Shown here: positions 1 through 64,000 of the stretch, piece after piece
Layout of the letters: every line of letters starts with the position of its first letter
Position numbering within the stretch: position 1 is the first letter of the stretch
IMG/VR virus record: IMGVR_UViG_3300045988_119069
DNA from: a virus
Reading direction: 5' to 3' (one strand)
Length of the DNA: 64,000 bases
Program-made: the position numbers and the translations under genes
Notes under the pieces: generated by a model
What the model was told of the DNA's origin: nothing
The model's input: the letters and a program-made list of their open reading frames with translations, nothing else
The model's database searches: none

Positions 1-759
1 CGGCACCACATGCACCGAATGCCCCGACTTCTTTGCATTGTAAAGCATATCGTTGTAGCGTATAACCTTGTCGGCATATTCCTCCAACTGTTCTTGCACC
101 CACCGATAACTTTTGCCCTTGAACGGACCCGTCTCAACGGTCAGTTCCAGCTTCTCGTCCTCATGTTCGAGCCACGAACCTTTAGCGGTCAGCGAAGCAT
201 CCGACACAAAGAGTCGTCCGCGGTAAAACGGATTGTATTCCGAGAAATTGATTTCGCCCAACGGATGTGTCTGTCCGGAAAGCGAAGGCATAAACTCCTC
301 GTCAATCTTCTTTTTCGGAGCAAAGCGTCCCTCGTCCAATATTGCGTGTGAAAAAGTGTGGGAGTTTGAACTTGCCACCTGCGCCAGTGATATTGCTGCC
401 CACTGGGCACCGTTAGCCAGCCAGATGATGTTGTCATAGTTTTTCGGCTTGAAGATGCTCGGTCGGGCATGACGTGGCGGTCGTCCCCAGCCCATGTGGA
501 TGCCGAGCACGAAGCCGAACATACGTTCCATAGCCGCCATTGTGCCAGGAATGGTTTTCGAGAAAGCCTGCTGTCGGGAAATGGCGAGCCATGCGCCCAG
601 CATACCCGGCATGCTGTTGCTGACAGCCCAGACGCGCGGTGCCACAAGACCGTCGGTCTTACCCGTGCGTCGTCCTGCAATCACAGTTTCGTCTTTCGCT
701 CCGATATGGAGCATCCGCTGCTGAAAGCGAGTCAGATAGATTTGGTGAGGTTGCTGCAT
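1..759 (-). CDS. terL: terminase large subunit, N-terminal ATPase part (3' end runs off the window start)
   Basis: Absent from the ORF track because there is no in-window stop. Manual translation from the ATG (rc of 757-759) gives MQQPHQIYLTRFQQRMLHIGAKDETVIAGRRTGKTDGLVAPRVW..., open to base 1. It has a Walker A-like GRRTGKT and a Walker B-like ILDEGRF. Confidence 0.7.
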   Translation of the reverse strand, partial: MQQPHQIYLTRFQQRMLHIGAKDETVIAGRRTGKTDGLVAPRVWAVSNSMPGMLGAWLAISRQQAFSKTIPGTMAAMERMFGFVLGIHMGWGRPPRHARPSIFKPKNYDNIIWLANGAQWAAISLAQVASSNSHTFSHAILDEGRFAPKKKIDEEFMPSLSGQTHPLGEINFSEYNPFYRGRLFVSDASLTAKGSWLEHEDEKLELTVETGPFKGKSYRWVQEQLEEYADKVIRYNDMLYNAKKSGHSVHVVP

Positions 760-788
760 ATTGTTATCCTGATTTTGTGTTGTTCAAA

Positions 789-924
789 CCACAGAGGACA
801 CGTTTTTTCTACTAACGGAACACACAGAAACAACAGAAAAACAAATGTGTCGTATCTTGAATATTTCTGTGAATTTCGTGCTTTCTGTTGGCTTTTACAT
901 CTGTGTTCTATGTGTCCTCTGTAG
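789..924. repeat. interrupted intergenic palindrome (family member H1)
   Basis: Outer arms CCACAGAGGACAC ... GTGTCCTCTGT, with inner matched blocks AACACAGA and AACAGAAA separated by unmatched spacers. It lies between the terL start and the upstream gene. Confidence 0.6.
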
Positions 925-1159
925 TTTTATTTTTTTCGTTGGCGATATGTCCCACGTGCCATTTACTGCAGGTCCTGCACCGATACACCGTATATCCCTG
1001 TGCTTTGAGCTTCGGATTCTCTTGCAAGAACTCCCAAGCATCATCCTCCGTCTCGTAGGCCTCCTTCGCCTTCCATGAGCGTTGCTTGCGAGTGTAGTGC
1101 TCAGGGTCCGGCTTGAACGGCGGAATCTTGTTGAAATATTTGTGTCGTTTGTTGCTCAT
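908..1159 (-). CDS. hypothetical small protein, possible zinc-ribbon (CRTC..H)
   Basis: 83-aa ORF with an A/C-rich leader upstream (rc AAAACAACACAAAAACAATACATG). Ends in TAG. Confidence 0.45.
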   Translation of the reverse strand: MSNKRHKYFNKIPPFKPDPEHYTRKQRSWKAKEAYETEDDAWEFLQENPKLKAQGYTVYRCRTCSKWHVGHIANEKNKTTEDT

Positions 1160-1210
1160 GTATTGTTTTTGTGTTGTTTTGTTTTGTTTTCTCTGTTGTT
1201 CTGACTCCCC

Positions 1211-1810
1211 TCAGTTAAACCATTTCACAGTCGTCTCGCCCTTATATCCTTTCTCCCATACAAACCAGGCGTAAGCCGCAGCGCTGCTTCCGCACTTGTC
1301 GAAGTCTCCATTCATAGCGCATTTCAGTCGCGACGAACTTACCCAAACGCGAATGGGGGGGGAAGAACGGAAGAGAGCGCGTCGGGCCTTGCCTTCGAGG
1401 AAAGTCAGCTTCAGAAACATCGCCACCTTCTTTCCTTTGGGAATGATGTTCAGAGCCTTCTCCACAAACTGCTGCGCGAATTTGTAGGGAGGATTGGTAA
1501 CGATGTCTCCGTCCCACGCCAAATTATCAATAGCGAGGAAGTCAGCCACCTCGCCGTAGCCTCTATCCACAAGGTCGCGGCTCACCACCTCATACCCTGC
1601 TGCCTTCAGCACCTCGCTCATGTGACCCTCGCCACACGACGGCTCAAGAATCCTTCTCTCAAATTGTTCCAGCTTGCACAGCCATTCCGTCGCCTTCGGT
1701 TCTGTGGCATAGTAATCCTCCCGCTGCCTATCCGCATCCGTATGGTTGCTTGCGCCCAATGTCTTGAACACAGCAGCCGAGCCACCTACCCAGTCCTTAG
1801 CCATTGTCAT
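1211..1810 (-). CDS. N6-adenine DNA methyltransferase (NPPY class)
   Basis: Motif I-like EPSCGEG and motif IV TNPPY in the 199-aa product. Confidence 0.8.
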   Translation of the reverse strand: MTMAKDWVGGSAAVFKTLGASNHTDADRQREDYYATEPKATEWLCKLEQFERRILEPSCGEGHMSEVLKAAGYEVVSRDLVDRGYGEVADFLAIDNLAWDGDIVTNPPYKFAQQFVEKALNIIPKGKKVAMFLKLTFLEGKARRALFRSSPPIRVWVSSSRLKCAMNGDFDKCGSSAAAYAWFVWEKGYKGETTVKWFN

Positions 1811-1846
1811 CCTCCTTTCCGCATTTAATTGAATAGTTCATGTCTT

Positions 1847-2176
1847 TTACATTTTGAATTGTCGTTTCAAGAAAGAATTACTCTTTATGAGATCTATTAT
1901 TTCCTTCTCTGAGTGTAAACCCTCCCAAAATACTTCAGTATGTGAATAACTTCTTTCATCATCAACAGAGAACGGCACGGCATAGTTGGTATATACAACG
2001 CCGTGATGTTTTATCAAGTGGCGACCCGGATTTTTGTAGATGTTATCAATCCACTTTTCGTTGTCACATTCAGTCCATATTTTGTATTCTTCATGGGTAA
2101 GGCCCTTGTCGATACCCATAGGATAGTGCCCAGCCTTGCCGTTGCCTTCAGTCCCGAAATAAATTATCTTTGCCAT
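1847..2176 (-). CDS. hypothetical protein
   Basis: 109-aa ORF in the same operon orientation, with an A/C-rich leader. Confidence 0.5.
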   Translation of the reverse strand: MAKIIYFGTEGNGKAGHYPMGIDKGLTHEEYKIWTECDNEKWIDNIYKNPGRHLIKHHGVVYTNYAVPFSVDDERSYSHTEVFWEGLHSEKEIIDLIKSNSFLKRQFKM

Positions 2177-2197
2177 ATCGTGATTGTTTTGTGTTGT

Positions 2198-3049
2198 TTA
2201 TAATGTCAAGTCAATACCAAATTCTCTTTCCAAGAACTCCTTCCAGTCCGGTTTCCCGAACAGCGAAACGTTAGCCTTCTGCCAATCCTTTTCGCGAGGG
2301 AAGAACACATCACGCGCAAACCATTCGTACACGTTGTCGTAGCGTTGACGGACTTTTGCGTCGGGATGATTGTTCCAAAAGCGTTGCCCGGCACGTAGGT
2401 AGGCTCGTGCCATACGCGGATAATCCTTGAAGTAGAGGATGCGCTTGCGTTCTGTGGCGAGAGGGCAGCACATACAGCCGAGGCGTTTCGACACGTCGAT
2501 TTGCCCCCGACTGGTATAATAGACTGGAGCGAGTGTCAGATGCCGATCTTCGACGAAAGCCAACACATCATTGTCCGTCCAATCGAGAATAGGATAAATG
2601 GCTTCCACATGATTGGCTTCCGTCTTACGACCGTAAAAACGGCATTCCGTAGGTTCGTTCTATCGCTCGTTGCGTTTCGAGCTCTCCGACTTCCTTACGC
2701 CCATGATGCACTTATCCATAACCTTATACTCCTTCAACTTCTCGCAACAGAATCTCGAGAAACGGTTAGGAAATCCCTTTTTCGCTACAATCTGAAAGAA
2801 CGTTTCTTTTGGTCGGAGTATTTCGGCACCCATACGCTCCACATGGGCAATCGTCCCTGGAGGGTCAATCGTAGTGTTGCGGTAGATGGCACGGAAGCGG
2901 ATTCCTGCCTCCTTAGCCAGTTGCAGAATCACGTCCGAGTCTTTGCCACCCGAATACGCCACCTCTATCTCACCGTCGTACCCATGCTGTATGCCTTGAA
3001 GCAGACGGATGGCACGGTCAATTTTCTTTTGTAAATCCTCTGTTACCAT
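2198..3049 (-). CDS. PAPS reductase / PP-loop ATPase family protein interrupted by one in-frame TAG (2660-2662)
   Basis: The N-terminal ORF has the PP-loop YSGGKDS and FCCEKLK. The C-terminal ORF has IYPILDWTDNDVLAFV. Both are in the same frame, separated only by TAG: ...SKRNER*NEPTECRFYGRKTEANHVEAIYPILDW. Confidence 0.7.
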
Positions 3050-3122
3050 ATCGTTGCTATATTGTTTTTGTTTATGAAGTTTATGTTATGCCTATTACTT
3101 CGCTAAGGTTATTCCTGTCACC

Positions 3123-4142
3123 TTATATTCCGTACTCCTTCAGATACCCCTCACACTTGAATCCCTTTCTTGGCATGAAGTCCTTAAAGTCGGTGGTGCA
3201 GAATATCATTCGCTTGTTGCACCATCGGGCCATATCCTTTTGCCATTCGGGGATGACGTGATTTGGATTTGTAGGGTTGCGGTATGGTTGTGCGTAGGCA
3301 TACACGGCTCTGCCTTCATGGTTTTTGCGGAAGCGTTGCAGTCGCTCCCACCAGTAGTGTAGACGGTGGTAACATTCTCGGAAGTTGTTCTTTCCGCCTA
3401 TCATGGTATAGAGAAAGTATTCGCCACGGAATCCTGCATCATTGATTAGCTTCATGGCTCGTTCACATTCCGCTATCTGTGCCGTGGTGTCGCAACCGAA
3501 GCGGATGCGAGAGTCTATCCATTTCACTTTGCCCAACAGTTCTGCATATTCGGTAGTGACAAGCCGTGCGTCCATCGCCTGATTGAAGTCGATATGATAC
3601 CCTCCCCGAATGATTTTTTCCAACTGTTCTTTTGCATAGTCGCCAGCTGCAAGGATGTTGTTATCCATTAACACAACGTGCGTTCTGCCCCCGATGGCTA
3701 TCTCTTCTATATCCATGTACGGACGGATGAACCCTTCCTTCTTTGGCACCACACACCAAAAACACTTGTTGGGACAGCCCTCGGTCAGTTTGCCGTAAGC
3801 ATGGTTCTTTGGCACCCATGGGAACAACTCGTATAGCGGTTGCAGTCGGTCTATCTCGTCGGGAAGACGCTTATAGATGTCGTAGCCAGTGCCACCCTTC
3901 TCCAGTCGGTCGTAGGAGAACTGCCGAAAGTCGATGTCGGGCGAAAAGTTGAAAACCTTGCTGGCATACAGTATATCGTAATGATGCCTGTCGAAAAGGT
4001 CGGTAGGTTGTGCCCATTCCACTTCATCGCCCCTTGTCGTGTACCAACGGGCAATCTTGCCGAGAGCCACGTTAGGGTATATCGTAGCTCCCCGTTTCTT
4101 TTTGCCGTGTCGTCCGTCCACGTCTATGAGTCCTATTTTCAT
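3123..4142 (-). CDS. radical SAM domain protein
   Basis: CX3CX2C cluster CPNKCFWC after an N-terminal MKIGLIDVDG Rossmann-like segment. 339 aa. Confidence 0.75.
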   Translation of the reverse strand: MKIGLIDVDGRHGKKKRGATIYPNVALGKIARWYTTRGDEVEWAQPTDLFDRHHYDILYASKVFNFSPDIDFRQFSYDRLEKGGTGYDIYKRLPDEIDRLQPLYELFPWVPKNHAYGKLTEGCPNKCFWCVVPKKEGFIRPYMDIEEIAIGGRTHVVLMDNNILAAGDYAKEQLEKIIRGGYHIDFNQAMDARLVTTEYAELLGKVKWIDSRIRFGCDTTAQIAECERAMKLINDAGFRGEYFLYTMIGGKNNFRECYHRLHYWWERLQRFRKNHEGRAVYAYAQPYRNPTNPNHVIPEWQKDMARWCNKRMIFCTTDFKDFMPRKGFKCEGYLKEYGI

Positions 4143-4163
4143 CTCTATTCCTTATGTTTCCGT

Positions 4164-4970
4164 TTATTCCGCGTCATCCGTTGGCTCGGAATTATTTGTC
4201 AATTTGCTTTCTTTCATGTACCCGTGTCTAATCACATCCTCCTCGTCCTTCTCCTCCATATACTCGAAGTAGTCCGGCTCTTCCGGCTTCTCCCCACTCA
4301 GCAGTTCCTCGTCTTCTATCTCCTGCAGGTCCTTGGTAGTAAGACCATACTTGCGAGCCATGCGTAGCTTCTCCTCCTCGGTGTAGTTGATGCGGTCGCG
4401 CTTCACGATGCTCACGTCCTGCGTGATGGCAATGTGGCTCATGTCCGGCATCTCGTCCGTAGCATCGCGCTCCTCCTGGAAGTTGCCATACACATTAGCT
4501 AAGGCTTCCATGCCCTTCGCCACAGCACGGTCGTTGTTCTGTTGCTTGCCTGTGCGGATAAGCCATTCTGCCGAGCTGAGGAACATGGCTTTATGACGCG
4601 GACTGTCATCCGTCTGGAAGAAACTTATAAGATGGTTGCATACTGTCACGTCGTTGTTAATTTCCGTGACAGTACGCGGACGGATATTCCCCTCGTCGTC
4701 GAGCGAAATCTTCAGAGCAAGCATTAATGCCTGAGCCTCTTCGTTGCCTTGGGCGGCTTGATTGAAGAATATCTCATAGTCACGCCGGGCAATATTGCGG
4801 CACACGGTGTGAGGGTCAATATCCTTGTTATGCTCCCACCGTTTGTAAAATTCAAAGCACACCTGCATACGGTAGCGTTGCTCCAGCTTGGGAAACGCCT
4901 TCTCAATGGATGTGCCGTAGCTCAACCACTTGTCTATACGGGCGAGCGTGTTTTGCGTAAGTCCTGACAT
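4164..4970 (-). CDS. hypothetical protein with an acidic C-terminus (first gene of the leftward operon)
   Basis: 268-aa ORF. A role as small terminase subunit is possible from position only and is not supported by motifs. Confidence 0.5.
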   Translation of the reverse strand: MSGLTQNTLARIDKWLSYGTSIEKAFPKLEQRYRMQVCFEFYKRWEHNKDIDPHTVCRNIARRDYEIFFNQAAQGNEEAQALMLALKISLDDEGNIRPRTVTEINNDVTVCNHLISFFQTDDSPRHKAMFLSSAEWLIRTGKQQNNDRAVAKGMEALANVYGNFQEERDATDEMPDMSHIAITQDVSIVKRDRINYTEEEKLRMARKYGLTTKDLQEIEDEELLSGEKPEEPDYFEYMEEKDEEDVIRHGYMKESKLTNNSEPTDDAE

Positions 4971-5010
4971 ATCATCATCGTTTTATGTTGTCTCAGACGA
5001 ACTTCAGTTA

Positions 5011-5096
5011 TCATCGAATGAATCGAACTGTTGCTCGTGGTTTTTTTTGAACAACGAATTTCACGAATTGTTTGCTTCATTCGTTTCATTCGATGA
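5011..5096. repeat. interrupted intergenic palindrome (H2) in the divergent control region
   Basis: Arms TCATCGAATGAATCGAA ... TTCATTCGTTTCATTCGATGA. Built from CGAAT/ATTCG words. Confidence 0.6.
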
Positions 5097-5329
5097 CTCT
5101 TCTTATCCGTCCCCAACGTTTCTATATTCGTGTAATTAGTTATTACCGCATCTGAGCGTGTTTTATCTTTTGTTGTTATCTCGCTTGTAAAGTTACGATA
5201 TTCCTCCTCCCCCATACGGACATCCTCAACCTCCCCGTACCCCACCCTGTCCGCTGTGAGTAGCAGCTTATAGCTATCTTTGTTGCATAAAATTCAGGAC
5301 AACAACAACACAAAAACACAACACAAAAC

Positions 5330-5854
5330 ATGAACAATCCATTCTATGTCTCGCGAGCCATTGCCGCAGTGCTCGGCTTGCTGTGGGTTCACATAGAACC
5401 CTCTATTGATTTTATCACCGTGTGCTTCTTCGCCCTCATCATCGACTGCTATACGGCTTGGCGTTGCAACCGTCGTATCTACCAACGATACCGCGAGGAG
5501 ATAAAGCGCAACCCGAAGTGTAAGATGGACGGTAAGCTGCGCTCCAAGAAGATGGCAAAGATGGTGTGGACCTTCTCCGTGCTTATCATGTGCATCTGCC
5601 TTGCCTCGTATCTTGACCGCAACATTCTCGGCTACATGAACACTCACCTCGCCAACCAGCTCACGGCCATGTACTGCCTGGTGCAGTTCGTCTCTATTCT
5701 CGAAAACGAGAGCACCTGCAACGGAGCGGCTTGGGCAAGAGTGCTGCAAAAGATTGTGGCAGACAAGACCGAGCGACACTTCAACGTGAAGCTGAAGGAG
5801 CTGATGAAGGACAAGGAGGAAGCGGAGGAAGCCGCTGACACCACGAAAGAATAA
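5330..5854 (+). CDS. holin-like membrane protein (Phage_holin_4_1-like)
   Basis: Several hydrophobic helices, an IDCYTAW segment, a basic loop and the VSILENES motif typical of the LL-H/TcdE-type holin family (from memory). Confidence 0.55.
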   Translation: MNNPFYVSRAIAAVLGLLWVHIEPSIDFITVCFFALIIDCYTAWRCNRRIYQRYREEIKRNPKCKMDGKLRSKKMAKMVWTFSVLIMCICLASYLDRNILGYMNTHLANQLTAMYCLVQFVSILENESTCNGAAWARVLQKIVADKTERHFNVKLKELMKDKEEAEEAADTTKE

Positions 5855-5876
5855 CTATCCGCGGATGATGTTTTAT

Positions 5877-5939
5877 GCCAACGGATAACACGAAGGACAC
5901 GAATACGAAAAATCCGTGATATTCGTACTATCCGTTGGC
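5877..5939. repeat. interrupted intergenic palindrome (H3)
   Basis: GCCAACGGATAACACGAAGGACACG ... CGTGATATTCGTACTATCCGTTGGC. Paired blocks are separated by 2-3 nt mismatched spacers. Confidence 0.6.
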
Positions 5940-5959
5940 AACAAAAAACAAGCAGTACT

Positions 5960-6550
5960 ATGACAATAAGCAATATTCTTGAGCATTGGGCTTCCATCTA
6001 CAAGCCCCTATCTCACAAACCTGAAAGCGAACGCTTGGAAGACCAGAGCTTCTTCCGCATCCGCTGCATCGACCTTGAGAACATTTTTTCCAGAAACGCC
6101 AACATCGTTCACTCGCCGTGTATGCTATACAGCATCATTACCACTGGTGAACTCGTTGACGCAAAGAAGGCATCTGTCTCTCAGCAGGTGTGGTTTCTCG
6201 CTAAAGTAAAAGACACACCGCAGACCCTTGGCCGTTACGACGGTCGCAAGATGGAACAGACAGCCGAAAGTCTGAAGGACTATTGTAAAGACCTCGTGTC
6301 GTGGCTTCTTGAGGTGAAGCGCACAGGCCGCTGTCCCGTCACAAAGCGCAGCTTTGCCGATGATGCCGTAGTGATGGCAGAGCTGCAAAGCATCGACACC
6401 AGTTCTATCTCCTTCGGCATGGTGGGCGACATCTATGCCGGACAATGGCTCGTGGTGGGCATGGACTGGAAGAGCCTGCAGCCGCTCTACAACTTCGCGT
6501 GTGGCAGCAACGGAAAGTATATCGTGCCGAAAGAGGACTTAAAAGGATAG
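5960..6550 (+). CDS. hypothetical protein upstream of the tape measure gene
   Basis: 196-aa ORF. Ends in TAG. Confidence 0.5.
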   Translation: MTISNILEHWASIYKPLSHKPESERLEDQSFFRIRCIDLENIFSRNANIVHSPCMLYSIITTGELVDAKKASVSQQVWFLAKVKDTPQTLGRYDGRKMEQTAESLKDYCKDLVSWLLEVKRTGRCPVTKRSFADDAVVMAELQSIDTSSISFGMVGDIYAGQWLVVGMDWKSLQPLYNFACGSNGKYIVPKEDLKG

Positions 6551-6561
6551 GAGGGTAGGGC

Positions 6562-7122
6562 ATGGCACGTTTCATTTCTCCCGTACAAAAGCCTTTTGCA
6601 CCTCTGTCGCGGGTAGCTCCGCTGTATCTCGACCAGACTCTTATGGACCTTGAGAAGAATATGCAAGCACAGCGTATTTATCCAACTGAGGTTTATAAGG
6701 GCTATGAGGAAATCAATCAATACCGCAAGAAGCATGGAATGTGGTGGTCTACCGGAGAGGGCGCAAAGTCGTTTGAAGGACACATCTATCAAGCCGACGA
6801 CCAAAAAGGATTGCTCACGGTAGGTATTCGCTATAACGACTATTTGCGATATGTTGACCTTGGTGTAGGCTTGACGGGCAAAATATATGTTCATGCGGAA
6901 GACGTAGACCGAGCACGTCCGGCAAAGAACGCCAAACGATACATTCGTGGCAAGTGGGACCGCAAACAAGGTAAATCACACCGTCCTGCCATCATGCGAA
7001 CCATACGCAGATTGCGCGACCGCTATCGCAATTATCTTGCTGACTTCTACGGTTATCAAGGTGGCATTGAAATTATCTATGCACTGGAAGGACTTGGCGA
7101 ATACGCTAAATCTACATTCTAA
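6562..7122 (+). CDS. hypothetical protein upstream of the tape measure gene
   Basis: 186-aa ORF with a basic C-terminal half. Confidence 0.5.
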   Translation: MARFISPVQKPFAPLSRVAPLYLDQTLMDLEKNMQAQRIYPTEVYKGYEEINQYRKKHGMWWSTGEGAKSFEGHIYQADDQKGLLTVGIRYNDYLRYVDLGVGLTGKIYVHAEDVDRARPAKNAKRYIRGKWDRKQGKSHRPAIMRTIRRLRDRYRNYLADFYGYQGGIEIIYALEGLGEYAKSTF

Positions 7123-7146
7123 CTTTAATTCAACACAAAAACTATT

Positions 7147-10100
7147 ATGGCAAATTTAAAGACCGAAATAATCCTCTCTATGAATGGCAAGGCGGCTATC
7201 CAGGTGCTTGAAGCTCTGCGTGATAAAGCCAAGGCCGTAAGAGAGGAAATAGACAATCTTGATAAGAACGCTCCCGACTTTAAGGAGCAGAAAGCCGGAC
7301 TGGAGAAAGTGTATGATGCCTTGCAGTCGGCACACGAGAATGTTATTAAGGACACGGAACGACTGGACCATGCCCTTCAAAATCTTACGTCCACCTCACT
7401 TCAGAATCTTCGCAAGGCTTTGGGCGACGGTCGCCGTCAGTTGCAGAAGCTATCGGAAGACGAACTGGAACAAGCCGATGAACTAAGAAAGAAGATGAAG
7501 CAGATAGGCGATGAGGTCCGTCTGCTTGAGGGTCAGTATGTCAAGATAGCCGATGGTTTAAAGAATGTCTCCAATCAGTCAGACCAATGGCTCGACAAGG
7601 CTATCAAGCAACAGCGCGACCTCGTAGGGTCTTTGGAAAAATCGGATGCGTCGTATCAGCAGAATCTTGCTACATTGAAGCAACTTGAAGCCGAGGAGGA
7701 CAGACGCAAAGGCAAGATGAACGTGGCAGAGGCACGTCAAACGGTAAGTGATGACAATGCCTCTGCTTCGGATTTGCGTCGTGCAAAAGCAACACTTACG
7801 GAAGCTCGTGACAAGACAGCCATCGGCAAGACTGGAGAGATCGATTCTTACAACCGTGACCTCCAAGAGATAGAGAAGCGACTGGAGGCTGTGTCGGGTA
7901 AGGCGCAGAAGGTGGCAATGAGTTGGAACGAGGCAAAACAGGTGTTAGCTGCGCCAAACAAGGCTACTGGCGAGGACATCAAGCGCACGATGGAAGTGAT
8001 ACAGCAGAAGATACAGCAACTCCCTGCTGGTAGCAAGTTTGTGGCCGACCTCCGTCGCCAATACTCCATGCTCGAACAGACCCTCAAGGGCACCCGTATG
8101 TCGCAGAGTGCTCTCAACGACATTCTCGCCCGTAGCAAGAAGGGTAAAGCCTCCCTCGATGAACTGCGCCGTGCCTACAAACAGCTCGAAGATGAACTGA
8201 ACCAAATCAACATCAAGAGCAAGGAGTTTGCCGACAAGCAGAAGTCGATGAAGGAGCTGAAGAAGAACATCGACGAGGTGACGGGCGCAGCCAATAAGCA
8301 GGGTGGGGCATGGCATACAGCGATGAAGAACCTCACGGCATACGTCGGATTGTTTGCGATATTCAATCATGTAAAAGACCTCGTTGCGGGTGCCATCAAG
8401 AAAAACTTTGAGTATTCGGGTTCGTTGACTGACATCCGTAAAGTCAGCGGTCTAACGATGGAGCAGGTAAAACAACTCTCCACCGAACTGGCTAAAATAG
8501 ACACCAGAACAAGCGTAGATGGGCTTGCACAGCTCGCGTATGAGGCATCTAAGCTCGGCGTAGGAAAGTACGGAGTTGAAGGTATGGCCCAATTTGTAAG
8601 AGCCGCCGATAAAATTAACGTAGCAATCGGCGAGGAAATGGGTGAAAAGGCCCTCCCATCATTACTGAAGATGACGGAAGTGATGGGTCTTATCCCGAAG
8701 ATGGGACTCGAGAAATCCATTGAAGCTGTAGGATCTTCCATGTTTAAGTTGGCTTCTACATCTACTGCCACGAGCAGTGACATTACTGAGTTTGCAAAGC
8801 GATGTACGGGTGTGGCACGAACCGCCGGTATAACAACCGACCAGTTGCTCGCCCTTGGTAGTGCGTTCAGTGCGCAGATGGCTTCGCCCGAAGTTGCAGC
8901 CACCGCTATGTCTAAGTTTATTGTGGCGTTGCAGAAGAACCATAACTTGATAGAAAAAGACCTTGCTATCCCTGCCGGAACCATCAACAGTATGTATCAG
9001 GCAGGTAACGCTATGGATGCTATTGTCCTTATTCTTGAGAAGATGAAGGAGAAGGGCAACATGAACGCCCTTGGCGAAATCTTCAAGGATGTAGGTGGCG
9101 ACGGTCAGCGTCTTATTTCTTCCATGGTTACTATGGCTAAGAACGTGGATATGCTGAAAGACCATCTTTACGAGTCGCAGGAAGCCTTTGAGGAAGCCAC
9201 TGCCGTAGGTAAGGAATACTCGATGCAGCAACAGTCGGCCATCGGCATACTCGAAAGAGCCAATAACCTTTGGGAAAAGGCGTTTGTCAATCCCGACGGT
9301 GTGGATGCAGTAAAGAGTCTGGCAGAATTTTGGTATGAAATGTCGGCAACGATGACAAACAGCCCGTTGTTGAAAGGTACGTTGCAGATTGCTTTACAGA
9401 TGGTTCTTATTTCGCTAAAAGGTCTCGCTACATTTCTTCCAGTGATTATTGGATATATGGCATCGCAAGGTGTATATTCTGGCCTGAGACTTCTGTGGCA
9501 ATATGTAGTAGCACTCGGTATGGCTGGAAAGGCCATGTTCCAATATGTAAGAGCTCTTTTCACGGCTAACGCAGCACAAAGCACGTTAAACAAGACAATG
9601 AAGCTGAATCCGTGGATAGCTCTCGCGAGTGTCATTATCGGCGTAGCTGGAGCTATATATGGTTATACGCAGCGAGCAAAGGAAGCGGCTGAAGCAGCAA
9701 AAGAAGCGCAGCGTCAGGCAAACGCATGGCGTGAAACTCTCGGACAAGCCGCTGTAGAGACCAGCAATCTAAATAAAAAGCTCGCAAATTACAAGCGGAT
9801 GATGAGTGAGGCAAACCTCTCACAAAAGGAACGCCAGGGACTCATATCGCGCTTTAATAGGGAATTTCGTTCTTATATCAACAAACTTGGTATTGAGATT
9901 AAGAGCGTAAAGGATTTGCGCGATCATTATTCAGAACTGGCACAGGAGGCTCAGAGATCTACTTATTATCGTATGCGTGAACAGGCAAAGCAACAAGCAT
10001 TGCCTAAGTTGGATTCCAACCGAAATGCCGCTTCCAACGCATTGATGGCTCATGTAGAGAAGTTAGGACTGACAAAACTCGGTGTCACATTCCAGGACAT

Positions 10101-13100
10101 AGACCGATGGGTAAGTGCAGGAATGGGTGGCGATGCGTTGTTTATGAAATTGGTAAAAATGGCTCCGAAGGACAAGACTGGCTTGGTTGATGGGTTTAAT
10201 TGGAAAATAGGCAAACAGGGATATATCTATCGCGATACTTACGACAAAAACCGCAAGGCGGCTCCTGCTACAGACTTTAAGACACAGACGGATCTCGTTG
10301 ATTTTCTTTCTGCTTCTCGTTGGTATGTTAATGCGACAAGAAGAAGATCGAATACGCTAATTCAGATTGATAAGTCTTATAAAAACTGGGTTCCCGTAGG
10401 ATATACAGATTATACTGAAGACGATCCAGGAACTCTCGGAAAAGACGCTCCAGATAAGGACGCAATCGCGCAGGAAAAACGAGACAAACGCGACCGTGAG
10501 CGTGCTTGGCGTGAAGAACTGAAGCAGAAGCAAGACCAGGCGAAGGCTATCATGGACGATGTGGATAACTACTATGACCGTCAGATTAACGCTAAGTTGG
10601 CTCAAGCCATATCTCTTAATATGGATGAAGCCGAACAGAAGCAGTTTGTCCTCCCTCTTAAGCAAAACAAGGAAATAGCTCGTTCGCAGGTGCGTCTTGC
10701 GGTTGCAGGTCAACCGAATAAGTGGGAGGACGCAAAGAAGATGATGGCTGCTGATATGGTGGAGCAAGCGGACGAGACGGGTGTAAACCTTTCAAAAGAT
10801 TTGCTTGACGGTATATTGAAAAACGACATCGAAAATTTGCGCAAACTTATGGAGCAGTTGGGCAAAGGCCTCGGTCTGTCTATGAACTCCATCACAGCGC
10901 AAATCTTCGCAAAAGCCACACGCAGCGAGCAGGAACTTCTGAAGATGCAGTTCAAACAGATGGAGGCACGCCGTAAGATTGCGATGGAGCACGACTATAC
11001 GGGTATTGTTCAGCAAAACTCGTATGACAACTTCAATGAAATGGGTTATTCTGCGCCTACAAAGGAGGAGACAACCGTTACAAAGAAGATGGTTGACGGT
11101 AAGGAGATTCTCGACAATTCGGCTTTCGAGAAGCGCAAGAAGATCATTAAAGAGATGTTCGAGGCGGCTCGCCGGAATATTGCCCAGCTCTATACGATTG
11201 ATGTTACTACTACAAAGGGTAGGGGAATGTTGATGAAGATGCTCTTTGGCGATGATCCCGACGGCATGGCAGCTCGTATCAAGACATCGTTAGGTGAGAG
11301 CGAAGATAGCTGGAAGGCTTTTTATCAGAACCTTATCCAGTATTCGGACAATTATGCGGAAGCTGAAAAAAAGAAGTACGACTCTGCAAAGAAAATAGTT
11401 GATTTTTGGTGGTCCTCCAATAAGCGCAATCTTGCCCAACAAACAAAACTGCGCAAGATGGAGAACGAAAGCAAGATGTTCGGCAAACGCACAAACCTTC
11501 TCTCTAATCTCGGTCTCGCAAACCTTACAGCCGACCCTGAGATAGAATTAATGAAGGCGCGTATGCAAGCTGCTGAAGACTATTACGCCTTTGTAGAACG
11601 TAACACGAAGAACAAGCAGCTTATCGACGAAGCCGAACGTGCCCGTCAGGAGGCGGAACTTGCCTATGCAAATCAGATGGCAACAGCTATGAAGTCGCGC
11701 CTCTCGCAGATGAAGGAACTTGTGCAGCCCATTGAGGATTTTGGCGGAGCCGTAGGACAGGCTCTTGCCGAAATGCGCTATGATGCCGAGAGCGCAAACG
11801 ACGCTATAAAGTCTGCCCTCAAGTCTATGCTTGAATCATGGGGAAAGATGGCACTTAACGATGTGAACACACAAATGTGGAAAGCCATTAACGATGCCGC
11901 TGCCAAAAAAGGTAAGGCGAACGCACAGCCTGATATAGACGCGGCCCGTGCAAATGCCAATGCAAATGTTATTATGCCTGACTTCACCAATATTGGTACG
12001 GAGCAGAATCCGGTGTGGGTGCGCATCGTTGACAATCATTATGAGAACGCCAACGGCGACCGTGTGGGTGCTCCACGAGCATGGCGCAAGCGCAATGGTT
12101 ATTCCACTGAAGACGACCGCGACGGATTTGCCCAATATGTAGGACAGGTAGGTGGCGAAGTCGCAGGTGTGGTTACAAGTGGTGGCTCTTTGTCTGATGT
12201 TGCAGCAAACGGATTAGGAGCAGCCCTTAACGTCCCTATTAGTGGCAAGGGAAAAAGCTCAAAAGACAAGGACAATCAGCTCAAGAAGGAAAAGAATCAT
12301 CAAAAGGCTCTTACCAAGGAGGTAAAGAAGGGGCTTTCCGACCGAGAGAAGGCTACTGATAAAGGCGTAAAGAATATCACGAAGTCAACCGAACAAGGCA
12401 ATGACGAACAAAGCAAGGGTACGGAATTAGCGCAAAAAGGCATGCTTGCAGGAACCGAGAAGTTCCTGAATACTTCCTTCCAACTCAAGCAGAAGAACAA
12501 TGACGAGCAGGCAAACGCAGACGCGGATCTTGCAGAGAAACAAATGACGTTTTCTATTGCTGGTGCCATTGGTAAGTGTTTTCAGTTCTTAGGCCCGATT
12601 GCCGGACCTATCGCAGCAGCCGTAGTAATGTCAACTCTTACGGGATTGATGCAGTGGGCGTTAAGCTCGGCTTTCAATAAGAAGAAAAGTTCTTCCAAAG
12701 GTCCGAATACTAAGGTTGTTTCCGGCATGCTCACCTACGACTCCGGTAACGTGCAAGACCTCCGTCCGTTCGTCGGCAACGATGGCAGTCTTTATTGGGC
12801 AACCGAGGACAATAAGCCACACGACGGCGTAAACCTCCTTACACGTCCTACCGCCACCACCATCAACGGTCATCCGTCCCTGGTAGCCGAGAATGGTCCA
12901 GAGTTGGTAATCGGCCGAGAGACCACGCAAGCCATGATGATGAACAACCCACAACTATTGAAGGCTCTCGTCAATTACGACCGCAACTATTCAGGTCGCC
13001 GCGCCTACGACAACGGCAATGTAGCCGAAACAAGCCCCACAGTAGCCGCAGGAGCTTCTGTAAGCGACGAAATGGTGTCTGTACAAGCCAACACAAATAT

Positions 13101-13236
13101 TGCGCTCCAGCAAGCCGTAAACGCGCTCCTGCAACGTTTGGAGCAGCCTATTGAGGCGAAGATTGACATGTACGGCCGTGGCAAGCTCTATGACAGCATG
13201 GCAAAGGCCGACCGCTTTATGAAGAATAAGTCATAG
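7147..13236 (+). CDS. tail tape measure protein
   Basis: 2029 aa with long coiled coils, a TP901-type core-like segment (SGSLTDIRKVSGLTMEQVKQLSTELAKIDTRTSVDGLAQLAYEASKLGV) and hydrophobic segments. Ends in TAG. Confidence 0.85.
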   Translation: MANLKTEIILSMNGKAAIQVLEALRDKAKAVREEIDNLDKNAPDFKEQKAGLEKVYDALQSAHENVIKDTERLDHALQNLTSTSLQNLRKALGDGRRQLQKLSEDELEQADELRKKMKQIGDEVRLLEGQYVKIADGLKNVSNQSDQWLDKAIKQQRDLVGSLEKSDASYQQNLATLKQLEAEEDRRKGKMNVAEARQTVSDDNASASDLRRAKATLTEARDKTAIGKTGEIDSYNRDLQEIEKRLEAVSGKAQKVAMSWNEAKQVLAAPNKATGEDIKRTMEVIQQKIQQLPAGSKFVADLRRQYSMLEQTLKGTRMSQSALNDILARSKKGKASLDELRRAYKQLEDELNQINIKSKEFADKQKSMKELKKNIDEVTGAANKQGGAWHTAMKNLTAYVGLFAIFNHVKDLVAGAIKKNFEYSGSLTDIRKVSGLTMEQVKQLSTELAKIDTRTSVDGLAQLAYEASKLGVGKYGVEGMAQFVRAADKINVAIGEEMGEKALPSLLKMTEVMGLIPKMGLEKSIEAVGSSMFKLASTSTATSSDITEFAKRCTGVARTAGITTDQLLALGSAFSAQMASPEVAATAMSKFIVALQKNHNLIEKDLAIPAGTINSMYQAGNAMDAIVLILEKMKEKGNMNALGEIFKDVGGDGQRLISSMVTMAKNVDMLKDHLYESQEAFEEATAVGKEYSMQQQSAIGILERANNLWEKAFVNPDGVDAVKSLAEFWYEMSATMTNSPLLKGTLQIALQMVLISLKGLATFLPVIIGYMASQGVYSGLRLLWQYVVALGMAGKAMFQYVRALFTANAAQSTLNKTMKLNPWIALASVIIGVAGAIYGYTQRAKEAAEAAKEAQRQANAWRETLGQAAVETSNLNKKLANYKRMMSEANLSQKERQGLISRFNREFRSYINKLGIEIKSVKDLRDHYSELAQEAQRSTYYRMREQAKQQALPKLDSNRNAASNALMAHVEKLGLTKLGVTFQDIDRWVSAGMGGDALFMKLVKMAPKDKTGLVDGFNWKIGKQGYIYRDTYDKNRKAAPATDFKTQTDLVDFLSASRWYVNATRRRSNTLIQIDKSYKNWVPVGYTDYTEDDPGTLGKDAPDKDAIAQEKRDKRDRERAWREELKQKQDQAKAIMDDVDNYYDRQINAKLAQAISLNMDEAEQKQFVLPLKQNKEIARSQVRLAVAGQPNKWEDAKKMMAADMVEQADETGVNLSKDLLDGILKNDIENLRKLMEQLGKGLGLSMNSITAQIFAKATRSEQELLKMQFKQMEARRKIAMEHDYTGIVQQNSYDNFNEMGYSAPTKEETTVTKKMVDGKEILDNSAFEKRKKIIKEMFEAARRNIAQLYTIDVTTTKGRGMLMKMLFGDDPDGMAARIKTSLGESEDSWKAFYQNLIQYSDNYAEAEKKKYDSAKKIVDFWWSSNKRNLAQQTKLRKMENESKMFGKRTNLLSNLGLANLTADPEIELMKARMQAAEDYYAFVERNTKNKQLIDEAERARQEAELAYANQMATAMKSRLSQMKELVQPIEDFGGAVGQALAEMRYDAESANDAIKSALKSMLESWGKMALNDVNTQMWKAINDAAAKKGKANAQPDIDAARANANANVIMPDFTNIGTEQNPVWVRIVDNHYENANGDRVGAPRAWRKRNGYSTEDDRDGFAQYVGQVGGEVAGVVTSGGSLSDVAANGLGAALNVPISGKGKSSKDKDNQLKKEKNHQKALTKEVKKGLSDREKATDKGVKNITKSTEQGNDEQSKGTELAQKGMLAGTEKFLNTSFQLKQKNNDEQANADADLAEKQMTFSIAGAIGKCFQFLGPIAGPIAAAVVMSTLTGLMQWALSSAFNKKKSSSKGPNTKVVSGMLTYDSGNVQDLRPFVGNDGSLYWATEDNKPHDGVNLLTRPTATTINGHPSLVAENGPELVIGRETTQAMMMNNPQLLKALVNYDRNYSGRRAYDNGNVAETSPTVAAGASVSDEMVSVQANTNIALQQAVNALLQRLEQPIEAKIDMYGRGKLYDSMAKADRFMKNKS

Positions 13237-13266
13237 GTTAATGAATTATCAAATGTTAAAATTGTT

Positions 13267-13301
13267 AAGACCGTTTCGTTGAGATAGCGAGACGGTCTTT
13301 T
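13267..13301 (+). terminator. rho-independent terminator after the tape measure gene
   Basis: AAGACCGTTTCG ... CGAGACGGTCTT stem followed by TTT. Confidence 0.6.
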
Positions 13302-13656
13302 CGTATGTGCCTTTTTCCCGAATTAAAATGGCGAACCTTGCACCTCTGTAACTTATTGATACTTTGCATTTTCAACGTGTCATATACGTCAAGAGTGCAT
13401 AAATACATAGGAATCCTCTACTATATACTTTATTTTCCGACCATTTCTTTTCTTCCCCATTTTCAAAATCCCCGAACCTCAAATCAAAGGTTAGTAGCAT
13501 TAACGCCTATGGCGTAACTAATACACTCTCAGTAAGTTATGGATGTATGAGAAAGGGGCAGCTCGGCAGAAAATGATGGATTTATGTGGAAATATGATGT
13601 ATTTTCTTATATATTTTTTTCCTTACGCACCCTTATATCTATAAAAAATAATTAAA

Positions 13657-13842
13657 TTTTTGCACTCTTAGAATATAACTAATTGAAAATTTGGAAGATA
13701 AGTAGGATTTTGGTTAGCACAAAGCTTGCTCAAAGCATACATTTGCCTTGCACATTCAGAACGTGTTTTGCACTCTTGGAGTAAGGACGTTCGGCTTGTT
13801 TTCTTAAAGTATGCACATTTGATTTCGGTTTTGCACTCTTGG
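13657..13842 (+). repeat. three direct copies of TTTTGCACTCTTRG in a 690-bp non-coding region
   Basis: Copies at 13657-13671, 13766-13779 and 13829-13842. The last two sit in ~65-bp imperfect direct repeats that also share GCACATT. A related copy lies at 27226-27237. Confidence 0.6.
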
Positions 13843-13919
13843 GGAGTCTGAAGTGCAAGTTTACACAAAAGTCTTGAAAAGTTAAAAATGTATAAAAACA
13901 TGGATAAACGAACGTAAGT

Positions 13920-13951
13920 TTTGGTTATGTTTGTTTTTATTCTTAAATTTG
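13920..13951 (+). promoter_or_regulatory. candidate Bacteroidota-type promoter (-33 TTTG, -7 TAAATTTG)
   Basis: TTTG at 13920-13923 and TAAATTTG at 13944-13951, with a 20-nt gap, about 40 nt upstream of the 13990 start. Confidence 0.4.
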
Positions 13952-13989
13952 CAGTGATAACAATACTGACATTCGTTTAAGGCTATAAT

Positions 13990-15051
13990 ATGTTTGATGA
14001 AATTTGCTCAATATACGAGTCGTCCACCGACAACAAGGGTAGGTTTGTTGACCGTGAGACGGGCGAGTGCATACAGCAGATGACTATCCGTGAGTTTTGT
14101 CTGACGGACAGATGGAAGCCGTATGTGCAGCGGCTGCGTGCCATGCGTCAGGAATTAGGCAGCAAGGCGAAGAAGATGCCGGAATATATCGAGACGAAGA
14201 AGATGTTGCCGGGTGCTACCCTTAGTGGACTGTTCGAGCTCTGGGAGGATGACTGCATTGACAAGAACGGACGCACATATCGCGATGTAGTCAGCCGACG
14301 CGAAACGCATCTGAAGCAGCACACAGGCTGGTTAGCCATCGACATAGACTTGGACGACAATCAGCAGATTACCTGCTTTGACAATATCCGAAAGGTTTGC
14401 CGTTTTCGTCCGGAGGTGGCATTGCTCATGCGTTCCTGTTCAGGTACTGGCTATTTCGGCTTGGTGCGTTTGGCTTACCCTGAACAGCATAAGGCGCAGT
14501 TTAAGGCTCTGAGGCAGGAATATGCAGTGTTAGGCATCACGCTTGACAAGGCATGCAGCAACATCGGGCGTGTGCGCTTCGCCTCATGGGACGACCCTGA
14601 GCATATATATATAAACGAAAAAGCCATTCCATATAAAGGTCTGGATGCGGGAGAGACACAAATCTTGCTGACAGACACATCACACCGGCATCAGCCGGGC
14701 AGGTACAGCAAGGGTCCTGACAGTTGTGACATTATCTATCTGAAGGCTTCACGACTGGTCAGCAAGATAGAGGCGTGTGGCGTTGACATTATGGGATGTT
14801 ATGACGAATGGGTAAGATGCGGAATGGCATTGCACGATGTGTCGGCTTTGTATGGATATGATATGTGGAAGAGGGTTTCACGTTTTCGTCCCTCCGAAGC
14901 GTCACACGGACATAAAGACAGCGACTTCAGTAGTCGTTGGGCAGGTTTTGCCAACAGCCGTGTGAGAGCAGAGACGTTTTTCTGGATGTGTAAGAATAGC
15001 AATATAGAGCTGACGGATGATGATCTCAGAGAGATTTATCAGACACAGTAA
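13990..15051 (+). CDS. putative AEP-type primase-polymerase / PriCT-domain replication protein
   Basis: WLAIDIDLDD (DxD motif), SCSGTGYF, and a C-terminal YDEWVRCGMAL segment resembling the primase C-terminal (PriCT) domain. Confidence 0.5.
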   Translation: MFDEICSIYESSTDNKGRFVDRETGECIQQMTIREFCLTDRWKPYVQRLRAMRQELGSKAKKMPEYIETKKMLPGATLSGLFELWEDDCIDKNGRTYRDVVSRRETHLKQHTGWLAIDIDLDDNQQITCFDNIRKVCRFRPEVALLMRSCSGTGYFGLVRLAYPEQHKAQFKALRQEYAVLGITLDKACSNIGRVRFASWDDPEHIYINEKAIPYKGLDAGETQILLTDTSHRHQPGRYSKGPDSCDIIYLKASRLVSKIEACGVDIMGCYDEWVRCGMALHDVSALYGYDMWKRVSRFRPSEASHGHKDSDFSSRWAGFANSRVRAETFFWMCKNSNIELTDDDLREIYQTQ

Positions 15052-15198
15052 ACAGGAAGGAATTTTGCCTTAAAATACCTTCTATGCGAGTCCTATGCGA
15101 GTTCTATTCGTGTCCTATTCGTGTTCTATGATTCTTCATTTTATATTTACTTCTTTTTCATTGATTATTTTAAATGAAAAATTTCAATAAAACGATAT

Positions 15199-15696
15199 AT
15201 GAAACTAATAACAATTACCGGTCCGAGTGGTGCAGGAAAGGACACTGTGGCTCGGATGCTGTCTGATCTGGGCGGCTATAAGGTGTTGTGTTCTTATACT
15301 ACACGTCCGAAGCGTGAAGGCGAGATTGACGGTTTGGAACACCATTTTGTAGAGAAATGCGACGTGCCACACGACAAGATGCTTGCATACACACAGTATG
15401 GTGGCTATGAATACTGGACCACCATCGACCAGGTGACGGACAAGGCTATTTACGTCATTGACGAAGACGGACTGAGAGCTTTGCGTAAGAAGCTTCACAA
15501 CGTAGATCTGTTTTCTATTTATGTGTCGGCAAATGAAGCAACCCGACTGCGCCGAGGAGTGTCACAGGAACGCATAGCCCGCGACATGGAACGCAAGCAT
15601 CTGCCGTTTTCGTTCTTCAACGCATTCATCTTCAACAATGATTTGCTAAGCGACTTGCTTGACGAGGTGCAGCGAGTGAAATATATGATTGTGTGA
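15199..15696 (+). CDS. guanylate kinase-like nucleoside monophosphate kinase
   Basis: P-loop GPSGAGK and YTTRPKREGEIDGLEHHFV. Confidence 0.75.
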   Translation: MKLITITGPSGAGKDTVARMLSDLGGYKVLCSYTTRPKREGEIDGLEHHFVEKCDVPHDKMLAYTQYGGYEYWTTIDQVTDKAIYVIDEDGLRALRKKLHNVDLFSIYVSANEATRLRRGVSQERIARDMERKHLPFSFFNAFIFNNDLLSDLLDEVQRVKYMIV

Positions 15697-15753
15697 GCAT
15701 CGAGAATATGAAAATGCACTATCTATTAAATAACAAACTAAAATTCATAAGTA

Positions 15754-16650
15754 ATGAAATTCACCGAGCCACAAGTGGAATGGTGGCAGCAGACCTCTCT
15801 TGCACAACATATAGCAAGGGTGGGCAGAATATGCTACAAGGCTAAGGGCAAGCAGCCCGAAGAAGGAATGACCGAAGAGGAGGTGGAAGCCTTTATTCAG
15901 AAGCGCGACGAGGAACGCTGCAAGGGATTTTGGGAAAGCGGACACTGTTCGATGTATCGCCACGGCACTGTCTACTTCTTCATGCCCAACGAAAAGGGTC
16001 TACCTAACTACATCTGGGCATATCTGAATGCTTCGCCTTACATCGACTATGCCACAAAGAACCACAAAGCATGGATTAGCACTAATATGCAGTTTATGCT
16101 TGAGAACAAGAACCTGATGGACGCGCTTAGCCCGTATGGTGTCAGCGAAGACGAGTTTATTGAGAAGGCTCGGAAGTACGAGTGCGAGGAGGCTTTCTCC
16201 ATTATCCGCATGACGCTGGTAGTAACCACGCAGATAAGCACATCGCGCGAGCTCAACCGCACATCGCCCAATAGCATAGCCGAGCAGAGCACACGCTATT
16301 GCAATCTGGAGAAGAAGGGAGGCGTACAGATAGCACGTCCGCATTGGTATGATGAAGGCACTCGTTGGCAGCGTATGGTGTATGGCTTTGTATGCCGAGT
16401 GTGCGAGTGGGGCTACAACCGACTTCTGAAGGCGGGATTGAAGCCGCAGGATGCACGAGGTGTTCTGCCTCTTGACACCTATACTGTTGTGGCATATACA
16501 TACACTATTGCCGACTGGAAGCATATTCTTGACTTGCGCTATCATCGTAAGACGGGCACACCGCATCCCAATGCAAAGATTGTTGGCGAGAAGATACGTA
16601 ACATCATCCTTGAGCGCATGCGCCAATACTTTGCGGTGTTTGACATTTAA
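15754..16650 (+). CDS. ThyX-like flavin-dependent thymidylate synthase homologue with a divergent signature
   Basis: RELNRTSPNSIAEQSTRY aligns to the ThyX motif RHRxxSxxxxSxRY, but RHR is replaced by RTS. The C-terminal DARGVLPLDTYTVVAYTYTIADWKHILDLR is ThyX-like. Confidence 0.65.
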   Translation: MKFTEPQVEWWQQTSLAQHIARVGRICYKAKGKQPEEGMTEEEVEAFIQKRDEERCKGFWESGHCSMYRHGTVYFFMPNEKGLPNYIWAYLNASPYIDYATKNHKAWISTNMQFMLENKNLMDALSPYGVSEDEFIEKARKYECEEAFSIIRMTLVVTTQISTSRELNRTSPNSIAEQSTRYCNLEKKGGVQIARPHWYDEGTRWQRMVYGFVCRVCEWGYNRLLKAGLKPQDARGVLPLDTYTVVAYTYTIADWKHILDLRYHRKTGTPHPNAKIVGEKIRNIILERMRQYFAVFDI

Positions 16651-16676
16651 TCATTAATATAAACTATATATATATC

Positions 16677-17066
16677 ATGGCGAATTTAACATTAAACGAA
16701 TATCAGAACAAGGCAATGAGTACTTGTATGCCTGAGAGTGACAATCTCTTCTATATGCTTGCCAATCTCGTAGGTGAGGTTGGCGAGTTTGCAAGCAAAG
16801 CCGGCAAGCACATGCGTAAGGGCAAGCTGCATATAACCACAACACAACGCGACGAGGAAGGCAAGATCCTGCATACGCAGGTATGGAACGTCAGCGACGA
16901 GGAACGTCATCTTATGCTCTCTGAAATCGGCGACATTCTCTGGCAGACTGCAGGACTGGCAAAAGTAATGGGCGTTACGCTCGAAGATGTGGCAGAAGAA
17001 AACCTCGCAAAATTTGCCTCTCGCAAGCAGCGAAATGTCATTGCCGGCGATGGTGACGAGCGTTAG
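16677..17066 (+). CDS. MazG-like nucleoside triphosphate pyrophosphohydrolase
   Basis: LVGEVGEFASK and EIGDILW motifs. 129 aa. Ends in TAG. Confidence 0.75.
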   Translation: MANLTLNEYQNKAMSTCMPESDNLFYMLANLVGEVGEFASKAGKHMRKGKLHITTTQRDEEGKILHTQVWNVSDEERHLMLSEIGDILWQTAGLAKVMGVTLEDVAEENLAKFASRKQRNVIAGDGDER

Positions 17067-17109
17067 TATTTTATCCCGATAATCGACCTTATGATAAATA
17101 GCATAAATT

Positions 17110-18066
17110 ATGGCTAAATCAAATCCTATCAAAGCGCGAGAAGAACTGGTGCGCAGTCAGCCCACCATCTACTCTTTCAACTTTCGTGATGTGCCTTCGG
17201 GTAAGTATGCCGAGACGCTGGACGTGCTCTTCCATAATCCGGATTATAGCGAAGCCGTTGAGAAGCGTAATCGTCTTGTGAAGTCGGCTGAGCGTTTGCG
17301 TCCGGGTTCGAGCGAAATGGTGAACCTTATGCGTACCATCCAGCAACATGACCGCAAATTGGCGGACACTATGTATGCCTCCATCGTGCAGACAAATCTA
17401 CATTCAGAGGTTAGCTATGATTTTCTTTCGTTCGGCACCCTGTTGAAGTATTATGTTAATTACAAGAAGGACGGTATGCGTGAGCGTGTTGACCGCATGG
17501 CAGCCAATCTTGATAAGGTTACGTTCCTCGCCGATATGCTTGAGAGTATTGTTACCGACGTGAAAGCTGATATGCGGGAGGTGTTTGATGGCAGCATTGA
17601 GTTCAATCAGTTTGATGCGGTACTGCATGTTCTTACTCAACTACGCGGATTCTTTAAGTCTGCCCGACGTGGCGATGCTGATTCGCCCGAGGCTCAGCTC
17701 TACTTCGACTACTCCGACTCCATCAATGATTATCTTGAGAAAAGACTGAAGACATATATCGACAAGTATCGCAAACTGCATCCGGCTGCGCAAGTCTACA
17801 CTGAAGCCGACCTCATAGAAGGTCTGAATCAGTTCTTTGGTCGTAGCGAGAAGTTCGACATGAGCGTTATCGCTCATACCGAGTCGGGAGGTTGCTATAT
17901 CGACCTTGCGCAGCTCTGCCTTCGTCTTAGTAGAAACGACATTGAGAGGATAGAAAAAGTGACTGGCAAAATGCAGTCTAACAGCATGACCGATGCTGCA
18001 TTGCGCTACAGCTTCAATGCCACTGATTTAATTATGAGCCAATACCAACGGCCCAAACCAAAATAA
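17110..18066 (+). CDS. hypothetical protein
   Basis: 318-aa ORF tightly packed with its neighbours. Confidence 0.55.
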   Translation: MAKSNPIKAREELVRSQPTIYSFNFRDVPSGKYAETLDVLFHNPDYSEAVEKRNRLVKSAERLRPGSSEMVNLMRTIQQHDRKLADTMYASIVQTNLHSEVSYDFLSFGTLLKYYVNYKKDGMRERVDRMAANLDKVTFLADMLESIVTDVKADMREVFDGSIEFNQFDAVLHVLTQLRGFFKSARRGDADSPEAQLYFDYSDSINDYLEKRLKTYIDKYRKLHPAAQVYTEADLIEGLNQFFGRSEKFDMSVIAHTESGGCYIDLAQLCLRLSRNDIERIEKVTGKMQSNSMTDAALRYSFNATDLIMSQYQRPKPK

Positions 18067-18074
18067 TAACCGTT

Positions 18075-18809
18075 ATGCCTAATATTTACCTTCGCCTACC
18101 TACGAGTCGCTGCCAGTTTTTCCGCAATCGCGACCCCAAGCACGTGCTTGCCAAGGACGAGCCGTTGGTGTTTAGTCCGTATATGCCTCACCACTTCGTA
18201 TTGCGCAAGTATATAACCAACATTCCTGCCGTTGCACAAAAGGTGAACCCGCAATGCTTCTCACATCAACAATGGCGTAACATGATGCAAGGCAAACACC
18301 CCAACGGTGGAGAGATTGTCACAAAGCGTGATTCGCATGAATACCTGTCTTTTGACGAGGTGCAACGGTTTAATGGAATACAGGAATACTCTAAAAGTGA
18401 CAAAGAAGACTATTTGTGTATAAAGCTACCTTCGGAGGTAGAGGTGATTGACGTGGTTCGTCAGGTCACGCCGGCATGGAATCTGAGTACGCGCGGCATC
18501 CGTCAGTTGCTTATCATGCTGAACGACGATTTTAAGCGTAGTGTCGTAGAATGGGCTTTAGCCACATTCGACTATTGCATATCCAATAAGCGCATCATTT
18601 GCCGTCGTCAAACAGCTATGCTTGAGCGATTCTTGATGCGCTATGGCATAGACCAGAATGAGAATGAAAAAGACACCCTACGTCGCATCATCAATCGTTG
18701 GCTGACTTCGGATCATAGCAATTTCAAAGCTTATTCATTTGCTGATATGCAGTATATAGATGACAGCGAGAAGGTTTATTTCGTAGATGATATATTGTTT
18801 GGCGATTAG
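18075..18809 (+). CDS. hypothetical protein
   Basis: 244-aa ORF. Ends in TAG, with an in-frame TAA 6 codons later. Confidence 0.55.
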   Translation: MPNIYLRLPTSRCQFFRNRDPKHVLAKDEPLVFSPYMPHHFVLRKYITNIPAVAQKVNPQCFSHQQWRNMMQGKHPNGGEIVTKRDSHEYLSFDEVQRFNGIQEYSKSDKEDYLCIKLPSEVEVIDVVRQVTPAWNLSTRGIRQLLIMLNDDFKRSVVEWALATFDYCISNKRIICRRQTAMLERFLMRYGIDQNENEKDTLRRIINRWLTSDHSNFKAYSFADMQYIDDSEKVYFVDDILFGD

Positions 18810-18878
18810 AATAACGTAAACAAGAGTTAAATTAAAATTTAAAACAAGTTAAAAAACAGCCGTTTTAGGTGTACAAAA

Positions 18879-19370
18879 ATGCAACTACCCGATAAATGCA
18901 AAGAATTGTTCCTCGAAGGCATTACTGATGTGATGTTTTATCCAAGGGAAGAGTGTGTTATCCCTGTGCCGTTCAATATGGCACAAGTGTTATATATTAA
19001 TAATTGTAGTCTGCCTGCCGAGCCAACTTTGCGCTTGGCTACGAGTGGCGAAAACTACGTTATTGTAGAGAATCTTAAAGTGAAGATGACGTTCGCCAAA
19101 CAGGGCAATGGCACTATATATACATATAATATTAGTGCTAATGTGGCAAATGGAGGCGAAAATGTGGCTGAAGCGTACCGAAATATGCGTGATAAGGAGT
19201 ATCTTGTGGTATTGCGCAAGATGGACGTTTCGTTGCTGTTGTGCTATACCTTACCCCATACATTCGGTATTGGTGGTACCACGGATCACAGCCAGACTGA
19301 TTTGTCGCGAACCGTCACAGCCACCACTCAAGCCCTGTCGGAGCCTATACCCATCACGCTTCGAGAGTAA
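18879..19370 (+). CDS. hypothetical protein
   Basis: 163-aa ORF followed by a terminator. Confidence 0.5.
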   Translation: MQLPDKCKELFLEGITDVMFYPREECVIPVPFNMAQVLYINNCSLPAEPTLRLATSGENYVIVENLKVKMTFAKQGNGTIYTYNISANVANGGENVAEAYRNMRDKEYLVVLRKMDVSLLLCYTLPHTFGIGGTTDHSQTDLSRTVTATTQALSEPIPITLRE

Positions 19371-19413
19371 AGCTATGCAACCATTTTTCTGATACATTAT
19401 ATTATACTGTTTA

Positions 19414-19447
19414 GAGCCGCTATTCGTGAGAATGGCGGCTTTTTTTG
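19414..19447 (+). terminator. rho-independent terminator
   Basis: GAGCCGCTATT ... AATGGCGGCT stem followed by TTTTTTTG. Confidence 0.65.
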
Positions 19448-19480
19448 TCCTAATGTTAAAAACCACGGTCTTTAATTTTG
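19444..19480 (+). promoter_or_regulatory. possible promoter for the tRNA (-7 box TAATTTTG)
   Basis: TAATTTTG at 19473-19480 matches TAnnTTTG, 15 nt before the tRNA 5' end. The upstream TTTG at 19444-19447 is spaced 25 nt away, which is longer than typical. Confidence 0.3.
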
Positions 19481-19494
19481 CACATGGATAACAC

Positions 19495-19567
19495 AGCGGA
19501 GTGGAGCAGCTGGCAGCTCACTTGGCTCATAACCAAGAGGTCGAGGGTTCGAGTCCCTTCTCCGCAA
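19495..19567 (+). tRNA. tRNA with anticodon CAU (Met, fMet or Ile2 type)
   Basis: Hand-folded cloverleaf: acceptor AGCGGAG/CTCCGCA, D arm GAGC-AGCTGGCA-GCTC, anticodon arm CTTGG-CTCATAA-CCAAG, variable AGGTC, T arm GAGGG-TTCGAGT-CCCTT. There is a 1:72 A.A mismatch and no encoded CCA. Confidence 0.8.
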
Positions 19568-19629
19568 CATAGTCAGTCGGCAAAAAGATTGATTTTTCAG
19601 GATAACAACACAAAACACAGATTTTACTA

Positions 19630-21231
19630 ATGATAACAACACTTCTTGAAGTTTTCGCTACAAGAGAATGGATGATGCACCCGCCTATCCTCAATGCCAT
19701 CCGCATGGCCATGCAGGAGAACATCGCAGGACGTGTCGTCCTCTCAGCAGAGCAGGTAGCAAAGCACCAGGCTTATGCTATCGGCATGACCGCCGACGGC
19801 GAGAGGTCTCGTTTTTCCATGTCGGCAAGTGATGATGATCCAGACGCAGGATGTGGTCCAAGCGAAAAGGAGGTTTCTGACTTCGTAGCTGTAATTCCGG
19901 TATGCGGACCTATCACACGCAATGGCGACGCTTGCTCTTACGGATCTATCGACTTCCGCAACATGATGATGCAAACTTCCGACTATGAGGAGTGTAAGGG
20001 CATCATCGTTTACATCAACTCCGGTGGTGGTTCGGCAGCAGCAATTCCCGACTATAAGTACGCCATCGACTATGCCCACTCAAAGGGCAAGAAGGTAATT
20101 GCCTTTGTGGATGGCACTTGCTATTCGGCTGCTATGTATCTGGCTGTGCTTTGCGACGAGATTTACTACATGAACGTGAAGGACGGTTTCGGTTCTATCG
20201 GCGTGATGGGAGGCTTCTACACTATGTTGTCTGGCGAGAAGAACGCCTACACAAACGAAACTTGGAATGAGATTTACGCCACACAGAGCTACGAGAAGAA
20301 CAAATGGTATCGTGATGCCGCCAAGGGAGATTACGAGGAATTGCAGAAAGACCTTGACGAGACTTGCGAGGAGTTTATGACCGACGTAAAGGCCCACCGT
20401 CCGAATGTCACCGACGAGCATCTGCATGGAGCCACCTTCGAGGCAAAGGATGTTGAAGGCATACTCAACGACGGACAGTCAACTCTTGACGAGCTTGTAA
20501 ACCGTTTTCTTGCGGACGATGATTCAAAGCCAAAAAACGACACTACAGCAACCAACACAAACACAAATATAAACATGGAGAATTACCCATTGATTTGCTC
20601 TGCTTGCGGACTGCAGGCTGGCGAGATTGCCGTTACGGAAGAGGGCGCGTATATGAACGCCTCGCTTCTTGACAACCTCGAAGCCCACATGAAGGAAGCC
20701 GAGCAGAAGGTGACTGATGCCGAGCAGAAAGCCACCACAGCGGAGAACGCTCTCGCGGATTTGCAGGGCAAGTTCGATGAACTCTCCGCTCAAGTAAACG
20801 CAGCCAACGAAGCAAAAGCAGTCGCGGAGACCGCACTTGCCGAAGCTAAGGAGGCTCACAGTAAAGAACTAAGCGACCTTAACGCACAGCACACCGAGGC
20901 TCTTGCCAAAAAGGACGACGAGTTGAAAGCTCTCACCGAGGCAAAGAACAAGGAGATTGCCGACCTCACAGCCGCTAAGACTGAGACCGAGTCAAACCTT
21001 CAGACCGCAAAGGACGCACTCGCCACAGCCGAGCAGTCGCTTGCCGACAAACAGGCTCAGATTGACGAGCTGACCCACGATGCTGGCGCAGAGCAGAACG
21101 CTGGCGAGGCTCCGGAGAATAATGGCGAGGGAGTGAAGACTCGGCAGTTGCGCACATTCGACCCCAGTCAGTACAAGACTAACGTCGAACGCAGAGAAGC
21201 CTTTGAACGCTTCAAGCGTGGTGAGGAATAG
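19630..21231 (+). CDS. S49 (SppA/ClpP-fold) prohead protease fused to a coiled-coil scaffold domain
   Basis: YINSGGGSAAA and DGTCYSAAMYLA peptidase motifs, then about 200 aa of Ala/Glu/Lys-rich coiled coil. Ends in TAG, in frame with the next gene. Confidence 0.75.
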   Translation: MITTLLEVFATREWMMHPPILNAIRMAMQENIAGRVVLSAEQVAKHQAYAIGMTADGERSRFSMSASDDDPDAGCGPSEKEVSDFVAVIPVCGPITRNGDACSYGSIDFRNMMMQTSDYEECKGIIVYINSGGGSAAAIPDYKYAIDYAHSKGKKVIAFVDGTCYSAAMYLAVLCDEIYYMNVKDGFGSIGVMGGFYTMLSGEKNAYTNETWNEIYATQSYEKNKWYRDAAKGDYEELQKDLDETCEEFMTDVKAHRPNVTDEHLHGATFEAKDVEGILNDGQSTLDELVNRFLADDDSKPKNDTTATNTNTNINMENYPLICSACGLQAGEIAVTEEGAYMNASLLDNLEAHMKEAEQKVTDAEQKATTAENALADLQGKFDELSAQVNAANEAKAVAETALAEAKEAHSKELSDLNAQHTEALAKKDDELKALTEAKNKEIADLTAAKTETESNLQTAKDALATAEQSLADKQAQIDELTHDAGAEQNAGEAPENNGEGVKTRQLRTFDPSQYKTNVERREAFERFKRGEE

Positions 21232-21303
21232 TATTTCCCTACCTCAGCTCTCAACCAACACAAAAACAGACAACACAACAACAACACAAAAACACAAACA
21301 ATT

Positions 21304-22605
21304 ATGGCAACACTTCCAGACAACTTTATCGGAAAGGATGCGCTTCAGCATGTAGCCGAGCAGGTTTCTAAGGAAATCCTCATGGGCATTGGTTATACCG
21401 ATCCCGCTGAGACCGACCGTCTTGGTATCGACATTATCAGCGATCAGCAGTTTAAGCGTACCTTCCACATTCTTCTCCGCAAGGGTGGTACAACCCGTCG
21501 TAAAGACGTTCACTCAGTAGTAAACAGTCAGGCGGGATTTTTGACTGAGCGTACTCTTGTCGCCCGTCTTGCTTGGGATCACTTTACCGATTCTATTGAC
21601 GCATATTGTGAAACAGTATTCGGTACGGACGCTCAGGGTCAGTACCCGATGTCAACAGCAGCGGTAGAAGCGATCCTTCGTAATTACGCCGACAACCTTG
21701 CTGCTAACTTCTGGTTTGGCGACATCTCGCTCGACGATGGCAAGGAAAACGTTCCTGCCCACGATCAGGCATTGGCTCTCTATGACGGTATTCACACCTG
21801 CATCAAGCATGACATCGAGGCTGGCATTATCTCTGAGGCTAACGGCAACCTCATTCCTTGCGAGCTTATCGACGCTCCAGCTGACAACAATGACTCTACA
21901 CCTTACGACAACTTCTACAACTGGTACCTGAAGTGGGACGCTCGTCTGCGCAAGCAGAAGACTCTTGTCTATATGAACGAAATCACTGCTCATAACATCG
22001 CAGCCGGCTATGCTAACAAGTATCACGGTAACTACAAGGTTGATTATGACGCAGGTGGCAACTTCGTTTTGCCTGGCATGTCAAAGGTTACAATCTGTCC
22101 TGTTTCTGACTTTGGTGTAGGTGACCGTATGTACGCCACTGTACCGAAGAACCTTGTTTACGGTGTAGATACACTTAGCAACGAGACTTATGTGGGCGTT
22201 AAGGTCGGCACGGACACAGATTTACGCCAAATCCAACTCCAAATTCAGTCAATACAGGGAGCCGGACTGAAGGTGCCCTACGCACACTCGTTTGCAATGT
22301 CGGACGGTAATCTCGCTAACCCTGACTTTGTAGCTGGTGATTACACCAACTCTAACCTCGTTGTTACTCTCGCAAAGGCTAACGCTCAGGACGAGGGCAA
22401 CATCGACGGAACAGTGAAGGTGAATGGTGCTCCCTACAAGAATCCTATTGAGACTTCTGTAAATCAGGTTATCTCGCTTGAGGCAGCTGACGGCACCAAC
22501 TACAAGTTTGTAAACTGGAGCAATGGTTCGACCGAGAAGAAGATCCAGCTCACTGCCACTGGCATGAGCATGGGCTTGATAGCCTTCTTCAAGAAGAACG
22601 GCTAA
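21304..22605 (+). CDS. putative major capsid protein with a C-terminal Ig/List-Bact-repeat-like domain
   Basis: Sits directly after the protease-scaffold gene and has a strong A/C-rich leader. 433 aa with a C-terminal YKFVNWSNGSTEKK repeat-like segment. The call rests mainly on position. Confidence 0.55.
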   Translation: MATLPDNFIGKDALQHVAEQVSKEILMGIGYTDPAETDRLGIDIISDQQFKRTFHILLRKGGTTRRKDVHSVVNSQAGFLTERTLVARLAWDHFTDSIDAYCETVFGTDAQGQYPMSTAAVEAILRNYADNLAANFWFGDISLDDGKENVPAHDQALALYDGIHTCIKHDIEAGIISEANGNLIPCELIDAPADNNDSTPYDNFYNWYLKWDARLRKQKTLVYMNEITAHNIAAGYANKYHGNYKVDYDAGGNFVLPGMSKVTICPVSDFGVGDRMYATVPKNLVYGVDTLSNETYVGVKVGTDTDLRQIQLQIQSIQGAGLKVPYAHSFAMSDGNLANPDFVAGDYTNSNLVVTLAKANAQDEGNIDGTVKVNGAPYKNPIETSVNQVISLEAADGTNYKFVNWSNGSTEKKIQLTATGMSMGLIAFFKKNG

Positions 22606-22726
22606 TCCCGCGAGGCGGTTTCTTTTATCTCTATAAATCCCCGGCGGCGGTCGCTTGACCTGACGGAAAACAGTGACCGTCGCCATTTCTTTTTTCGGAT
22701 AACACAACACAAAAACTTATAAGAAT

Positions 22727-23290
22727 ATGGCAGTAACAGCAACATGTCCTGAGATTAAGGACGTTCTCGCAGCTAATGAATGTCTTGAGAACTTTGGTGG
22801 TCTTGGTGTCAATGTCTACGTCTTCAATAAGGCAGACCTTAAAGCTCCCTTGAAGGCCGAAAAGAACATCTACCCTGCATTGACCTCTGAGTCGTTCAAC
22901 ACTGGTAAGGGTCTTTACAAATTCGAGTGTAAGGAGAGTAGCCAGGGTCACTCTTTTGAGTCACTTGGCCGAAGAGGCGGTTATAAACAGACGATTGACT
23001 ATGTACTCGAAAGCGTAAACGCAGAGTCGGCAGAAGTGGCGCGAGCTCTGAACAACCTCGACCTTGGCTACATCTTCCAGGATGGTGAGAAGAACATCAT
23101 CGTGTACGATTCTCAGCATAAGGTAGAGTACGCTTCCGGTGGCATTAAGGGCGACACGGGCAAGAAATCAGACGATGAACGTAGCGTTGTTTGTAGCGGA
23201 ACTCTCCAGCCTACAGCATACGGACGTTATGAGATTGCAGAGCCTGAGACCGGCGGTTGGGACTCGCTCCTTGCGACAAAAAAAGAGTAA
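22727..23290 (+). CDS. hypothetical structural protein (capsid accessory or tail tube candidate)
   Basis: 187-aa ORF after the capsid gene. It ends ACA AAA AAA GAG TAA, which includes an A7 run. Confidence 0.55.
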   Translation: MAVTATCPEIKDVLAANECLENFGGLGVNVYVFNKADLKAPLKAEKNIYPALTSESFNTGKGLYKFECKESSQGHSFESLGRRGGYKQTIDYVLESVNAESAEVARALNNLDLGYIFQDGEKNIIVYDSQHKVEYASGGIKGDTGKKSDDERSVVCSGTLQPTAYGRYEIAEPETGGWDSLLATKKE

Positions 23291-23412
23291 GCGATATTGA
23301 CGCACAGAGCGAGGACAATATCGCAAAAGAAGTGCTCGACAATGCCGATTCTTCTTTCTTCAGTACAAGTGACGAAGAGGAAGGAACAACGGCAAAGAAG
23401 AGCAAAAAGTAA
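23275..23412 (+). other. candidate -1 frameshift extension of the 22727 gene (about 43 extra codons)
   Basis: The slippery A_AAA_AAA lies at 23278-23284. The -1 frame reads ...KKRVSDIDAQSEDNIAKEVLDNADSSFFSTSDEEEGTTAKKSKK* and stops at 23410-23412, just before a strong terminator. Confidence 0.4.
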
Positions 23413-23450
23413 TCGCTCATACGAGGAAGGTTTTTCATCATACGACAATT

Positions 23451-23498
23451 CCCTGCATCAATTCTTTATATAAAAGGTATTGATGCAGGGATTTTTTA
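23451..23498 (+). terminator. rho-independent terminator
   Basis: Perfect 12-bp stem CCCTGCATCAAT / ATTGATGCAGGG followed by ATTTTTTATT. Confidence 0.8.
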
Positions 23499-23657
23499 TT
23501 ATACACATATTAGTATTTTGACAAAATAATACTAAAATTAGCATTTCTAATATCAAAGCGAAACCAAATACGATAAATACCTGTAACTTTGCAATTAGAA
23601 AAGATTTTTTGATTACGTTTTGTTGTAAACGTAGAATAACTAAAACTTATAGGATTT

Positions 23658-24584
23658 ATGGAACTAAGACATTTGCGTTCGTTTGTAAACGTAGCTGAAA
23701 CCAAGTTATTTAGTATGGCAGCCACACGTTGTTGCGTCACCCAGTCGGCGGTAAGCCAGCACATTCGTGCCCTGGAGGACGAGTTGGGCTGCAAATTGCT
23801 TATCCGCACATCACACGGCATTATGCTCACCGAAAGCGGCGAAGCCCTGTTGCCTCGTGCCAAAGAAATACTGAAGCAGACCGAGGACTGCAAAGAGCAA
23901 ATCTATGCCCTCAACAACTGCATGACGGGCGAACTGCGTATAGGCGTAGGTTCGTTTATTGCTCCGTACGTCCGTATGGCAGCATTGATATTCATGGAGA
24001 GATACCCTAACGTGCGTATCAATGCCGACTTTACTAAAGCCTACATCCTCAACCAATCGCTAAGAGCGCACATGTTAGACCTTGCTTTCACCATGAATAT
24101 GGCATACCGCCACGAAGGAATAGAGTCGAGACCCTGCATACCCTTTAACGTGTATGCTATCATGCGCGATACCCATCCGCTTGCCTCGCTCTCAAAGGTG
24201 TCGTATGAGGACATTCTGAAGCACCCCATCATCATGCCCGACATAGGCGAACGTGCCATTGAGACCTTTCAGCAATACATACAGCGCGACCTATATAAGC
24301 TCAATATCAAGTGCATCATCAGCGACCCTGACGAAGCTCTTGCCTCGGTGGAAGAAACCAAGTATATAACCTTCATGCCTAAGCTCTACCTGCGCAACCA
24401 CCCTACCCTTGTGGCACGTCCAATCGTAGGATTCGAACAGCAGTTGATGAGCAACGCCCACTGTATGCAGGACGTACCAAAGAAGCGAGCTGCACAACTC
24501 TTCCTCGACATCATCCGCGACGAGGTAGTGCCATACATTTCCGTAGCCGAAGAGTCGCAAGGAAAGTTCACACCGCCACCTTGA
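23658..24584 (+). CDS. LysR-family transcriptional regulator
   Basis: N-terminal wHTH (LRHLRSFVNVAETKLFSMAATRCCVTQSAVSQHIRALEDELGCKLLIRTSHG) plus a substrate-binding-domain-sized C-terminus. 308 aa. Confidence 0.85.
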   Translation: MELRHLRSFVNVAETKLFSMAATRCCVTQSAVSQHIRALEDELGCKLLIRTSHGIMLTESGEALLPRAKEILKQTEDCKEQIYALNNCMTGELRIGVGSFIAPYVRMAALIFMERYPNVRINADFTKAYILNQSLRAHMLDLAFTMNMAYRHEGIESRPCIPFNVYAIMRDTHPLASLSKVSYEDILKHPIIMPDIGERAIETFQQYIQRDLYKLNIKCIISDPDEALASVEETKYITFMPKLYLRNHPTLVARPIVGFEQQLMSNAHCMQDVPKKRAAQLFLDIIRDEVVPYISVAEESQGKFTPPP

Positions 24585-24613
24585 TAGTCATTAGATTTTC
24601 TTATAATGAACTG

Positions 24614-24649
24614 AGCCTCACGTTAGCAGCGTGAGGCTTTTTAATTTTA
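24614..24649 (+). terminator. rho-independent terminator after the LysR gene
   Basis: AGCCTCACG / CGTGAGGCT stem followed by TTTTAATTTT. Confidence 0.7.
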
Positions 24650-24748
24650 GTATTAGCCGAAATTATATGTTATCCCATAGCAAGAACACTTAATAAGAAA
24701 CTCTTCGCCCACACCACTTTCTCCCATACCTTTGCAATAAGTTCAATA

Positions 24749-25294
24749 ATGAACGAAACCAACCAAACACAAACAACTATGCAGATTAAAACTAATGACG
24801 GCAACTATGATGTTGCCAGCAAGGGACTCGGCAACACAGCCTTGGGTCTCGGCATCGCAGGCTTGGCAACGAGCCTATTGGGAGGCAGCGCCTCGCTTCT
24901 GGGCATGGGTAGAAACAACGGCATGACCGCCAATCCTACCGACCCTGACGCGCGTTTCGTAACTAAGAGTGAGACTAACCTTATCCAGGAGAACAGCACT
25001 CTGAAGACCGAACTCGCCATTCAGAAGAGCGAGAACTACACCGACAAGAAGCTCGTGGAAGTGACACAGTATCTCGACACGAAGTTGCGCCGTGTGGAAG
25101 ACAAGGTGGATGCAAACAAGGATGCGCAGCAAGCCGTCAACGCACAGCAGATGGCTTACAATGCGGCTGCTAACGCCAGCATCGACGTGCTCAAGTCGCA
25201 GGTGGCATCGTTGTCGAGCGTAACCAAGCTGTTCATCCCTTCAACCAACGTATGCCAGACCGGTTGCGGTTGCGGTTGCGGATGCAATCAGTAG
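24749..25294 (+). CDS. membrane-anchored coiled-coil protein with a C-terminal (Gly-Cys) repeat
   Basis: Gly-rich TM segment GLGIAGLATSLLGGSASLLGMG, a coiled-coil middle, and the C-terminus VCQTGCGCGCGCNQ encoded by GGTTGC x3 + GGATGC. Ends in TAG. Confidence 0.55.
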   Translation: MNETNQTQTTMQIKTNDGNYDVASKGLGNTALGLGIAGLATSLLGGSASLLGMGRNNGMTANPTDPDARFVTKSETNLIQENSTLKTELAIQKSENYTDKKLVEVTQYLDTKLRRVEDKVDANKDAQQAVNAQQMAYNAAANASIDVLKSQVASLSSVTKLFIPSTNVCQTGCGCGCGCNQ

Positions 25295-25320
25295 GAGAAT
25301 GATGTAATCCTGTTGTATAT

Positions 25321-25743
25321 ATGGAATACAAAAACTCACAAATTTTGGCGGCAGTCGTGTCCGAATGGGCACGACCCGCCATTTCGCAGATAGCCGCAGG
25401 CAACCTCATGCGCCTACCCATGCTTCAGTCTCTGCAAGCCACCATCAGCTCGTTAGGCATTGTTAGCGGCAACTATGCCCTACAGAAGGACATCGAACCA
25501 CTCATTCAGCCCATCGTCAACTCGCTCGTCGCACCTATGCTTGCCCGATATTTCGGTCAGATACCCGAAGAGAGCATACCGCAGATGGCACACGACATAG
25601 TGGAGAAGATGCGAGGTAACGGACCGCTGTCGGTGCTCGAAGGCATGGTGACGTTTGAGGAGGAAGACCTCAACGAGCTTGCCGATCTTCTTGACAAGAA
25701 CCTTCCCGTAGAACAGACGCAAGGCTATCATGTAAAACATTAA
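25321..25743 (+). CDS. hypothetical protein
   Basis: 140-aa ORF. Confidence 0.5.
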   Translation: MEYKNSQILAAVVSEWARPAISQIAAGNLMRLPMLQSLQATISSLGIVSGNYALQKDIEPLIQPIVNSLVAPMLARYFGQIPEESIPQMAHDIVEKMRGNGPLSVLEGMVTFEEEDLNELADLLDKNLPVEQTQGYHVKH

Positions 25744-25801
25744 ACAGAGTAACAACACCAGCGGCGGCAAGCATCGTCGCTATAATAAAACAGAAACGAT
25801 T

Positions 25802-26230
25802 ATGAACAAACGTACCATTCCGGCTATCATCATAGCCACACTTGCGGCAGGTGCAACCGCCGCCGCACCCTATTATGATGTCAACATCACACAGCAGCTC
25901 TGCACACCGGCTTGTGTAGACGAGACTCCCGTGTTCGCTCCGAAGTTCTCCGTCAAGAGCATTGCCAACGTAGGCACCTCACAGTATATCATCGTCATTC
26001 ACGTTGAGGGCGTAATAAACTACATCCCTTGCAACTGCGGCTCGTGCTGCACACGCTCACAAGTGGTGTCGCAAGACTTCACCATTCCTGTGTTCAGCGC
26101 CACCGCCATCAATTCGGCAACAATAGCAGTGGGAACCGTCCAGAACGGCATAGCACGCATGTCGTGCTGCAGCTGTTCCAAGACTTTCGTTTCCGACTGC
26201 CCCGTAACGCTCACCCTTGTAACTACATAA
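25802..26230 (+). CDS. secreted cysteine-rich protein
   Basis: Signal-peptide-like MNKRTIPAIIIATLAAGATAAAP. 11 Cys, including CNCGSCC and CCSCS. Confidence 0.5.
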   Translation: MNKRTIPAIIIATLAAGATAAAPYYDVNITQQLCTPACVDETPVFAPKFSVKSIANVGTSQYIIVIHVEGVINYIPCNCGSCCTRSQVVSQDFTIPVFSATAINSATIAVGTVQNGIARMSCCSCSKTFVSDCPVTLTLVTT

Positions 26231-26234
26231 AGCC

Positions 26235-26534
26235 ATGATAGTTCTGATAGCTATAGCCACCATGATAGCCGCCACGCTCGCCCAACACCTCGGACTGGCC
26301 GAAGCCATTGCCCATGTTGTTGACAAGGTGGCATCATGCCCTCAGTGTTTCACTTTTTGGGTTACAATGTCGGCGTTGCTCTACCTCGGCTACGATGTCT
26401 ACACATCGACGCTGGCGGCTATTGTGGTGGCATATCTGTCAAACTGGTTTGTGTTGTTGCTGCTTATTCTTCAACGTAAATTCACAAAGCTATATGAAAA
26501 AGAAAGACACACCACCGACCGCCTCGAACACTGA
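26235..26534 (+). CDS. small multi-pass membrane protein (holin-like topology)
   Basis: 99 aa with three hydrophobic segments and a basic C-terminus. Confidence 0.5.
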   Translation: MIVLIAIATMIAATLAQHLGLAEAIAHVVDKVASCPQCFTFWVTMSALLYLGYDVYTSTLAAIVVAYLSNWFVLLLLILQRKFTKLYEKERHTTDRLEH

Positions 26535-26666
26535 GGCAAAGGCAGAAAGCAAGCCCGAAGCGCAGACCTTCTATCCTATATTGCATGTCTCTGTGCAAAA
26601 AAGCCTGATTGTCCCACATTTTCGGGGCATTTGCCCTACATGTTAAACATATAAAACTCAAACAAA

Positions 26667-27170
26667 ATGAATTACAAACAGATGATTGAACAGGCTCGTG
26701 CCAATGGTATGGCTACCGAGAAGAAGATGTGGGCAGCGGTAGAAACTCTTTCTACCGACCTCCTTGCGCTTGAGCAGACAGACCCTAAGCTCTACTGGCA
26801 CATATTGCGCCGTCAGCACGCCGTTCTCTACGGACGGCACTATTCTGAGAAGATGGCTAACCACGATGTGAACGCTCTTGTCTATAGCGGCATGTACGAT
26901 GAAGAGGGTATGCCAACCGGCGGCGGCGCACATTGGACCCGTATCAAGGTAGACGAGCTGACTAAGGGCATGAAGTTTCACGCCAATGTCAACGCATGGG
27001 ACAAATACGTCGCCTTCAACTCTATGTATGCCGACCTTTGTGCTTGCATGAGCGAGGAAGAGATAATCAAAGCCGCCTACGCTTTCTACTTTTGCGATGA
27101 CGACTGGCAGCCATGCGAAGATGATTGCACTAAGGTATGGGACTATAACGCCCTACACGCCACCCTCTAA
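26667..27170 (+). CDS. hypothetical protein
   Basis: 167-aa ORF. Confidence 0.5.
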   Translation: MNYKQMIEQARANGMATEKKMWAAVETLSTDLLALEQTDPKLYWHILRRQHAVLYGRHYSEKMANHDVNALVYSGMYDEEGMPTGGGAHWTRIKVDELTKGMKFHANVNAWDKYVAFNSMYADLCACMSEEEIIKAAYAFYFCDDDWQPCEDDCTKVWDYNALHATL

Positions 27171-27194
27171 CACTTGGCTTTTACATTTGTTTTT

Positions 27195-27267
27195 AAGCCA
27201 ATGGAAAACTCGAAATTAACAGAAAATTTGCACTCTTTTCTGTTTCTTTTGTGTATTCTGTTGGCTT
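27195..27267. repeat. interrupted intergenic palindrome (H4)
   Basis: AAGCCAA...AACAGAAAA / TTTTCTGTT...CTGTTGGCTT. Shares GGCTTTTACAT with H1 and contains an ATTTGCACTCTT box. Confidence 0.5.
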
Positions 27268-27394
27268 ATATTTTTTTCGTGCAAATAGCAAAATTCGTTG
27301 TCCCCTCCCCGTCGTTGTCCGCTTTTGATGTCCGCCCCACCAAAATAACTTTCCCTATCTTTGTCCTCGGAAAGTTTAATTAATTTATTGTTTT

Positions 27395-28480
27395 ATGTTC
27401 AACACACCCGATACCCGCAGCATCGACCTGCGTATGCCCCGTTCGTGGAACGAGTGCACCACCGAGCAGCTTGAGCTAATCTCCCGCGTCATGCTTGAGC
27501 AGATACAGCGCGTGGACCGCTATCATCCCTTTGACATGCGCAACGTGAAGATAGCTTGTTTCTTCCTGCTTGCCGAAGTAGATATAGTGAAAGGTCCTGA
27601 CGAGTCGCTGCCAATCGAAGACCAGTACTATCTGTGCCGGATGGCATCCGACCGTCCGCGCCGCATCCGTCTGCCCCGCAAGAGCGATGACGAGAAGGTT
27701 TTCCCTATTTATCTCTGGCAGCTCAACTATTGGCTTACGGCCAAGTCCAAGACCGACGACCGCAACTCGCCCGAATACATTGCTGCAGGAGCCGGCACAC
27801 TCGACTGGATGGATAGCGAGAAGGACAGTCCGCTCACACGTTTCCCCTACCCCACGCTTCGCCTACGCAATCCGCAGCACTGGTTACGCAAGCGCACCGA
27901 GTTCTCTGGTCCGGCGCAGGATATGGACGGCTTCTCTTGGCAGCAATACCGCTTTGCCTCCGACCTCATGGGGCAATACACCTCGCTCGACAACAATCTT
28001 ATCAAGATGAAGAAGATGGGTAAGTTCACGGCCGAACAGATGCAGTTGCAAGCTGACAGCGTAGACCAGGCACGCTCCATGTTCCTCGCCACCATCTTCA
28101 ACCAACGCATCCCCTACCTCGACCCGAACACCTCGCTGCGCACCGTAGACTTCCATTACGACACCCGTCAGTTCAACGACAACGCAGCCTACTTTCGTCG
28201 CTTCCCCGACCACCAATGGCAACCCATCCTCTTCTGGTGGACCGGTATGATGCACACCCTCTCACGGCGTTATCCTCATGTATTCAAGGTGCAGAAAATC
28301 GACCGCACACAGCGACCCTCCACCCCACTTGAGATATATACCGCCACCATCGCCACCATGCAGAAATACGCCTCGCTCACCGAAGACCAGGTAAACAACC
28401 AGTCGTATTCGCTTGTATTGGAGCATCTGGAGCGACTCTCGAAGGAGAATGAAGATATGGAGAAACTGCGGAAGAATTGA
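27395..28480 (+). CDS. hypothetical protein
   Basis: 361-aa ORF ending in TGA TGA. Confidence 0.55.
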   Translation: MFNTPDTRSIDLRMPRSWNECTTEQLELISRVMLEQIQRVDRYHPFDMRNVKIACFFLLAEVDIVKGPDESLPIEDQYYLCRMASDRPRRIRLPRKSDDEKVFPIYLWQLNYWLTAKSKTDDRNSPEYIAAGAGTLDWMDSEKDSPLTRFPYPTLRLRNPQHWLRKRTEFSGPAQDMDGFSWQQYRFASDLMGQYTSLDNNLIKMKKMGKFTAEQMQLQADSVDQARSMFLATIFNQRIPYLDPNTSLRTVDFHYDTRQFNDNAAYFRRFPDHQWQPILFWWTGMMHTLSRRYPHVFKVQKIDRTQRPSTPLEIYTATIATMQKYASLTEDQVNNQSYSLVLEHLERLSKENEDMEKLRKN

Positions 28481-28520
28481 TGACAATAACATTAACAAAC
28501 ATAACGGATTTATAGACATT

Positions 28521-28907
28521 ATGACAAAAGAAGACACAAGAAAACTCATCGCTGTAATGCAGGCGTATGTGGACGGCAAGCAGATATAGTGCACGGATGA
28601 CGAATCAGAAATTTGGATAGATGTAGAATCACCCGAATGGCATCCCAACTACGACTACCGCGTAAAGCCTAATCTTACTTACAGACCTTTCCTTAACGCC
28701 CAGGAGTGTTGGCAGGAGATGCAGAGACATAAGCCGTTCGGATTGGTAAAATTCATCGGAACTTACTCTGCCGTCGTTGCTGTTAGCAATGTGGATGTGA
28801 GCGTGGCAACTGTGGATGGAGAGGTTGTCGTTTATCCATTCGTTGATGTAAAGGAAGACCACACCTTCGTTGACGGCACGCCTTTCGGCATCAAGGAGGA
28901 ACGCTAA
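28521..28907 (+). CDS. small hypothetical protein interrupted by one in-frame TAG (28587-28589)
   Basis: MTKEDTRKLIAVMQAYVDGKQI*CTDDESEIWIDVESPEWHPNYDYRVKPNL... continues in frame into track ORF 28719..28907. It is preceded by a TTTATAGACATT box. Confidence 0.55.
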
Positions 28908-28915
28908 AGGTTTTC

Positions 28916-29009
28916 ACATCGGATTGACGGATTCAACGGATCTTTGTTTATTATCGAATGACGCGAATGAGACAAACTGAAAAATTCGTAAAATCCGCGA
29001 AATCCGATG
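28916..29009. repeat. interrupted intergenic palindrome (H5, CATCGGAT family)
   Basis: ACATCGGATTGACGGATTCAACGGAT ... TTCGTAAAATCCGCGAAATCCGATG. Confidence 0.6.
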
Positions 29010-29047
29010 GCTATAATATTAACAATATAAATGGTTTATAGAGAACA

Positions 29048-29311
29048 ATGAAGATACATAAAGGAAGACAATACATCGTAACCGTCAATTGGGAATATGT
29101 TCATCAAATGTATATGCGTCAGGCTGGAGAGAAGAAGCCGCAGAGTGAGGTTGTTCGTGCAGTAATGAAAGATATAGACGATTTTCTTGAAGGCAAGACA
29201 AAGAGGATAGTCCGTTTAATCTTGCCCGACGGGTCTCCATCGTTCACCATTACACCACTTGTGCGGCATAACCTGCAAGAACGACGAAAGGCGAAGCGAA
29301 GAAAGAGATAA
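29048..29311 (+). CDS. hypothetical small basic protein
   Basis: 87 aa, preceded by TTTATAGAGAACA. Confidence 0.5.
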   Translation: MKIHKGRQYIVTVNWEYVHQMYMRQAGEKKPQSEVVRAVMKDIDDFLEGKTKRIVRLILPDGSPSFTITPLVRHNLQERRKAKRRKR

Positions 29312-29320
29312 ACGATGTGA

Positions 29321-29342
29321 GTATTAACGAAAATATAGAGAA
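29321..29342 (+). promoter_or_regulatory. conserved upstream box GTATTAACGAAAATATAGAGAA (copy 1)
   Basis: Identical 22-mer to 29740-29761. Ends 2 nt before the ATG at 29345. Confidence 0.5.
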
Positions 29343-29344
29343 TC

Positions 29345-29728
29345 ATGGGAAGATATGCAACAAGGGCGATATTAAGGTATTATTGCGCCCAAGCCGGCAT
29401 CACGCTCTACTCCCATCGGCTCGATGGTGTCTCCTATCAGTATTGTGCCGGAGGATATGTCGTGAATGGCTATTTGGGACGTAGCAAGTCATGGTCTGAT
29501 TTGAAATATTGTATGCAGCAAAAACTTATCTTTTTGCTAAAGTATGGCTCTGATGACAATCCTACGATATACAGCGATGGAATAGTTATAGAGTGGCACA
29601 AAGAGCCGCACGCAATTCTGCCGTTAGCCCAACCTCTTATCGACAACAACGGCATGAAGGTACGCACACTTTGGCCACCCGAATGTGACGAGGAATTACA
29701 GGATTACTACAATCTTCTTAAATCATAG
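29345..29728 (+). CDS. hypothetical protein
   Basis: 127 aa. Ends in TAG, with a TAA 5 codons later. Confidence 0.5.
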   Translation: MGRYATRAILRYYCAQAGITLYSHRLDGVSYQYCAGGYVVNGYLGRSKSWSDLKYCMQQKLIFLLKYGSDDNPTIYSDGIVIEWHKEPHAILPLAQPLIDNNGMKVRTLWPPECDEELQDYYNLLKS

Positions 29729-29739
29729 CAAGCGATAAA

Positions 29740-29761
29740 GTATTAACGAAAATATAGAGAA
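29740..29761 (+). promoter_or_regulatory. conserved upstream box GTATTAACGAAAATATAGAGAA (copy 2)
   Basis: Identical 22-mer to 29321-29342. Ends 4 nt before the ATG at 29766. Confidence 0.5.
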
Positions 29762-29765
29762 CATT

Positions 29766-30257
29766 ATGAGAACATTCAAATTCAGAGGCAAGTGTACAGA
29801 TCCTAAGTACGATGGCAAAACGGCATGTGGCTCGCTGCTTTCTTTCCCCAATGGAGAGACAAAGATTTTTGAGCACGACCACGACAAGACGTTCAACTAT
29901 TTCGGTGTTGACCCCGCGACCGTCTGCCAGTTCACCGGTTTCCTTGATAAGAACGGCAAGGAGATTTATGAAGGCGACGTGTTGCGGTCAGACGAATATC
30001 CTTATAGCTGCATCGGAGATAAAAAGCGCGACAACTATTATGCCGTAGTTTATTACTGTGAGGAAGGAGCTTGCTTTGGCACTGTGACGGCCAAGAACCC
30101 CAGTTCTGACGTAGGAGGCATTTCAGACGGCATACTTGATGATGTAGAGCGAGAGAAAATGAAGACCTTCGAGGTTGTCGGCAATATCTATGACCCCGAA
30201 TGGCGACAATATAGTGAGTATTTTCAAGAGGAAGATAAGGAGGAAAGCGATGATTAA
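29766..30257 (+). CDS. YopX-family protein
   Basis: VCQFTGFLDKNGKEIYEGDVL and C-terminal EVVGNIYDPEW, typical of YopX. Confidence 0.7.
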   Translation: MRTFKFRGKCTDPKYDGKTACGSLLSFPNGETKIFEHDHDKTFNYFGVDPATVCQFTGFLDKNGKEIYEGDVLRSDEYPYSCIGDKKRDNYYAVVYYCEEGACFGTVTAKNPSSDVGGISDGILDDVEREKMKTFEVVGNIYDPEWRQYSEYFQEEDKEESDD

Positions 30258-30711
30258 ATCGGAAGATTTAAGAATAGGCGACATTGTAAGGGTAAGCCGT
30301 GATTGCATGTTTCCGAAAGACACGTTGTGCATCGTTACCGAAATCCATCCCGATCGACAGCATAAAGACAATAAGGGAGTTGTCAGTCTGAAGGCTGTCA
30401 ACGACGACGATGACGGTCCCTGGGGTACATGGTGCTGCAACATCGATGGCGTGCCTGTCACGCCCGAAATACTTTGCAATAATGACTTTAAGGAAGAGGT
30501 CGAGGGCAAGTACTTCACAAGGCCAATCAAAGCCAGAGCAGGCAGCTCCCTTGCCAGATATTTGGTTGTAGAACGGAAAAAATACGCTTGGGCAATATTC
30601 ATAAAGTATTACAACGTGACAGGCTATGCACTCTTATGTCATATAAAGTACGTTCACGAACTACAGCTCGCCCTCAAGATAATGAAATTTAGTCCGGAAA
30701 TTAAAGTATAG
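30250..30711 (+). CDS. hypothetical protein
   Basis: The ATG at 30250 overlaps the upstream stop (ATGATTAA). MIKSEDLRIGDIVRV... Ends in TAG. Confidence 0.5.
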   Translation: MIKSEDLRIGDIVRVSRDCMFPKDTLCIVTEIHPDRQHKDNKGVVSLKAVNDDDDGPWGTWCCNIDGVPVTPEILCNNDFKEEVEGKYFTRPIKARAGSSLARYLVVERKKYAWAIFIKYYNVTGYALLCHIKYVHELQLALKIMKFSPEIKV

Positions 30712-30715
30712 CTCT

Positions 30716-31279
30716 ATGAAAGCAAAAAACAAGGTACTGCTTGACAGATACGACCTTTACTTTAGAGGTGTTTGGAAGAAACCCTACAACTATCCATCGC
30801 TGTTAGATATAGTACAGCGTCGCATAGGATGGAGGGCTGACGTACTTCGTTGTTGTGACAACTGGGAAGAGATTGTTTCTATTGACCGCAAAGCGCTTTC
30901 CAACTTTTGCGACCCGAAGGTGTTCCATTTCCCGAAAAAGCGGCGTGTGCCTCCTGAAGTTTTTGACCCGAGGTATTCGATGCAAAATGAATATCACATC
31001 GTAAGGAAGAAAAACAATCGGTATAAGATTGTTCTGAATAAGCCCAAAAGACGTTCCGTTGGAAGAACCTTGGTGGTAGATACAAAGAGAGGTTATATCC
31101 GTGAGATTGGCGACAAGGTGTGGTATCATCCAGATTGGATGGATTTCGGTTGTGAGACCTGTGCTGACTTCGGAACTTGTCGGTCTGGTTATCACGACAA
31201 GAGTTTTTGTATGGTGGCTGCAAAGTGTGGAATCGGTCGCTGTAACACATGGCTGGAAGTAAGAGAAAACAATGACTGA
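30716..31279 (+). CDS. hypothetical Cys-rich protein
   Basis: 187 aa. Its stop overlaps the start of the next mini-ORF (ATGACTGA). Confidence 0.5.
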   Translation: MKAKNKVLLDRYDLYFRGVWKKPYNYPSLLDIVQRRIGWRADVLRCCDNWEEIVSIDRKALSNFCDPKVFHFPKKRRVPPEVFDPRYSMQNEYHIVRKKNNRYKIVLNKPKRRSVGRTLVVDTKRGYIREIGDKVWYHPDWMDFGCETCADFGTCRSGYHDKSFCMVAAKCGIGRCNTWLEVRENND

Positions 31280-31526
31280 CCCTCACTACAAGCGCGGCAC
31301 CATCCGCAAGGATGGCAAGCTGTATGGCCGCTATCCCGACGGCTCGCTCTACCGCATCTACTCCACCGACCGACCGTTTCTTCAGTTGGTGGACCGAGAG
31401 GGCGAGACGTTCCTTCGCATACGCCAAGCCACCGAGCAGGGCTACACCGACTGTCCCTGCCCTGGAGCCGCCGACCTAAGTTATCCGTCCTCGGCTCTAA
31501 GGCGCAGTCGCACAGTCGGGGGGTAA
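31272..31526 (+). CDS. TRD-like fragment 1 of a C5-methyltransferase, truncated at a G6 tract (alternative end 31584)
   Basis: ...IRQATEQGYTDCPCPGAADLSYPSSALRRSRTVGG* resembles the ATKKGY...SKTRRGRVG TRD type. Removing one G from 31518-31523 extends it to ...GGKLVNALTAASSGICVFVEL*. Confidence 0.55.
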   Translation: MTDPHYKRGTIRKDGKLYGRYPDGSLYRIYSTDRPFLQLVDREGETFLRIRQATEQGYTDCPCPGAADLSYPSSALRRSRTVGG

Positions 31527-31599
31527 GCTCGTAAACGCGCTGACCGCTGCAAGTAGCGGAATCTGCGTTTTTGTTGAATTATAAAAGGAGAAATAAATT

Positions 31600-31971
31600 A
31601 TGATTATAACGAATGATTGGCGGCTCTGGCTCGCATCAATGTTGTTTACGTTTGTCGTAACAATTTTGTTCATGGCTTACATTTGGTGGACAGAGCGAAA
31701 ACCAAAGAAAGAGATAAAAAATGATAGAGAAATAGACTATCAGAATTGTGATGCGTATTTCTTGTGTGTGTTTACCAAAAGTGGTGGATGCGATTTGCAC
31801 AGAGCCTCGGAGATCAAGCAGGTTGTTTCATCTGTGAATAAAGATTATATCAACGTAATAACGGTCGATGGTGATGTAACGCATTATGAAAATGTCATAT
31901 CGTATGAGTTCAAACACGTTTTAGATTTGTCCTTGTATAATTTGAATACAGTAAAAAGAGTAGCTAAATAG
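31600..31971 (+). CDS. hypothetical membrane protein
   Basis: N-terminal TM segment WRLWLASMLFTFVVTILFMAYIWW. 123 aa. Ends in TAG. Confidence 0.5.
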   Translation: MIITNDWRLWLASMLFTFVVTILFMAYIWWTERKPKKEIKNDREIDYQNCDAYFLCVFTKSGGCDLHRASEIKQVVSSVNKDYINVITVDGDVTHYENVISYEFKHVLDLSLYNLNTVKRVAK

Positions 31972-32027
31972 GCTTGTAGAACATTTAATTAATAAAATTT
32001 ATAAAAAGAGAAAAACGACTGCCCGAC

Positions 32028-32372
32028 GTGCTGTTAATGTCGGATAAAGCATCTACCTTAATGTCAAACTCAACCAAGGACGCTTGCATCTGCGTCGAAT
32101 CTGACGAACAAAGTGTAAGTTTTAAGGACGAACCGTCGGAAGGTGTAACGATGGATATTACAGCCGAGTATCGCAACATCGTTCAGTTGTGGCACCCTGC
32201 CACAGAAAAGCCTTATTGCATAGGTCAACTTCTCTGTTGGTGTCACGACGGAAAATTCTTCGTACACAACCATTACAGCCATGACGATGAAAATTGGCAT
32301 TTATTCATCAGCACTAACAACATAAAGCGTTATTGCTATATTTCCAATTTGGAACCCGAATGGTTCATTTGA
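32028..32372 (+). CDS. hypothetical protein
   Basis: 114-aa ORF directly followed by mini-ORF A. Confidence 0.45.
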   Translation: MLLMSDKASTLMSNSTKDACICVESDEQSVSFKDEPSEGVTMDITAEYRNIVQLWHPATEKPYCIGQLLCWCHDGKFFVHNHYSHDDENWHLFISTNNIKRYCYISNLEPEWFI

Positions 32373-32373
32373 T

Positions 32374-32505
32374 ATGACTGACATTAAGATTTCCGTGCAT
32401 CCCGTTAGCCATCGGCTCGAATGGCGAGGATGGGGTGATTTCTCGCCCTCCCTTCGAGCCACCGACTACAAATGCCCACACTGTATAATGATTGAATATG
32501 ACTAA
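32374..32505 (+). CDS. TRD-like mini-ORF A (43 aa)
   Basis: MTDIKISVHPVSHRLEWRGWGDFSPSLRATDYKCPHCIMIEYD*. Below the track cutoff. SLRATDYK..IMIEYD resembles the distal TRD segment of C5-MTases. Confidence 0.55.
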   Translation: MTDIKISVHPVSHRLEWRGWGDFSPSLRATDYKCPHCIMIEYD

Positions 32506-32629
32506 TCTTGACTTCTACCAATATCCTCGTGGCAATAACGATGGAGGTAAATTAGACACTGACGTTTGCCCGACCGTGACAATCAACTCGTGGCAGCAAA
32601 ATGTATTTCTGATTGAAGAATATGAATAA
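32498..32629 (+). CDS. TRD-like mini-ORF B (43 aa)
   Basis: MTNLDFYQYPRGNNDGGKLDTDVCPTVTINSWQQNVFLIEEYE*. Its start lies inside the junction TATGACTAA of ORF A. Confidence 0.55.
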   Translation: MTNLDFYQYPRGNNDGGKLDTDVCPTVTINSWQQNVFLIEEYE

Positions 32630-32774
32630 CATCACAATAGACTACCACGCTCATGCTATATCGAGCATTTATTGGAATGTTTCGCCTGACTATAAAAGAC
32701 CTCCGTTAGTAGGTATTAATAGATGTGTCAAGACCGATACTCATGCTCCTGGAATTTTGATAGAATACAAATAA
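32622..32774 (+). CDS. TRD-like mini-ORF C (50 aa)
   Basis: MNNITIDYHAHAISSIYWNVSPDYKRPPLVGINRCVKTDTHAPGILIEYK*. Its start lies inside the junction TATGAATAA of ORF B. Confidence 0.5.
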   Translation: MNNITIDYHAHAISSIYWNVSPDYKRPPLVGINRCVKTDTHAPGILIEYK

Positions 32775-32784
32775 CAGCAACAAT

Positions 32785-34110
32785 ATGATCACAAAACTAA
32801 ATTTCACCGACCGCACCATCAAGAGCTATGCCATCCGCAAGCTCACACCCAAGGAGTGTTTTCGCTTGATGGGCGTTCGCGACAACGTAATCGGCACGAT
32901 GCAGAGCAGCAATGCTCAAGCAGCCGAACGTCTGCCCGACTGGAAGGGCAAGGGTAAACCCGAAGACATGGCTATATCTGCCTCACAGCAGTACAAGCAA
33001 GCTGGAAACAGTATTTGTATAGATGTGTTAGCATATCTATATCAAAATCTTTTCTACCCCGCTCCACCCAAGCCTCGCCCCGGCAAGCAGCTCACTCTCT
33101 TCGACGCCCCCGAAGATACCCTGCCCGCCCTGCCGCCCACCGCCGACAAGAACGAAGAGAAGATATTCCTCACCACGTTCTCCGGCTACGACTCGCAGCT
33201 CATGGCAGCCGACGTGCTACGCGAGTGGCATCCCGACTTTCGATGGACATGCGTAGGATGGAGCGACATCGACAAATACGCCTGTCAGATGCACAACCTC
33301 GTCTTCCCTCAGTTTGCCGACTGCGCCCTGGGCGACATCACCAAGATTGACTGGCACGAGGTGGAAAGCTCGCTCGAAGGCCGCGAAGTGGACCTCTTCA
33401 CCTATTCCTCGCCTTGCCAGGACATCAGTCAGGCGGGCAAGCAAATGGGCTTGCAGGAGGGCAGCGACACCCGAAGCGCACTGCTTTGGCGTGTGGCGGA
33501 TGCCGTGGAGGTGCTTCGCCCGAAGTATCTCTTGCAGGAGAACGTGGCGGCACTGGTAAGCCAGAAGTTCTTGCCAGACTTTCAGAAGTGGCTCGACAAA
33601 CTCTCGTCGCTCGGCTATGTGAGCCGTTGGACGCGACTCAACGCCAAGAACTACGGTGTGCCCCAAAACCGCGACCGTGTGTTCTGCCTCTCCATGCGCC
33701 GAGACGTAGCCTTCGACTATCAGTTTCCCGAACCCTTCGAGCTGCTTACCCGATTGGAAGACGTGCTCGAAGAGGAAGTGTCCGACCGCTATTTCCTCAA
33801 GGACGATGCCGTGAGCAAGTTCCTCAAGGCAAACGACTCTGACAATGCCTTATTCCTTCAATTCGACCTGCCACCGACACATGAGGCGGCAATGTTCCTC
33901 AAGACCGTGCTTCAGATATTCATGGAGCGTCACGACGGATGGGACAAGGGCATTGAGTGGAACGAGAAAGAACTGAGCTATCATCGCCCAGCCATCGCCC
34001 ATCTCTACGAAAAGTTCAAGGAGAACCCAAAGAAACTGGACGTGGAATATTGGCGCGGTTTTTATGGAATGTTTAAGGAGAATATGGAGAGGAAGAAGGA
34101 TGAAAAATAA
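32785..34110 (+). CDS. circularly permuted DNA (cytosine-5)-methyltransferase catalytic core lacking an obvious TRD
   Basis: Motif order: IX RKLTPKECFRLMG, X QYKQAGNSICIDV, Pro-rich linker, I TTFSGYDSQ, IV YSSPCQDISQAG, VI LLQENV, VIII VPQNRDRVF. Confidence 0.85.
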   Translation: MITKLNFTDRTIKSYAIRKLTPKECFRLMGVRDNVIGTMQSSNAQAAERLPDWKGKGKPEDMAISASQQYKQAGNSICIDVLAYLYQNLFYPAPPKPRPGKQLTLFDAPEDTLPALPPTADKNEEKIFLTTFSGYDSQLMAADVLREWHPDFRWTCVGWSDIDKYACQMHNLVFPQFADCALGDITKIDWHEVESSLEGREVDLFTYSSPCQDISQAGKQMGLQEGSDTRSALLWRVADAVEVLRPKYLLQENVAALVSQKFLPDFQKWLDKLSSLGYVSRWTRLNAKNYGVPQNRDRVFCLSMRRDVAFDYQFPEPFELLTRLEDVLEEEVSDRYFLKDDAVSKFLKANDSDNALFLQFDLPPTHEAAMFLKTVLQIFMERHDGWDKGIEWNEKELSYHRPAIAHLYEKFKENPKKLDVEYWRGFYGMFKENMERKKDEK

Positions 34111-34246
34111 ACCGTTTCATGCTATTCAAAATGGGGGGGGTACGATTGCACCTGCAATCACCTCCCACTATTTCAAAGCCGGTGTGCGAGATTTCTTGTT
34201 TGCGCTCGCCATACCGCATTGCTGTTTAATAGTAGAATATGATTGA
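34100..34246 (+). CDS. TRD-like mini-ORF D (48 aa) containing a G8 tract
   Basis: MKNKPFHAIQNGGGTIAPAITSHYFKAGVRDFLFALAIPHCCLIVEYD*. The start overlaps the core stop region (GATGAAAAATAA). G8 at 34133-34140. Confidence 0.55.
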   Translation: MKNKPFHAIQNGGGTIAPAITSHYFKAGVRDFLFALAIPHCCLIVEYD

Positions 34247-34376
34247 AAAGATTGGCAACATTTATTACGACAAGTGGAAGTCCGGTTTTGATGGCAACAT
34301 CTGCGGCACTAAAGGAATATACCCCACCCTAACCTTGTCAACACAAACGGGGGAAGTACTGATTGAATATGCTTAG
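34239..34376 (+). CDS. TRD-like mini-ORF E (45 aa)
   Basis: MIEKIGNIYYDKWKSGFDGNICGTKGIYPTLTLSTQTGEVLIEYA*. Has the PTLT signature. Ends in TAG. Confidence 0.55.
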   Translation: MIEKIGNIYYDKWKSGFDGNICGTKGIYPTLTLSTQTGEVLIEYA

Positions 34377-34521
34377 CAACCCTCGTCCCCTCGTCCTCGG
34401 CTCCTACAGCCCCTCGCAGAACGGCATCATCGTGTCACCACACGGCATAGCCCTGTGCATAGTCGGGGGAGGTAAGGGTCACGACGTGGATAAACCGAAA
34501 ATATTGATAGAGTATGATTAA
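34369..34521 (+). CDS. TRD-like mini-ORF F (50 aa)
   Basis: MLSNPRPLVLGSYSPSQNGIIVSPHGIALCIVGGGKGHDVDKPKILIEYD*. Confidence 0.5.
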   Translation: MLSNPRPLVLGSYSPSQNGIIVSPHGIALCIVGGGKGHDVDKPKILIEYD

Positions 34522-34533
34522 AGACAATCTCCT

Positions 34534-34707
34534 ATGCTACACTTTCGCATAGCAGCCTTCCGAGGCCGTGACCCCGACAATCCGTCCGACCGCAAGCATC
34601 CCTCCAACGGACGCTTCTGTCAGCGAATGGAGATAAACTGGGGGAGTACAACCAACACTCTCACCTCAGTAGGCAAAGACAACATGGTATATCTGGAATA
34701 TGAATAG
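34534..34707 (+). CDS. TRD-like mini-ORF G (57 aa)
   Basis: MLHFRIAAFRGRDPDNPSDRKHPSNGRFCQRMEINWGSTTNTLTSVGKDNMVYLEYE*. Matches the RGR..NP.D....Q.LE....NTLT...KDN TRD pattern. Ends in TAG. Confidence 0.6.
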   Translation: MLHFRIAAFRGRDPDNPSDRKHPSNGRFCQRMEINWGSTTNTLTSVGKDNMVYLEYE

Positions 34708-34849
34708 ACAAATCTCTTTCGTGCAACGCACATCAAAGCTCTGCCCACGTCGGGGGTACTCCACGGCATTGTCCGCACGCTACGACGGATGGGCAGGACT
34801 CTACGACGAGCACGGACAGCACACCATTGTATTGATAGAATATGAATAG
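34700..34849 (+). CDS. TRD-like mini-ORF H (49 aa)
   Basis: MNRQISFVQRTSKLCPRRGYSTALSARYDGWAGLYDEHGQHTIVLIEYE*. Ends in TAG. Confidence 0.5.
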   Translation: MNRQISFVQRTSKLCPRRGYSTALSARYDGWAGLYDEHGQHTIVLIEYE

Positions 34850-34982
34850 GCATACACTAAATTGTCCGTCCGGCATCTGCTGCGTCCTGACATCCCATTA
34901 CGCAAGAGAAGGATGGGCGAATATGGCAAGCAATACAACATCACAATGCAAAGCACCTGCAGTATTGATAGAATATGAATAA
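34842..34982 (+). CDS. TRD-like mini-ORF I (46 aa)
   Basis: MNRHTLNCPSGICCVLTSHYAREGWANMASNTTSQCKAPAVLIEYE*. Confidence 0.5.
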   Translation: MNRHTLNCPSGICCVLTSHYAREGWANMASNTTSQCKAPAVLIEYE

Positions 34983-35002
34983 CAATTTAAAATAGAGACA
35001 TT

Positions 35003-35812
35003 ATGAGTCAAAAAGAAACAAGAAGCATCCCTAAAACGGGAGCAAAAACTTTCGAGAATGAGAAACTATCAGCCTTTCTCCACAGTCTGCCTAAAGGAGC
35101 TATGCTTTATTCGCCTTTGTTAGGCTACATGACGGTGTATGACATCAACGAATCGGGCGTTGTGATGGCCCTTCCTAATCCTGTCGAGAATGAACCATAC
35201 GATTGGCCTTTCCTTTACAACGGACGTATAGCGCGCTACGACAAAGGAGAGTGTATGCTGTTTCTCTCGCATCTTTACCGGAGTTGGAATGTGCTCAAAT
35301 TCCAGCTGGGTGACATCGTGGCAATGGACATCAAGTATAAAGATGGCAACATTCTGACCTACATTGTGATTTTCAGCGAAGTGGAATCTACTGATTATCC
35401 CAAGATAAGGACATACGCCTGCTTATGCAAAAACAGCGACGTGCTTACTTCTTACGCTCTGCTTGATCTTCGCGGTACACGCGAAGAAGAAGAAAGCATC
35501 GAACTGAGATACGCTACGCCTACGGAAGAAAAACTTCTCAATAATGCCGTGGAGAAAATCGGGAAAAGATGGGACAAGGTAAAGCAGCGTCTTGTGTCAT
35601 TAGATTCTGAAGCTCACACTCCCGAGCAGCTGCGCGAGGATTTCAACGCCTTACAGGAAGAATACTATCGCTTGTGTGAACATTGCAAGAAGTTAGAGAA
35701 TGAGCGTAACGATTTCCAAAAGAAAGCAGAGTTAGAGTCAGGTAGAATACAGGAAATATTATACAAGGCTATCGAACAAGTAGGGCAGAGTAAACTACAG
35801 ACCGATGACTGA
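35003..35812 (+). CDS. hypothetical protein with a C-terminal coiled coil
   Basis: 269 aa. Its stop overlaps the next mini-ORF start (ATGACTGA). Confidence 0.55.
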   Translation: MSQKETRSIPKTGAKTFENEKLSAFLHSLPKGAMLYSPLLGYMTVYDINESGVVMALPNPVENEPYDWPFLYNGRIARYDKGECMLFLSHLYRSWNVLKFQLGDIVAMDIKYKDGNILTYIVIFSEVESTDYPKIRTYACLCKNSDVLTSYALLDLRGTREEEESIELRYATPTEEKLLNNAVEKIGKRWDKVKQRLVSLDSEAHTPEQLREDFNALQEEYYRLCEHCKKLENERNDFQKKAELESGRIQEILYKAIEQVGQSKLQTDD

Positions 35813-35984
35813 CAAGTATTACATCGGATGGGTACGCAGCGGCAAGGACGGCAAGGACCTCGTAAAGAGCCGACCGCGCAAGCAGATAGCCAATACCGTG
35901 ACAACCTCACCGCCAGGCTGCTTTGCCGACCCTTGCGACGGGCTTGGCAACACCACACCGCATATAGTATATAAATTTGAATAA
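35805..35984 (+). CDS. TRD-like mini-ORF J (59 aa)
   Basis: MTDKYYIGWVRSGKDGKDLVKSRPRKQIANTVTTSPPGCFADPCDGLGNTTPHIVYKFE*. Confidence 0.5.
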   Translation: MTDKYYIGWVRSGKDGKDLVKSRPRKQIANTVTTSPPGCFADPCDGLGNTTPHIVYKFE

Positions 35985-35987
35985 GAT

Positions 35988-36158
35988 ATGAAGCTAAGAA
36001 TTGTTCCAATGGAAGCCTACAACGGTTGCATACCCGTGACCGTTTGGATGGTTCAGAAATTTGTCGATCACTTCCCATTCGGCAAATGGGTAAACATCAA
36101 AGGATTTTCCGACAAAGAAAAGGCAGTGGCGCTAATTTCTCTGTTGTATAATATGTAA
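35988..36158 (+). CDS. hypothetical small protein (56 aa)
   Basis: MKLRIVPMEAYNGCIPVTVWMVQKFVDHFPFGKWVNIKGFSDKEKAVALISLLYNM*. Below the track cutoff. Confidence 0.4.
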   Translation: MKLRIVPMEAYNGCIPVTVWMVQKFVDHFPFGKWVNIKGFSDKEKAVALISLLYNM

Positions 36159-36175
36159 TAAAAATTATAGAGACA

Positions 36176-36745
36176 ATGAAACATCAGGAATTTAGGAATC
36201 GTATTGCCTATGCAAGGCGTTATGGAGAATTGGTAGCCGAAAATGTGGCGATGGGACAAAGAATACATCGTCTTGTCAGAGACTATAACAGGGTAGTAAA
36301 AAAACTTCGCAAGCTGGAAGACAAGCATGAGGATGTAGTAATGGAGCTGGCAAAGGAGAAGGCTGCTCACGATGAATTGGCTAAGGGTTACACCAACGTC
36401 TGCAACGCTAACATAGCGCAAGGGCGTGAGACTGACAATCTCAGAAACGTGCTTGCCAATTTGCGAAGTGAGAACGCAGACCTAAAGCAAGAGCGCAGCG
36501 ACCTTATCGACTTGCTTGAGGAAAAAGGGTTCACTCTCGTCAAGAACACCGAATGCCCTCACGATATGATAGAGACGGGGGGCCCGTTCTGCAAAGAAAA
36601 TCCCGAAACAGTAAGAGTGGATAGCTGCGCATGTTGGAATTGTGAATATTTCTGCCTCCGACTGAAGGACAGAGGCAAGATAGTTTGCAAGGAAGGACAA
36701 AAACGGAAGCAGCAAGACAATAATGCCGATGTCGCTATTGAATAA
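36176..36745 (+). CDS. coiled-coil plus Cys-rich protein (paralogue 1)
   Basis: 189 aa. N-terminal coiled coil and a C-terminal CPHD..C..CACWNCEYFC cluster. Preceded by AATATGTAATAAAAATTATAGAGACA. Confidence 0.55.
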   Translation: MKHQEFRNRIAYARRYGELVAENVAMGQRIHRLVRDYNRVVKKLRKLEDKHEDVVMELAKEKAAHDELAKGYTNVCNANIAQGRETDNLRNVLANLRSENADLKQERSDLIDLLEEKGFTLVKNTECPHDMIETGGPFCKENPETVRVDSCACWNCEYFCLRLKDRGKIVCKEGQKRKQQDNNADVAIE

Positions 36746-36777
36746 TATGTAATAAAAACTATAAAGACAATAAAACA

Positions 36778-37227
36778 ATGAAAACAGAAGAAAACAAACG
36801 CATGTTGGCTCTTTCCTATATAGTAGCCGACCTGAAGGCAGAGAACATTGAGCTTGAGCAGCGTGTACATCAGTTCATGGACGAATACAACAACGTGGAA
36901 CATCAGTTGCGAGGAATGGAAAAACGCAAGGACGAAGACCCGTCAAGGCAGACGCTCGGCGAGATGCTGAAGATGCGCGACCATTGCGACGAGCTGGAAA
37001 AGGAAAACAGGGCGCTGAAGGGCTTTGCAAAAGTAATTCATTCCTTTATGAAGGACAAGAAAATCTATATGGAAAAAGGAACGTCCTGCGGCTACATACA
37101 AGGCTCCCCTGCTGTGTGTTCTACAGCCTGTCTGGAATGCGACTCTTGCCTGGGTGTAATTGAAGAATGTGGCATAATCTGCCGACAGGTGCTTTACGGT
37201 GTGAAGGTTAGTTCCGTAAAACGATGA
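36778..37227 (+). CDS. coiled-coil plus Cys-rich protein (paralogue 2)
   Basis: 149 aa with the same architecture (CSTACLECDSC...CGIIC). Preceded by AATATGTAATAAAAACTATAAAGACA. Confidence 0.55.
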   Translation: MKTEENKRMLALSYIVADLKAENIELEQRVHQFMDEYNNVEHQLRGMEKRKDEDPSRQTLGEMLKMRDHCDELEKENRALKGFAKVIHSFMKDKKIYMEKGTSCGYIQGSPAVCSTACLECDSCLGVIEECGIICRQVLYGVKVSSVKR

Positions 37228-37388
37228 CCGACACCACACGCCCCCTCGTAGTCGGCATGATGCAGACCCCACCCTTTACGCACATGTTTGATGTGCTGCG
37301 TCGTGTGTATTCTGCCCGAGACCTATGCCCTGCTTGTCTTGTACCTACAGGAGGCAATCAAGAGATAAAAGTTTTAGTGGAACTATAA
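37224..37388 (+). CDS. TRD-like mini-ORF K (54 aa)
   Basis: MTDTTRPLVVGMMQTPPFTHMFDVLRRVYSARDLCPACLVPTGGNQEIKVLVEL*. Compare the M.HhaI-type RIYSTRGIAITLSAYGGG...YLV (from memory). Confidence 0.55.
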   Translation: MTDTTRPLVVGMMQTPPFTHMFDVLRRVYSARDLCPACLVPTGGNQEIKVLVEL

Positions 37389-37394
37389 AAAAGA

Positions 37395-37769
37395 TTGAAC
37401 ATGAGAGAATTTGTGATAAAGGCATTGCGAAACTACGGTTACCGCTTTCTTGAGAACCAGAGCGGTTGCTACATTTTTGGCAAACCGCTTGGCTACGGCA
37501 TACTTCGTGCGGATGTGTGCGAGGGTGAAAACTCCGTAAGTGTCATGCTGATTGTTAAAGGAAACGTGAAGGACGGCAAACGCCCTGATCTGAAATGGCA
37601 GCGGACGAGCCAGGGCTTTCCCGAAGAACATGACGAACAGAAGATGTACGAGGCGTTCGTGCAAGCCTTAGCCGATTGTGAGGCAGACATCTTCTCCAAA
37701 ACGCCTGTGGCTCACCTGCAGAACCGAGACGTGAGATACGACTTCGAGGAGAATGTCCGTATCGAGTAA
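37395..37769 (+). CDS. hypothetical protein
   Basis: 124-aa ORF. Confidence 0.5.
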   Translation: MNMREFVIKALRNYGYRFLENQSGCYIFGKPLGYGILRADVCEGENSVSVMLIVKGNVKDGKRPDLKWQRTSQGFPEEHDEQKMYEAFVQALADCEADIFSKTPVAHLQNRDVRYDFEENVRIE

Positions 37770-37841
37770 AAGGAATAATCTAAATTTGCACAAGCATACA
37801 GACAGTCGTCTGACTAAACAAAACTGCGTAACAATTCAACT

Positions 37842-38195
37842 ATGATACAGCATCAACACTGGGAAGACTCCACTCGCATACTCATTACCGACGAGCAGCA
37901 TCAAGGCAGCATACAGGCGTTCATTCCTAATCGTGCCGAAGACAGACCTTTGGATGGCGAAGCGGATGCTCTCATCTACTCGCTGTGGGTGGACGAAGTT
38001 CACCGCGGTCGTGAGGTGGCAAAGCACCTGATGGAGACAGTAGAAAAAGAGCTGAAGTATTACGGCGTAGAGACCGTCGCAATTTCGTGGGACGGACGCG
38101 ACTCTCCTCAGTGGGTGTTGCATTGGTACGAAAAGCTGGGTTACGAGGGGAAGGCGTTAGGCAATCAATGCTGCACGCTTCTCAAACGGCTGTGA
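37842..38195 (+). CDS. GNAT-family N-acetyltransferase (small)
   Basis: LWVDEVHRGREVAKHLMETVEKELKYYGVETV fits the acetyl-CoA-binding motif A region. Confidence 0.55.
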   Translation: MIQHQHWEDSTRILITDEQHQGSIQAFIPNRAEDRPLDGEADALIYSLWVDEVHRGREVAKHLMETVEKELKYYGVETVAISWDGRDSPQWVLHWYEKLGYEGKALGNQCCTLLKRL

Positions 38196-38438
38196 TATTC
38201 GTCATCGGATGAACCAGAAAGTTTGGCGTAAGAGAGTTATCATAGAATAATACTAACATCGGGTTCATCTGGTGACAACCAAGAAACTTATCCCGAAGGC
38301 CAAGGGACCGTACTCAGTGTGCCGCATGTCGCCACTCCGTCCAACGTATCTAACGGGCTCTGGTGCAGACGAGCGAGGAGAAGGAAAACTCAACCACTGC
38401 ACATTTCTTTTACGAATTTATAGACAAAGAAACGAACA

Positions 38439-39614
38439 ATGAGTGACTTAAAGATTTTTGCAAAGACCATCGAACCTGAAGTCCAGGAGCAAGTAAGAAA
38501 GATGGCAGAGAGCGAGGCTTACCGCGACTGTAAGATTCGTATTATGCCCGATTGTCATGCCGGAAAGGGATGCACCGTAGGCACCGTGATTGAAACCCGT
38601 GGCAAGGTGGTGCCCAACACAGTAGGTGTGGATATAGGCTGTGGTATGTTGGTATTCAAGTTCGCTGAGAAGGATATTAACCTTTCGCTTCTCGACCGAA
38701 TCATCAATGAGTCGGTGCCGAGCGGATTTGACGTTCACGAAAAGTCCAAGCTAAAAGTTATGAGTCCGCTTACGTCACATCTTTTGCTCGATTTGCACGA
38801 AAGGACACAAGGTTGCTTCGACCCCGACTATATCGGACGCTCGCTTGGCACCCTCGGTGGCGGCAATCACTTCATCGAGCTTGACGAGGACGAGCAGGGC
38901 TGTAAGTATCTTGTGATACATTCGGGCAGTCGCAATCTCGGAGTTAAGGTGTGCAATTTTTTCCAACACTTAGCCAAGAAGAATGTGAATCGTAGTGAGG
39001 AGCGCAAGCGCATCATCGAAGACTTGAAGAAGTACGGCTTAGAGAGGGAGATTAACAATGCGTTGCGTCGTTTGGGCACCGTGCCTCCCGATCTCGCCTA
39101 TCTTGAGGGAGAAGACCTCGATGCCTATAATTTCGCAGCGAACGTCTGTCAGTGTTTTGCCGACGACAACAGATGGGATATAGCAATGACTATAATCCAT
39201 GGGCTTCAATTATCGTTCGTGGATTTCTTTACCACCAGGCATAACTATTTCGACATACACTCAGGCATCATCCGAAAAGGAGCCGTGTGTGCCGAAAATG
39301 GCGAACAGCTTATCATCCCACTTAATATGCGCGACGGTTCGTTGATCTGTCGCGGCAAGGGCAACGACGACTGGCTTCAGTCAGCTCCGCATGGTGCTGG
39401 CAGACTGATGTCGCGCTCGGCGGCAAAGAAGCAGCTCAGCATGGAGGAATACCGCCAGCAAATGCACGACATCTACTCCACATCGGTATGCGAGTCCACC
39501 ATAGACGAAGCACCAATGGCGTATAAGTCGGCAGAGGAGATAGAAGAACTGATAGGCGACACTGTGGATGTGGTGAAGCGCATCAAGCCGATATATAACT
39601 TTAAGGCAAAGTAA
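38439..39614 (+). CDS. rtcB: RtcB-type RNA 3'-phosphate ligase
   Basis: MPDCHAGKG, VGVDIGCGM, GGGNHFIELD, IHSGSRNLG and SAPHGAGR motifs. Confidence 0.9.
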   Translation: MSDLKIFAKTIEPEVQEQVRKMAESEAYRDCKIRIMPDCHAGKGCTVGTVIETRGKVVPNTVGVDIGCGMLVFKFAEKDINLSLLDRIINESVPSGFDVHEKSKLKVMSPLTSHLLLDLHERTQGCFDPDYIGRSLGTLGGGNHFIELDEDEQGCKYLVIHSGSRNLGVKVCNFFQHLAKKNVNRSEERKRIIEDLKKYGLEREINNALRRLGTVPPDLAYLEGEDLDAYNFAANVCQCFADDNRWDIAMTIIHGLQLSFVDFFTTRHNYFDIHSGIIRKGAVCAENGEQLIIPLNMRDGSLICRGKGNDDWLQSAPHGAGRLMSRSAAKKQLSMEEYRQQMHDIYSTSVCESTIDEAPMAYKSAEEIEELIGDTVDVVKRIKPIYNFKAK

Positions 39615-39642
39615 TAACAATTTAACGAATTTATAGAGAACT

Positions 39643-40266
39643 ATGAACACATTTATATCTACTTTTTTAGGCTGGGCATTCTTTCTTGGTGCCATCTTCG
39701 GCTGGACATTCTTCCTCGCCTTTGTCGTTTGGCGTGTGCGGATAATGCACAAGGAACGTCTTGCAAAGAAAAGTCAGCGAGAGAGAGAGGAGAAGCGGAA
39801 GACATGGCTGCCGGAGCCTCCTGTGCTCCTCACTCCGAAAGAGCGTCGCGAATACATGCTCAACCATATCGAGGACGGACGTTTTTACGAAATCTCGTCG
39901 CTCCGTGGCTCTGACACCACCATTGTGTGCGCAAAATGGTATGATGCCGAAGAACAAAGGCTATATTGCTATGCCTACCTTTACATAAGCGGACGTGGTG
40001 TGTATAATCTGCACGTTCGTGACCCTCGCGGTATATTTAAATTGCGTGATTTTATTGGCAACAAGCCCCTGCGCATCGACTTCGACTGTAATCCTCACCT
40101 CGTTGTCTTTGAAGAAGAGAACATTTCTTCGTATATCGTAGATAGAGACTACAACGTCTTCGTGCAAAGCTTGCAAGCGGCTGGGTTCGACTGGAAGATT
40201 GAGAAGGGCGAAGATAACGGACTGGGCTCTTACAAATATCTCTTGAAAGAAACAAGAACAAAATAA
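39643..40266 (+). CDS. membrane-anchored hypothetical protein
   Basis: N-terminal TM (FLGWAFFLGAIFGWTFFLAFVVW) followed by a basic linker. 207 aa. Confidence 0.55.
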   Translation: MNTFISTFLGWAFFLGAIFGWTFFLAFVVWRVRIMHKERLAKKSQREREEKRKTWLPEPPVLLTPKERREYMLNHIEDGRFYEISSLRGSDTTIVCAKWYDAEEQRLYCYAYLYISGRGVYNLHVRDPRGIFKLRDFIGNKPLRIDFDCNPHLVVFEEENISSYIVDRDYNVFVQSLQAAGFDWKIEKGEDNGLGSYKYLLKETRTK

Positions 40267-40304
40267 CAAGCAACAATTCAATAAACAACTAAATTTCATT
40301 TCTT

Positions 40305-41123
40305 ATGAGAAAATTATTTTCAATTCTTTTTGCGCTTGTCGCAGTAGTGATGTTATCCTCGTGTCGTTTTGTGTCGCCCGATGCCGACGAGGAAACCGTG
40401 TTGGTGAAGAAGCCTTGGTTCTTCGGACACGGAGGAGTTGACAACGACCCGGTGCAGAGTGGCCTGACATGGTGTGCCATGAGTACACGTGCCGAAACTT
40501 TCAAGATTGTTCCGGTACGCCATGAGGTTGTTCTCGACGACATCTTCTCCGACGACAACACTCCGCTCGACTTCCATTCTGTCATAGTTACTCAGGTGGA
40601 GCAAGGCAAGTCGCCCGTGCTGTTGCAGAACTATGGACGCGACTGGTTTAACACCAACCTCTACAACTACTTCTGCAATCTTGTCAGGGACCATATCTCA
40701 CAGTATAGTCCGTTCGACTTGATGTCTAACCGTCAGGTATTGAGCACCATCGACAAGAAGATTCTGAAGCAGATGCAGGATTACGTTGCTGCCCTCTCAA
40801 AGCACAAGCCGATGCCAGTCATCATCAAGGACGTTATCATCGGTAAGGCAACACCCAACAAGGAACAGCTTGCCGAAATGAACCGCACGGCAAAGATGGT
40901 ACAGGCCAAGCAGACGCAGGAACGTGAATATGAGGTTCAGGTGGCTCGCGAGAAGGCCGAGCGTCAGAAGGCTGTGGCAGACAAGGCGTATATGAGCGAG
41001 ATGAATCTTAGCCCACAGCAGTTTATTCAGCTTAAATGGGTGGAGACGGTGGCTCAGAAGCAGGGCGCAAACATAGACGTGCTCGTTGGTCCGGCTGAGC
41101 AAATGTGGAATATCAAACGATAA
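40305..41123 (+). CDS. SPFH/Band-7 (prohibitin-like) lipoprotein
   Basis: Lipobox VVMLSSC. The central domain and the C-terminal EREYEVQVAREKAERQKAVADKA helix are typical of SPFH proteins (from memory). Confidence 0.5.
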   Translation: MRKLFSILFALVAVVMLSSCRFVSPDADEETVLVKKPWFFGHGGVDNDPVQSGLTWCAMSTRAETFKIVPVRHEVVLDDIFSDDNTPLDFHSVIVTQVEQGKSPVLLQNYGRDWFNTNLYNYFCNLVRDHISQYSPFDLMSNRQVLSTIDKKILKQMQDYVAALSKHKPMPVIIKDVIIGKATPNKEQLAEMNRTAKMVQAKQTQEREYEVQVAREKAERQKAVADKAYMSEMNLSPQQFIQLKWVETVAQKQGANIDVLVGPAEQMWNIKR

Positions 41124-41144
41124 ACAATTAAAACAATAACGATT

Positions 41145-41510
41145 ATGGTATCAATTATTTCAGCGTTAATAATCCTCCTGATTATCTTCGTGCTTTCCAT
41201 CTTCTCTTCTTGGATCGACAAGTTCGGACGGAAGCACTAGGAGAAGTTCATAGAGAAGGTTGTCGAGACTGCTTCGGATAAGCTGGCTATGGCGTGGAAC
41301 AAGGTAGGTCCGTGGTATCTTGTGGTATATACCAAAGAAAACAGCCACCCGATATGGATCTCTAACAACAATATCCGCAGCGTTCATCCCGACGTTTTAA
41401 ACTGCCGACTGACAGTAAAACTTTTCAACGGCGAGGACATGGTGATAGATGACGTGGAGAGCTACGACCTTCAGGCTGGCAACGAAATGTTTGGTTACGA
41501 CTTTCAGTAA
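41145..41510 (+). CDS. small TM protein interrupted by one in-frame TAG (41238-41240)
   Basis: MVSIISALIILLIIFVLSIFSSWIDKFGRKH*EKFIEKVVETASDKLAMAWNKVGPWYLV... is in frame with track ORF 41289..41510. Confidence 0.5.
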
Positions 41511-41677
41511 CGGCATGCTCGCTGTGGCATAATGCAGCAAAAGATTAAGTGTTAAAAAGTATGTTTAGACTGCGTGGCTCGCATGGTCTTCCCCGAACAG
41601 CCCGACACCCCGAACTTTCCAATTACTTGGGTGTGGGCAAGGGGAAGACAGCGACCCCGCAGTCTTTTTTGTTTTAG

Positions 41678-41737
41678 GCCAACGGATAACACGAAGCACA
41701 CGGATTTTTATCTTCGTGAAATTTGTAATTCGTTGGC
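41678..41737. repeat. interrupted intergenic palindrome (H6, GCCAACGGATAACACGAAG family)
   Basis: Its 5' arm is nearly identical to H3. The 3' arm is CTTCGTGAAATTTGTAATTCGTTGGC. Confidence 0.55.
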
Positions 41738-41825
41738 TCTCCCCTCCCCGAGCATGTCCGCCCCTTCTCCCCGTCTTTCCCTATCTTTGTGCTATAAACA
41801 TTCAACAAAACACATATACAACACA

Positions 41826-43538
41826 ATGACAACAGTTAGCAACATCAGTGAGCTCCAACAGCGTAGTGAGGAGCTTCAGTCGCAAGGCTACGAGGCCGTT
41901 CTGCCTGGCGCGTTCTGTGCGCCCAAGCAGGGAGGCAGCAGTGTGTTCTCATGGGGCGATTACGTTCACCAGAAGCTCACGGCTTCGGCTACCATGACCG
42001 GAGCGGAAGGCAATGCGGCAAGACGGGAGATTTCCGCTGTGTTCGGATCATCGGGCGGCGAGAACAAAGCCGTGCCCGAAGGTGTAGGCACTAAGGGATT
42101 GGGATTCATGGAGTGGGGCGTGGGCAACCGACTGCCTAACCTCGTGTATCTGCTCTCCAAGCTGTCGCCATTTCCGGCAGCGGGAGTTGACTTCGTGAAG
42201 AAAATACTCGTAGGCCGTGGGCCGTGCGCCAAGTATCACTATACACAGTATGTCGGTGGCAATATCACCGAGAAGTACATCGCCTTTCCCTCTGCCGGCA
42301 CGCTGCTCCGAGGACAGATAGCCGACCTCAAGGCTAAGGAAAAGCAAATGTCTGAAACAGAAAACCAAACGTCAGAGTCTAAATCCAAAGATGCCGACTC
42401 CGAGGAGATGAAGTCGCTCAAGGCAGCACTGAAAGAATGGGAGGACACCAATGAGGAGTTGCAAGCATTCATCAAGAACAACGACCTCCACAAGACCTAC
42501 CTTGAGATGGCAGGCGATATGTCGCTCATGTCGCAATGTTTTTGCGAGTTGCAGCTCAACCAACGTCAGTTGGACGAGAACAAACGCTCCGTGCCCACAT
42601 CACGGTGGGACCCGAAGATTGTCGGCATAAAGCCACGCTCGGTGTTCACCACCCGACTGGAGCGCATGGATAGTCAGTATCGCATCAACTATGCTTACCT
42701 CTCAAATCAGTGGCTCGACTCCACCCAGACGCTCACCGAAACCGACCGTCGCATTGCTGCCGTGCCTTATCTTGCAGCCGACACAGCCGTGAGCGACCTC
42801 AACCGCCGCTTGCGTGAGGCTCGTGAGAAACAAGTGAGCCGCAAGAACCGACCCACACGCTTCATCATGTCGCCACGCGACTTCGGTGGTCCTTACTATG
42901 CCGATGCCCTTTGGCACAGCATCTTTGCCGGAAGCATCTTTGAGTATGCCTTCACCATCGTTGACGACCGTCTCACTCGCAAGCGCAACAGCAACATCAT
43001 CGGTCGCGTCATATACATTCATCAGGAATACCTCAAGCAGCTCTACACCCAGCAGGGCGAGAACAAGAGCAAGACGATGGCTCAGATACAGCAGGAGGTG
43101 TTCACCGATGTCAACCGCTGGCTGTCTAATCCCGACAACGCAGGTCAGGCTCTTATCTCTGCCGTGTTCACCGGACTGGACGGCAAGGAGCACAAGGCAT
43201 GGGAGATTGTGGAGATTGAGAGCAAGGCCAACTCGCAAGCGCAAGCCGAGAAGACCGAGCTCCAGGAAATATCTTCCATTATCTTCTTCGCCATGGGCTT
43301 GGACTCGAAGCTCATAGGCAACACCCCAGGCGACGCTACATCATCGGGCGGCACCGACCTCCGCGAGCGTTTCCTTGTAAAGCAGATACAGTTTGCCCCA
43401 TTGCAGCAGCTCATGCTCCGACCGTTGGAGGTGATAAGCAAGTTCAATAAGTGGGACTCGCACCTTGTGTGGCAGATAGACCGCGAAGTGCTCACCACGC
43501 TGGATAACTCGAAAACGGGGGTGACGATGCAGGAATAG
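41826..43538 (+). CDS. putative portal protein
   Basis: 570 aa from the ATG at 41826. The track's upstream extension covers palindrome H6. The call rests on size, an acidic internal loop and position at the head of the structural block. Ends TAG TAA. Confidence 0.45.
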   Translation: MTTVSNISELQQRSEELQSQGYEAVLPGAFCAPKQGGSSVFSWGDYVHQKLTASATMTGAEGNAARREISAVFGSSGGENKAVPEGVGTKGLGFMEWGVGNRLPNLVYLLSKLSPFPAAGVDFVKKILVGRGPCAKYHYTQYVGGNITEKYIAFPSAGTLLRGQIADLKAKEKQMSETENQTSESKSKDADSEEMKSLKAALKEWEDTNEELQAFIKNNDLHKTYLEMAGDMSLMSQCFCELQLNQRQLDENKRSVPTSRWDPKIVGIKPRSVFTTRLERMDSQYRINYAYLSNQWLDSTQTLTETDRRIAAVPYLAADTAVSDLNRRLREAREKQVSRKNRPTRFIMSPRDFGGPYYADALWHSIFAGSIFEYAFTIVDDRLTRKRNSNIIGRVIYIHQEYLKQLYTQQGENKSKTMAQIQQEVFTDVNRWLSNPDNAGQALISAVFTGLDGKEHKAWEIVEIESKANSQAQAEKTELQEISSIIFFAMGLDSKLIGNTPGDATSSGGTDLRERFLVKQIQFAPLQQLMLRPLEVISKFNKWDSHLVWQIDREVLTTLDNSKTGVTMQE

Positions 43539-43560
43539 TAACGAATAAATGATATAGAGA

Positions 43561-44334
43561 ATGATTGAACTGAATAAGATATATAATGAAGACTGCCTCG
43601 AAGGAATGAAACGGATTCCGGACGGGAGCGTGGATTGCATCGTGTGCGATTTGCCGTATGGTGTTCTCAACAAACAGAGTGAAGGAGGGGGATGGGATAG
43701 CATTATTCCGCTTGAGTCATTATGGAAAGAATATCTACGCATAGCCAAACCCAATGCAGCGATTGTTCTTTTCTGTCAAGGTATGTTCACTGCACAGCTT
43801 ATGATGTCGCAGCCGAGACTTTGGAAATATAATCTTATTTGGAGCAAAAACAGAGCAACGGGCTTTTTGAATGTCAACAAGATGCCTCTGCGCTCGCATG
43901 AGGATATTGCAGTATTCTATCGAAAGCAGCCTATCTACAACCCTCAGATGTTAAAATGTGCGCCACATCAACGAAACCATCGAAGGGGCGATGGTTCTCA
44001 TAGTTTGAAGCGAGGTTGTTACGGCGACCATAAAGAAGTGCCTACTATCGTATCAGATGAAAAATTTCCAAATAGTATTATCTGCTTCGATAAGGAACAT
44101 TCAGCCGACACCTTCCACCCCACTCAAAAGCCCGTAGCTCTTATTCAGTACCTCATTCGCACCTACTCCAACGAGGGTGACTCCATTTTAGACAACTGTA
44201 TGGGCAGCGGCACCACCGCCATTGCAGCTATCCGCGAGAAGCGCAACTTCATCGGCTTTGAACTCAACAAGGAGTATTACGACAAGGCTTGCAAGCGCAT
44301 TAAGCAGGAGCAAGCGCAGCTCACGCTGTTCTGA
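43561..44334 (+). CDS. beta-class N6-adenine/N4-cytosine DNA methyltransferase
   Basis: Motif IV DLPYG first, then HPTQKP and motif I DNCMGSGTT. This is the permuted order typical of the N6_N4_Mtase family. Confidence 0.8.
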   Translation: MIELNKIYNEDCLEGMKRIPDGSVDCIVCDLPYGVLNKQSEGGGWDSIIPLESLWKEYLRIAKPNAAIVLFCQGMFTAQLMMSQPRLWKYNLIWSKNRATGFLNVNKMPLRSHEDIAVFYRKQPIYNPQMLKCAPHQRNHRRGDGSHSLKRGCYGDHKEVPTIVSDEKFPNSIICFDKEHSADTFHPTQKPVALIQYLIRTYSNEGDSILDNCMGSGTTAIAAIREKRNFIGFELNKEYYDKACKRIKQEQAQLTLF

Positions 44335-44342
44335 CAAGAGAA

Positions 44343-44446
44343 TCATCAAATGACACGAATGAAACTAATTGTTCGTGAATTTCGTGAAATTCGTAGTATT
44401 TCACAGACCGCAAGCAGCAGTTAGGTCCATTCTATTCATTCGATGA
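44343..44446. repeat. interrupted intergenic palindrome (H7, TCATCGAATGA family)
   Basis: TCATCAAATGACACGAATGAAAC ... CCATTCTATTCATTCGATGA. Confidence 0.55.
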
Positions 44447-44477
44447 TAAAATATAAACAATAAAATTCGCATAGCGT

Positions 44478-45512
44478 ATGATTTTATCAACCACCAAGGA
44501 GCTTCGGCTCCACATTCCCAGCAACGCCATTGACGAGATAAGTTCTCTTCAAGGTACACTCGACAACAGCGAGAAGGATTTTCTTCGCGACAAGTTAGGC
44601 GACTCGCTCTACGACCAACTGTGCGAGTATTATCAGAGCATTTCTCCCGACGAGTTCTACCTTTCCGTCACCAACGGCGAGCATACTCACCTGCCTTGGC
44701 AGCAACTCCTGCTTATGGCACAGCGCATGGTGGTTTATGATGCCATGTCTCGTTTCGCCTACACGCAAGCCCTCTCTATCAATGGCACGGGCATCAACGT
44801 AGCGTCGAGCGAAGACTACGGCGCTGCATCCAAAGACCTGCTCGACAAGGGTGTGCAGGGCTATAAGCGCGAGGCAATGGTATCGCTCAACCAAATGCTT
44901 GTGATGCTCGAAGGTTGGGCGCGTAAGATGACTACACCCGCACCCATCGCCGATGCCGACTCCACCGATCCACCGACCACCGAGCCAAAGGACGAGGAGC
45001 ACAAGACCATTGAGGAGATAAGCCTATTGTGGCAGGAGAGCCAGTACTACTATCTCCACCACGACCTCCTCATTGCTACATGTGCCGACCTTCAGCACTA
45101 TCTCGACATCTACGAAAGCCGTGAGAAGTTCATCCGTCTTCTGCCCGACCTTCACTTCATCCAGGACGAATACATCAGCGAGGCTATTGGCGAGGACACG
45201 GTGCAGCGTCTGCTCCACACCGACGACCCTGCCGACAAGCCACTCCTTCGCAAGGTACGTCGCCTGATGGTTGCTCACCTCGAAGAGCGCACAACAATTC
45301 TCACTATTGACAAGGCACGCCGAGCCGCTGCCCACAACGAAGCCATCGCCCTACGATCTTCGGTGCTCCGGCTCATGGAAATGCGCAAGGCAGTGGATGC
45401 CGCCAACAACACCCCAGACAAGTCCTCAACCAACACCACCGACTCAACAAGCAAAGGCTACGAGAACAACCAACCAGACAGCAAGATATTCGTGTCGCCA
45501 CTGCTGTATTGA
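44478..45512 (+). CDS. hypothetical structural protein
   Basis: 344-aa ORF in the late block. Confidence 0.55.
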   Translation: MILSTTKELRLHIPSNAIDEISSLQGTLDNSEKDFLRDKLGDSLYDQLCEYYQSISPDEFYLSVTNGEHTHLPWQQLLLMAQRMVVYDAMSRFAYTQALSINGTGINVASSEDYGAASKDLLDKGVQGYKREAMVSLNQMLVMLEGWARKMTTPAPIADADSTDPPTTEPKDEEHKTIEEISLLWQESQYYYLHHDLLIATCADLQHYLDIYESREKFIRLLPDLHFIQDEYISEAIGEDTVQRLLHTDDPADKPLLRKVRRLMVAHLEERTTILTIDKARRAAAHNEAIALRSSVLRLMEMRKAVDAANNTPDKSSTNTTDSTSKGYENNQPDSKIFVSPLLY

Positions 45513-45517
45513 TATTA

Positions 45518-45612
45518 ACATCGGATTAAACGGACAAAACGGACTTTCTTTTGTCATCGAATGAAACAAATGAAACAAACTTCAAATCCGTTGAATCCGT
45601 AAAATCCGATGT
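45518..45612. repeat. interrupted intergenic palindrome (H8, CATCGGAT family)
   Basis: ACATCGGATTAAACGGACAAAACGGAC ... ATCCGTTGAATCCGTAAAATCCGATGT. Confidence 0.65.
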
Positions 45613-45646
45613 TGATAAATAAACAATTAGCTGTGTGATAAGTTTC

Positions 45647-45732
45647 ACATCGGATTTGACGGATTCAACGGATGTAGAATGCTTCAAGCAGCGAGAGTAA
45701 TCAAAATCCGTAAAATCCGTAAAATCTGATGT
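45647..45732. repeat. interrupted intergenic palindrome (H9, CATCGGAT family)
   Basis: ACATCGGATTTGACGGATTCAACGGATG ... AATCCGTAAAATCCGTAAAATCTGATGT. In tandem with H8. Confidence 0.65.
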
Positions 45733-45763
45733 TAAAAATAAAAATCCAATTCGATGTAACACT

Positions 45764-46825
45764 ATGGAAGAAATAATCCGCATTCTAACCCCTGCCCTCT
45801 CCGCCCGTATGCTCACCTCCGACCAGCGTGAAGCCTTCGAGCGTGGTCTTACTCTTCTTGAGCAGAATCCACGGGCAATGTCGTTCATAAAGGAGAGCCG
45901 CCGTTTTCGCGACTATCATCGTCGTGTGCGTCAGCTCCTCACCTATCTGCAAACCATGCAGACCTCTTGCACGGAGATAAAGCGTCACGTCGGTCGCCCC
46001 ACTAAGGAGGAACAGGCCCTCTATGCCGAGCAGCAGAAAGAGAAGGCTCTTGAGGAAGCGCGTCGCTCGCTCTTTCCCGACCTAAAGCCCGACCTCACCT
46101 TGCAGCCCCTTACCTACGGCGGCATCGTAGCCAACCCCAACGGCGAGACCATTGCGTCCACCATGCCCAACCTCATGCAGCTCCGACCGTTCCTCTCCGA
46201 ACGTCTGCAAGAGAAAGTAAACACCGTGCGCTCTCTACGCAACGAGATGGCAGCAAAGTCTGAGCAAGCCAAGACCATGGCCGAAGCCAATGAGAAGGCT
46301 GGCAGACCTATCTACACCGAAGAAGAGATTGCCCTTCTCGCCACCCGTGCCGTAAAGATAGAAAGCGACATCCTCCCTCGCATCTACATCAACGTTGACC
46401 GCGAAATTGGCGAGGCATACCTTCGCCTATCACCGCGCACCGGCGACCCCGAATACATCGCCCGAATAGAGAAGGCGTGCAACGTTCCACCGCAGAACCT
46501 ACGCGCCCAGTTTCGTCCTTTTTATGACAAGGCGCTCGCCCGTGACCCTCTCTTCGCCCAGTCGGTAGCCGACAAGATAGCCAACGACCGGCCCAAGGTG
46601 AAAGCCGCCCGCGACGCAGCAGCCAAGCACAAAGCCGAAGCCGACGCTCTCATTAAATATATCATGCGCAAGGACAAGCCATCCACCAAAGCCCGCGTAA
46701 AAGGCCTTACCGACCGCATCGCCCAACTCCGCAAAGACTATGCCGACATAGTGAGCGAGGACGAACTGAAGGGCTACGAGGCAATATTGGAGAAAACCAA
46801 AAGTGAAGTTTCACCAAAGGCTTAG
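45764..46825 (+). CDS. hypothetical structural protein
   Basis: 353 aa. Ends TAG TAA. Confidence 0.55.
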   Translation: MEEIIRILTPALSARMLTSDQREAFERGLTLLEQNPRAMSFIKESRRFRDYHRRVRQLLTYLQTMQTSCTEIKRHVGRPTKEEQALYAEQQKEKALEEARRSLFPDLKPDLTLQPLTYGGIVANPNGETIASTMPNLMQLRPFLSERLQEKVNTVRSLRNEMAAKSEQAKTMAEANEKAGRPIYTEEEIALLATRAVKIESDILPRIYINVDREIGEAYLRLSPRTGDPEYIARIEKACNVPPQNLRAQFRPFYDKALARDPLFAQSVADKIANDRPKVKAARDAAAKHKAEADALIKYIMRKDKPSTKARVKGLTDRIAQLRKDYADIVSEDELKGYEAILEKTKSEVSPKA

Positions 46826-46846
46826 TAAGGCTTAAAAACAAGACCC

Positions 46847-47494
46847 ATGACCTCATTCGATCAACTCAAACAAATCTGCACCCATGCCTGCCACGACCGC
46901 CACGCTTGTGCCGAAGGCTATCGTGCCATGCTCGCCACCGAAAATATCAGTCAGCTCATGGCTGTGTGGCGAGCCAACTGGGAAGACATCGTTGAGAGCA
47001 AATACGCCGATATCATCAACGAACAGCTTCATGCTCTCTACCTCGACTCCACCCTAAGAGCGAAAATGAACGCCGCCGGCATCTACGTTAACGAATGTCC
47101 GAAGACAGCACCCGAGTTTGTACTTGTCATTGTTACCGACCATGACCGCATCGTTGATATATACGATTATGCCAAGTGCTATGTCCTCGGCAGGGCATAC
47201 GTTCGTGCATGGGACCACGCCCAGGTATATAGCGAGAAAAACGATGAATGTCTTGTTCAGCTCTACGACCATTCTTACGGTCATGTCAGCAAGGGAGGAG
47301 TAGAAGCCACTGGCTACTCCCGTTTATGGACTTCTACTAACGCCCGTCTTTTCGGTCGTGTGACATGCGAAGCCCACGGTGGCGAGATCCGTGTTTGCGG
47401 CTATCTGAAGATTGAAGCCTACGGCGACACCAAGGTATTCAGCAAAACCGACCGCAACATCACACTGTACGGCAACGCCCACATAATAGTATAA
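46847..47494 (+). CDS. hypothetical structural protein
   Basis: 215-aa ORF. Confidence 0.55.
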   Translation: MTSFDQLKQICTHACHDRHACAEGYRAMLATENISQLMAVWRANWEDIVESKYADIINEQLHALYLDSTLRAKMNAAGIYVNECPKTAPEFVLVIVTDHDRIVDIYDYAKCYVLGRAYVRAWDHAQVYSEKNDECLVQLYDHSYGHVSKGGVEATGYSRLWTSTNARLFGRVTCEAHGGEIRVCGYLKIEAYGDTKVFSKTDRNITLYGNAHIIV

Positions 47495-47551
47495 CAAAAA
47501 AGCCCAGCAAACCCCAGAAAGGCCCAGTAAGGTCCATTAAAAAGAAAAAAC

Positions 47552-50386
47552 ATGAACAGCAAACTCACCATTCTTGCCGACGGCAAGCCTCTCGCCCTAA
47601 AGGAAGACACATCCATCAGCATCGAGTTGAGCAACCCTTTGTTCAACGACACCGAGATGTTCTCTTATCCCGTGGAGTTGCCCATCGAAGGCAACCGACA
47701 TTTTCTCAAGAACGTGGATGATGTCAGCAGCGACATCCGCCCCGTGAGCTACGAGCATACGCCGATGCAGATCATCGCCGACGGCGTACCCTTTGCCTCC
47801 GGCACAGCCATCATCCAGGAAGACGAGCGTCTGGAAGACTCCCTCTCGCTCAACATCGACGCATCCACACAGTCGTTCTCCGATCTCATTAGCGACCTCA
47901 AGTGCAACGAAGTGCCTATACCTTCTAAATATAAGGATCAACTCTTGATAGGCGAGAAGATAGACGATGTGAGCGTTAGCGTGACGTATAACACTGAGGT
48001 TGTCATTAAATATCAGGGTAAGAAAGGCGACAAGAAGTATGGTTCGGTGGGCGAATCCACTACTAACGCTACCTTTTCGCCCCAAGCTCTCGGTTTCTCC
48101 TATCCTGCCCAATGCAAGGAGAAAGGCGACAAGCACGAGGCTGTATTGAAGAAGACATATACATATCCTAACAGTAACGAGGTGAAGGTGCCCGACGTTC
48201 TTACTTCTTACATTAACGTTAGCGACCCTTATCCTCTGAAGCCATACTGCAACGCCCGTGTCTGCTATAAGCATTACGACCTTGCCGAAGACGGCTCAAC
48301 GTCAGACAAGGTGGTGGAGTCTATTGACACCCGTAAGGGCGAGGACAGCGACAATACGAACGAGAAGGAAATGTATGAAGACCGCGGACCGATATGGGTG
48401 TTGGATGCTGACCGTCCTCAATCGGGCATCTGCTTCTACGTGTTGTTCTTCCTTGACTGCCTCTTTGAGCATCTTGGCGTACAGTTCGACAATTCGGCTC
48501 TTACAGCCATCGGCGACTTGAACCGTCTCTGCTTCTTCACCACAAAATGCACCTACGACATCGAACCGCTGTATTATGGAGAGAAATACAAGGAGGAAGA
48601 CGAAGCCGTGAAAGCTGGACTGAAAACCACGGAAGACATTAAGGTTGGCTTTTTCCAGAAGCAAGCCAACAGCGAAAATGAGACAAAAAATCTTTTTGAC
48701 GATGTAAACGCATGGCTCAGTTCGCGCGGTTGTGGCGGTCAGCTCAAACTCGAAAATCCAAAAGACAAGAGCGTGCAGGAGGTCAGGTATCGTGAGGTTA
48801 CATATAAGGTAGTGGAGAAGAAGTATGAAGGCGGTTTCTACAACCAAGGAGTTTTCAAGGACACCGAAGTGGTGGCAGTTGAAGGCGACTGGATAACTGA
48901 ACGTGTAGGCGAGAACAAGATTGCAAGCATTACCTGCAAGAGTGCCATCAAGTCGGCGCAGATGAGCGCAAGCATCTTCCGCATGTATGCCAATGGAGAG
49001 AATTTCCCCGACGAGTCGGTTTCGGACGTTATCGACTCGCTTGAACAGCAGTTCGGCATAAAGTTTCATTACGACTACGAGCAGAAGAAAGTAACAGCCT
49101 ATCTCATTCGCGACGTGTTCCGTAAGCAGAACCCTACACCTCGCGATTTCCATGCCCAGGTACTCTCTATGGTGCCCATGACTGAGAAGATAACCGGTGT
49201 GCGTGCCGGATATGCAGCCGAGAGTGAAGCCAAGGAGCAGCGCGACAACGTAAAGAACCAGGTGAAGGATTTCAATACGGATTACGACTATATAGAATAT
49301 CCCAAGAACCGCACCGTGACGAGCCTTACATATAAGGAAATTATTCATCGTGTGCATAATGGCGAAATGAGCGTGTTCGTTGACCTTCAGACGGGCAACA
49401 AATATCGTGTGAAGATAGACAAAGACTTCACCAACGCTGGCGACATGAAGCCGCGACTGTTTGAGGTGGCTGCAATGAAGGGCGTGGAAGTAGGTGATTG
49501 TTCTACAATAAACGAAGACTTCATTCAGGAATTTAAGTCATCGTTCGTTCCCGTAGGAATGGTGGATGCCAACTATCGTAAGGCATTGTCAGCCACTTCG
49601 GGCAGTAAATGCGTAACTGACGATCCGAATCAGCCAACTGAAGTAGGCAAGGAAAGCAAGGGCAGGGAAGTTGCAGGAGTAAATGAGTCTTACGCCAAGA
49701 CTCAGATGGCAGCTCTCGTTGACGAGGACATGGAGCATGAGTTTGTGAAGCAATACATCAAGAATACCATGTCGTCAATGGTAGCCGACTTCTATGTCAC
49801 CGAAGAACTCTCGCTGCGTGAGAGCTATGACCCCTCGAAGACTGACGATGGCAATTCTCCTCTTCAGTCATACGACTGGGGCTTGTCGGTGGCTATTATG
49901 CGAGGCGGTGGCATTGACTCGACGCATGAAGCCTATGATTACAACTACGACGGGTTCGGTAACTCCAAATGGCGCACCAAGGCGGGCGAGTATGCTCTGA
50001 CTACCGACTCTATTGACCCCTACGGTGTAGAATACGACTATAACGGTGTAGAGGAAGGCATCGGCAATGAGGAACGTTTCTCTCTGAAGCCACGTGCGTG
50101 GGTGCAGCCCGAATGGGCAGATGCTCCGCTTGTGGTGAACACTCCGTCGGTAAAGAACCGCGGCTATGTAGACGTGTTCCTCGTCGATTACATCTACTTC
50201 CTCCTACATCGCAAGAAGTATTACGTCAAGTGCCTCGCCTCCGTAGCTCAGATAGCCGACATTCAAAACCATTGGAAAGAATGGTGGAATATCGACGGCA
50301 AGAAATGCCTAATCAACAAAGTAAATGCTGACGTATCGGCAAAGGAAGGAATGGGCGAAGTGGAATTGGAAATATACAGCATTTAA
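47552..50386 (+). CDS. large virion protein (baseplate or tail candidate)
   Basis: 944-aa ORF in the late block. No motif recognised. Confidence 0.6.
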   Translation: MNSKLTILADGKPLALKEDTSISIELSNPLFNDTEMFSYPVELPIEGNRHFLKNVDDVSSDIRPVSYEHTPMQIIADGVPFASGTAIIQEDERLEDSLSLNIDASTQSFSDLISDLKCNEVPIPSKYKDQLLIGEKIDDVSVSVTYNTEVVIKYQGKKGDKKYGSVGESTTNATFSPQALGFSYPAQCKEKGDKHEAVLKKTYTYPNSNEVKVPDVLTSYINVSDPYPLKPYCNARVCYKHYDLAEDGSTSDKVVESIDTRKGEDSDNTNEKEMYEDRGPIWVLDADRPQSGICFYVLFFLDCLFEHLGVQFDNSALTAIGDLNRLCFFTTKCTYDIEPLYYGEKYKEEDEAVKAGLKTTEDIKVGFFQKQANSENETKNLFDDVNAWLSSRGCGGQLKLENPKDKSVQEVRYREVTYKVVEKKYEGGFYNQGVFKDTEVVAVEGDWITERVGENKIASITCKSAIKSAQMSASIFRMYANGENFPDESVSDVIDSLEQQFGIKFHYDYEQKKVTAYLIRDVFRKQNPTPRDFHAQVLSMVPMTEKITGVRAGYAAESEAKEQRDNVKNQVKDFNTDYDYIEYPKNRTVTSLTYKEIIHRVHNGEMSVFVDLQTGNKYRVKIDKDFTNAGDMKPRLFEVAAMKGVEVGDCSTINEDFIQEFKSSFVPVGMVDANYRKALSATSGSKCVTDDPNQPTEVGKESKGREVAGVNESYAKTQMAALVDEDMEHEFVKQYIKNTMSSMVADFYVTEELSLRESYDPSKTDDGNSPLQSYDWGLSVAIMRGGGIDSTHEAYDYNYDGFGNSKWRTKAGEYALTTDSIDPYGVEYDYNGVEEGIGNEERFSLKPRAWVQPEWADAPLVVNTPSVKNRGYVDVFLVDYIYFLLHRKKYYVKCLASVAQIADIQNHWKEWWNIDGKKCLINKVNADVSAKEGMGEVELEIYSI

Positions 50387-50422
50387 ATAATAAATAATAA
50401 ATACCAAATAACAACTGAAGCA

Positions 50423-51460
50423 ATGGCAAGTTTACTTAAATTACATTCAGGTTCGGTATTCAATGGCAATCCTATTGTCTTCATCGTCTGGCCTATTGCA
50501 CTTAAAGAGACACCTTCGTTTCATCGTATGATATTCGAGGTGAAGTGTGGCATGAGTGGCGGCAATTACGAGACAATAAAGATGTCAGAACCTATAAACA
50601 ACGAGAAAGGCAATCCGATAACTGTAGATATTTCGTCTGCCCTGCGCTCATTCCGCGACTCGTATGAGTATTCTCCCAATCCGGGCGTAATGCCCTTGGT
50701 GAAGTTTAATGTGTCGGCATACGACGAGTATATTACTGACGGCGAAGTGAAGAAGTCGGAGCCTGTGTCTTATCTCGCCGGCGAGGACGTGAAGCAAACT
50801 ATCTTCGGTGGTTTTTCCGACTACGACCGCTTTATGGCTACAAACGACACGATGCCTGTTAGCCGAATGACTCGCAAGCCCACCACCATACCGCAGTTGG
50901 CGTGTGTAGGCGAAACCATCATCTACGCAGATCCTTACACTCCTGCCATCGACTTCTCCACAGTCGCATGGGAGGCACCCGAAGCCAAGGCTTTCACTAT
51001 AACCGATGAAGGGCAGCAGACCATAGGTGACATCAGCGTTTACGCCATGCCGCAGTCGGAAGCCAGCCATCGCACGGAGTTCCGCTTCATCAATTCGTTC
51101 GGCGTATTGGAGAGCATCAGCGTGCCGAGAGTGTACAGCAAGAAGCTCGGCATTACCACCACCAACTACACCGTAACACGAAAAGAGACCCTACGCACGT
51201 TCTCACGTTCCGTCACGCGCAAGCAGGATGATAGGGAAGGATGGAACTTCCAGACCGACCCGCTCGATGAAGCATGGCTCGCATGGTATCTGCATGAGTT
51301 CCTGATGTCGAAACGCACATGGATAAACATCAACGGCAAGTTCCTGCCTTGCACCATCACAGCCGAAGAGGAAATCACTTTCTACGACGATACCAAACAG
51401 GAAATGCACAGCATGTCGTTCACGGCGAAACTCGACTTCTGCGGAAGCACAATCATCTGA
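50423..51460 (+). CDS. hypothetical structural protein
   Basis: 345-aa ORF. Confidence 0.55.
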   Translation: MASLLKLHSGSVFNGNPIVFIVWPIALKETPSFHRMIFEVKCGMSGGNYETIKMSEPINNEKGNPITVDISSALRSFRDSYEYSPNPGVMPLVKFNVSAYDEYITDGEVKKSEPVSYLAGEDVKQTIFGGFSDYDRFMATNDTMPVSRMTRKPTTIPQLACVGETIIYADPYTPAIDFSTVAWEAPEAKAFTITDEGQQTIGDISVYAMPQSEASHRTEFRFINSFGVLESISVPRVYSKKLGITTTNYTVTRKETLRTFSRSVTRKQDDREGWNFQTDPLDEAWLAWYLHEFLMSKRTWININGKFLPCTITAEEEITFYDDTKQEMHSMSFTAKLDFCGSTII

Positions 51461-51614
51461 AATAACAACACCAGATTTTCTTTATTATTTTATTCTCTCT
51501 ATTTCTTACGACCTCAAGAGACGCATGAGCGAGCTCTTGGGGTCGTTTGCGTATGTCCGCTTTGTGTCAATGTTTAAGGCTATCTTTGACGTATAATCAC
51601 AAGAAGACAACAGC

Positions 51615-52118
51615 ATGATAAACAAGAAAACATTTATTTTCAACACTCTTGCTGACGCACTGGTTTTCAAGATAGGAGCCGATCCTAAGAACACTACGTA
51701 TCGCTTGGGGTCGTTTGCCGAGGATGCGGAGATAAAGACCGGCGAACCCGACATTCCCTATTATTCCGAAATCCTTATTCGCGAAACGAACCAAATGTGG
51801 CGCTGCAACCAGTTTTGGCTGAACGACGTAAACCGTAGTCCCGACAACGACCTTGCGACGGAGCGTGCCGAGCGTATGGCAGCGGATCAACTATTGCGCA
51901 GCGAGATCGACCGGCTGACAACCGAAACACATACTCTCAGCGAACAACTGCAAGCGGAAGCCAAGACACGTAAGGAAGCAGACGCGGACATCCAGACGGT
52001 ACTGGAGAATCAGCAGAAAGCCATCGCCGCACTCGTTTTGCGTGTGGACGGCTTGGCAGGAGTGCTTATCACGAAGGACGAGTATCGCGCCATTTCGCCC
52101 AAGAAGGACAATGAATAA
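51615..52118 (+). CDS. hypothetical protein with a coiled coil
   Basis: 167 aa with a coiled-coil segment ERAERMAADQLLRSEIDRLTTETHTLSEQLQAEAK. Confidence 0.5.
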   Translation: MINKKTFIFNTLADALVFKIGADPKNTTYRLGSFAEDAEIKTGEPDIPYYSEILIRETNQMWRCNQFWLNDVNRSPDNDLATERAERMAADQLLRSEIDRLTTETHTLSEQLQAEAKTRKEADADIQTVLENQQKAIAALVLRVDGLAGVLITKDEYRAISPKKDNE

Positions 52119-52145
52119 GCACGTGAGGATATTGAGTCTTCCGGT

Positions 52146-52481
52146 GTGCCGCAGAACGAGTTTCTTTCTGCTGACGGCGGATTCCCCTTCTCGTTCTCCG
52201 TGATGGGAGCTGTTGACAAGAAGCTGCATGTCACGATGACGGGTGCTACAGGCACATGGGCGATGGAACCGAAGACGTTTCTTGCCGACGAACAGCGACC
52301 CGAAGCTAACCCTTATTCGTGGACACAGCAGGAAATTTCGGCTTATGGATTGTTGTCGCACGGTGTGCATACCGTAACGGCATGGGTAACGTGTGATGAC
52401 GGCATGGGTGGCGAGTTGTCGTCGGAAGTGCAGGTAAACCGCTTTATGGTGGTGAACGAAACGACCTCTTCTCCGTCATAA
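52146..52481 (+). CDS. hypothetical protein (GTG start in the track)
   Basis: 111 aa, in the same frame as both flanking ORFs. Confidence 0.4.
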   Translation: MPQNEFLSADGGFPFSFSVMGAVDKKLHVTMTGATGTWAMEPKTFLADEQRPEANPYSWTQQEISAYGLLSHGVHTVTAWVTCDDGMGGELSSEVQVNRFMVVNETTSSPS

Positions 52482-52499
52482 CTGGTACAACCATATCTG

Positions 52500-52730
52500 A
52501 TGCTTCAGGGCGTGCAGAGCGTGGTGGAGAACTATGTGCGCACGGTTATCTCAAACTTTGCGGTATGGGTGCCGAAGAGTGCAGACACGCCTACGCTGCC
52601 CGCCACCGAACCGCTGCCCGTGAGCATCCGCATCACGAATGCCGGCGACGACGACTTGGACTACACGGCTTCTTGTTTCGTGTCAGATGTCCGGTCCGTA
52701 AAAACGGAAATCACTAACTTTGTAACATGA
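52500..52730 (+). CDS. hypothetical small protein
   Basis: 76 aa. Confidence 0.4.
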   Translation: MLQGVQSVVENYVRTVISNFAVWVPKSADTPTLPATEPLPVSIRITNAGDDDLDYTASCFVSDVRSVKTEITNFVT

Positions 52731-53077
52731 ATTTTAATAATAAAAATATAAAGATTGAAAATCAAACCCAAAGCAAAACCTCAATACTTAGCAGCATGAA
52801 CATCAGAGAAACGAAAAACGAGGCCATAGCGAAAAAAGGAATGTTCGCTCATATTGACGCTACCTTCCTCAAGCGTCTTGTCGCCCTTTTCTCCATACCC
52901 GACTATGACACGTTTGCCGCAATCCTTGTCAGCGGCAAATACACCTACCCCGAAGAACTCTCCTGCCACCGCAAGGCGCTATTGGGCAACATGCAACCGC
53001 TGAAGGAGCTTAACGCCTACGTAGAGCAATGCAAGAGTCTTGCAGCACAATGCTTCGACAACTTAATCATTAAATAA
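52727..53077 (+). CDS. hypothetical protein
   Basis: 116 aa. The start overlaps the upstream stop (ATGA). Confidence 0.5.
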   Translation: MNFNNKNIKIENQTQSKTSILSSMNIRETKNEAIAKKGMFAHIDATFLKRLVALFSIPDYDTFAAILVSGKYTYPEELSCHRKALLGNMQPLKELNAYVEQCKSLAAQCFDNLIIK

Positions 53078-53085
53078 CACGCAAT

Positions 53086-56000
53086 ATGGCTAACCCTAAT
53101 CCCAACATGACAGTGGCGACACCCAAAGACTACTGGCTTTCGCCTAACGCGCTCCACATAGAGCGAAACGCATTGGGCTATCCTGATTACATTCAGGCAT
53201 CGTGCATAAGCGGAGCGCAGATCCTCGTCTACATCAAGGGTATCATCAGCTATGACGCGGGACACAACTACCGCCGTTGGCCGCTGCAAGCCTCGCCTAC
53301 AGTGTTCAACACCCATACCGAGAAATACGTATATGTGGCTGTGCCGCGTGACTCCACGCTGTCCTCAGCCATTGTTGTTTATCCCTCCGAGCTTCTTGAC
53401 ATCTACGGCAAGAACGATCAACAGCAGCAGGTGGGTTCGGAGAAGTATTACTACATCTTCCTGCAAGGCATACTCTCTTCTTCGGGCGACAACGGCACGG
53501 TGCAGCGCGACTGGCTTGAGGGCCATACCGTCCTTACGGGTTATCTTTCTTCCAACGAAGCCATCAACGCCGGACCGGACGAAGCCGAATGGTTCCAGTA
53601 CAGCACGGTGGACGAGATAGTGACGTTCCTCAAGGACCTCACGATGAAAGCCGGAACGAAGTTTCGTGAACTGTTTGCTAAGGCGGTCACTATCGTGTCG
53701 GGAGGATATATCACGTTTGAGGGCAAGACGGGTTCGGTGTCGGGCATCGCCAACGCCGATACGTCGGTTGAGTCGGAAGCGGATATCGTCACGCCGAAGT
53801 ATATGGACGGCAAGGCTCTCTCGAAGAGTCATAACGACAAGACCGACTTCGACATCGAACTGAAAAACCTTCGCGCCAATGGCACTGTTGACGTGTTCGG
53901 CGGTCTGACAATCGGCAGGACGGAGGACGGATATGGCGTGACGGGCGAAGGTGCTGCCACGCTGAGTACGGTTGTTGTGGACGAGGTGCGTGACCCTAAG
54001 AGCACCGAGCAAGACCGTGTGATTGTCGGTGCGCAGGGCTTTAACCTCTATATGGGCAAGGACGGCAAGAGCCACCTCTACATTGACTACCTGATGACAA
54101 GGACGAAATTCTTTGCTGCGAGTGCGGAGGTGAGAAAGGTGAGCTATTCGGGCGGTACTACGCTCTTCTCAAACGCTGGCAGCACGATAATGAAGGTGGC
54201 TCACGTACTGGATGATGCAGGAGTGACTGTCGGCTACAAGTGCTACGCTGCTGCTGATGACGGCACAACACGGACGGCTAACTGGTGGCATGTGGGCATG
54301 ATGGCACTGTGCCAGACCTTTAATGTGAAGGCTGGTGAGACGGAGAACCTTCAGAACCGCTACTACTGGCGCCTTGTGGTAGGTGTCGGACAGGAGACAT
54401 TAGAGGACGGCAAGCTGTATGACTACGTGATACTGAGCAACAGGAAGACGTTTGCGGGTTCTGACAGCATCACGGAAGACGGCCGGAGTCTGGCGGCGGT
54501 GTTCGAGGAGCAGGAGGGCAAGACTACTGACGACGGCAACAACGTCATAGCAAACCGCATGTTCTTCGGCTACGAGCCAGCCGCGGACGGCGGAGAACCT
54601 GACGTGCCGCAGCCTTACGACGTGATAGTGCAGGCAGGAGACCAGATTCAGTGGAACCGCTTCGGCAACCTCATCAAGCTGACGACATCTACGGAGGACG
54701 GAAGCGACAACGGAAACGCTCCTGCCATTGCGATATATCATGCGATGGGTGCGCCTTACAAAACGGGAGACACGGTGAATCCGTATCAATGGAAAACGCT
54801 GACTTCATTAGATTCCCCTCTCCTTGTGCTCAAGAACGCAAAGAACTTCAAGTTCTTTACCGATGACAACCCTGACAATATCATCGACCCTGTGACGGTG
54901 ACGTACGACCTTGTACCATCCTCGGAATATATCATCCGCAAGCCGAACTCTCAGACGGCGACACCGAACGACATTACCTTCACGCTTCGCAAGCGCACGG
55001 GCAACGTGACTGAGGACATGAAGGACGGATATTTGCTGACGGCAGACTATACGACCACTGCGGGCGAAAGCAAGAGCGGCGTGGCGATAAACCGCCTGTC
55101 CGACATTGGCGTGAGCTTTTACCTCCTCGCTTCGGTGACGGTACGGGCAACTGTCAAGGCGGACAACACCCCCGTAACGCTGACACTTCCGATTCTTTCC
55201 GACGGCGCGAAAGGCGATACGGGCACAAGCTTTAAGGTGCTCGGCTACGCTCTTGCCCATGCCAAGACATACGCGGAGCTACAGCAGATAACGCCTACGG
55301 ACGGCGGTCTGTACCTTGTGGACGACACAACGGGCATGGAAGGCGGCGGAAAGAAGCCCTGCGTGGTGCAATGGAAGAACGGCAAATACATCGTGTGTGA
55401 CTCAAACGACGGCGACTCGTATAAGATAGGCGAAATACTCTGGACAAATACTGGAACCTACTGGCTTGACATCGGCAGCGTGAAGGGAGAGGGTGTGGTG
55501 ATATCGGACATGAGCGTGACGTACGCCATATCTGACAGCGCTACGGTGACACCTACGGAATGGCAGTCAGCCATCATCGCCGCCACCGACGCGAAGCCCT
55601 ATCTCTGGACGAGGACAACGGTGACCTACAAGGATTCGGAAGGCGAGCATACAACGGTGTCGTACGCCATCGCCTATAAGGGCAAGGACGGCGACAAGGG
55701 AACCCCCGGAGCAAACGGCACGGACGCTGTGGAGTTTATTGTCAGTAATGCTCCTCTTGTGTTCGACACAGACGAGAACGGCGTGGTATCTGCAAGTGTC
55801 AGCAAGACTGCCACAATACAAGTGATGCGTTCCGGTAAGAACATCACATCGGAGGTGAGCAATCTCTTCCCGAGCAACAGCAACATGGGCTGCGGAAAAC
55901 CGACGCTGACAAAGCGGACTGACGGCATAGACGTGACGATATCGGGAGCTTCGATAAACAAAGACAGCAAGCTCGGTGTGAGTGTGACGAGCGGATATGT

Positions 56001-57348
56001 CATCGTGTATATGGCAATCGGAAGTACGCTATACTCTCAGCAGATACCCTTTTTGGTGAACGTGGCGAAGTTTACGGGGACGATATCGGCTGACAACAAG
56101 AAGCTGCGGACGGACTATACGGAGCTGACGAACCGTGTAGGAGCAGTGGAAACGGACGTAAACGGCATCCCCATCAAGACGCAGGGCGAGCTGAAGAAGT
56201 ATACCTCGACCATTGAGCAGACGGCCCGTGAGATATCGCTGAAGGTGACGGAGGAGACCGTGAACATGGCACGTAACTGCATCGTTGGTTCGGCGCTTAG
56301 GGAATATGACGAAATAACGCCAATCAACGGTACGGAGAAAGTGACGATAATGACGCAGGGCGTGGGTGGCACTAACTATGCCCAATGCTACTGTATCGGA
56401 GCCACTGCAAACTCTTGGACGGGCCTGTATTTCAAGGACGTGCGCGTGAAGCCGCAGACAAAATACATATTCAGCGTATGGATGAGAATGACGGCAAAGC
56501 CCGACAATGGCAGCTACGTGGCTATCAAGACATACAACACCTCCGTGACGGGCACGGAGGTGGCACGCATCAAGTTCCCTGACAGTCAGACACTGAACGT
56601 GTGGGCATTGTACAAGGTGGCGGTGAGCGTTCCGGCAGCATGTAACCGCCTTCTGATAGAGACAGGCGTGAGAAAGAACGGAGCGATAGACCTGTGTCGT
56701 CCGATGCTGGAAGAAGGCGATACGTACCAAGGCTGGAGCCTCTCGCCTTACGACGTAACCATAGACGATGCAGTGGTGGCGACAGGCTTAGACATCAAGA
56801 ACGGCATCATCAAGGCAACGGCTGATAAATTCGAGATAAGAAACAACAACGGCGAACAGACGGCTGCCGTGAACGAGAAGGGACGCTTGGAGGTAAAGAG
56901 CGGTTTGTTTTCGGGTTTTATAGTGAAGAAGATGACGACACTCACTCCTGATAACATTTCCGAATATCTTAAAAGCTCACAGAGCAATGGCTATTTAAGC
57001 ATGGACTTCTCGGCAGCTGGCTCATACGTGTGCTTTACGGGCGCGATGAAGGCGAAATATGGAGACGATTATCCTTCACCTGTACTACCTTTTTACAATA
57101 TAGGCAGTATAAGTGCATCACTCGGCGTAACGGCGGAAGAAGCAATATCCTACATAGGACAAATCGTGATAATAGCGAACAAGAGCGACACGACGGTAAA
57201 CGTTATTGGCGGAGGGACTATCAAGGGTGGCGGCACACAGTCGCAGTGGATAGAAACGGGCTACATGGCTGTGTTGGCTTGCGAGTTCGAGTACACATCG
57301 GTAAAGAACTATAAAATAGTATGGAATGGATATTGTGTAAAAATATAA
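53086..57348 (+). CDS. large tail fibre / host-specificity protein with a C-terminal carbohydrate-binding-like module
   Basis: 1420 aa and beta-rich. The C-terminal segment (NYAQCYCIGATANSWTGLYFKDVRVKPQTKYIFSVWMR) resembles CBM/galactose-binding-like folds. Confidence 0.6.
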   Translation: MANPNPNMTVATPKDYWLSPNALHIERNALGYPDYIQASCISGAQILVYIKGIISYDAGHNYRRWPLQASPTVFNTHTEKYVYVAVPRDSTLSSAIVVYPSELLDIYGKNDQQQQVGSEKYYYIFLQGILSSSGDNGTVQRDWLEGHTVLTGYLSSNEAINAGPDEAEWFQYSTVDEIVTFLKDLTMKAGTKFRELFAKAVTIVSGGYITFEGKTGSVSGIANADTSVESEADIVTPKYMDGKALSKSHNDKTDFDIELKNLRANGTVDVFGGLTIGRTEDGYGVTGEGAATLSTVVVDEVRDPKSTEQDRVIVGAQGFNLYMGKDGKSHLYIDYLMTRTKFFAASAEVRKVSYSGGTTLFSNAGSTIMKVAHVLDDAGVTVGYKCYAAADDGTTRTANWWHVGMMALCQTFNVKAGETENLQNRYYWRLVVGVGQETLEDGKLYDYVILSNRKTFAGSDSITEDGRSLAAVFEEQEGKTTDDGNNVIANRMFFGYEPAADGGEPDVPQPYDVIVQAGDQIQWNRFGNLIKLTTSTEDGSDNGNAPAIAIYHAMGAPYKTGDTVNPYQWKTLTSLDSPLLVLKNAKNFKFFTDDNPDNIIDPVTVTYDLVPSSEYIIRKPNSQTATPNDITFTLRKRTGNVTEDMKDGYLLTADYTTTAGESKSGVAINRLSDIGVSFYLLASVTVRATVKADNTPVTLTLPILSDGAKGDTGTSFKVLGYALAHAKTYAELQQITPTDGGLYLVDDTTGMEGGGKKPCVVQWKNGKYIVCDSNDGDSYKIGEILWTNTGTYWLDIGSVKGEGVVISDMSVTYAISDSATVTPTEWQSAIIAATDAKPYLWTRTTVTYKDSEGEHTTVSYAIAYKGKDGDKGTPGANGTDAVEFIVSNAPLVFDTDENGVVSASVSKTATIQVMRSGKNITSEVSNLFPSNSNMGCGKPTLTKRTDGIDVTISGASINKDSKLGVSVTSGYVIVYMAIGSTLYSQQIPFLVNVAKFTGTISADNKKLRTDYTELTNRVGAVETDVNGIPIKTQGELKKYTSTIEQTAREISLKVTEETVNMARNCIVGSALREYDEITPINGTEKVTIMTQGVGGTNYAQCYCIGATANSWTGLYFKDVRVKPQTKYIFSVWMRMTAKPDNGSYVAIKTYNTSVTGTEVARIKFPDSQTLNVWALYKVAVSVPAACNRLLIETGVRKNGAIDLCRPMLEEGDTYQGWSLSPYDVTIDDAVVATGLDIKNGIIKATADKFEIRNNNGEQTAAVNEKGRLEVKSGLFSGFIVKKMTTLTPDNISEYLKSSQSNGYLSMDFSAAGSYVCFTGAMKAKYGDDYPSPVLPFYNIGSISASLGVTAEEAISYIGQIVIIANKSDTTVNVIGGGTIKGGGTQSQWIETGYMAVLACEFEYTSVKNYKIVWNGYCVKI

Positions 57349-57359
57349 AATATTAAGAT

Positions 57360-57962
57360 ATGAAAAAGATACGTATAGGCAATGACATTAACTTCCGATG
57401 GACTGTCAGACGTGGCGGAGAGGCAGAAAGCTTTGAGGGGAAAACTGTCAAGGTTCTGCTGCGTAATACGTATGGTCATCGTTGTGATATTGACTGGCAT
57501 ACAGAACCAGGCGGTATCATCGCTGGCACGTGCTACGGCTCTACGCAGCATTACCTTGGAGCGTACACCCTCACATTAGTTGAGAACGACGGCGAACGAG
57601 GCATGAACACTGTAGATAAAATTGACGTATGGCAGCTTGTGGCACAGCAGGATAGTTCTGTTATGGAGACTAAAAATGATTGTGTCGGTTCACAAGTAGA
57701 AACCGTCACGGCTCTCATAGAGTCGGAAATAGGTCTTGCTGGAGCAGCGCAAGTGACAATAGATGTGGAATTAAACGAGGAGTCATACAACGCCATCGCC
57801 AATGCGTCTGTAACAAAGGCTTTCAAGGAAGTGCGTAAAGATGTTGACTCTTTGGATTCGGAAATGAAGGAACTGAAACCACGTGTTGAGACGTTGGAAG
57901 AAGTTAAAACAGAAGCAATAGACCTAAAGGGCATTGATGATGCCTTTAACGAGAGCATATAG
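57360..57962 (+). CDS. hypothetical tail-associated protein
   Basis: 200 aa. Ends in TAG. Confidence 0.5.
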   Translation: MKKIRIGNDINFRWTVRRGGEAESFEGKTVKVLLRNTYGHRCDIDWHTEPGGIIAGTCYGSTQHYLGAYTLTLVENDGERGMNTVDKIDVWQLVAQQDSSVMETKNDCVGSQVETVTALIESEIGLAGAAQVTIDVELNEESYNAIANASVTKAFKEVRKDVDSLDSEMKELKPRVETLEEVKTEAIDLKGIDDAFNESI

Positions 57963-58026
57963 CATTACAATGAGATTTTTTACAATCTATATATCAATGT
58001 TTTATTAATTAATTTTTTTAAGAATT

Positions 58027-59220
58027 ATGGCAAAGTATTTAGACGAGAAAGGTCTGTCAAAACTCGTTTTTAAGACCAAAGAGTATGCGGATCATTCTTC
58101 CGCAGCAGTGAAGACAGCTGTAGATGGCTATACCATCAACGGCAAAAAGATTTCTACTAACCCAGTGATTGCAAAGGCTGATGTGGGCCTGACTAACGTG
58201 GACAACGTTAAGCAGATACCCGCATCGGAGAAGGGTAAGGCAAATGGCGTGGCAACTCTCGGCACTGACGGCAAACTTACAGCGGCACAGATGCCGGCAA
58301 TGAAGACAATTAACGGTGAGAGCGTCGTGGGTTCTGGTAACATCAAAATAGACCTGTCACTCTACAAGGTTATCACTGACTTTCCTACATCAAACATTGA
58401 TGCCACGAAGATTTACTTGAAGCTTGCTTCAAGCACAGCTGAAAAGAATGTCTATGCGGAGTATATTTATACTGGTGACACAACGGCAGCATACGACGCA
58501 TCAAAGTGGGAAAAATTGGGTGAGGCGCAGACATCAATTATCGTGGATGCAGCACTCTCTACATCATCGACCAATCCGGTGCAGAACAAGGTTGTCAACA
58601 AAGCGATAAATGATGTTCAGACCAATCTTAACACCCACATCAACAACAAGGAGAATCCGCACAAAGTAAACAAAGCACAGGTAGGTCTTGGCAATGTAAC
58701 TAACGAGGCGCAGATACCCTTAAGCCAGAAGGGTGCCAACAACGGTGTAGCTGCTCTTGACGGTGACGGACACGTCAAGGACAGCCACCTGTGGGATGCC
58801 TCGGAAGGTTTCCACGGTCTCATTTCAGCAGACGACTGGAAGAGACTTGATGATGTGTACGGTGTCTACGACAGCAAAACCATGCTTGTCAAGGAGGGTG
58901 CTATCCCCACATCCGCATACGGCGTGGTTGAGTTCGGCGGAATGACATCTGGAGAAACCACCATGGGAGGTTCTGCGACACGAGGAAAGATAATGTTCAA
59001 CACAACCAAGAACTGTTTTGTTGAGGTTGTCGGCTCGACACAGTATAGTGCGCTTAGTGGCGGAAACATGTATGGCACTCTTTCCGGCGGACTGACCAAG
59101 CCTACAGCAGGAAAGATTTACTCAATTGGCACAAGCCTGTATATGCTTGACGCTACGTCAGGCGGTCTTGTCCTTATCAACGGCAGGATAGACGAGACCT
59201 ACATCGAATCATTGTTCTAA
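58027..59220 (+). CDS. tail fibre protein
   Basis: N-terminal MAKYLDEKGLSKLV and SSTNPVQNKVVNKAI repeat motifs shared with the next gene. Confidence 0.65.
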   Translation: MAKYLDEKGLSKLVFKTKEYADHSSAAVKTAVDGYTINGKKISTNPVIAKADVGLTNVDNVKQIPASEKGKANGVATLGTDGKLTAAQMPAMKTINGESVVGSGNIKIDLSLYKVITDFPTSNIDATKIYLKLASSTAEKNVYAEYIYTGDTTAAYDASKWEKLGEAQTSIIVDAALSTSSTNPVQNKVVNKAINDVQTNLNTHINNKENPHKVNKAQVGLGNVTNEAQIPLSQKGANNGVAALDGDGHVKDSHLWDASEGFHGLISADDWKRLDDVYGVYDSKTMLVKEGAIPTSAYGVVEFGGMTSGETTMGGSATRGKIMFNTTKNCFVEVVGSTQYSALSGGNMYGTLSGGLTKPTAGKIYSIGTSLYMLDATSGGLVLINGRIDETYIESLF

Positions 59221-59276
59221 TTTTTTAATTCATCGCTACGCTCACCTTATTGGTGGGCGTAGCTCAATTTTCTACT

Positions 59277-59993
59277 ATGGCATATCTTGACGATAAAGGA
59301 CTCTCCCACCTTGTGACGAAGCTTAAGACAATGCTTTCGTCCTATTTCAACAAGGTAGAGACAATAGGTAGCGGAAACGCCATCACTGATGTCACGATAG
59401 ATGGCAACAAGCTAACCTTTAAGCGCAATACGACATTTGCAACAACCAACAATAACATAACGGTTGACTCGGCTCTCAGCAGTACATCCACCAACCCGGT
59501 GCAGAACAAGGTTGTCTATACGGCTCTCAACGGCAAGGCTTCGACAACACACAGCCACAACATCACATCCCTTAACAACGTAAGCGTCACATTGAAGGAT
59601 GCCACCACAGGTGGCTGGAGCGCTATAAGCAACGACTACGCAAAAGGCACATGGCTCAAGGTGGTCAAAGGTGCCAATAACGCCCCCGCATGGTACGCGC
59701 AGAAATACGCAAGCGGCCTTGCTTTCGGCGTAGGCGACATCAAGGGCGTGCTGTCATTGTCGAACTCCTTGGCAAAGGTCTGTTTCGCTTCCGGCGGAAC
59801 AGACCAAGGGACTCCAAGCTGGTATTTCACATTGACAGGAACAAAAGAAGAGGAGTATAATCTTGACAATATACCGACAGGTAAAATGCCGGCGCAGGCA
59901 GAATTGTCTTCCTCAGCATCCTTAACAACCGTAATAAACAAAGTAAACGCTATTATAAAAGCATTGAAGACGGCAGGAATAATGAACTCTTAA
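59277..59993 (+). CDS. tail fibre protein (paralogous N-terminus)
   Basis: The ATG at 59277 gives MAYLDDKGLSHLV, parallel to the 58027 product. Shares STSTNPVQNKVVYTAL. Confidence 0.6.
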   Translation: MAYLDDKGLSHLVTKLKTMLSSYFNKVETIGSGNAITDVTIDGNKLTFKRNTTFATTNNNITVDSALSSTSTNPVQNKVVYTALNGKASTTHSHNITSLNNVSVTLKDATTGGWSAISNDYAKGTWLKVVKGANNAPAWYAQKYASGLAFGVGDIKGVLSLSNSLAKVCFASGGTDQGTPSWYFTLTGTKEEEYNLDNIPTGKMPAQAELSSSASLTTVINKVNAIIKALKTAGIMNS

Positions 59994-60119
59994 AAAGGGA
60001 TTTGGCAATGAACGATGAGCCTCACTGAGCCTTTCTAAGCCTCACTGAGCATATCTAAGCCTCTTTGCGTGGCTGCTTAATGGGCGCAAATAATAAATAA
60101 TAATTAATAAATAATAATT

Positions 60120-60554
60120 ATGAGAAGTATTCAGCGTATTTTCGTGCATTGCACGGCAAGCAACCAGTCTTGGGGAGTGAAAGAGCTTTGGGCGGAGTTC
60201 CGTCATAAAGGATGGAAAAATCCCGGCTATCATTACGTAGTAACAGCCGACGGCGGCATCCATCAGATGCTCGCCCTTGAGGAAGTGAGCAACGGTGTGA
60301 GAGGCTACAACTCCACCGCCATCAACATCGCCTACGTCGGCGGCATCAGCCGTCAAGGCAAGAAAATTGTCGCCACGGACAACCGCACACCCGAGCAGAA
60401 AGCCTCCCTGCGCAAGCTCCTCGGCATCCTCCGTCAGAAATACCCTGACGCAAGGATAATGGGACACCGCAGCATCTGGGGCGAGGACACACCCTCAAAA
60501 TGGCAGAAGAGCTGCCCCTGCTTCAACGCCGTGGAGGAATACAAGGACATTTAA
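60120..60554 (+). CDS. N-acetylmuramoyl-L-alanine amidase (Amidase_2/T7-lysozyme-like endolysin)
   Basis: VHCTAS, NPGYHYVVTADGGI, NSTAINIAYVGG, MGHRS and CPCF zinc-ligand pattern. Confidence 0.85.
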   Translation: MRSIQRIFVHCTASNQSWGVKELWAEFRHKGWKNPGYHYVVTADGGIHQMLALEEVSNGVRGYNSTAINIAYVGGISRQGKKIVATDNRTPEQKASLRKLLGILRQKYPDARIMGHRSIWGEDTPSKWQKSCPCFNAVEEYKDI

Positions 60555-60581
60555 CGTCAGCAATGTCCGGACACTAAAAAA

Positions 60582-60620
60582 GCCGCTTCCATCCTCACAG
60601 ACAGAAGCGGCCCAACTTTT
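60582..60620 (+). terminator. terminator after the endolysin gene
   Basis: GCCGCTTC ... GAAGCGGC stem, then CCAACTTTT. Confidence 0.5.
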
Positions 60621-60759
60621 AATACTTTACAGATTATGACTAAGAGCCATATTCTTGTCTGCAAAGGTATATATATTTTGCTTTTATTCCTAACAAATCA
60701 CCTAAAACTTTGTTTCCCCGTCAAGAGTCTTCTTCATCGAATGAATCGAATGAGGCGAA

Positions 60760-61248
60760 CTACTTCATTACGTCGTGCCATCCCGATGGAATGTTATCAA
60801 TCTTTACCCACACCTCACGATTGCCTTTGCCTTTCCCGTCGTCCGGCAGGTAATAAGCCTCCATGCGACGGTAATCATTGCTGATAAATTTCAGTTCATA
60901 TTCGATGCCGCTGCTCCAGACATCTCTACAGAAATACACTTTATTGACACAGCCTCCAGCAAACGATATGATGCCATTCCATGCGCTGTCTTCGCCGAAG
61001 AAGCAACAGGAGTATATATTTTCCTTTGCAATGAGCAGCCAGGGCGCGTTAGGATTTTCCTCGTCGCCTTCTCTGACCCATACGCCCTGCATGCGTGAGT
61101 GTCGTTCTCCCCAATAGGCATCACGTATCTTCTGCCATTTCTCCGACCAAGCCCAAAGGTCTTCGTCTTCCTTACTACAGCTCGTTACATTCGCGCCCAT
61201 AGCCAGCAACATGGCTGACATGAGCAAAAAACTAAAGATTTTCTTCAT
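60760..61248 (-). CDS. lipoprotein, probably surface-exposed
   Basis: Signal peptide MKKIFSFLLMSAMLLAMGANVTSC with a lipobox Cys followed by SKEDED, a Bacteroidota-type lipoprotein export signal. Confidence 0.7.
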   Translation of the reverse strand: MKKIFSFLLMSAMLLAMGANVTSCSKEDEDLWAWSEKWQKIRDAYWGERHSRMQGVWVREGDEENPNAPWLLIAKENIYSCCFFGEDSAWNGIISFAGGCVNKVYFCRDVWSSGIEYELKFISNDYRRMEAYYLPDDGKGKGNREVWVKIDNIPSGWHDVMK

Positions 61249-61294
61249 ACTTTGATATTTTTATACGTTAATACTTTCGTAGGTTTGTATTTTT

Positions 61295-61648
61295 TTGTTT
61301 GGCTGCGGAGGGAGTTTGTGCCTTCTTGGGCCTACCTGGGAGAACTGCGCCTTTGTTGTGCTTTTTTATGTCTTCAAGAAGAAGGCGCAGTTTGCGTCTT
61401 CTTTGTGGAAGCAGAACCGTCCGTCCGACAAGTCCGCCAAGGGCACGGAGGCTTACCTCGCCGTGATGAAGGCGTACAAGGCGCAGCACAAGATTGGCAA
61501 CCCCTACAGCTTCATGCGCTCTCTCGTCACCGACGACCTCAAGGTCCTCCTTGCCGGCAACGACATCACGGGTGGCGTGAAGCCCGGCGGCTCCACCACT
61601 GAAGGTGGCGGCGGCGGTCAGAAGCCCGGAGGCGAGGTGGACGCATAG
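61295..61648 (+). CDS. uncertain ORF in a GC-rich patch (Gly-rich C-terminus)
   Basis: The start is unclear (TTG in the track). The internal segment AYLAVMKAYKAQHKIGNPYSFMRSLVTDDLKVLL looks protein-like. Confidence 0.3.
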   Translation: MFGCGGSLCLLGPTWENCAFVVLFYVFKKKAQFASSLWKQNRPSDKSAKGTEAYLAVMKAYKAQHKIGNPYSFMRSLVTDDLKVLLAGNDITGGVKPGGSTTEGGGGGQKPGGEVDA

Positions 61649-61675
61649 TCCGTAGCCTCGCTAAGGCTATCATTT

Positions 61676-61710
61676 CCCACGGTAGACACACGGCTTGCCG
61701 TGGGATTTTT
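61676..61710. terminator. bidirectional terminator between convergent genes
   Basis: CCCACGG ... CCGTGGG stem followed by ATTTTTG. Confidence 0.6.
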
Positions 61711-61711
61711 G

Positions 61712-62116
61712 TTATTCTTCGGGTAGGAGCACCACACCGACCCGAACTTTTGCGCCACAATGAGGGCAGAAGGTGGTGGTATTGATTGTAGGCTGTGCGT
61801 CGGGGAGCTGAATAGCGGTATCGTTGATGCTGAGAACTTCCGTATCGTTTGAAAAGAAATCTTTTTTCTCCACTTTTTCTTTGTTGAATAAAAGAACGTT
61901 TTTCTTAGCATCGTCCGAATCACCTATTGGATAGAATAAATCAGTGATATCGCAATCCAGTTTCTCGCAAAGGTCTTCCAAACGTTTTATTGTAGGGTTG
62001 CCTTTGATATAATTCTGAATGATGTTCTGCGTCTTTAGGTCGAACTTCTGACAGAAAGACGTAATGGTGTAACCGCGCTCTGTTATGGCGCGACGGATGT
62101 CGATTTTTGTTCTCAT
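61712..62116 (-). CDS. XRE-family HTH regulator with a C-terminal zinc-ribbon-like CPHCG
   Basis: ITERGYTITSFCQKFDLKTQNIIQNYIKGNPTIKRLEDLCEKLDCDITDLF is an HTH_3-like fold. AT-rich upstream region at 62117-62330. Confidence 0.7.
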   Translation of the reverse strand: MRTKIDIRRAITERGYTITSFCQKFDLKTQNIIQNYIKGNPTIKRLEDLCEKLDCDITDLFYPIGDSDDAKKNVLLFNKEKVEKKDFFSNDTEVLSINDTAIQLPDAQPTINTTTFCPHCGAKVRVGVVLLPEE

Positions 62117-62517
62117 GTATATATTTGTATTGTTTTGGTTACAAAGTTAATATATATATTTGTATTATGCAAATTTTTTTAGGATAGTTATCACATATAT
62201 TTATTTTTGTTCAAAAAAGTATAGTTTTATCAGTTTACAGTGTTTTTTATGTATTATTGGTGAAAAAAAGAGGGATATATAATCTGCTTTAGTCGTGTTT
62301 GAATTATTCTTTCACCCCTACAAATAGTTAATAATCAACACTTTAACCGATATACTAACCTGTAAAAGCCACCCCAAGAGGGACACATAAATAATTGATA
62401 ATTAGAGCAATCGCATCCAGCAAACTTTCCTTGCAGCTTCGATTCAGAAGCGAGTGCCCCACCGCACTGGGGAGCGTCGCGTGTGCCCGCCTGGGTGGTC
62501 GGCTGTGAATATTCGGA

Positions 62518-62640
62518 CGGACACCACGAGGGCACCCCGCCCCCGCCCTTGATGATCCACCAGGACGGGCACCACGAGGGCACCCCGCCCCCGCCCTCGA
62601 TGATCCACCAGGAAGGGCACCACGAGGGCACCCCGCCCCG
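62518..62640. repeat. GC-rich 48-bp tandem repeat, 2.5 copies (iteron-like)
   Basis: CACCACGAGGGCACCCCGCCCCCGCCCTYGATGATCCACCAGGAMGGG begins at 62522, 62570 and 62618, and is followed by an AT-rich tract. Confidence 0.8.
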
Positions 62641-62838
62641 CGTATATATAATAAGGTATATAATTGCATATATTTGTAAACAAGTGTAAACAAACTATAT
62701 GTATTTGTTTGTAAATGTTAAAAACAAACATATACAATAACTTTTCGGTCAAAAGATTTGGGTATACCAAATTTATATAATACCTTTGCAAATGTAAACA
62801 ATAAACAAATAATAACAACAAACAAATACTTTGAGATT

Positions 62839-63192
62839 ATGAACAAGAAAGAAACATCTGTATTGATCGCGCTTGCAACAATAGCGATCAACAACAAAGA
62901 CGGTTTTACCGTCAACGCTGCGACTCTGCAGCCTATCAAAAAAGGGTACGCTGTAGCCGTTGCCGAAACACAAAATTCTTTTGGTCTTGAGGGCCTCGCA
63001 AACGTTGTTAAATACGTTTCGGAACATCCAGAAATAAACGCTTTCGGCGGCTGGTATAATAGCAAAAATAATATGTATTATTTTGACGCTACAGTAATTA
63101 TAGACGATTTGGCGGCTGCCCTTGAGCTTGGACGTATTAATAAACAAATTGCCATTTTTGATCTTACAAACGGTTTTCCTATAGATTTGTAA
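62839..63192 (+). CDS. hypothetical protein between the two repeat arrays
   Basis: 117 aa from the ATG at 62839, followed by the tight hairpin GGACCGGCGGCGCCGGTCC (63201-63219). Confidence 0.5.
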   Translation: MNKKETSVLIALATIAINNKDGFTVNAATLQPIKKGYAVAVAETQNSFGLEGLANVVKYVSEHPEINAFGGWYNSKNNMYYFDATVIIDDLAAALELGRINKQIAIFDLTNGFPIDL

Positions 63193-63248
63193 TAAAAACA
63201 GGGACCGGCGGCGCCGGTCCTTACATCCAATAACAAAATACTTACATT

Positions 63249-63599
63249 ATGATTTATAACAAAGAGATAAACGGCGTTAAATTTACGTTTGTTTGCGAGT
63301 CTTGGAAGACTCGAAACAGTTGGGGCCACGAAGTAACATTATATAAAAATGATACATTTAAAGTTGGCCGGGCAAAGGTACGCTATTATAACAGAACGTG
63401 GGAAAGATACCAATATCAAAGTACAATAAAAAGCGTTATTTTTGACGCTATCGAAAGAATTTTAGCGGCTGCAAAGGTAGCATTTAAGGCGCTGCATGAT
63501 TACAAAGTTATGACAAAAAAACGTGCGGCCGAATTTACCGAATATCTTACAAAAGATCCGGCTTATAATATGTATAATGAATTATACAGAATGTTTTAA
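63249..63599 (+). CDS. hypothetical protein between the two repeat arrays
   Basis: 116-aa ORF followed by a terminator. Confidence 0.5.
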   Translation: MIYNKEINGVKFTFVCESWKTRNSWGHEVTLYKNDTFKVGRAKVRYYNRTWERYQYQSTIKSVIFDAIERILAAAKVAFKALHDYKVMTKKRAAEFTEYLTKDPAYNMYNELYRMF

Positions 63600-63606
63600 C
63601 CGTTCA

Positions 63607-63645
63607 CGGGCTGCAAATTGTTTGCAGTCCGTTTTTATTTTTTTG
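63607..63645 (+). terminator. rho-independent terminator
   Basis: ACGGGCTGCAAA / TTTGCAGTCCGT stem followed by TTTTTATTTTTTT. Confidence 0.7.
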
Positions 63646-64000
63646 CGCCCGCTGGTGCCCTCGTTGGCATCAGGTATGGAGTATTGCCACGGATGCACAT
63701 TTGCGCCCGTCTGGTGCCCTCGTTGGCATCAGGCATGGAGTATTGCCACGGATGCACATTTGCGCCCGTCTGGTGCCCTCGTTGGCATCAGGCATGGAGT
63801 ATTGCCACGGATGCACATTTGCGCCCGTCTGGTGCCCTCGTTGGCATCAGGCATGGAGTATTGCCACGGATGCACATTTGCGCCCGTCTGGTGCCCTCGT
63901 TGGCATCAGGCATGGAGTATTGCCACGGATGCACATTTGCGCCCTTCCTGGTGCCCTCGTTGGCATCAGGTATGGAGTATTGCCACGGATGCACATTTGC
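63646..64000. repeat. 59-bp tandem repeat, at least 6 copies, running off the window end
   Basis: GGTGCCCTCGTTGGCATCAGGYATGGAGTATTGCCACGGATGCACATTTGCGCCCGTCT with phase markers at 63655, 63714, 63773, 63832, 63891 and 63951. There are no unique spacers. Confidence 0.85.

Follow-up and report, generated by a model that had tools for sequence, protein, structure and literature searches.

C5-cytosine methyltransferases are textbook single-chain DNA methylases whose specificity is built into the chain. In the multispecific enzymes of Bacillus phages (SPR, phi3T, rho11s and H2) and their uncultured relatives (Dulem virus 39, P0151, L100, L129 and L134), one anti-restriction core carries several short (~40-50 aa) modular target-recognition domains (TRDs), all in one polypeptide of canonical motif order between motifs VIII and IX, and each ending in a hydrophobic strand plus Glu. 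The tandem TRDs of the Bacillus phage enzymes act independently of their position. The natural permuted enzymes M.BssHII, M.Alw26I, M2.Eco31IC, M.Esp3I and M2.BsaI, termed 'Type H', place motifs IX-X before I-VIII with a break point in the variable region (PMC5944983); in known members, the TRD forms the N-terminal part of the chain itself, and each enzyme is monospecific and partners a restriction enzyme. Active enzymes are also formed from separately translated polypeptides, as in split M.AquI (alpha + beta) and M.EcoHK31I (PMC5944983). The S subunits of Type I and some Type IIB systems (HsdS, BsaXI S) follow the logic of a constant methylase chassis with an exchangeable, variable specificity protein, but only by analogy, with unrelated folds and chemistry (N6-adenine gamma-class) and with 400-aa two-TRD proteins, one per enzyme.

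The locus described here lies in a window of 64,000 nt (the whole stretch of viral DNA that was analysed). Eleven TRD-like genes accompany one core, which they may serve as the TRDs of the multispecific enzymes serve theirs; unlike in those enzymes, the core is permuted and the TRDs are separate genes, each closed by its own stop codon and in variable frames. The catalytic part is 39-55% identical to the multispecific enzymes, and three minigene products (T1, T2 and T7) are 44-64% identical to single TRDs inside them. The motif order is that of Type H, with the permutation point likewise in the variable region, but the window core starts after the point at which the TRD would lie, a comparison with the M.BssHII group made from its published description. 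In contrast to the AquI-type split, IX-X and I-VIII are fused in the window and the cut falls between TRD and motif IX; the detached piece is the TRD only, with up to 11 alternative partners. Full-text literature on split, permuted and multispecific enzymes yielded no description of free-standing TRDs for C5-methyltransferases (few subscription journals were covered, and absence is not proof). We consider it likely that the locus encodes a multispecific anti-restriction C5-methyltransferase with TRDs as exchangeable trans subunits.

Motif order and domain layout of the core

The core ORF (32785..34110, + strand) begins with ATG and encodes 441 aa, with boundaries as earlier described. It holds a complete C5-cytosine methyltransferase motif set in the order IX-X-linker-I-IV-VI-VIII, and six features of the PF00145 family (FSGYDSQ, SPCQD, QENV, QNRDR, RKLTPKEC and AGNSI) were all located in it. 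An alternative genetic code was ruled out, as long ORFs of 2029, 1420 and 944 aa run uninterrupted when read with table 11. The core divides into four segments:

32785..33054, + strand: core aa 1-90, invariant N-terminal strand (MITKLNFTDRTIKSYA), motif IX (RKLTPKECFRLMG, aa 18-30) and motif X (QYKQAGNSICIDV, aa 69-81); aligns to M.HhaI 271-318
33055..33165, + strand: core aa 91-127, proline-rich linker with GKQLTLFDAPED
33166..33807, + strand: core aa 128-341, motif I (TTFSGYDSQ, aa 130-138, for AdoMet binding), motif IV (SSPCQDIS, aa 208-215, with the catalytic PCQ), motif VI (QENV, aa 251-254, with ENV), motif VIII (QNRDRVF, aa 294-300, with QNRDR) and the post-VIII helix segment (LEDVLEEEVSDRYFLKDD, aa 324-341); aligns to PF00145 profile 23-218, M.HhaI 35-199 and M.MpeI 117-277
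33808..34110, + strand: core aa 342-441 plus stop, C-terminal tail, not a TRD by the tail profile search

Pfam PF00145 matched the core in two stretches (E=3e-48), the main one placing profile positions 23-218 of 324 at aa 155-352, and profile positions ~219-290 were without a match. When the core was compared with the PDB using phmmer, aa 156-331 aligned to M.HhaI 35-199, aa 17-34 to M.HhaI 271-288 and aa 65-89 to M.HhaI 294-318. Because these segments align out of order to a solved enzyme, circular permutation is confirmed; the earlier note's reading of a permuted core with IX-X first is thus borne out by the motif positions and by alignment to Pfam PF00145 and to M.HhaI and M.MpeI from the PDB. 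Canonical relatives end in ...QLxLF at their C-terminus, and the core linker therefore joins the old C-terminus to the old N-terminus.

Since the known permuted enzymes are Type H, a TRD would be expected at the N-terminus and not in the C-terminal tail. However, only 17 residues precede motif IX, which starts at residue 18, and 119 of 120 close core homologues begin at MITK, with an N-terminus that is near-invariant even across cores ~70% identical overall. Nor is there a TRD between VIII and IX in the same chain, given the Pfam gap and a tail without TRD similarity; the VIII-IX gap in the PF00145 match was filled only once a minigene product was inserted. A profile built from the tail and its homologues matched only the C-termini of close family members: it matched none of the minigene products (best E=3.2, filters off) and none of the variable regions of 221 canonical or permuted methyltransferases, while Pfam found no significant domain in the tail. 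Close relatives carry several alternative tail versions, making the C-terminal 100 aa lineage-specific and variable. Judged by its sequence, then, the 441-aa core is without a TRD of its own. The earlier note had said as much, placing ~110 residues without a TRD signature after the post-VIII segment; the length is 100, but the lack of a TRD signature stands, and the tail profile and Pfam searches speak against the tail being a complete TRD.

Minigenes flanking the core

Eleven minigenes of 43-59 aa flank the core on the same strand, three upstream and eight downstream, and a remnant lies among them:

32374..32505, + strand: T1, 43 aa, ...SPSLRATDYKCPHCIMIEYD; 52-64% identity to canonical VIII-IX variable regions (L100 aa 319-358, P0150 aa 337-369); its stop overlaps the T2 ATG
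32498..32629, + strand: T2, 43 aa, ...CPTVTINSWQQNVFLIEEYE; 46 matches in canonical variable regions, for example P0141 aa 238-284; family in 45 of 80 related loci
32622..32774, + strand: T3, 50 aa, ...GILIEYK; matches P0192 aa 226-254, a segment that falls between motifs IV and IX; adjacent to the core on the upstream side, with a 10-nt spacer from its stop to the core ATG
34100..34246, + strand: T4, 48 aa, ...IAPAITSHYFKAG...CCLIVEYD; clusters with T9, without a direct canonical-enzyme match; its ATG lies inside the last part of the core ORF
34239..34376, + strand: T5, 45 aa, ...GIYPTLTLSTQTGEVLIEYA; matches P0263 aa 300-335
34369..34521, + strand: T6, 50 aa, ...GIALCIVGGGKGHDVDKPKILIEYD; matches P0158 and P0205 variable regions; the most frequent family, in 56 of 80 loci
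34514..34552, + strand: remnant of 12 codons (MIKDNLLCYTFA) left by a deleted minigene; matches the C-terminal end, ...TVTKDNLLCVTFI, of the 60-aa minigene that L158 and L160 carry at the same position
34534..34707, + strand: T7, 57 aa, ...RGRDPDNPSDR...NTLTSVGKDNMVYLEYE; matches TRDs of canonical methylases, with 57-60% identity to an internal TRD (aa 357-401 of 527) of the Dulem virus 39 canonical multispecific methylase and to Streptococcus prophage methylases
34700..34849, + strand: T8, 49 aa, ...STALSARYDGW...IVLIEYE; assigned by a TLxARY-like motif and gene position only
34842..34982, + strand: T9, 46 aa, ...CCVLTSHYAREGW...AVLIEYE; matches P0244 aa 302-330, within the variable region
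35805..35984, + strand: T10, dispersed, 59 aa, ...IANTVTTS...TPHIVYKFE; matches N-terminal residues 7-53 of the permuted enzyme P0175; family in 28 of 80 loci
37224..37388, + strand: T11, dispersed, 54 aa, ...RVYSARDLCPACLVPTGGNQEIKVLVEL; matches P0139, P0258 and P0244 variable regions

The suggestion that TRDs are encoded by separate minigenes agrees with these results: 9 of the 11 match either the canonical VIII-IX variable region or the N-terminal TRD of a permuted enzyme. No match to canonical or permuted methyltransferase TRDs was found for T8, nor a direct one for T4. Homologues of T8 form 72 database clusters, all of them free-standing proteins of 44-75 aa without a Pfam domain and, where named, 'hypothetical protein'. 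PHROGs held no family for ten of the minigene products (T1-T10).

The flanking minigenes are real genes and not chance reading frames. Nine end in (L/I)IEY(D/E)-stop, the next ATG usually overlapping that end, and the C-termini of T10 and T11 deviate (IVYKFE and VLVEL). Stop-to-stop segments with a hydrophobic-E-[YF]-x ending number nine on the + strand beside the core and zero elsewhere in the 64 kb on either strand; across 80 related loci, the same C-terminal motif occurs in 491 segments on the + strand versus 5 on the - strand. The C-terminal IEY(D/E) recurs in TRD families that are otherwise unrelated; the logo is partly circular, since the minigenes were searched for by E and Y/F at -3 and -2. 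Values of pN/pS between 0.14 and 0.41 in 11 minigene families indicate purifying selection.

We also built de-permuted constructs (core119-352 + minigene + core1-90) with nine minigenes and compared them to Pfam PF00145, using a construct without a TRD as the control. All gave a single stretch spanning profile positions 23-321 of 324 at 167.2-175.5 bits (8 of 9 at 172 or more), compared to two stretches and 167.3 bits for the control. The gain from TRD insertion is small, at most 8 bits and nothing for T6, the profile being weak in this region. The T5 construct is collinear with M.MpeI and M.HhaI through the TRD, and T5 within it aligns to the M.MpeI TRD (GIGPTLTASGANSRIKIET).

Because the next ATG overlaps the end of the previous minigene, lying inside its ...GAA-TAT-GAx-stop end, initiation would mostly be coupled, and each of the 11 minigenes would yield one TRD, translated as a separate peptide. 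The same junctions could instead be sites of recoding (+1 frameshift, stop readthrough or bypass at ...GAATATGAxTAx) that joins TRDs covalently to the core or to each other, giving cis fusions or a poly-TRD protein. Successive genes in the window are each shifted +1 by the overlapping ATG, and the core frame extends without a stop for 7 codons ahead of its ATG, such that a +1 shift at the T3 end would give ...ILIE-NTNNSNN-MITKLNF, like the 9-aa linker of fused relatives; in one relative (L083), the last TRD and the core are one frame apart across a C7 run. However, over the 80 loci the frame and spacing between upstream minigene and core vary (+1, +2 or in-frame with an intervening TAA; spacers of 2-23 nt), and frameshift or readthrough is for this reason rejected as a general mechanism. 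The +1 frame also has stops just upstream of each overlapping ATG, the junctions contain no slippery motif, and the MITK start is kept in 119 of 120 close homologues. With 8 of 11 minigenes downstream, local recoding could not fuse them to the N-terminus of the core, and we regard covalent joining as very unlikely. An RtcB gene lies at 38439-39614; phage RtcB is normally explained by tRNA repair. Nothing was found in support of RtcB-dependent mRNA splicing of cassettes to the core.

Related loci in other phages

Each of 80 related phage contigs (80/80) contained one core (69-94% identical) and 1-11 minigenes (median 5). Their minigenes fall into ~14-16 families in 69 distinct arrangements, with no universal family, and a similar arrangement is found in more distantly related phages, in at least three or four lineages. 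The core is conserved and abundant, with >120 clusters at 90% identity or above on contigs up to ~109 kb, and full-length cores of 439-442 aa in hundreds of metagenomic clusters. This recurrence, the precise stop-start overlaps and the purifying selection on the minigenes make it extremely unlikely that a multispecific methyltransferase gene has decayed here through stops and rearrangement, even though a few contigs (L031, L033, L041, L064 and L067) do have frameshifted or truncated cores.

Using blastn with the locus, we found no match among GenBank phages, and tblastn with the core returned no record covering at least 80% of it. In a scan of bacterial genomes, all matches were metagenome bins whose taxon labels disagreed, and the nearest two (95% and 84%) were labelled Prevotella; the virus is a gut phage, probably with Prevotella as its host, an assignment that is tentative. 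A permuted enzyme in Bacillus phages such as Deep Blue was rejected as a candidate, the collinear matches being two adjacent canonical methylase genes (Blue_147 and Blue_146). For P0230, no related loci were found.

Whole cassettes appear to be gained and lost at conserved junctions as the repertoire evolves. Near-identical 12-18-nt junctions at every cassette end, the many arrangements among the 80 genomes, the deletion remnant at 34514-34552 and the fused cis-TRD forms in relatives would also suit silent cassettes that are recombined or gene-converted via junction repeats into one expressed site (pilS/pilE-type) and never act as free subunits. Yet no genome of this lineage has a TRD in frame with the core, which means that there is no expression site, and since all cassettes share one orientation, recombination between them would delete and not switch. 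Every cassette also has its own ATG and an intact ORF, and selection on each family is unexpected for rarely expressed copies. Silent storage therefore seems very improbable, while recombination at the junctions is still a likely way in which the arrays evolve.

In four relatives (P0132, P0159, P0220 and P0140), the TRD is fused in cis at the N-terminus, in the order TRD-IX-X-I..VIII, and sits just before the same N-terminal strand (for example, ...YFISLE-HNKDRKEQT-MIAQIN...). The TRD-less cores P0147 and P0156 start at the same position (MIAQIN...), and L083 combines a core of this type with 4-5 upstream IEYE minigenes. Because relatives with an N-terminal cis TRD exist, the window core reads, by sequence comparison, as a Type H enzyme with its TRD detached and multiplied. 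Two relatives, L158 and L160, encode the IX-X half and the I-VIII half in separate ORFs, with the split falling where the core has its proline-rich linker; an AquI-like I-VIII ORF with a (TRD-)IX-X ORF is found in these two as well as in L174 and Javan179. The separate halves in L158 and L160, together with the TRD-less cores elsewhere, suggest that working from separate pieces is normal in this family. Lineage B has both a cis TRD and free minigenes, and docking there would have to be competitive.

The core might also act alone, for instance as a relaxed or non-specific cytosine methylase, and the TRD-like peptides might be regulators, or might inhibit host methyltransferases or restriction enzymes or act as decoys for them. 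The peptides are abundant and variable, like many anti-defence genes, and their interaction with the core is putative. On the other hand, they are always linked to exactly this core type, unrelated families share a terminal tag, and the fused relatives put a TRD immediately before the strand with which the core begins. In C5-methyltransferases, as established by the M.HhaI and M.HaeIII structures, one half of the DNA-binding cleft is made by the TRD, which also touches the flipped-out target, and a TRD-less enzyme is consequently not expected to bind DNA productively. We consider action of the core alone unlikely.

Proposed assembly and its significance

Under the preferred reading of exchangeable trans subunits, we infer trans assembly, a docking interface, multispecific methylation and an anti-restriction role. 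The 441-aa protein would be a Type H catalytic and AdoMet-binding chassis that has lost its N-terminal TRD, on which a TRD peptide probably docks non-covalently. The conserved C-terminal strand of the peptide, (L/I)IEY(D/E), is the counterpart of the final beta-strand in canonical TRDs ('RIKIE' in M.MpeI, for example) and would pair with the core's invariant N-terminal strand or hairpin (MITKLNFTDRTIKSYAIRKLTP), which leads into motif IX; the core N-terminus and the shared IEY(D/E) ends are thus the candidate interface. Pairing would complete the small domain for DNA recognition. The target of the holoenzyme would depend on which peptide is bound, and the phage DNA would thereby be shielded from many restriction systems of its hosts.

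Complementation between C5-methyltransferase fragments is known from nature (M.AquI) and from artificial pairs, and permuted enzymes have activity (PMC5944983). For M.MpeI and M.SssI, two fragments approximating [X-I..VIII] + [TRD-IX] showed no complementation (PMC5944983), and a free 45-aa TRD is accordingly not a proven viable design. AlphaFold2 gave mean pLDDT values of 31.6 for the core and 36.2 for a T5-core fusion, from shallow alignments containing only homologues at least 88% identical.

On balance, we lean towards regarding this as the first natural C5-cytosine methyltransferase to draw its specificity from free, interchangeable TRD subunits of 45-60 residues that dock via a short conserved C-terminal tag, in a system that is common among phages of the human gut and whose hypervariable repertoires would be tuned to host restriction. 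If true, it would represent a new quaternary design for C5-methyltransferases, a constant permuted chassis with a library of ~50-residue specificity peptides. It would also define a minimal autonomous TRD; in the Bacillus phage work, the minimal TRD was reportedly mapped only genetically. The same chassis would serve as a compact scaffold with which m5C could be written in a programmable or multiplexed way, and thousands of 'hypothetical' minigenes without a Pfam or PHROG family would gain a function. For the phages themselves, it would mean that abundant gut viruses match the diverse restriction systems of Bacteroidota by swapping 150-nt cassettes instead of whole genes (69 repertoires in 80 genomes), and the number of m5C motifs in a phage should then track the number of its minigenes.

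Motif order and limits of the core

The core ORF (32785..34110, + strand) encodes a 441-aa C5-cytosine methyltransferase in which all motifs described in the earlier note were located.

Motifs of the core protein (amino acid positions)
18-30, motif IX
69-81, motif X
130-138, motif I
208-215, motif IV (SSPCQDIS, with the catalytic Cys)
251-254, motif VI
294-300, motif VIII
324-341, post-VIII segment

The order IX-X-I..VIII, previously read by eye, is now established by alignment to solved enzymes. Pfam family PF00145 matched the core in two stretches (E=3e-48) and, using phmmer against PDB chains, core residues 156-331 aligned with M.HhaI 35-199, residues 17-34 with HhaI 271-288 and residues 65-89 with HhaI 294-318, upholding the proposed circular permutation. 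Residues 1-22 are almost invariant, even among cores just 70% identical overall. G+C content is 55-60% in the catalytic part of the core (window 32950-33850) compared with 38-46% in flanking genes and upstream minigenes, an island that suggests a different origin or history of the core.

Based on Pfam, a tail profile and N-terminal length, we found no evidence of a target-recognition domain (TRD) inside the core. The Pfam match ends at core residue 352 (profile position 218 of 324) and, because motif IX starts at residue 18, an N-terminal TRD has no room. A C-terminal stretch does follow the post-VIII segment, as previously noted, although it comprises 100 residues instead of the estimated ~110. 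Matches to a profile of this tail and its homologues were confined to C-termini within the close family, with none among 408 minigene products (best E=3.2, filters off) or the variable regions of 221 canonical or permuted methyltransferases, in agreement with the claim that the core lacks a TRD. Several alternative versions of the tail occur among cores otherwise 85-95% identical, a variability that does not fit a specificity domain with a conserved set of targets and would suit an accessory region.

TRD minigenes beside the core

Nine minigenes adjoin the core and share a C-terminal (L/I)IEY(D/E)-type tag; another two lie farther downstream.

TRD minigenes of the window
32374-32505, + strand, T1, tag-ended ORF
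32498-32629, + strand, T2, tag-ended ORF
32622-32774, + strand, T3, tag-ended ORF
34100-34246, + strand, T4, tag-ended ORF, clusters with T9
34239-34376, + strand, T5, tag-ended ORF
34369-34521, + strand, T6, tag-ended ORF
34534-34707, + strand, T7, tag-ended ORF
34700-34849, + strand, T8, tag-ended ORF, called as a TRD only from a TLxARY-like motif
34842-34982, + strand, T9, tag-ended ORF, clusters with T4
35805-35984, T10, TRD-like minigene amid unrelated genes
37224-37388, T11, TRD-like minigene amid unrelated genes

The T1-T9 products are 43-57 aa long and end in hydrophobic-hydrophobic-(I/V)-E-Y-(D/E/A/K)-stop, with the ATG of the next gene mostly within the preceding ...GAA-TAT-GAx-TAx. 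Scanning both strands of the window yields the tag motif nine times, always at the core. When compared to representative and locus-encoded methyltransferases, nine of the 11 minigene products matched the VIII-IX variable region of canonical enzymes or a permuted enzyme's N-terminal TRD, which argues for the earlier suggestion of separate TRD minigenes. For example, T1 is 52-64% identical to related sequences L100 (aa 319-358) and P0150 (aa 337-369), T10 matches the N-terminal TRD of the permuted enzyme P0175 (aa 7-53), and T2 and T7 have 46 and 17 matches, respectively, in the methyltransferase set. T7 is also 57-60% identical to an internal TRD (aa 357-401) of the 527-aa canonical multispecific methylase from Dulem virus 39, and likewise to Streptococcus prophage methylases. 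No PHROG family was found for the ten products searched (T1-T10). In a collection of 5.8 billion proteins, T8 homologues were all free-standing (44-75 aa), without Pfam domains and named 'hypothetical protein' wherever the source names them.

De-permuted constructs were assembled in silico from core residues 119-352, a minigene product and core residues 1-90. Without a minigene, the construct scored 167.3 bits over two Pfam stretches; adding any of T1-T9 yielded a single stretch (profile 23-321 of 324) at 167.2-175.5 bits, with eight of nine at 172 or above and T6 at 167.2. Because Pfam models the variable region poorly, the scores rise only modestly, and the alignment of the T5 construct to M.MpeI (4dkj) is more informative. 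The two are collinear through the TRD, placing '...GTKGIYPTLTLSTQTGEVLIEY' on '...NINGIGPTLTASGANSRIKIET' and 'YAIRKLTPKECF' on 'QGVRYLTPLECF', so the minigene tag is the counterpart of the final beta-strand in a canonical TRD. This strand normally leads directly into motif IX; the core starts just past its equivalent, with 14 extra residues (MITKLNFTDRTIKS).

TRD and core could in principle be joined covalently by frameshift, readthrough or bypass. As a conserved mechanism this is unlikely, because genomes differ in how the upstream minigene is framed and spaced relative to the core (+1, +2, or in-frame with the TAA retained) and eight of the 11 minigenes are downstream of the core.

Two other genes lie nearby. 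One, lying 1 kb past the last TRD minigene, encodes an RtcB-type RNA ligase (38439-39614, + strand; PHROG 1075, E=2e-124) that probably acts in counter-defence through tRNA repair; no link between it and the methylase array was found. Near T11, a 117-aa ORF (37842-38195, + strand) reads by eye as a putative GNAT-type acetyltransferase (...LWVDEVHRGREVAKHLM...).

Fused, TRD-less and split relatives

A HMMER search of 1.84 billion representatives returned 27,861 matches at E <= 0.001, mostly canonical enzymes, many of them long and multi-TRD. At least 14 of the best 150 matches were permuted clusters, of two kinds. Some are fused, including P0132, with two TRDs and then IX-X-I..VIII in one chain, and P0159, P0220 and P0140, which read '...TI(K/T)(A/T)RID...YFISLE-HNKDRKEQT-MIAQINVKTKEVRLFDIRKLS...'. 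Others (P0147, P0156 and P0230) are TRD-less cores starting at the equivalent position (MIAQIN..., MIARI...). The fused relatives show the precise order of Type H enzymes (permuted, TRD normally N-terminal), and the window enzyme is this design with the TRD cut off. PMC5944983 places M.BssHII, M.Alw26I, M2.Eco31IC, M.Esp3I, M2.BsaI and 22 REBASE entries in this group. One homologue (P0142, 464 aa) carries a ~210-aa insertion immediately before motif IV CQDIS (...VIVHN|CQDISQAGKQ...). The insert resembles an intein that contains a homing-endonuclease domain and splits the catalytic Pro-Cys motif.

Since the C-terminus of canonical relatives reads '...QLxLF' and the window linker contains 'GKQLTLFDAPED', the permuted chain seems to link a former C-terminus to a former N-terminus. 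This would fit the classical view that permuted enzymes arise when adjacent genes duplicate or fuse, and the tandem canonical methylase genes Blue_147 and Blue_146 of phage Deep Blue may illustrate the kind of starting material.

Several related loci are split. L083, a relative of P0159, has four to five IEYE-ended minigenes upstream of an MIAQIN core; at 4140-4205 its last TRD and core are one base out of frame across a C7 homopolymer, the counterpart being fused in P0159, P0220 and P0140, a break that might reflect a sequencing error, phase variation or a frameshift site. In L085 (4900-6250), from another lineage, at least eight minigenes come after an I-VIII ORF and all end in (V/I)(Y/I)ET-x, not IEY(D/E), with the IX-X partner past the contig end. 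L158 (3950-4360) and L160 (~4450-4960) encode IX-X (~127 aa, MITKLNFTDRT...) and I-VIII as separate ORFs. An ORF between these modules in L160 reads by eye as a putative HNH-type homing endonuclease, so a mobile endonuclease may cause the split. The jumbo-phage locus L174 (2500-6150 of a 248-kb contig) has a single I-VIII ORF, beside which lie two TRD-IX-X alternatives of 177 and 113 aa, a 72-aa ORF with IX-X only and a TRD-only 127-aa ORF with two TRD-like segments, a different route to a modular C5 methylase. Separately translated pieces thus recur in this branch of phage C5-methyltransferases. An AquI-like split also occurs in a cultured-host prophage, Streptococcus phage Javan179 (MK448694.1 12603-13881), where a 263-aa 'methylation subunit' (I-VIII) precedes a 128-aa 'DNA-cytosine methyltransferase' bearing a T7-like TRD and presumably, to judge by length and annotation, IX-X.

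Compared to known systems, the window system would work like multispecific phage methylases, with one core served by many modular TRDs, but these are not in one chain. It shares the motif order of Type H enzymes but has no cis N-terminal TRD, and like M.AquI appears to rely on separate chains, with the split point elsewhere. The subunit logic would be that of Type I S proteins (HsdS), whose fold is unrelated. Each compared family thus has one defining feature that the window system lacks. No description of free-standing C5-methyltransferase TRDs was found in the full-text literature searched, a scope excluding REBASE and much subscription literature.

Conservation, turnover and proposed assembly

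The core is abundant in gut metagenomes, with >120 clusters (>= 90% identity), nearly all of 439-442 aa and on contigs of up to ~109 kb; source names are limited to cytosine methyltransferase of Prevotella sp., Caudoviricetes or Bacteriophage sp. Across 80 IMG/VR contigs with cores 69-94% identical, all 80 had tag-bearing minigenes on the core's strand (491 versus 5 on the opposite strand), with 1-11 per locus (median 5). This conservation excludes a decayed pseudogene. The minigenes form ~14-16 sequence families, none universal (the commonest is in 56 of 80 loci), arranged in 69 distinct ordered repertoires. Within-family pN/pS values of 0.14-0.41 show that selection keeps the minigenes as proteins. 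Cassette loss by internal deletion is directly shown by a 12-codon remnant ORF between T6 and T7 (34514-34552, + strand; MIKDNLLCYTFA), which matches the end of a 60-aa minigene (...TVTKDNLLCVTFI) that L158 and L160 retain whole at this site. Recombination at junctions probably drives repertoire turnover.

Could the minigenes instead be a reservoir of silent cassettes? This is unlikely given that no genome of the window's lineage has a cis slot for a TRD at the core, and that all cassettes have their own ATG, the same orientation and purifying selection. Less probable than the main reading is that the core acts alone and the peptides do something else, which conflicts with the part that TRDs are known to play in DNA binding and with the peptides' strict linkage to this core type.

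The best-supported reading, which we consider reasonably probable, is a multispecific anti-restriction methylase with TRDs supplied in trans. The 441-aa protein would provide the AdoMet-binding and catalytic domain with motifs IX and X, and each minigene peptide one TRD, its C-terminal strand docking on the core's invariant N-terminal strand or hairpin to complete the small domain. Against trans assembly, PMC5944983 reports one engineered split of M.MpeI and M.SssI, along domain lines, that failed to complement, and the C-terminal tag logo is partly circular. The anatomy of the system is solid and widespread, and its homology, selection, variability and evolutionary intermediates are likewise established; what we infer is that the parts physically assemble, where they meet and what the system does biologically. 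Alternative peptides would yield holoenzymes with different targets, and the array would evolve via cassette gain and loss at conserved junctions, serving in anti-restriction by analogy with the multispecific enzymes of Bacillus phages.

Follow-up and report, generated by a model that had tools for sequence, protein, structure and literature searches.

A conserved 18-nt junction separates tandem mini-genes that look like stand-alone TRDs for an adjacent C5-cytosine methyltransferase core in a probable Prevotella phage

In the viral DNA analyzed here (64,000 nt, IMG/VR record IMGVR_UViG_3300045988_119069; hereafter the window), a series of very short open reading frames is joined by closely similar 18-nt sequences, each of which ends one frame and opens another. 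The first-pass annotation described these junctions as stopping all three frames and restarting in +1, with a nucleotide identity higher than the encoded peptide requires, and proposed that the RNA might act in termination-reinitiation, in +1 recoding or in hopping, or that the direct repeats might be recombination points. This locus raises the question of what the junction does and what kind of proteins it separates. The open reading frames concerned, and the homopolymer within one of them, are as follows.

32374..32505, + strand: module A, 43 aa, family 11 (family pN/pS 0.17), with SPSLRAT (TL-like), ending IMIEYD-stop
32498..32629, + strand: module B, 43 aa, family 1 (pN/pS 0.27), with a CPTVT motif, ending LIEEYE-stop and overlapping module C by 8 nt
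32622..32774, + strand: module C, 50 aa, family 6, the last one upstream of the core, ending ILIEYK-stop
32785..34110, + strand: circularly permuted C5-cytosine DNA methyltransferase core, 441 aa (PF00145, phrog_116)
34100..34246, + strand: module D, 48 aa, family 17, its ATG overlapping the core stop (ATGAAAAATAA), ending LIVEYD-stop
34133..34140, + strand: G8 homopolymer in module D (Gly-Gly-Gly codons), differing in length between assemblies
34239..34376, + strand: module E, 45 aa, family 15, with YPTLT, ending VLIEYA-stop
34369..34521, + strand: module F, 50 aa, family 0, the best-supported candidate TRD, ending ILIEYD-stop
34514..34552, + strand: 12-codon remnant ORF (MIKDNLLCYTFA-stop), a family-5 module with its interior deleted in comparison with intact family-5 modules
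34534..34707, + strand: module G, 57 aa, family 2, with TNTLTSVGKDN, ending VYLEYE-stop
34700..34849, + strand: module H, 49 aa, family 3, ending VLIEYE-stop
34842..34982, + strand: module I, 46 aa, family 9, ending VLIEYE-stop and closing the contiguous array
35003..35812, + strand: 269-aa ORF between modules I and J, with no PHROG match
35805..35984, + strand: module J, 59 aa, family 4, with ANTVTT, ending IVYKFE-stop
37224..37388, + strand: outlying TRD-like mini-ORF K, 54 aa, where relatives read RVYSAKGISPTLHTQGGG with a G7-G11 tract

The array runs beyond the interval given in the first-pass annotation, with modules A-C at 32374-32774 and further members at 35805-35984 and 37224-37388. 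The remnant ORF at 34514..34552 still links the stop of module F to the ATG of module G, and in many relatives module J follows the array directly with an 8-nt overlap. Only one of the ten array modules was called as a gene in L082, a public assembly of essentially the same phage as the window.

A search with YTGATWGAATATGAWTAR allowing up to three mismatches returned seven matches in the 64 kb, six of them on the + strand (32488, 32757, 34359, 34504, 34832, and 34965), against an expectation of 0.58 ± 0.70 in the whole window; none of 100 shuffles reached seven. The 18-base motif, with its six + strand copies in 32488-34982, is real and non-random. Direct reading also gave the sequences of four individual junctions.

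32488-32505, + strand: A/B junction, ATGATTGAATATGACTAA
32609-32629, + strand: B/C junction variant, CTGATTGAAGAATATGAATAA
34229-34246, + strand: D/E junction variant, ATAGTAGAATATGATTGA
34690-34707, + strand: G/H junction variant, TATCTGGAATATGAATAG

The H/I junction carries the full consensus, in which frame 0 stops at TAR, frame +1 reads TGA TAG AAT ATG, and frame +2 stops at the TGA of ATATGA. At each junction the next ORF opens in +1 and shares 8 nt with the one before it, its ATG lying within TAT-GAN, 5 nt ahead of the stop. Direct reading and the motif search thus bore out the three-frame stop and +1 restart, with two corrections of detail: the sequence formerly given for G/H (TTGATAGAATATGAATAG) is wrong, G/H matching it in the last 12 nt only, and A/B, which had been said to lack the TGA ahead of the ATG, has that TGA in +1. 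The mini-genes are 43-59 codons long and end in hydrophobic-hydrophobic-Glu-Tyr-Glu/Asp-stop, a C-terminal peptide kept across module bodies that are otherwise unrelated. The 18-nt repeat is a cistron boundary between about a dozen tandem mini-genes.

Comparison with related phages revealed which part of the junction is held constant. The ATG was embedded in TAT-GAN (8-nt overlap ATGANTAR) in 75% of 291 unique junctions. Wherever an ATG overlapped the Tyr codon, that codon was TAT (263/263), whereas at places where no gene starts it was TAC in 32 cases and TAT in three; module C of the window uses TAC, has no embedded ATG, and is followed 10 nt downstream by the ATG of the core. On this codon evidence, the embedded start codon is the selected feature of the junction. 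The assertion that nucleotide identity exceeds the peptide requirement also held: across codons -6 to -3 of 27 module families, third positions carried A or T at 83 of 108 sites, compared with 49.9 ± 5.0 under synonymous resampling. Over the last six codons GC3 was about 0.2, compared with about 0.5 for the ORF body. These AT-rich synonymous sites resemble all other start regions of this genome, in which a Shine-Dalgarno core was present in 0 of 25 long genes and the upstream 20 nt were 76% A+T; in its initiation signals the genome is Bacteroidota-type. Start regions in Bacteroidetes are A/T-rich with A at -3 (PMC6847099), and the junction initiation region agrees with that description in both respects.

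Conservation of the junction nucleotides can be ascribed to the C-terminal peptide with its stop, the embedded ATG, the A/T-rich synonymous sites, and whole-module exchange between phages. Three-frame closure follows from the AT-rich, ATG-embedding codon choice and needs no separate explanation. Independent selection for +1-frame stops was considered and dropped: such stops were enriched relative to background codon usage, but their presence in 24 of 27 families is no more than the AT-rich codon pool of the junction by itself predicts (24.6 ± 1.3 families). Predicted start-site accessibility was modestly raised (0.59 vs 0.49), junctions being predicted open rather than structured. An Rfam search of the array found no element, and a promoter and terminator scan of the array remained at or below shuffle expectation. 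Ligation of spliced module RNAs by RtcB (38439-39614) was set aside, as the junctions carry no conserved structure and RtcB is widespread in phages.

Termination-reinitiation is the best reading of the junction, favored by the frequency of the embedded ATG, the TAT/TAC switch, and the AT-rich synonymous sites; the sequence fits coupling and independent initiation alike. A programmed +1 frameshift or hop at each junction would instead fuse the modules to one another, or the core to a module, with the 18-mers serving as shift or take-off and landing sites. It would account for successive ORFs lying always in +1 and for the high nucleotide conservation, and a covalently joined TRD would look like the known enzymes. 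We nevertheless regard this part of the earlier proposal as scarcely tenable, since the conserved element is the ATG, which is lost (TAC for TAT) exactly where no ORF starts. Furthermore, the last sense codons, GAA and GAT, are unable to re-pair in +1 (AAT and ATT), a +1 stop lies within four codons before the ATG in 89% of junctions, and the +1 frame opens only 1-3 codons ahead of the ATG. The core stop is separated from the first downstream module by -67 to +780 nt among related loci, and the junctions show neither the re-pairing codon, nor an Rfam element, nor the predicted structure expected of prfB-type frameshift or T4 gene 60-type bypass sites.

The ORF products had gone unrecognized in the first-pass annotation, which also missed the poly-G tracts. 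The gene at the center of the array matched PF00145 (3e-48) in two stretches, with profile region 218-270 absent, and phrog_116 (8.6e-65), and had 7902 homologues. All catalytic motifs of a C5-cytosine methyltransferase (I, IV, VI, VIII, IX, and X) were readable, in a circularly permuted order: IX (RKLTPKECFRLMG) and X (GNSICIDV) at the N-terminus, followed by I (FSGYDS), IV (SPCQDIS), VI (ENV), and VIII (QNRDRVF). The PF00145 match contains no TRD between motifs VIII and IX, and none was detected at the N-terminus, the core beginning MITKLNFTDRTIKSYAIRKLTP in all relatives. In no relative is the module just upstream fused in frame to the core, the upstream open stretches having neither an ATG nor TRD content. 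The core's C-terminal tail of about 90 aa, whose helical character comes solely from a very low-confidence model, could conceivably itself be a TRD. The identical core protein occurred on 117 contigs, and megablast of the region against INPHARED phages gave no match.

Judged by sequence comparison, the mini-proteins, at about 45-60 aa, resemble stand-alone TRDs for this adjacent TRD-less core. In a phmmer search, module F (LGSYSPSQNGIIVSPHGIALCIVGGGKG) aligned to residues 229-257 of M.HhaI, the TRD segment, which includes the Thr250-Leu251 dipeptide. A de-permuted construct consisting of motifs I-VIII, module F, and motifs IX-X gave one continuous PF00145 match (profile 23-322), whereas the same construct without F gave two stretches. 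All ten window modules carry a [TSAV]-[LVI]-[TSRC] motif 20-30 residues ahead of the C-terminus, and in a relative (locus L081) the 162-aa protein P0275 fuses a family-0-like TRD to motifs IX-X in one chain. Family 0 alone is tied to canonical TRDs by direct sequence similarity; for the remaining families the assignment relies on position, size, and the TL-like motif. Relatives of the modules are themselves small: module F had 119 word-index matches, all of 33-87 aa, the 120 best of 189 homologues of module G were all 54-91 aa, and an F-profile HMMER search of 1.8 billion representatives returned 74 matches, nearly all of 33-111 aa. Twenty-one module families showed pN/pS of 0.10-0.39, indicating purifying selection in their own frame. 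A single-sequence AF2 model of the core with module F, made with no alignment, reached a pLDDT of 34, too low to be of use.

The mini-proteins might instead be small phage proteins with no relation to the enzyme, such as anti-restriction or regulatory peptides, that cluster here by chance. Nine of the ten window families have no significant similarity to any characterized TRD, and no isolated mini-ORF gave a significant match to Pfam or PF00145, a result we attribute to their being too short and variable. We consider such a chance cluster very improbable, because module F can be aligned to the TRD of HhaI and bridges the break in the PF00145 match, P0275 joins such a module to motifs IX-X, and the arrays always flank a core missing exactly this domain. 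TRDs of multispecific phage C5-methyltransferases are about 40 aa long, a size that the modules fit.

Those enzymes also suggest another origin for the array. Multispecific phage C5-methyltransferases with tandem TRDs in one polypeptide are known (reportedly described by Wilke et al. 1988, which PMC8936443 cites), and in relatives about 20% of the module instances carry a disruption; the array could be a single multi-TRD (SPR-like) methyltransferase gene decayed by frameshifts, with the junction as a functionless inter-TRD linker. We hold this to be a most improbable account. The stop/ATG geometry is identical in hundreds of divergent phages, purifying selection acts on every family in the frame of its own ORF, and codon choice follows the embedded start codon. 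In addition, the core is kept at 441 aa with a fixed N-terminus (MITKLNF) among relatives, and the disruptions cluster in poly-G tracts rather than falling at random.

M.SPRI, M.Phi3TI, M.Rho11sI, and M.H2I of Bacillus phages resemble the window in combining one catalytic framework with several short, exchangeable tandem TRDs, presumably for self-protection against many host restriction systems; M.(phi)BssHII is likewise multispecific, with TRDs at separated locations. The Bacillus phage enzymes have all their TRDs in a single polypeptide, inserted between motifs VIII and IX, whereas in the window each TRD-like module is its own cistron, every one ending in a stop and the next starting in +1, unlike the single multi-TRD ORF of the SPR/phi3T type. 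The window array also differs in its rotating frame, its position on both sides of a permuted core, its repertoire of up to 14 modules from about 25 families, and its many poly-G tracts.

A natural split is known from M.AquI, in which alpha carries motifs I-VIII and beta the TRD with motifs IX-X; P0275 has this beta-like TRD-IX-X architecture, and M.SssI, M.HhaI, and M.BspRI, for which artificial fragments complement one another, can be grouped with it. In the window, the catalytic chain itself bears motifs IX-X at its N-terminus, and what is detached is the TRD-like module of about 45 aa alone, in many versions. We know of no precedent for a TRD-only subunit of about 45 aa, M.AquI beta carrying IX-X as well. 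Circularly permuted C5-methyltransferases place IX-X before I-VIII, with the permutation point in the variable region (PMC5944983), and M.BssHII, M.Alw26I, M2.Eco31I, M.Esp3I, and M2.BsaI ('type H') share this order with the core. In these known permutants the TRD remains part of the chain, at its N-terminus, whereas the window core starts just before motif IX, with no TRD detected there.

Overlapping stop and start codons, as found at the junctions, also occur in the translational coupling of hsdM and hsdS of EcoKI (PMC3510504), where terminating ribosomes presumably feed downstream initiation. In the window, by contrast, the 8-nt overlap is repeated up to about ten times, and the peptide, stop, and start form one 18-nt unit. 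Taking the sequence comparisons together, we consider it probable that the junction is the boundary in a translationally coupled array of TRD mini-genes serving a central, TRD-less, permuted C5 core. Ribosomes ending one module would reinitiate at the embedded ATG, and the mini-proteins would dock non-covalently on the core, with the LIEYE strand placed as the strand before motif IX in M.HhaI, beside the core's N-terminus. By such docking, one core could methylate many sequences and so shield phage DNA from host restriction.

The composition of the array varied widely among relatives. The 75 related gut-phage loci contained about 25 module families, with a median of ten modules per locus and 66 different orders, and the same families occurred both upstream and downstream of the core. 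Chimeric two-module ORFs were found, among them P0241 (E-type + F-type) and P0265. From these sequences, recombination between modules is evident. The phages are abundant in the human gut and probably infect Prevotella. The idea that the direct repeats are array recombination points stands insofar as modules are gained, lost, and reordered, while the 18-mer is a candidate crossover site only. Conservation of the junction mainly as a substrate for duplication, deletion, or exchange of modules between co-infecting phages, with no special role in translation, would accommodate the variety of orders, the families shared across the core, the chimeric ORFs, and the deletion remnant in the window. 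As the main explanation we think it unlikely: recombination alone predicts neither the TAT/TAC switch, nor the C-terminal peptide shared by unrelated module bodies, nor the AT-rich third positions common to all start regions, and the one window deletion examined, that of the family-5 remnant, has its breakpoints within the module rather than at junctions. As an additional role, it is compatible with a coupled array of TRD mini-genes.

Poly-G tracts were a second source of variation. Among contigs with a 100%-identical core there was one distinct neighborhood, that of L082, whose sole difference from the window over 7.3 kb was the module D tract (G10 vs G8). Two assemblies with nearly the same flanks, L086 (coverage 940x) and L087, read G7, giving G7, G7, G8, and G10 for this allele across four assemblies and G7, G8, and G9 for a second allele; exact-pattern scans for the module D tract yielded few loci. 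Mini-ORF K has a window allele without a G tract. In relatives, tracts of at least 6 G occurred in 130 module instances, and G-run density was 0.91 per kb within modules vs 0.13 per kb outside. Modules with runs of at least 6 G were ON in 53 instances and OFF in 73, compared with 515 ON and 56 OFF for runs of at most 5 G, and per site the ON and OFF tract lengths differed by non-multiples of 3. As in the phasevarions of Haemophilus, Neisseria, and Helicobacter (Type III mod, Type I hsdS/hsdM), where homopolymer length modulo 3 sets ON or OFF, a coding repeat sets the frame and its length varies between near-identical genomes, as judged by comparing assemblies. This suggests individually phase-variable specificities. 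The system would differ from phasevarions in being viral, in having its tracts, several per array, in single TRD mini-genes of a C5 enzyme, and in having combinatorial specificity rather than whole-enzyme on/off as its output.

The junction may contribute to such switching. Relative to the next ATG, eight of ten shifted frames of the G-run-bearing window modules D-H ended at -10 to +3 nt, whereas in window modules lacking G runs the end points spread over -10 to -123 nt, just one of the ten falling within 10 nt. Across the families, the junction was reached by 148 of 302 shifted frames, compared with 119 ± 6 expected. Ribosomes leaving an OFF module would meet a stop codon only a few nucleotides from where the next module starts, so that expression of the downstream modules would continue, with the junction acting as a frame-reset. 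Because each TRD-like module is its own cistron, a poly-G tract could switch a single specificity while sparing the enzyme and the downstream modules. We tentatively propose, as a possibility somewhat short of probable, combinatorially phase-variable phage methylation, in which up to about 14 TRDs of about 45 aa, each switched by a poly-G tract, program the core in trans and the junction resets the frame.

The literature covered on C5 enzymes with split TRDs, on multispecific methylases of Prevotella phages, and on phase-variable methylases in phages, which did not extend to most subscription journals or REBASE, leaves this arrangement undescribed. The locus points to methylation targets being varied through unstable poly-G runs in swappable TRD-like genes, of which we found no published description.

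If the mini-proteins are trans-acting TRDs, they would constitute a natural plug-and-play specificity system for C5-cytosine methyltransferases, with recognition confined to a separable module of about 45 residues that ends in a shared docking tail (LIEYE). Such a system would help in designing targeted or multiplexed DNA methylation and would bear on how TRDs fold and dock. As gene callers miss nearly all modules, a layer of phage epigenetic capacity would be invisible in current databases. Were the modules also phase-variable, a phage population could display 2^n methylation patterns, a form of bet-hedging against both Type II (methylation-blocked) and Type IV (methylation-dependent) restriction. 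With trans-acting TRDs, gut phages would match the large restriction-modification repertoires of their hosts by shuffling, and possibly phase-varying, small recognition modules.

The 64-kb window contains seven matches to YTGATWGAATATGAWTAR (at most three mismatches), and six lie on the + strand at 32488-34982, compared with 0.58 ± 0.70 expected; seven matches were reached in 0 of 100 shuffles, and the 18-nt junction motif is real and above chance. Sequence reading of modules A-I, the tandem mini-ORFs around the methyltransferase core, revealed C-termini of the form L/I/M-I/V-E-Y-E/D-stop, with the downstream ATG embedded in TAT-GAN, giving an 8-nt overlap and placing the next ORF in the +1 frame. 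The consensus reads TGA TAG AAT ATG in frame +1, and the TGA of ATATGA stops frame +2; therefore, all three frames are closed. Motif statistics and sequence reading thus bore out the first-pass annotation of a conserved junction that stops all three frames and restarts in +1, with two corrections: the G/H junction reads TATCTGGAATATGAATAG, with the consensus limited to the last 12 nt, and the A/B junction does contain the TGA before the ATG that it was said to miss. The modules, as delimited by sequence reading, and neighboring features are as follows.

32374-32505, +, module A
32498-32629, +, module B
32622-32774, +, module C
34100-34246, +, module D, holding a G8 run at 34133-34140
34239-34376, +, module E
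34369-34521, +, module F (family 0)
34514-34552, 12-codon ORF (MIKDNLLCYTFA-stop), family-5 module remnant with its interior deleted
34534-34707, +, module G
34700-34849, +, module H
34842-34982, +, module I
35003-35812, 269-aa ORF between modules I and J, sub-threshold Pfam Myb-like match only
37224-37388, outlying mini-ORF resembling a target-recognition domain (TRD), 54 aa, ending KVLVEL-stop, 1.2 kb past module J
1211-1810, -, second DNA methyltransferase gene with a C8 run (phrog_799, 1.3e-67; NPPY motif)

The 12-codon remnant overlaps the stop of F by 8 nt and contains the ATG of G (19-nt overlap), which keeps the series of overlapping cistrons continuous. The 269-aa ORF had no PHROG match, and its stop overlaps the ATG of J (ATGA); in many relatives, J directly follows the previous module with an 8-nt overlap. 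In relatives, the counterpart of the outlying mini-ORF has the sequence RVYSAKGISPTLHTQGGG with a G7-G11 tract; this tract is missing from the window allele, whose middle has diverged. Phage genes in the window include those for a head maturation protease, a primase, tail proteins, and RtcB. The RtcB-type RNA ligase (38439-39614; phrog_1075, 2.4e-124) lies 3.5 kb 3' of the array, to which no connection was found, and one tRNA gene (19495-19567; Rfam RF00005, 59.9 bits) lies directly 5' of the protease gene. In L082, an ENA assembly of the same phage, public gene calls across 4326-5221 give one of the 10 array modules (module G, 57 aa), and the array is essentially unannotated in databases.

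Between C and D lies the core ORF (32785-34110, 441 aa), which matched PF00145 at 3e-48 and phrog_116 at 8.6e-65 and is a predicted C5-cytosine DNA methyltransferase. Its motif order is circularly permuted, with IX (RKLTPKECFRLMG) and X (GNSICIDV) followed by I, IV (SPCQDIS), VI (ENV), and VIII (QNRDRVF); the PF00145 match is split in two stretches, and the part of the profile that separates VIII from IX, the TRD, is missing. Thousands of core relatives occur in human-gut metagenomes, some labeled Prevotella sp. or Caudoviricetes, and the exact protein is present on 117 contigs of up to ~99 kb. In the most divergent clade (L070-L080), a G7 run lies within the core gene at locus position ~4588 (ATGTGGGGGGGCAAGAAAT).

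Comparison with 80 related IMG/VR loci (69-94% core identity) revealed ~25 mini-ORF families, and a DNA-level census yielded 754 module instances (median 10 per locus, range 3-14); the 75 loci show 66 distinct family orders, and the same families occur on the upstream or downstream side of the core. Because pN/pS was 0.10-0.39 in every family with enough members, each family appears to be translated in its own frame. In a 5.8-billion-protein collection, all 119 matches to module F were 33-87 aa and the best 120 of 189 matches to module G were 54-91 aa, with no methyltransferase fusion among them; separate cistrons are therefore the norm, and we rejected decay or assembly error as their origin. 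The junction repeats had also been proposed as recombination points. The mosaic arrays, chimeric ORFs, and the family-5 remnant clearly attest to module recombination, in which the 18-mer itself would be a candidate crossover site. The two chimeras, each a single ORF without a junction, join E-type and F-type modules (P0241) and half an F-type module with a family-19 tail (P0265); they may be either natural or assembly artefacts.

Among 551 junctions compared (291 unique), the ATG lay at TATGA in 75% of the unique ones. The Tyr codon was TAT in 263 of 263 cases with the ATG in use, but TAC in 32 and TAT in 3 where no ORF starts, such as in the last module ahead of the core (background usage 53:47), in agreement with a report that Bacteroidetes avoid additional AUGs around their start sites (PMC6847099). 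GC3 fell from ~0.5 in module bodies to ~0.2 in the final six codons, and, counted by family, 83 of 108 third positions were A/T, compared with 49.9 ± 5.0 by synonymous resampling. A Shine-Dalgarno core precedes none of 25 long genes in the window, and the 20 nt 5' of these genes are 76% A+T (52% window-wide), so the junction resembles every other initiation region here; it looks like an ordinary initiation region overlaid on a conserved C-terminal peptide. A +1-frame stop just ahead of the ATG was present in 141 of 159 junctions versus 94.5 ± 5.6 under background codon usage; counted by family, however, it was present in 24 of 27, as the AT-rich codon pool of the junction predicts (24.6 ± 1.3). 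Closure is thus a by-product of codon choice, and we rejected it as a separate signal. No Rfam family matched, and predicted openness of start regions was slightly above average (0.59 versus 0.49). Frameshifting or hopping, the recoding suggested earlier for these sites, is not supported: the final codons allow no +1 re-pairing, conservation falls on the start codon, and core-to-module spacing ranges from -67 to +780 nt.

In a de-permuted construct, module F was set between core residues 113-352 and 1-112. This construct gave a single continuous PF00145 match (profile 23-322), versus two stretches without F. A phmmer search against PDB sequences extended the M.HhaI alignment through module F, aligning LGSYSPSQNGIIVSPHGIALCIVGGGKG to HhaI 229-257 (LGIVGKGGQGERIYSTRGIAITLSAYGGG), the TRD segment with the conserved Thr-Leu dipeptide. 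A [TSAV]-[LVI]-[TSRC] motif occurs at a comparable position in 10 of 10 window modules, whose size (43-59 aa) matches the TRD modules of ~40 aa in multispecific Bacillus-phage enzymes. An exhaustive HMMER search of 1.8 billion representatives with the family-0 profile gave 74 matches, nearly all 33-111 aa; the informative exception, P0275 (162 aa), has an F-like module followed directly by motifs IX (IRKLTPHECFRLMGV) and X (AGNSIVCDVL), which puts the module exactly at the TRD's place. This TRD-IX-X chain resembles M.AquI beta. P0275 is encoded at 433-921 on a 1169-nt Logan contig (L081) with TRD-like mini-ORFs on both sides, and its end, ...QLSLFG, corresponds in position to ...QLTLFDAPEDT of the window core, ahead of motif I; the protein resembles an intermediate in the evolution of permutation through fusion. 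Sequence comparison thus establishes homology to canonical TRDs for at least one module family, the tie being to family 0 only.

Tract lengths, taken from assemblies, differed between otherwise matching arrays. Over 7.3 kb, the independent assembly L082 matched the window exactly save for G10 instead of G8 in D, which frameshifts the module; two more assemblies with nearly identical flanks had G7, one at 940x coverage, and a second allele was found as G7, G8, and G9. Across L001-L090 and the window, module-array tracts span G6-G11. Many module families in related loci carry G7-G11 tracts at fixed positions, and lengths in intact (ON) and frameshifted (OFF) modules differ by non-multiples of three. 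In the arrays of related loci, modules with a longest G run of at least 6 were ON in 53 and OFF in 73 cases, versus 515 and 56 for runs of at most 5. G/C runs of at least 7 were 7-fold denser inside modules (0.91 versus 0.13 per kb). The sole other such run in the 64-kb window is the C8 at 1355-1362 on the coding strand of the second methyltransferase gene, which may be phase-variable too. As read from these assemblies, the tracts show the pattern of contingency loci (phasevarions), which suggests slipped-strand phase variation of single specificities. In the window, 8 of 10 shifted frames of the G-run modules D-H end -10 to +3 nt from the next ATG, and 1 of 10 from run-free modules ends within 10 nt (range -10 to -123 nt). 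Family-wide, 148 of 302 shifted frames reach the junction versus 119 ± 6 expected, a modest and uneven effect, so we put forward three-frame closure as a frame reset for OFF modules only as a hypothesis.

The components are of known kinds: C5-methyltransferases, circular permutation as in the M.BssHII type, split enzymes (M.AquI), multispecific phage enzymes with tandem TRDs (SPR, phi3T), overlapping-codon coupling, and phase-variable methyltransferases. Their combination is a ~45-aa TRD-only subunit whose alternative versions, as many as 14 per array, flank a TRD-less permuted core, are joined by a reiterated peptide/stop/start unit, and contain scattered poly-G tracts; our literature search, with REBASE and most subscription journals outside it, did not find this combination described. 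At the sequence level, it is established that the mini-genes around the TRD-less permuted methyltransferase are real and under selection and that the junctions are their boundaries, with stop and start overlapping. Ribosomes would stop and reinitiate at each joint, and the mini-proteins would act in trans by docking onto the core, with the common LIEYE tail as the probable counterpart of the strand before motif IX in M.HhaI; the core N-terminus starts just before motif IX, where such a tail would meet it. The outcome of this reinitiation and docking would be a multispecific enzyme shielding phage DNA. Poly-G switching may account for the retention of TRDs in cistrons of their own, as one specificity could be switched without inactivating the enzyme.
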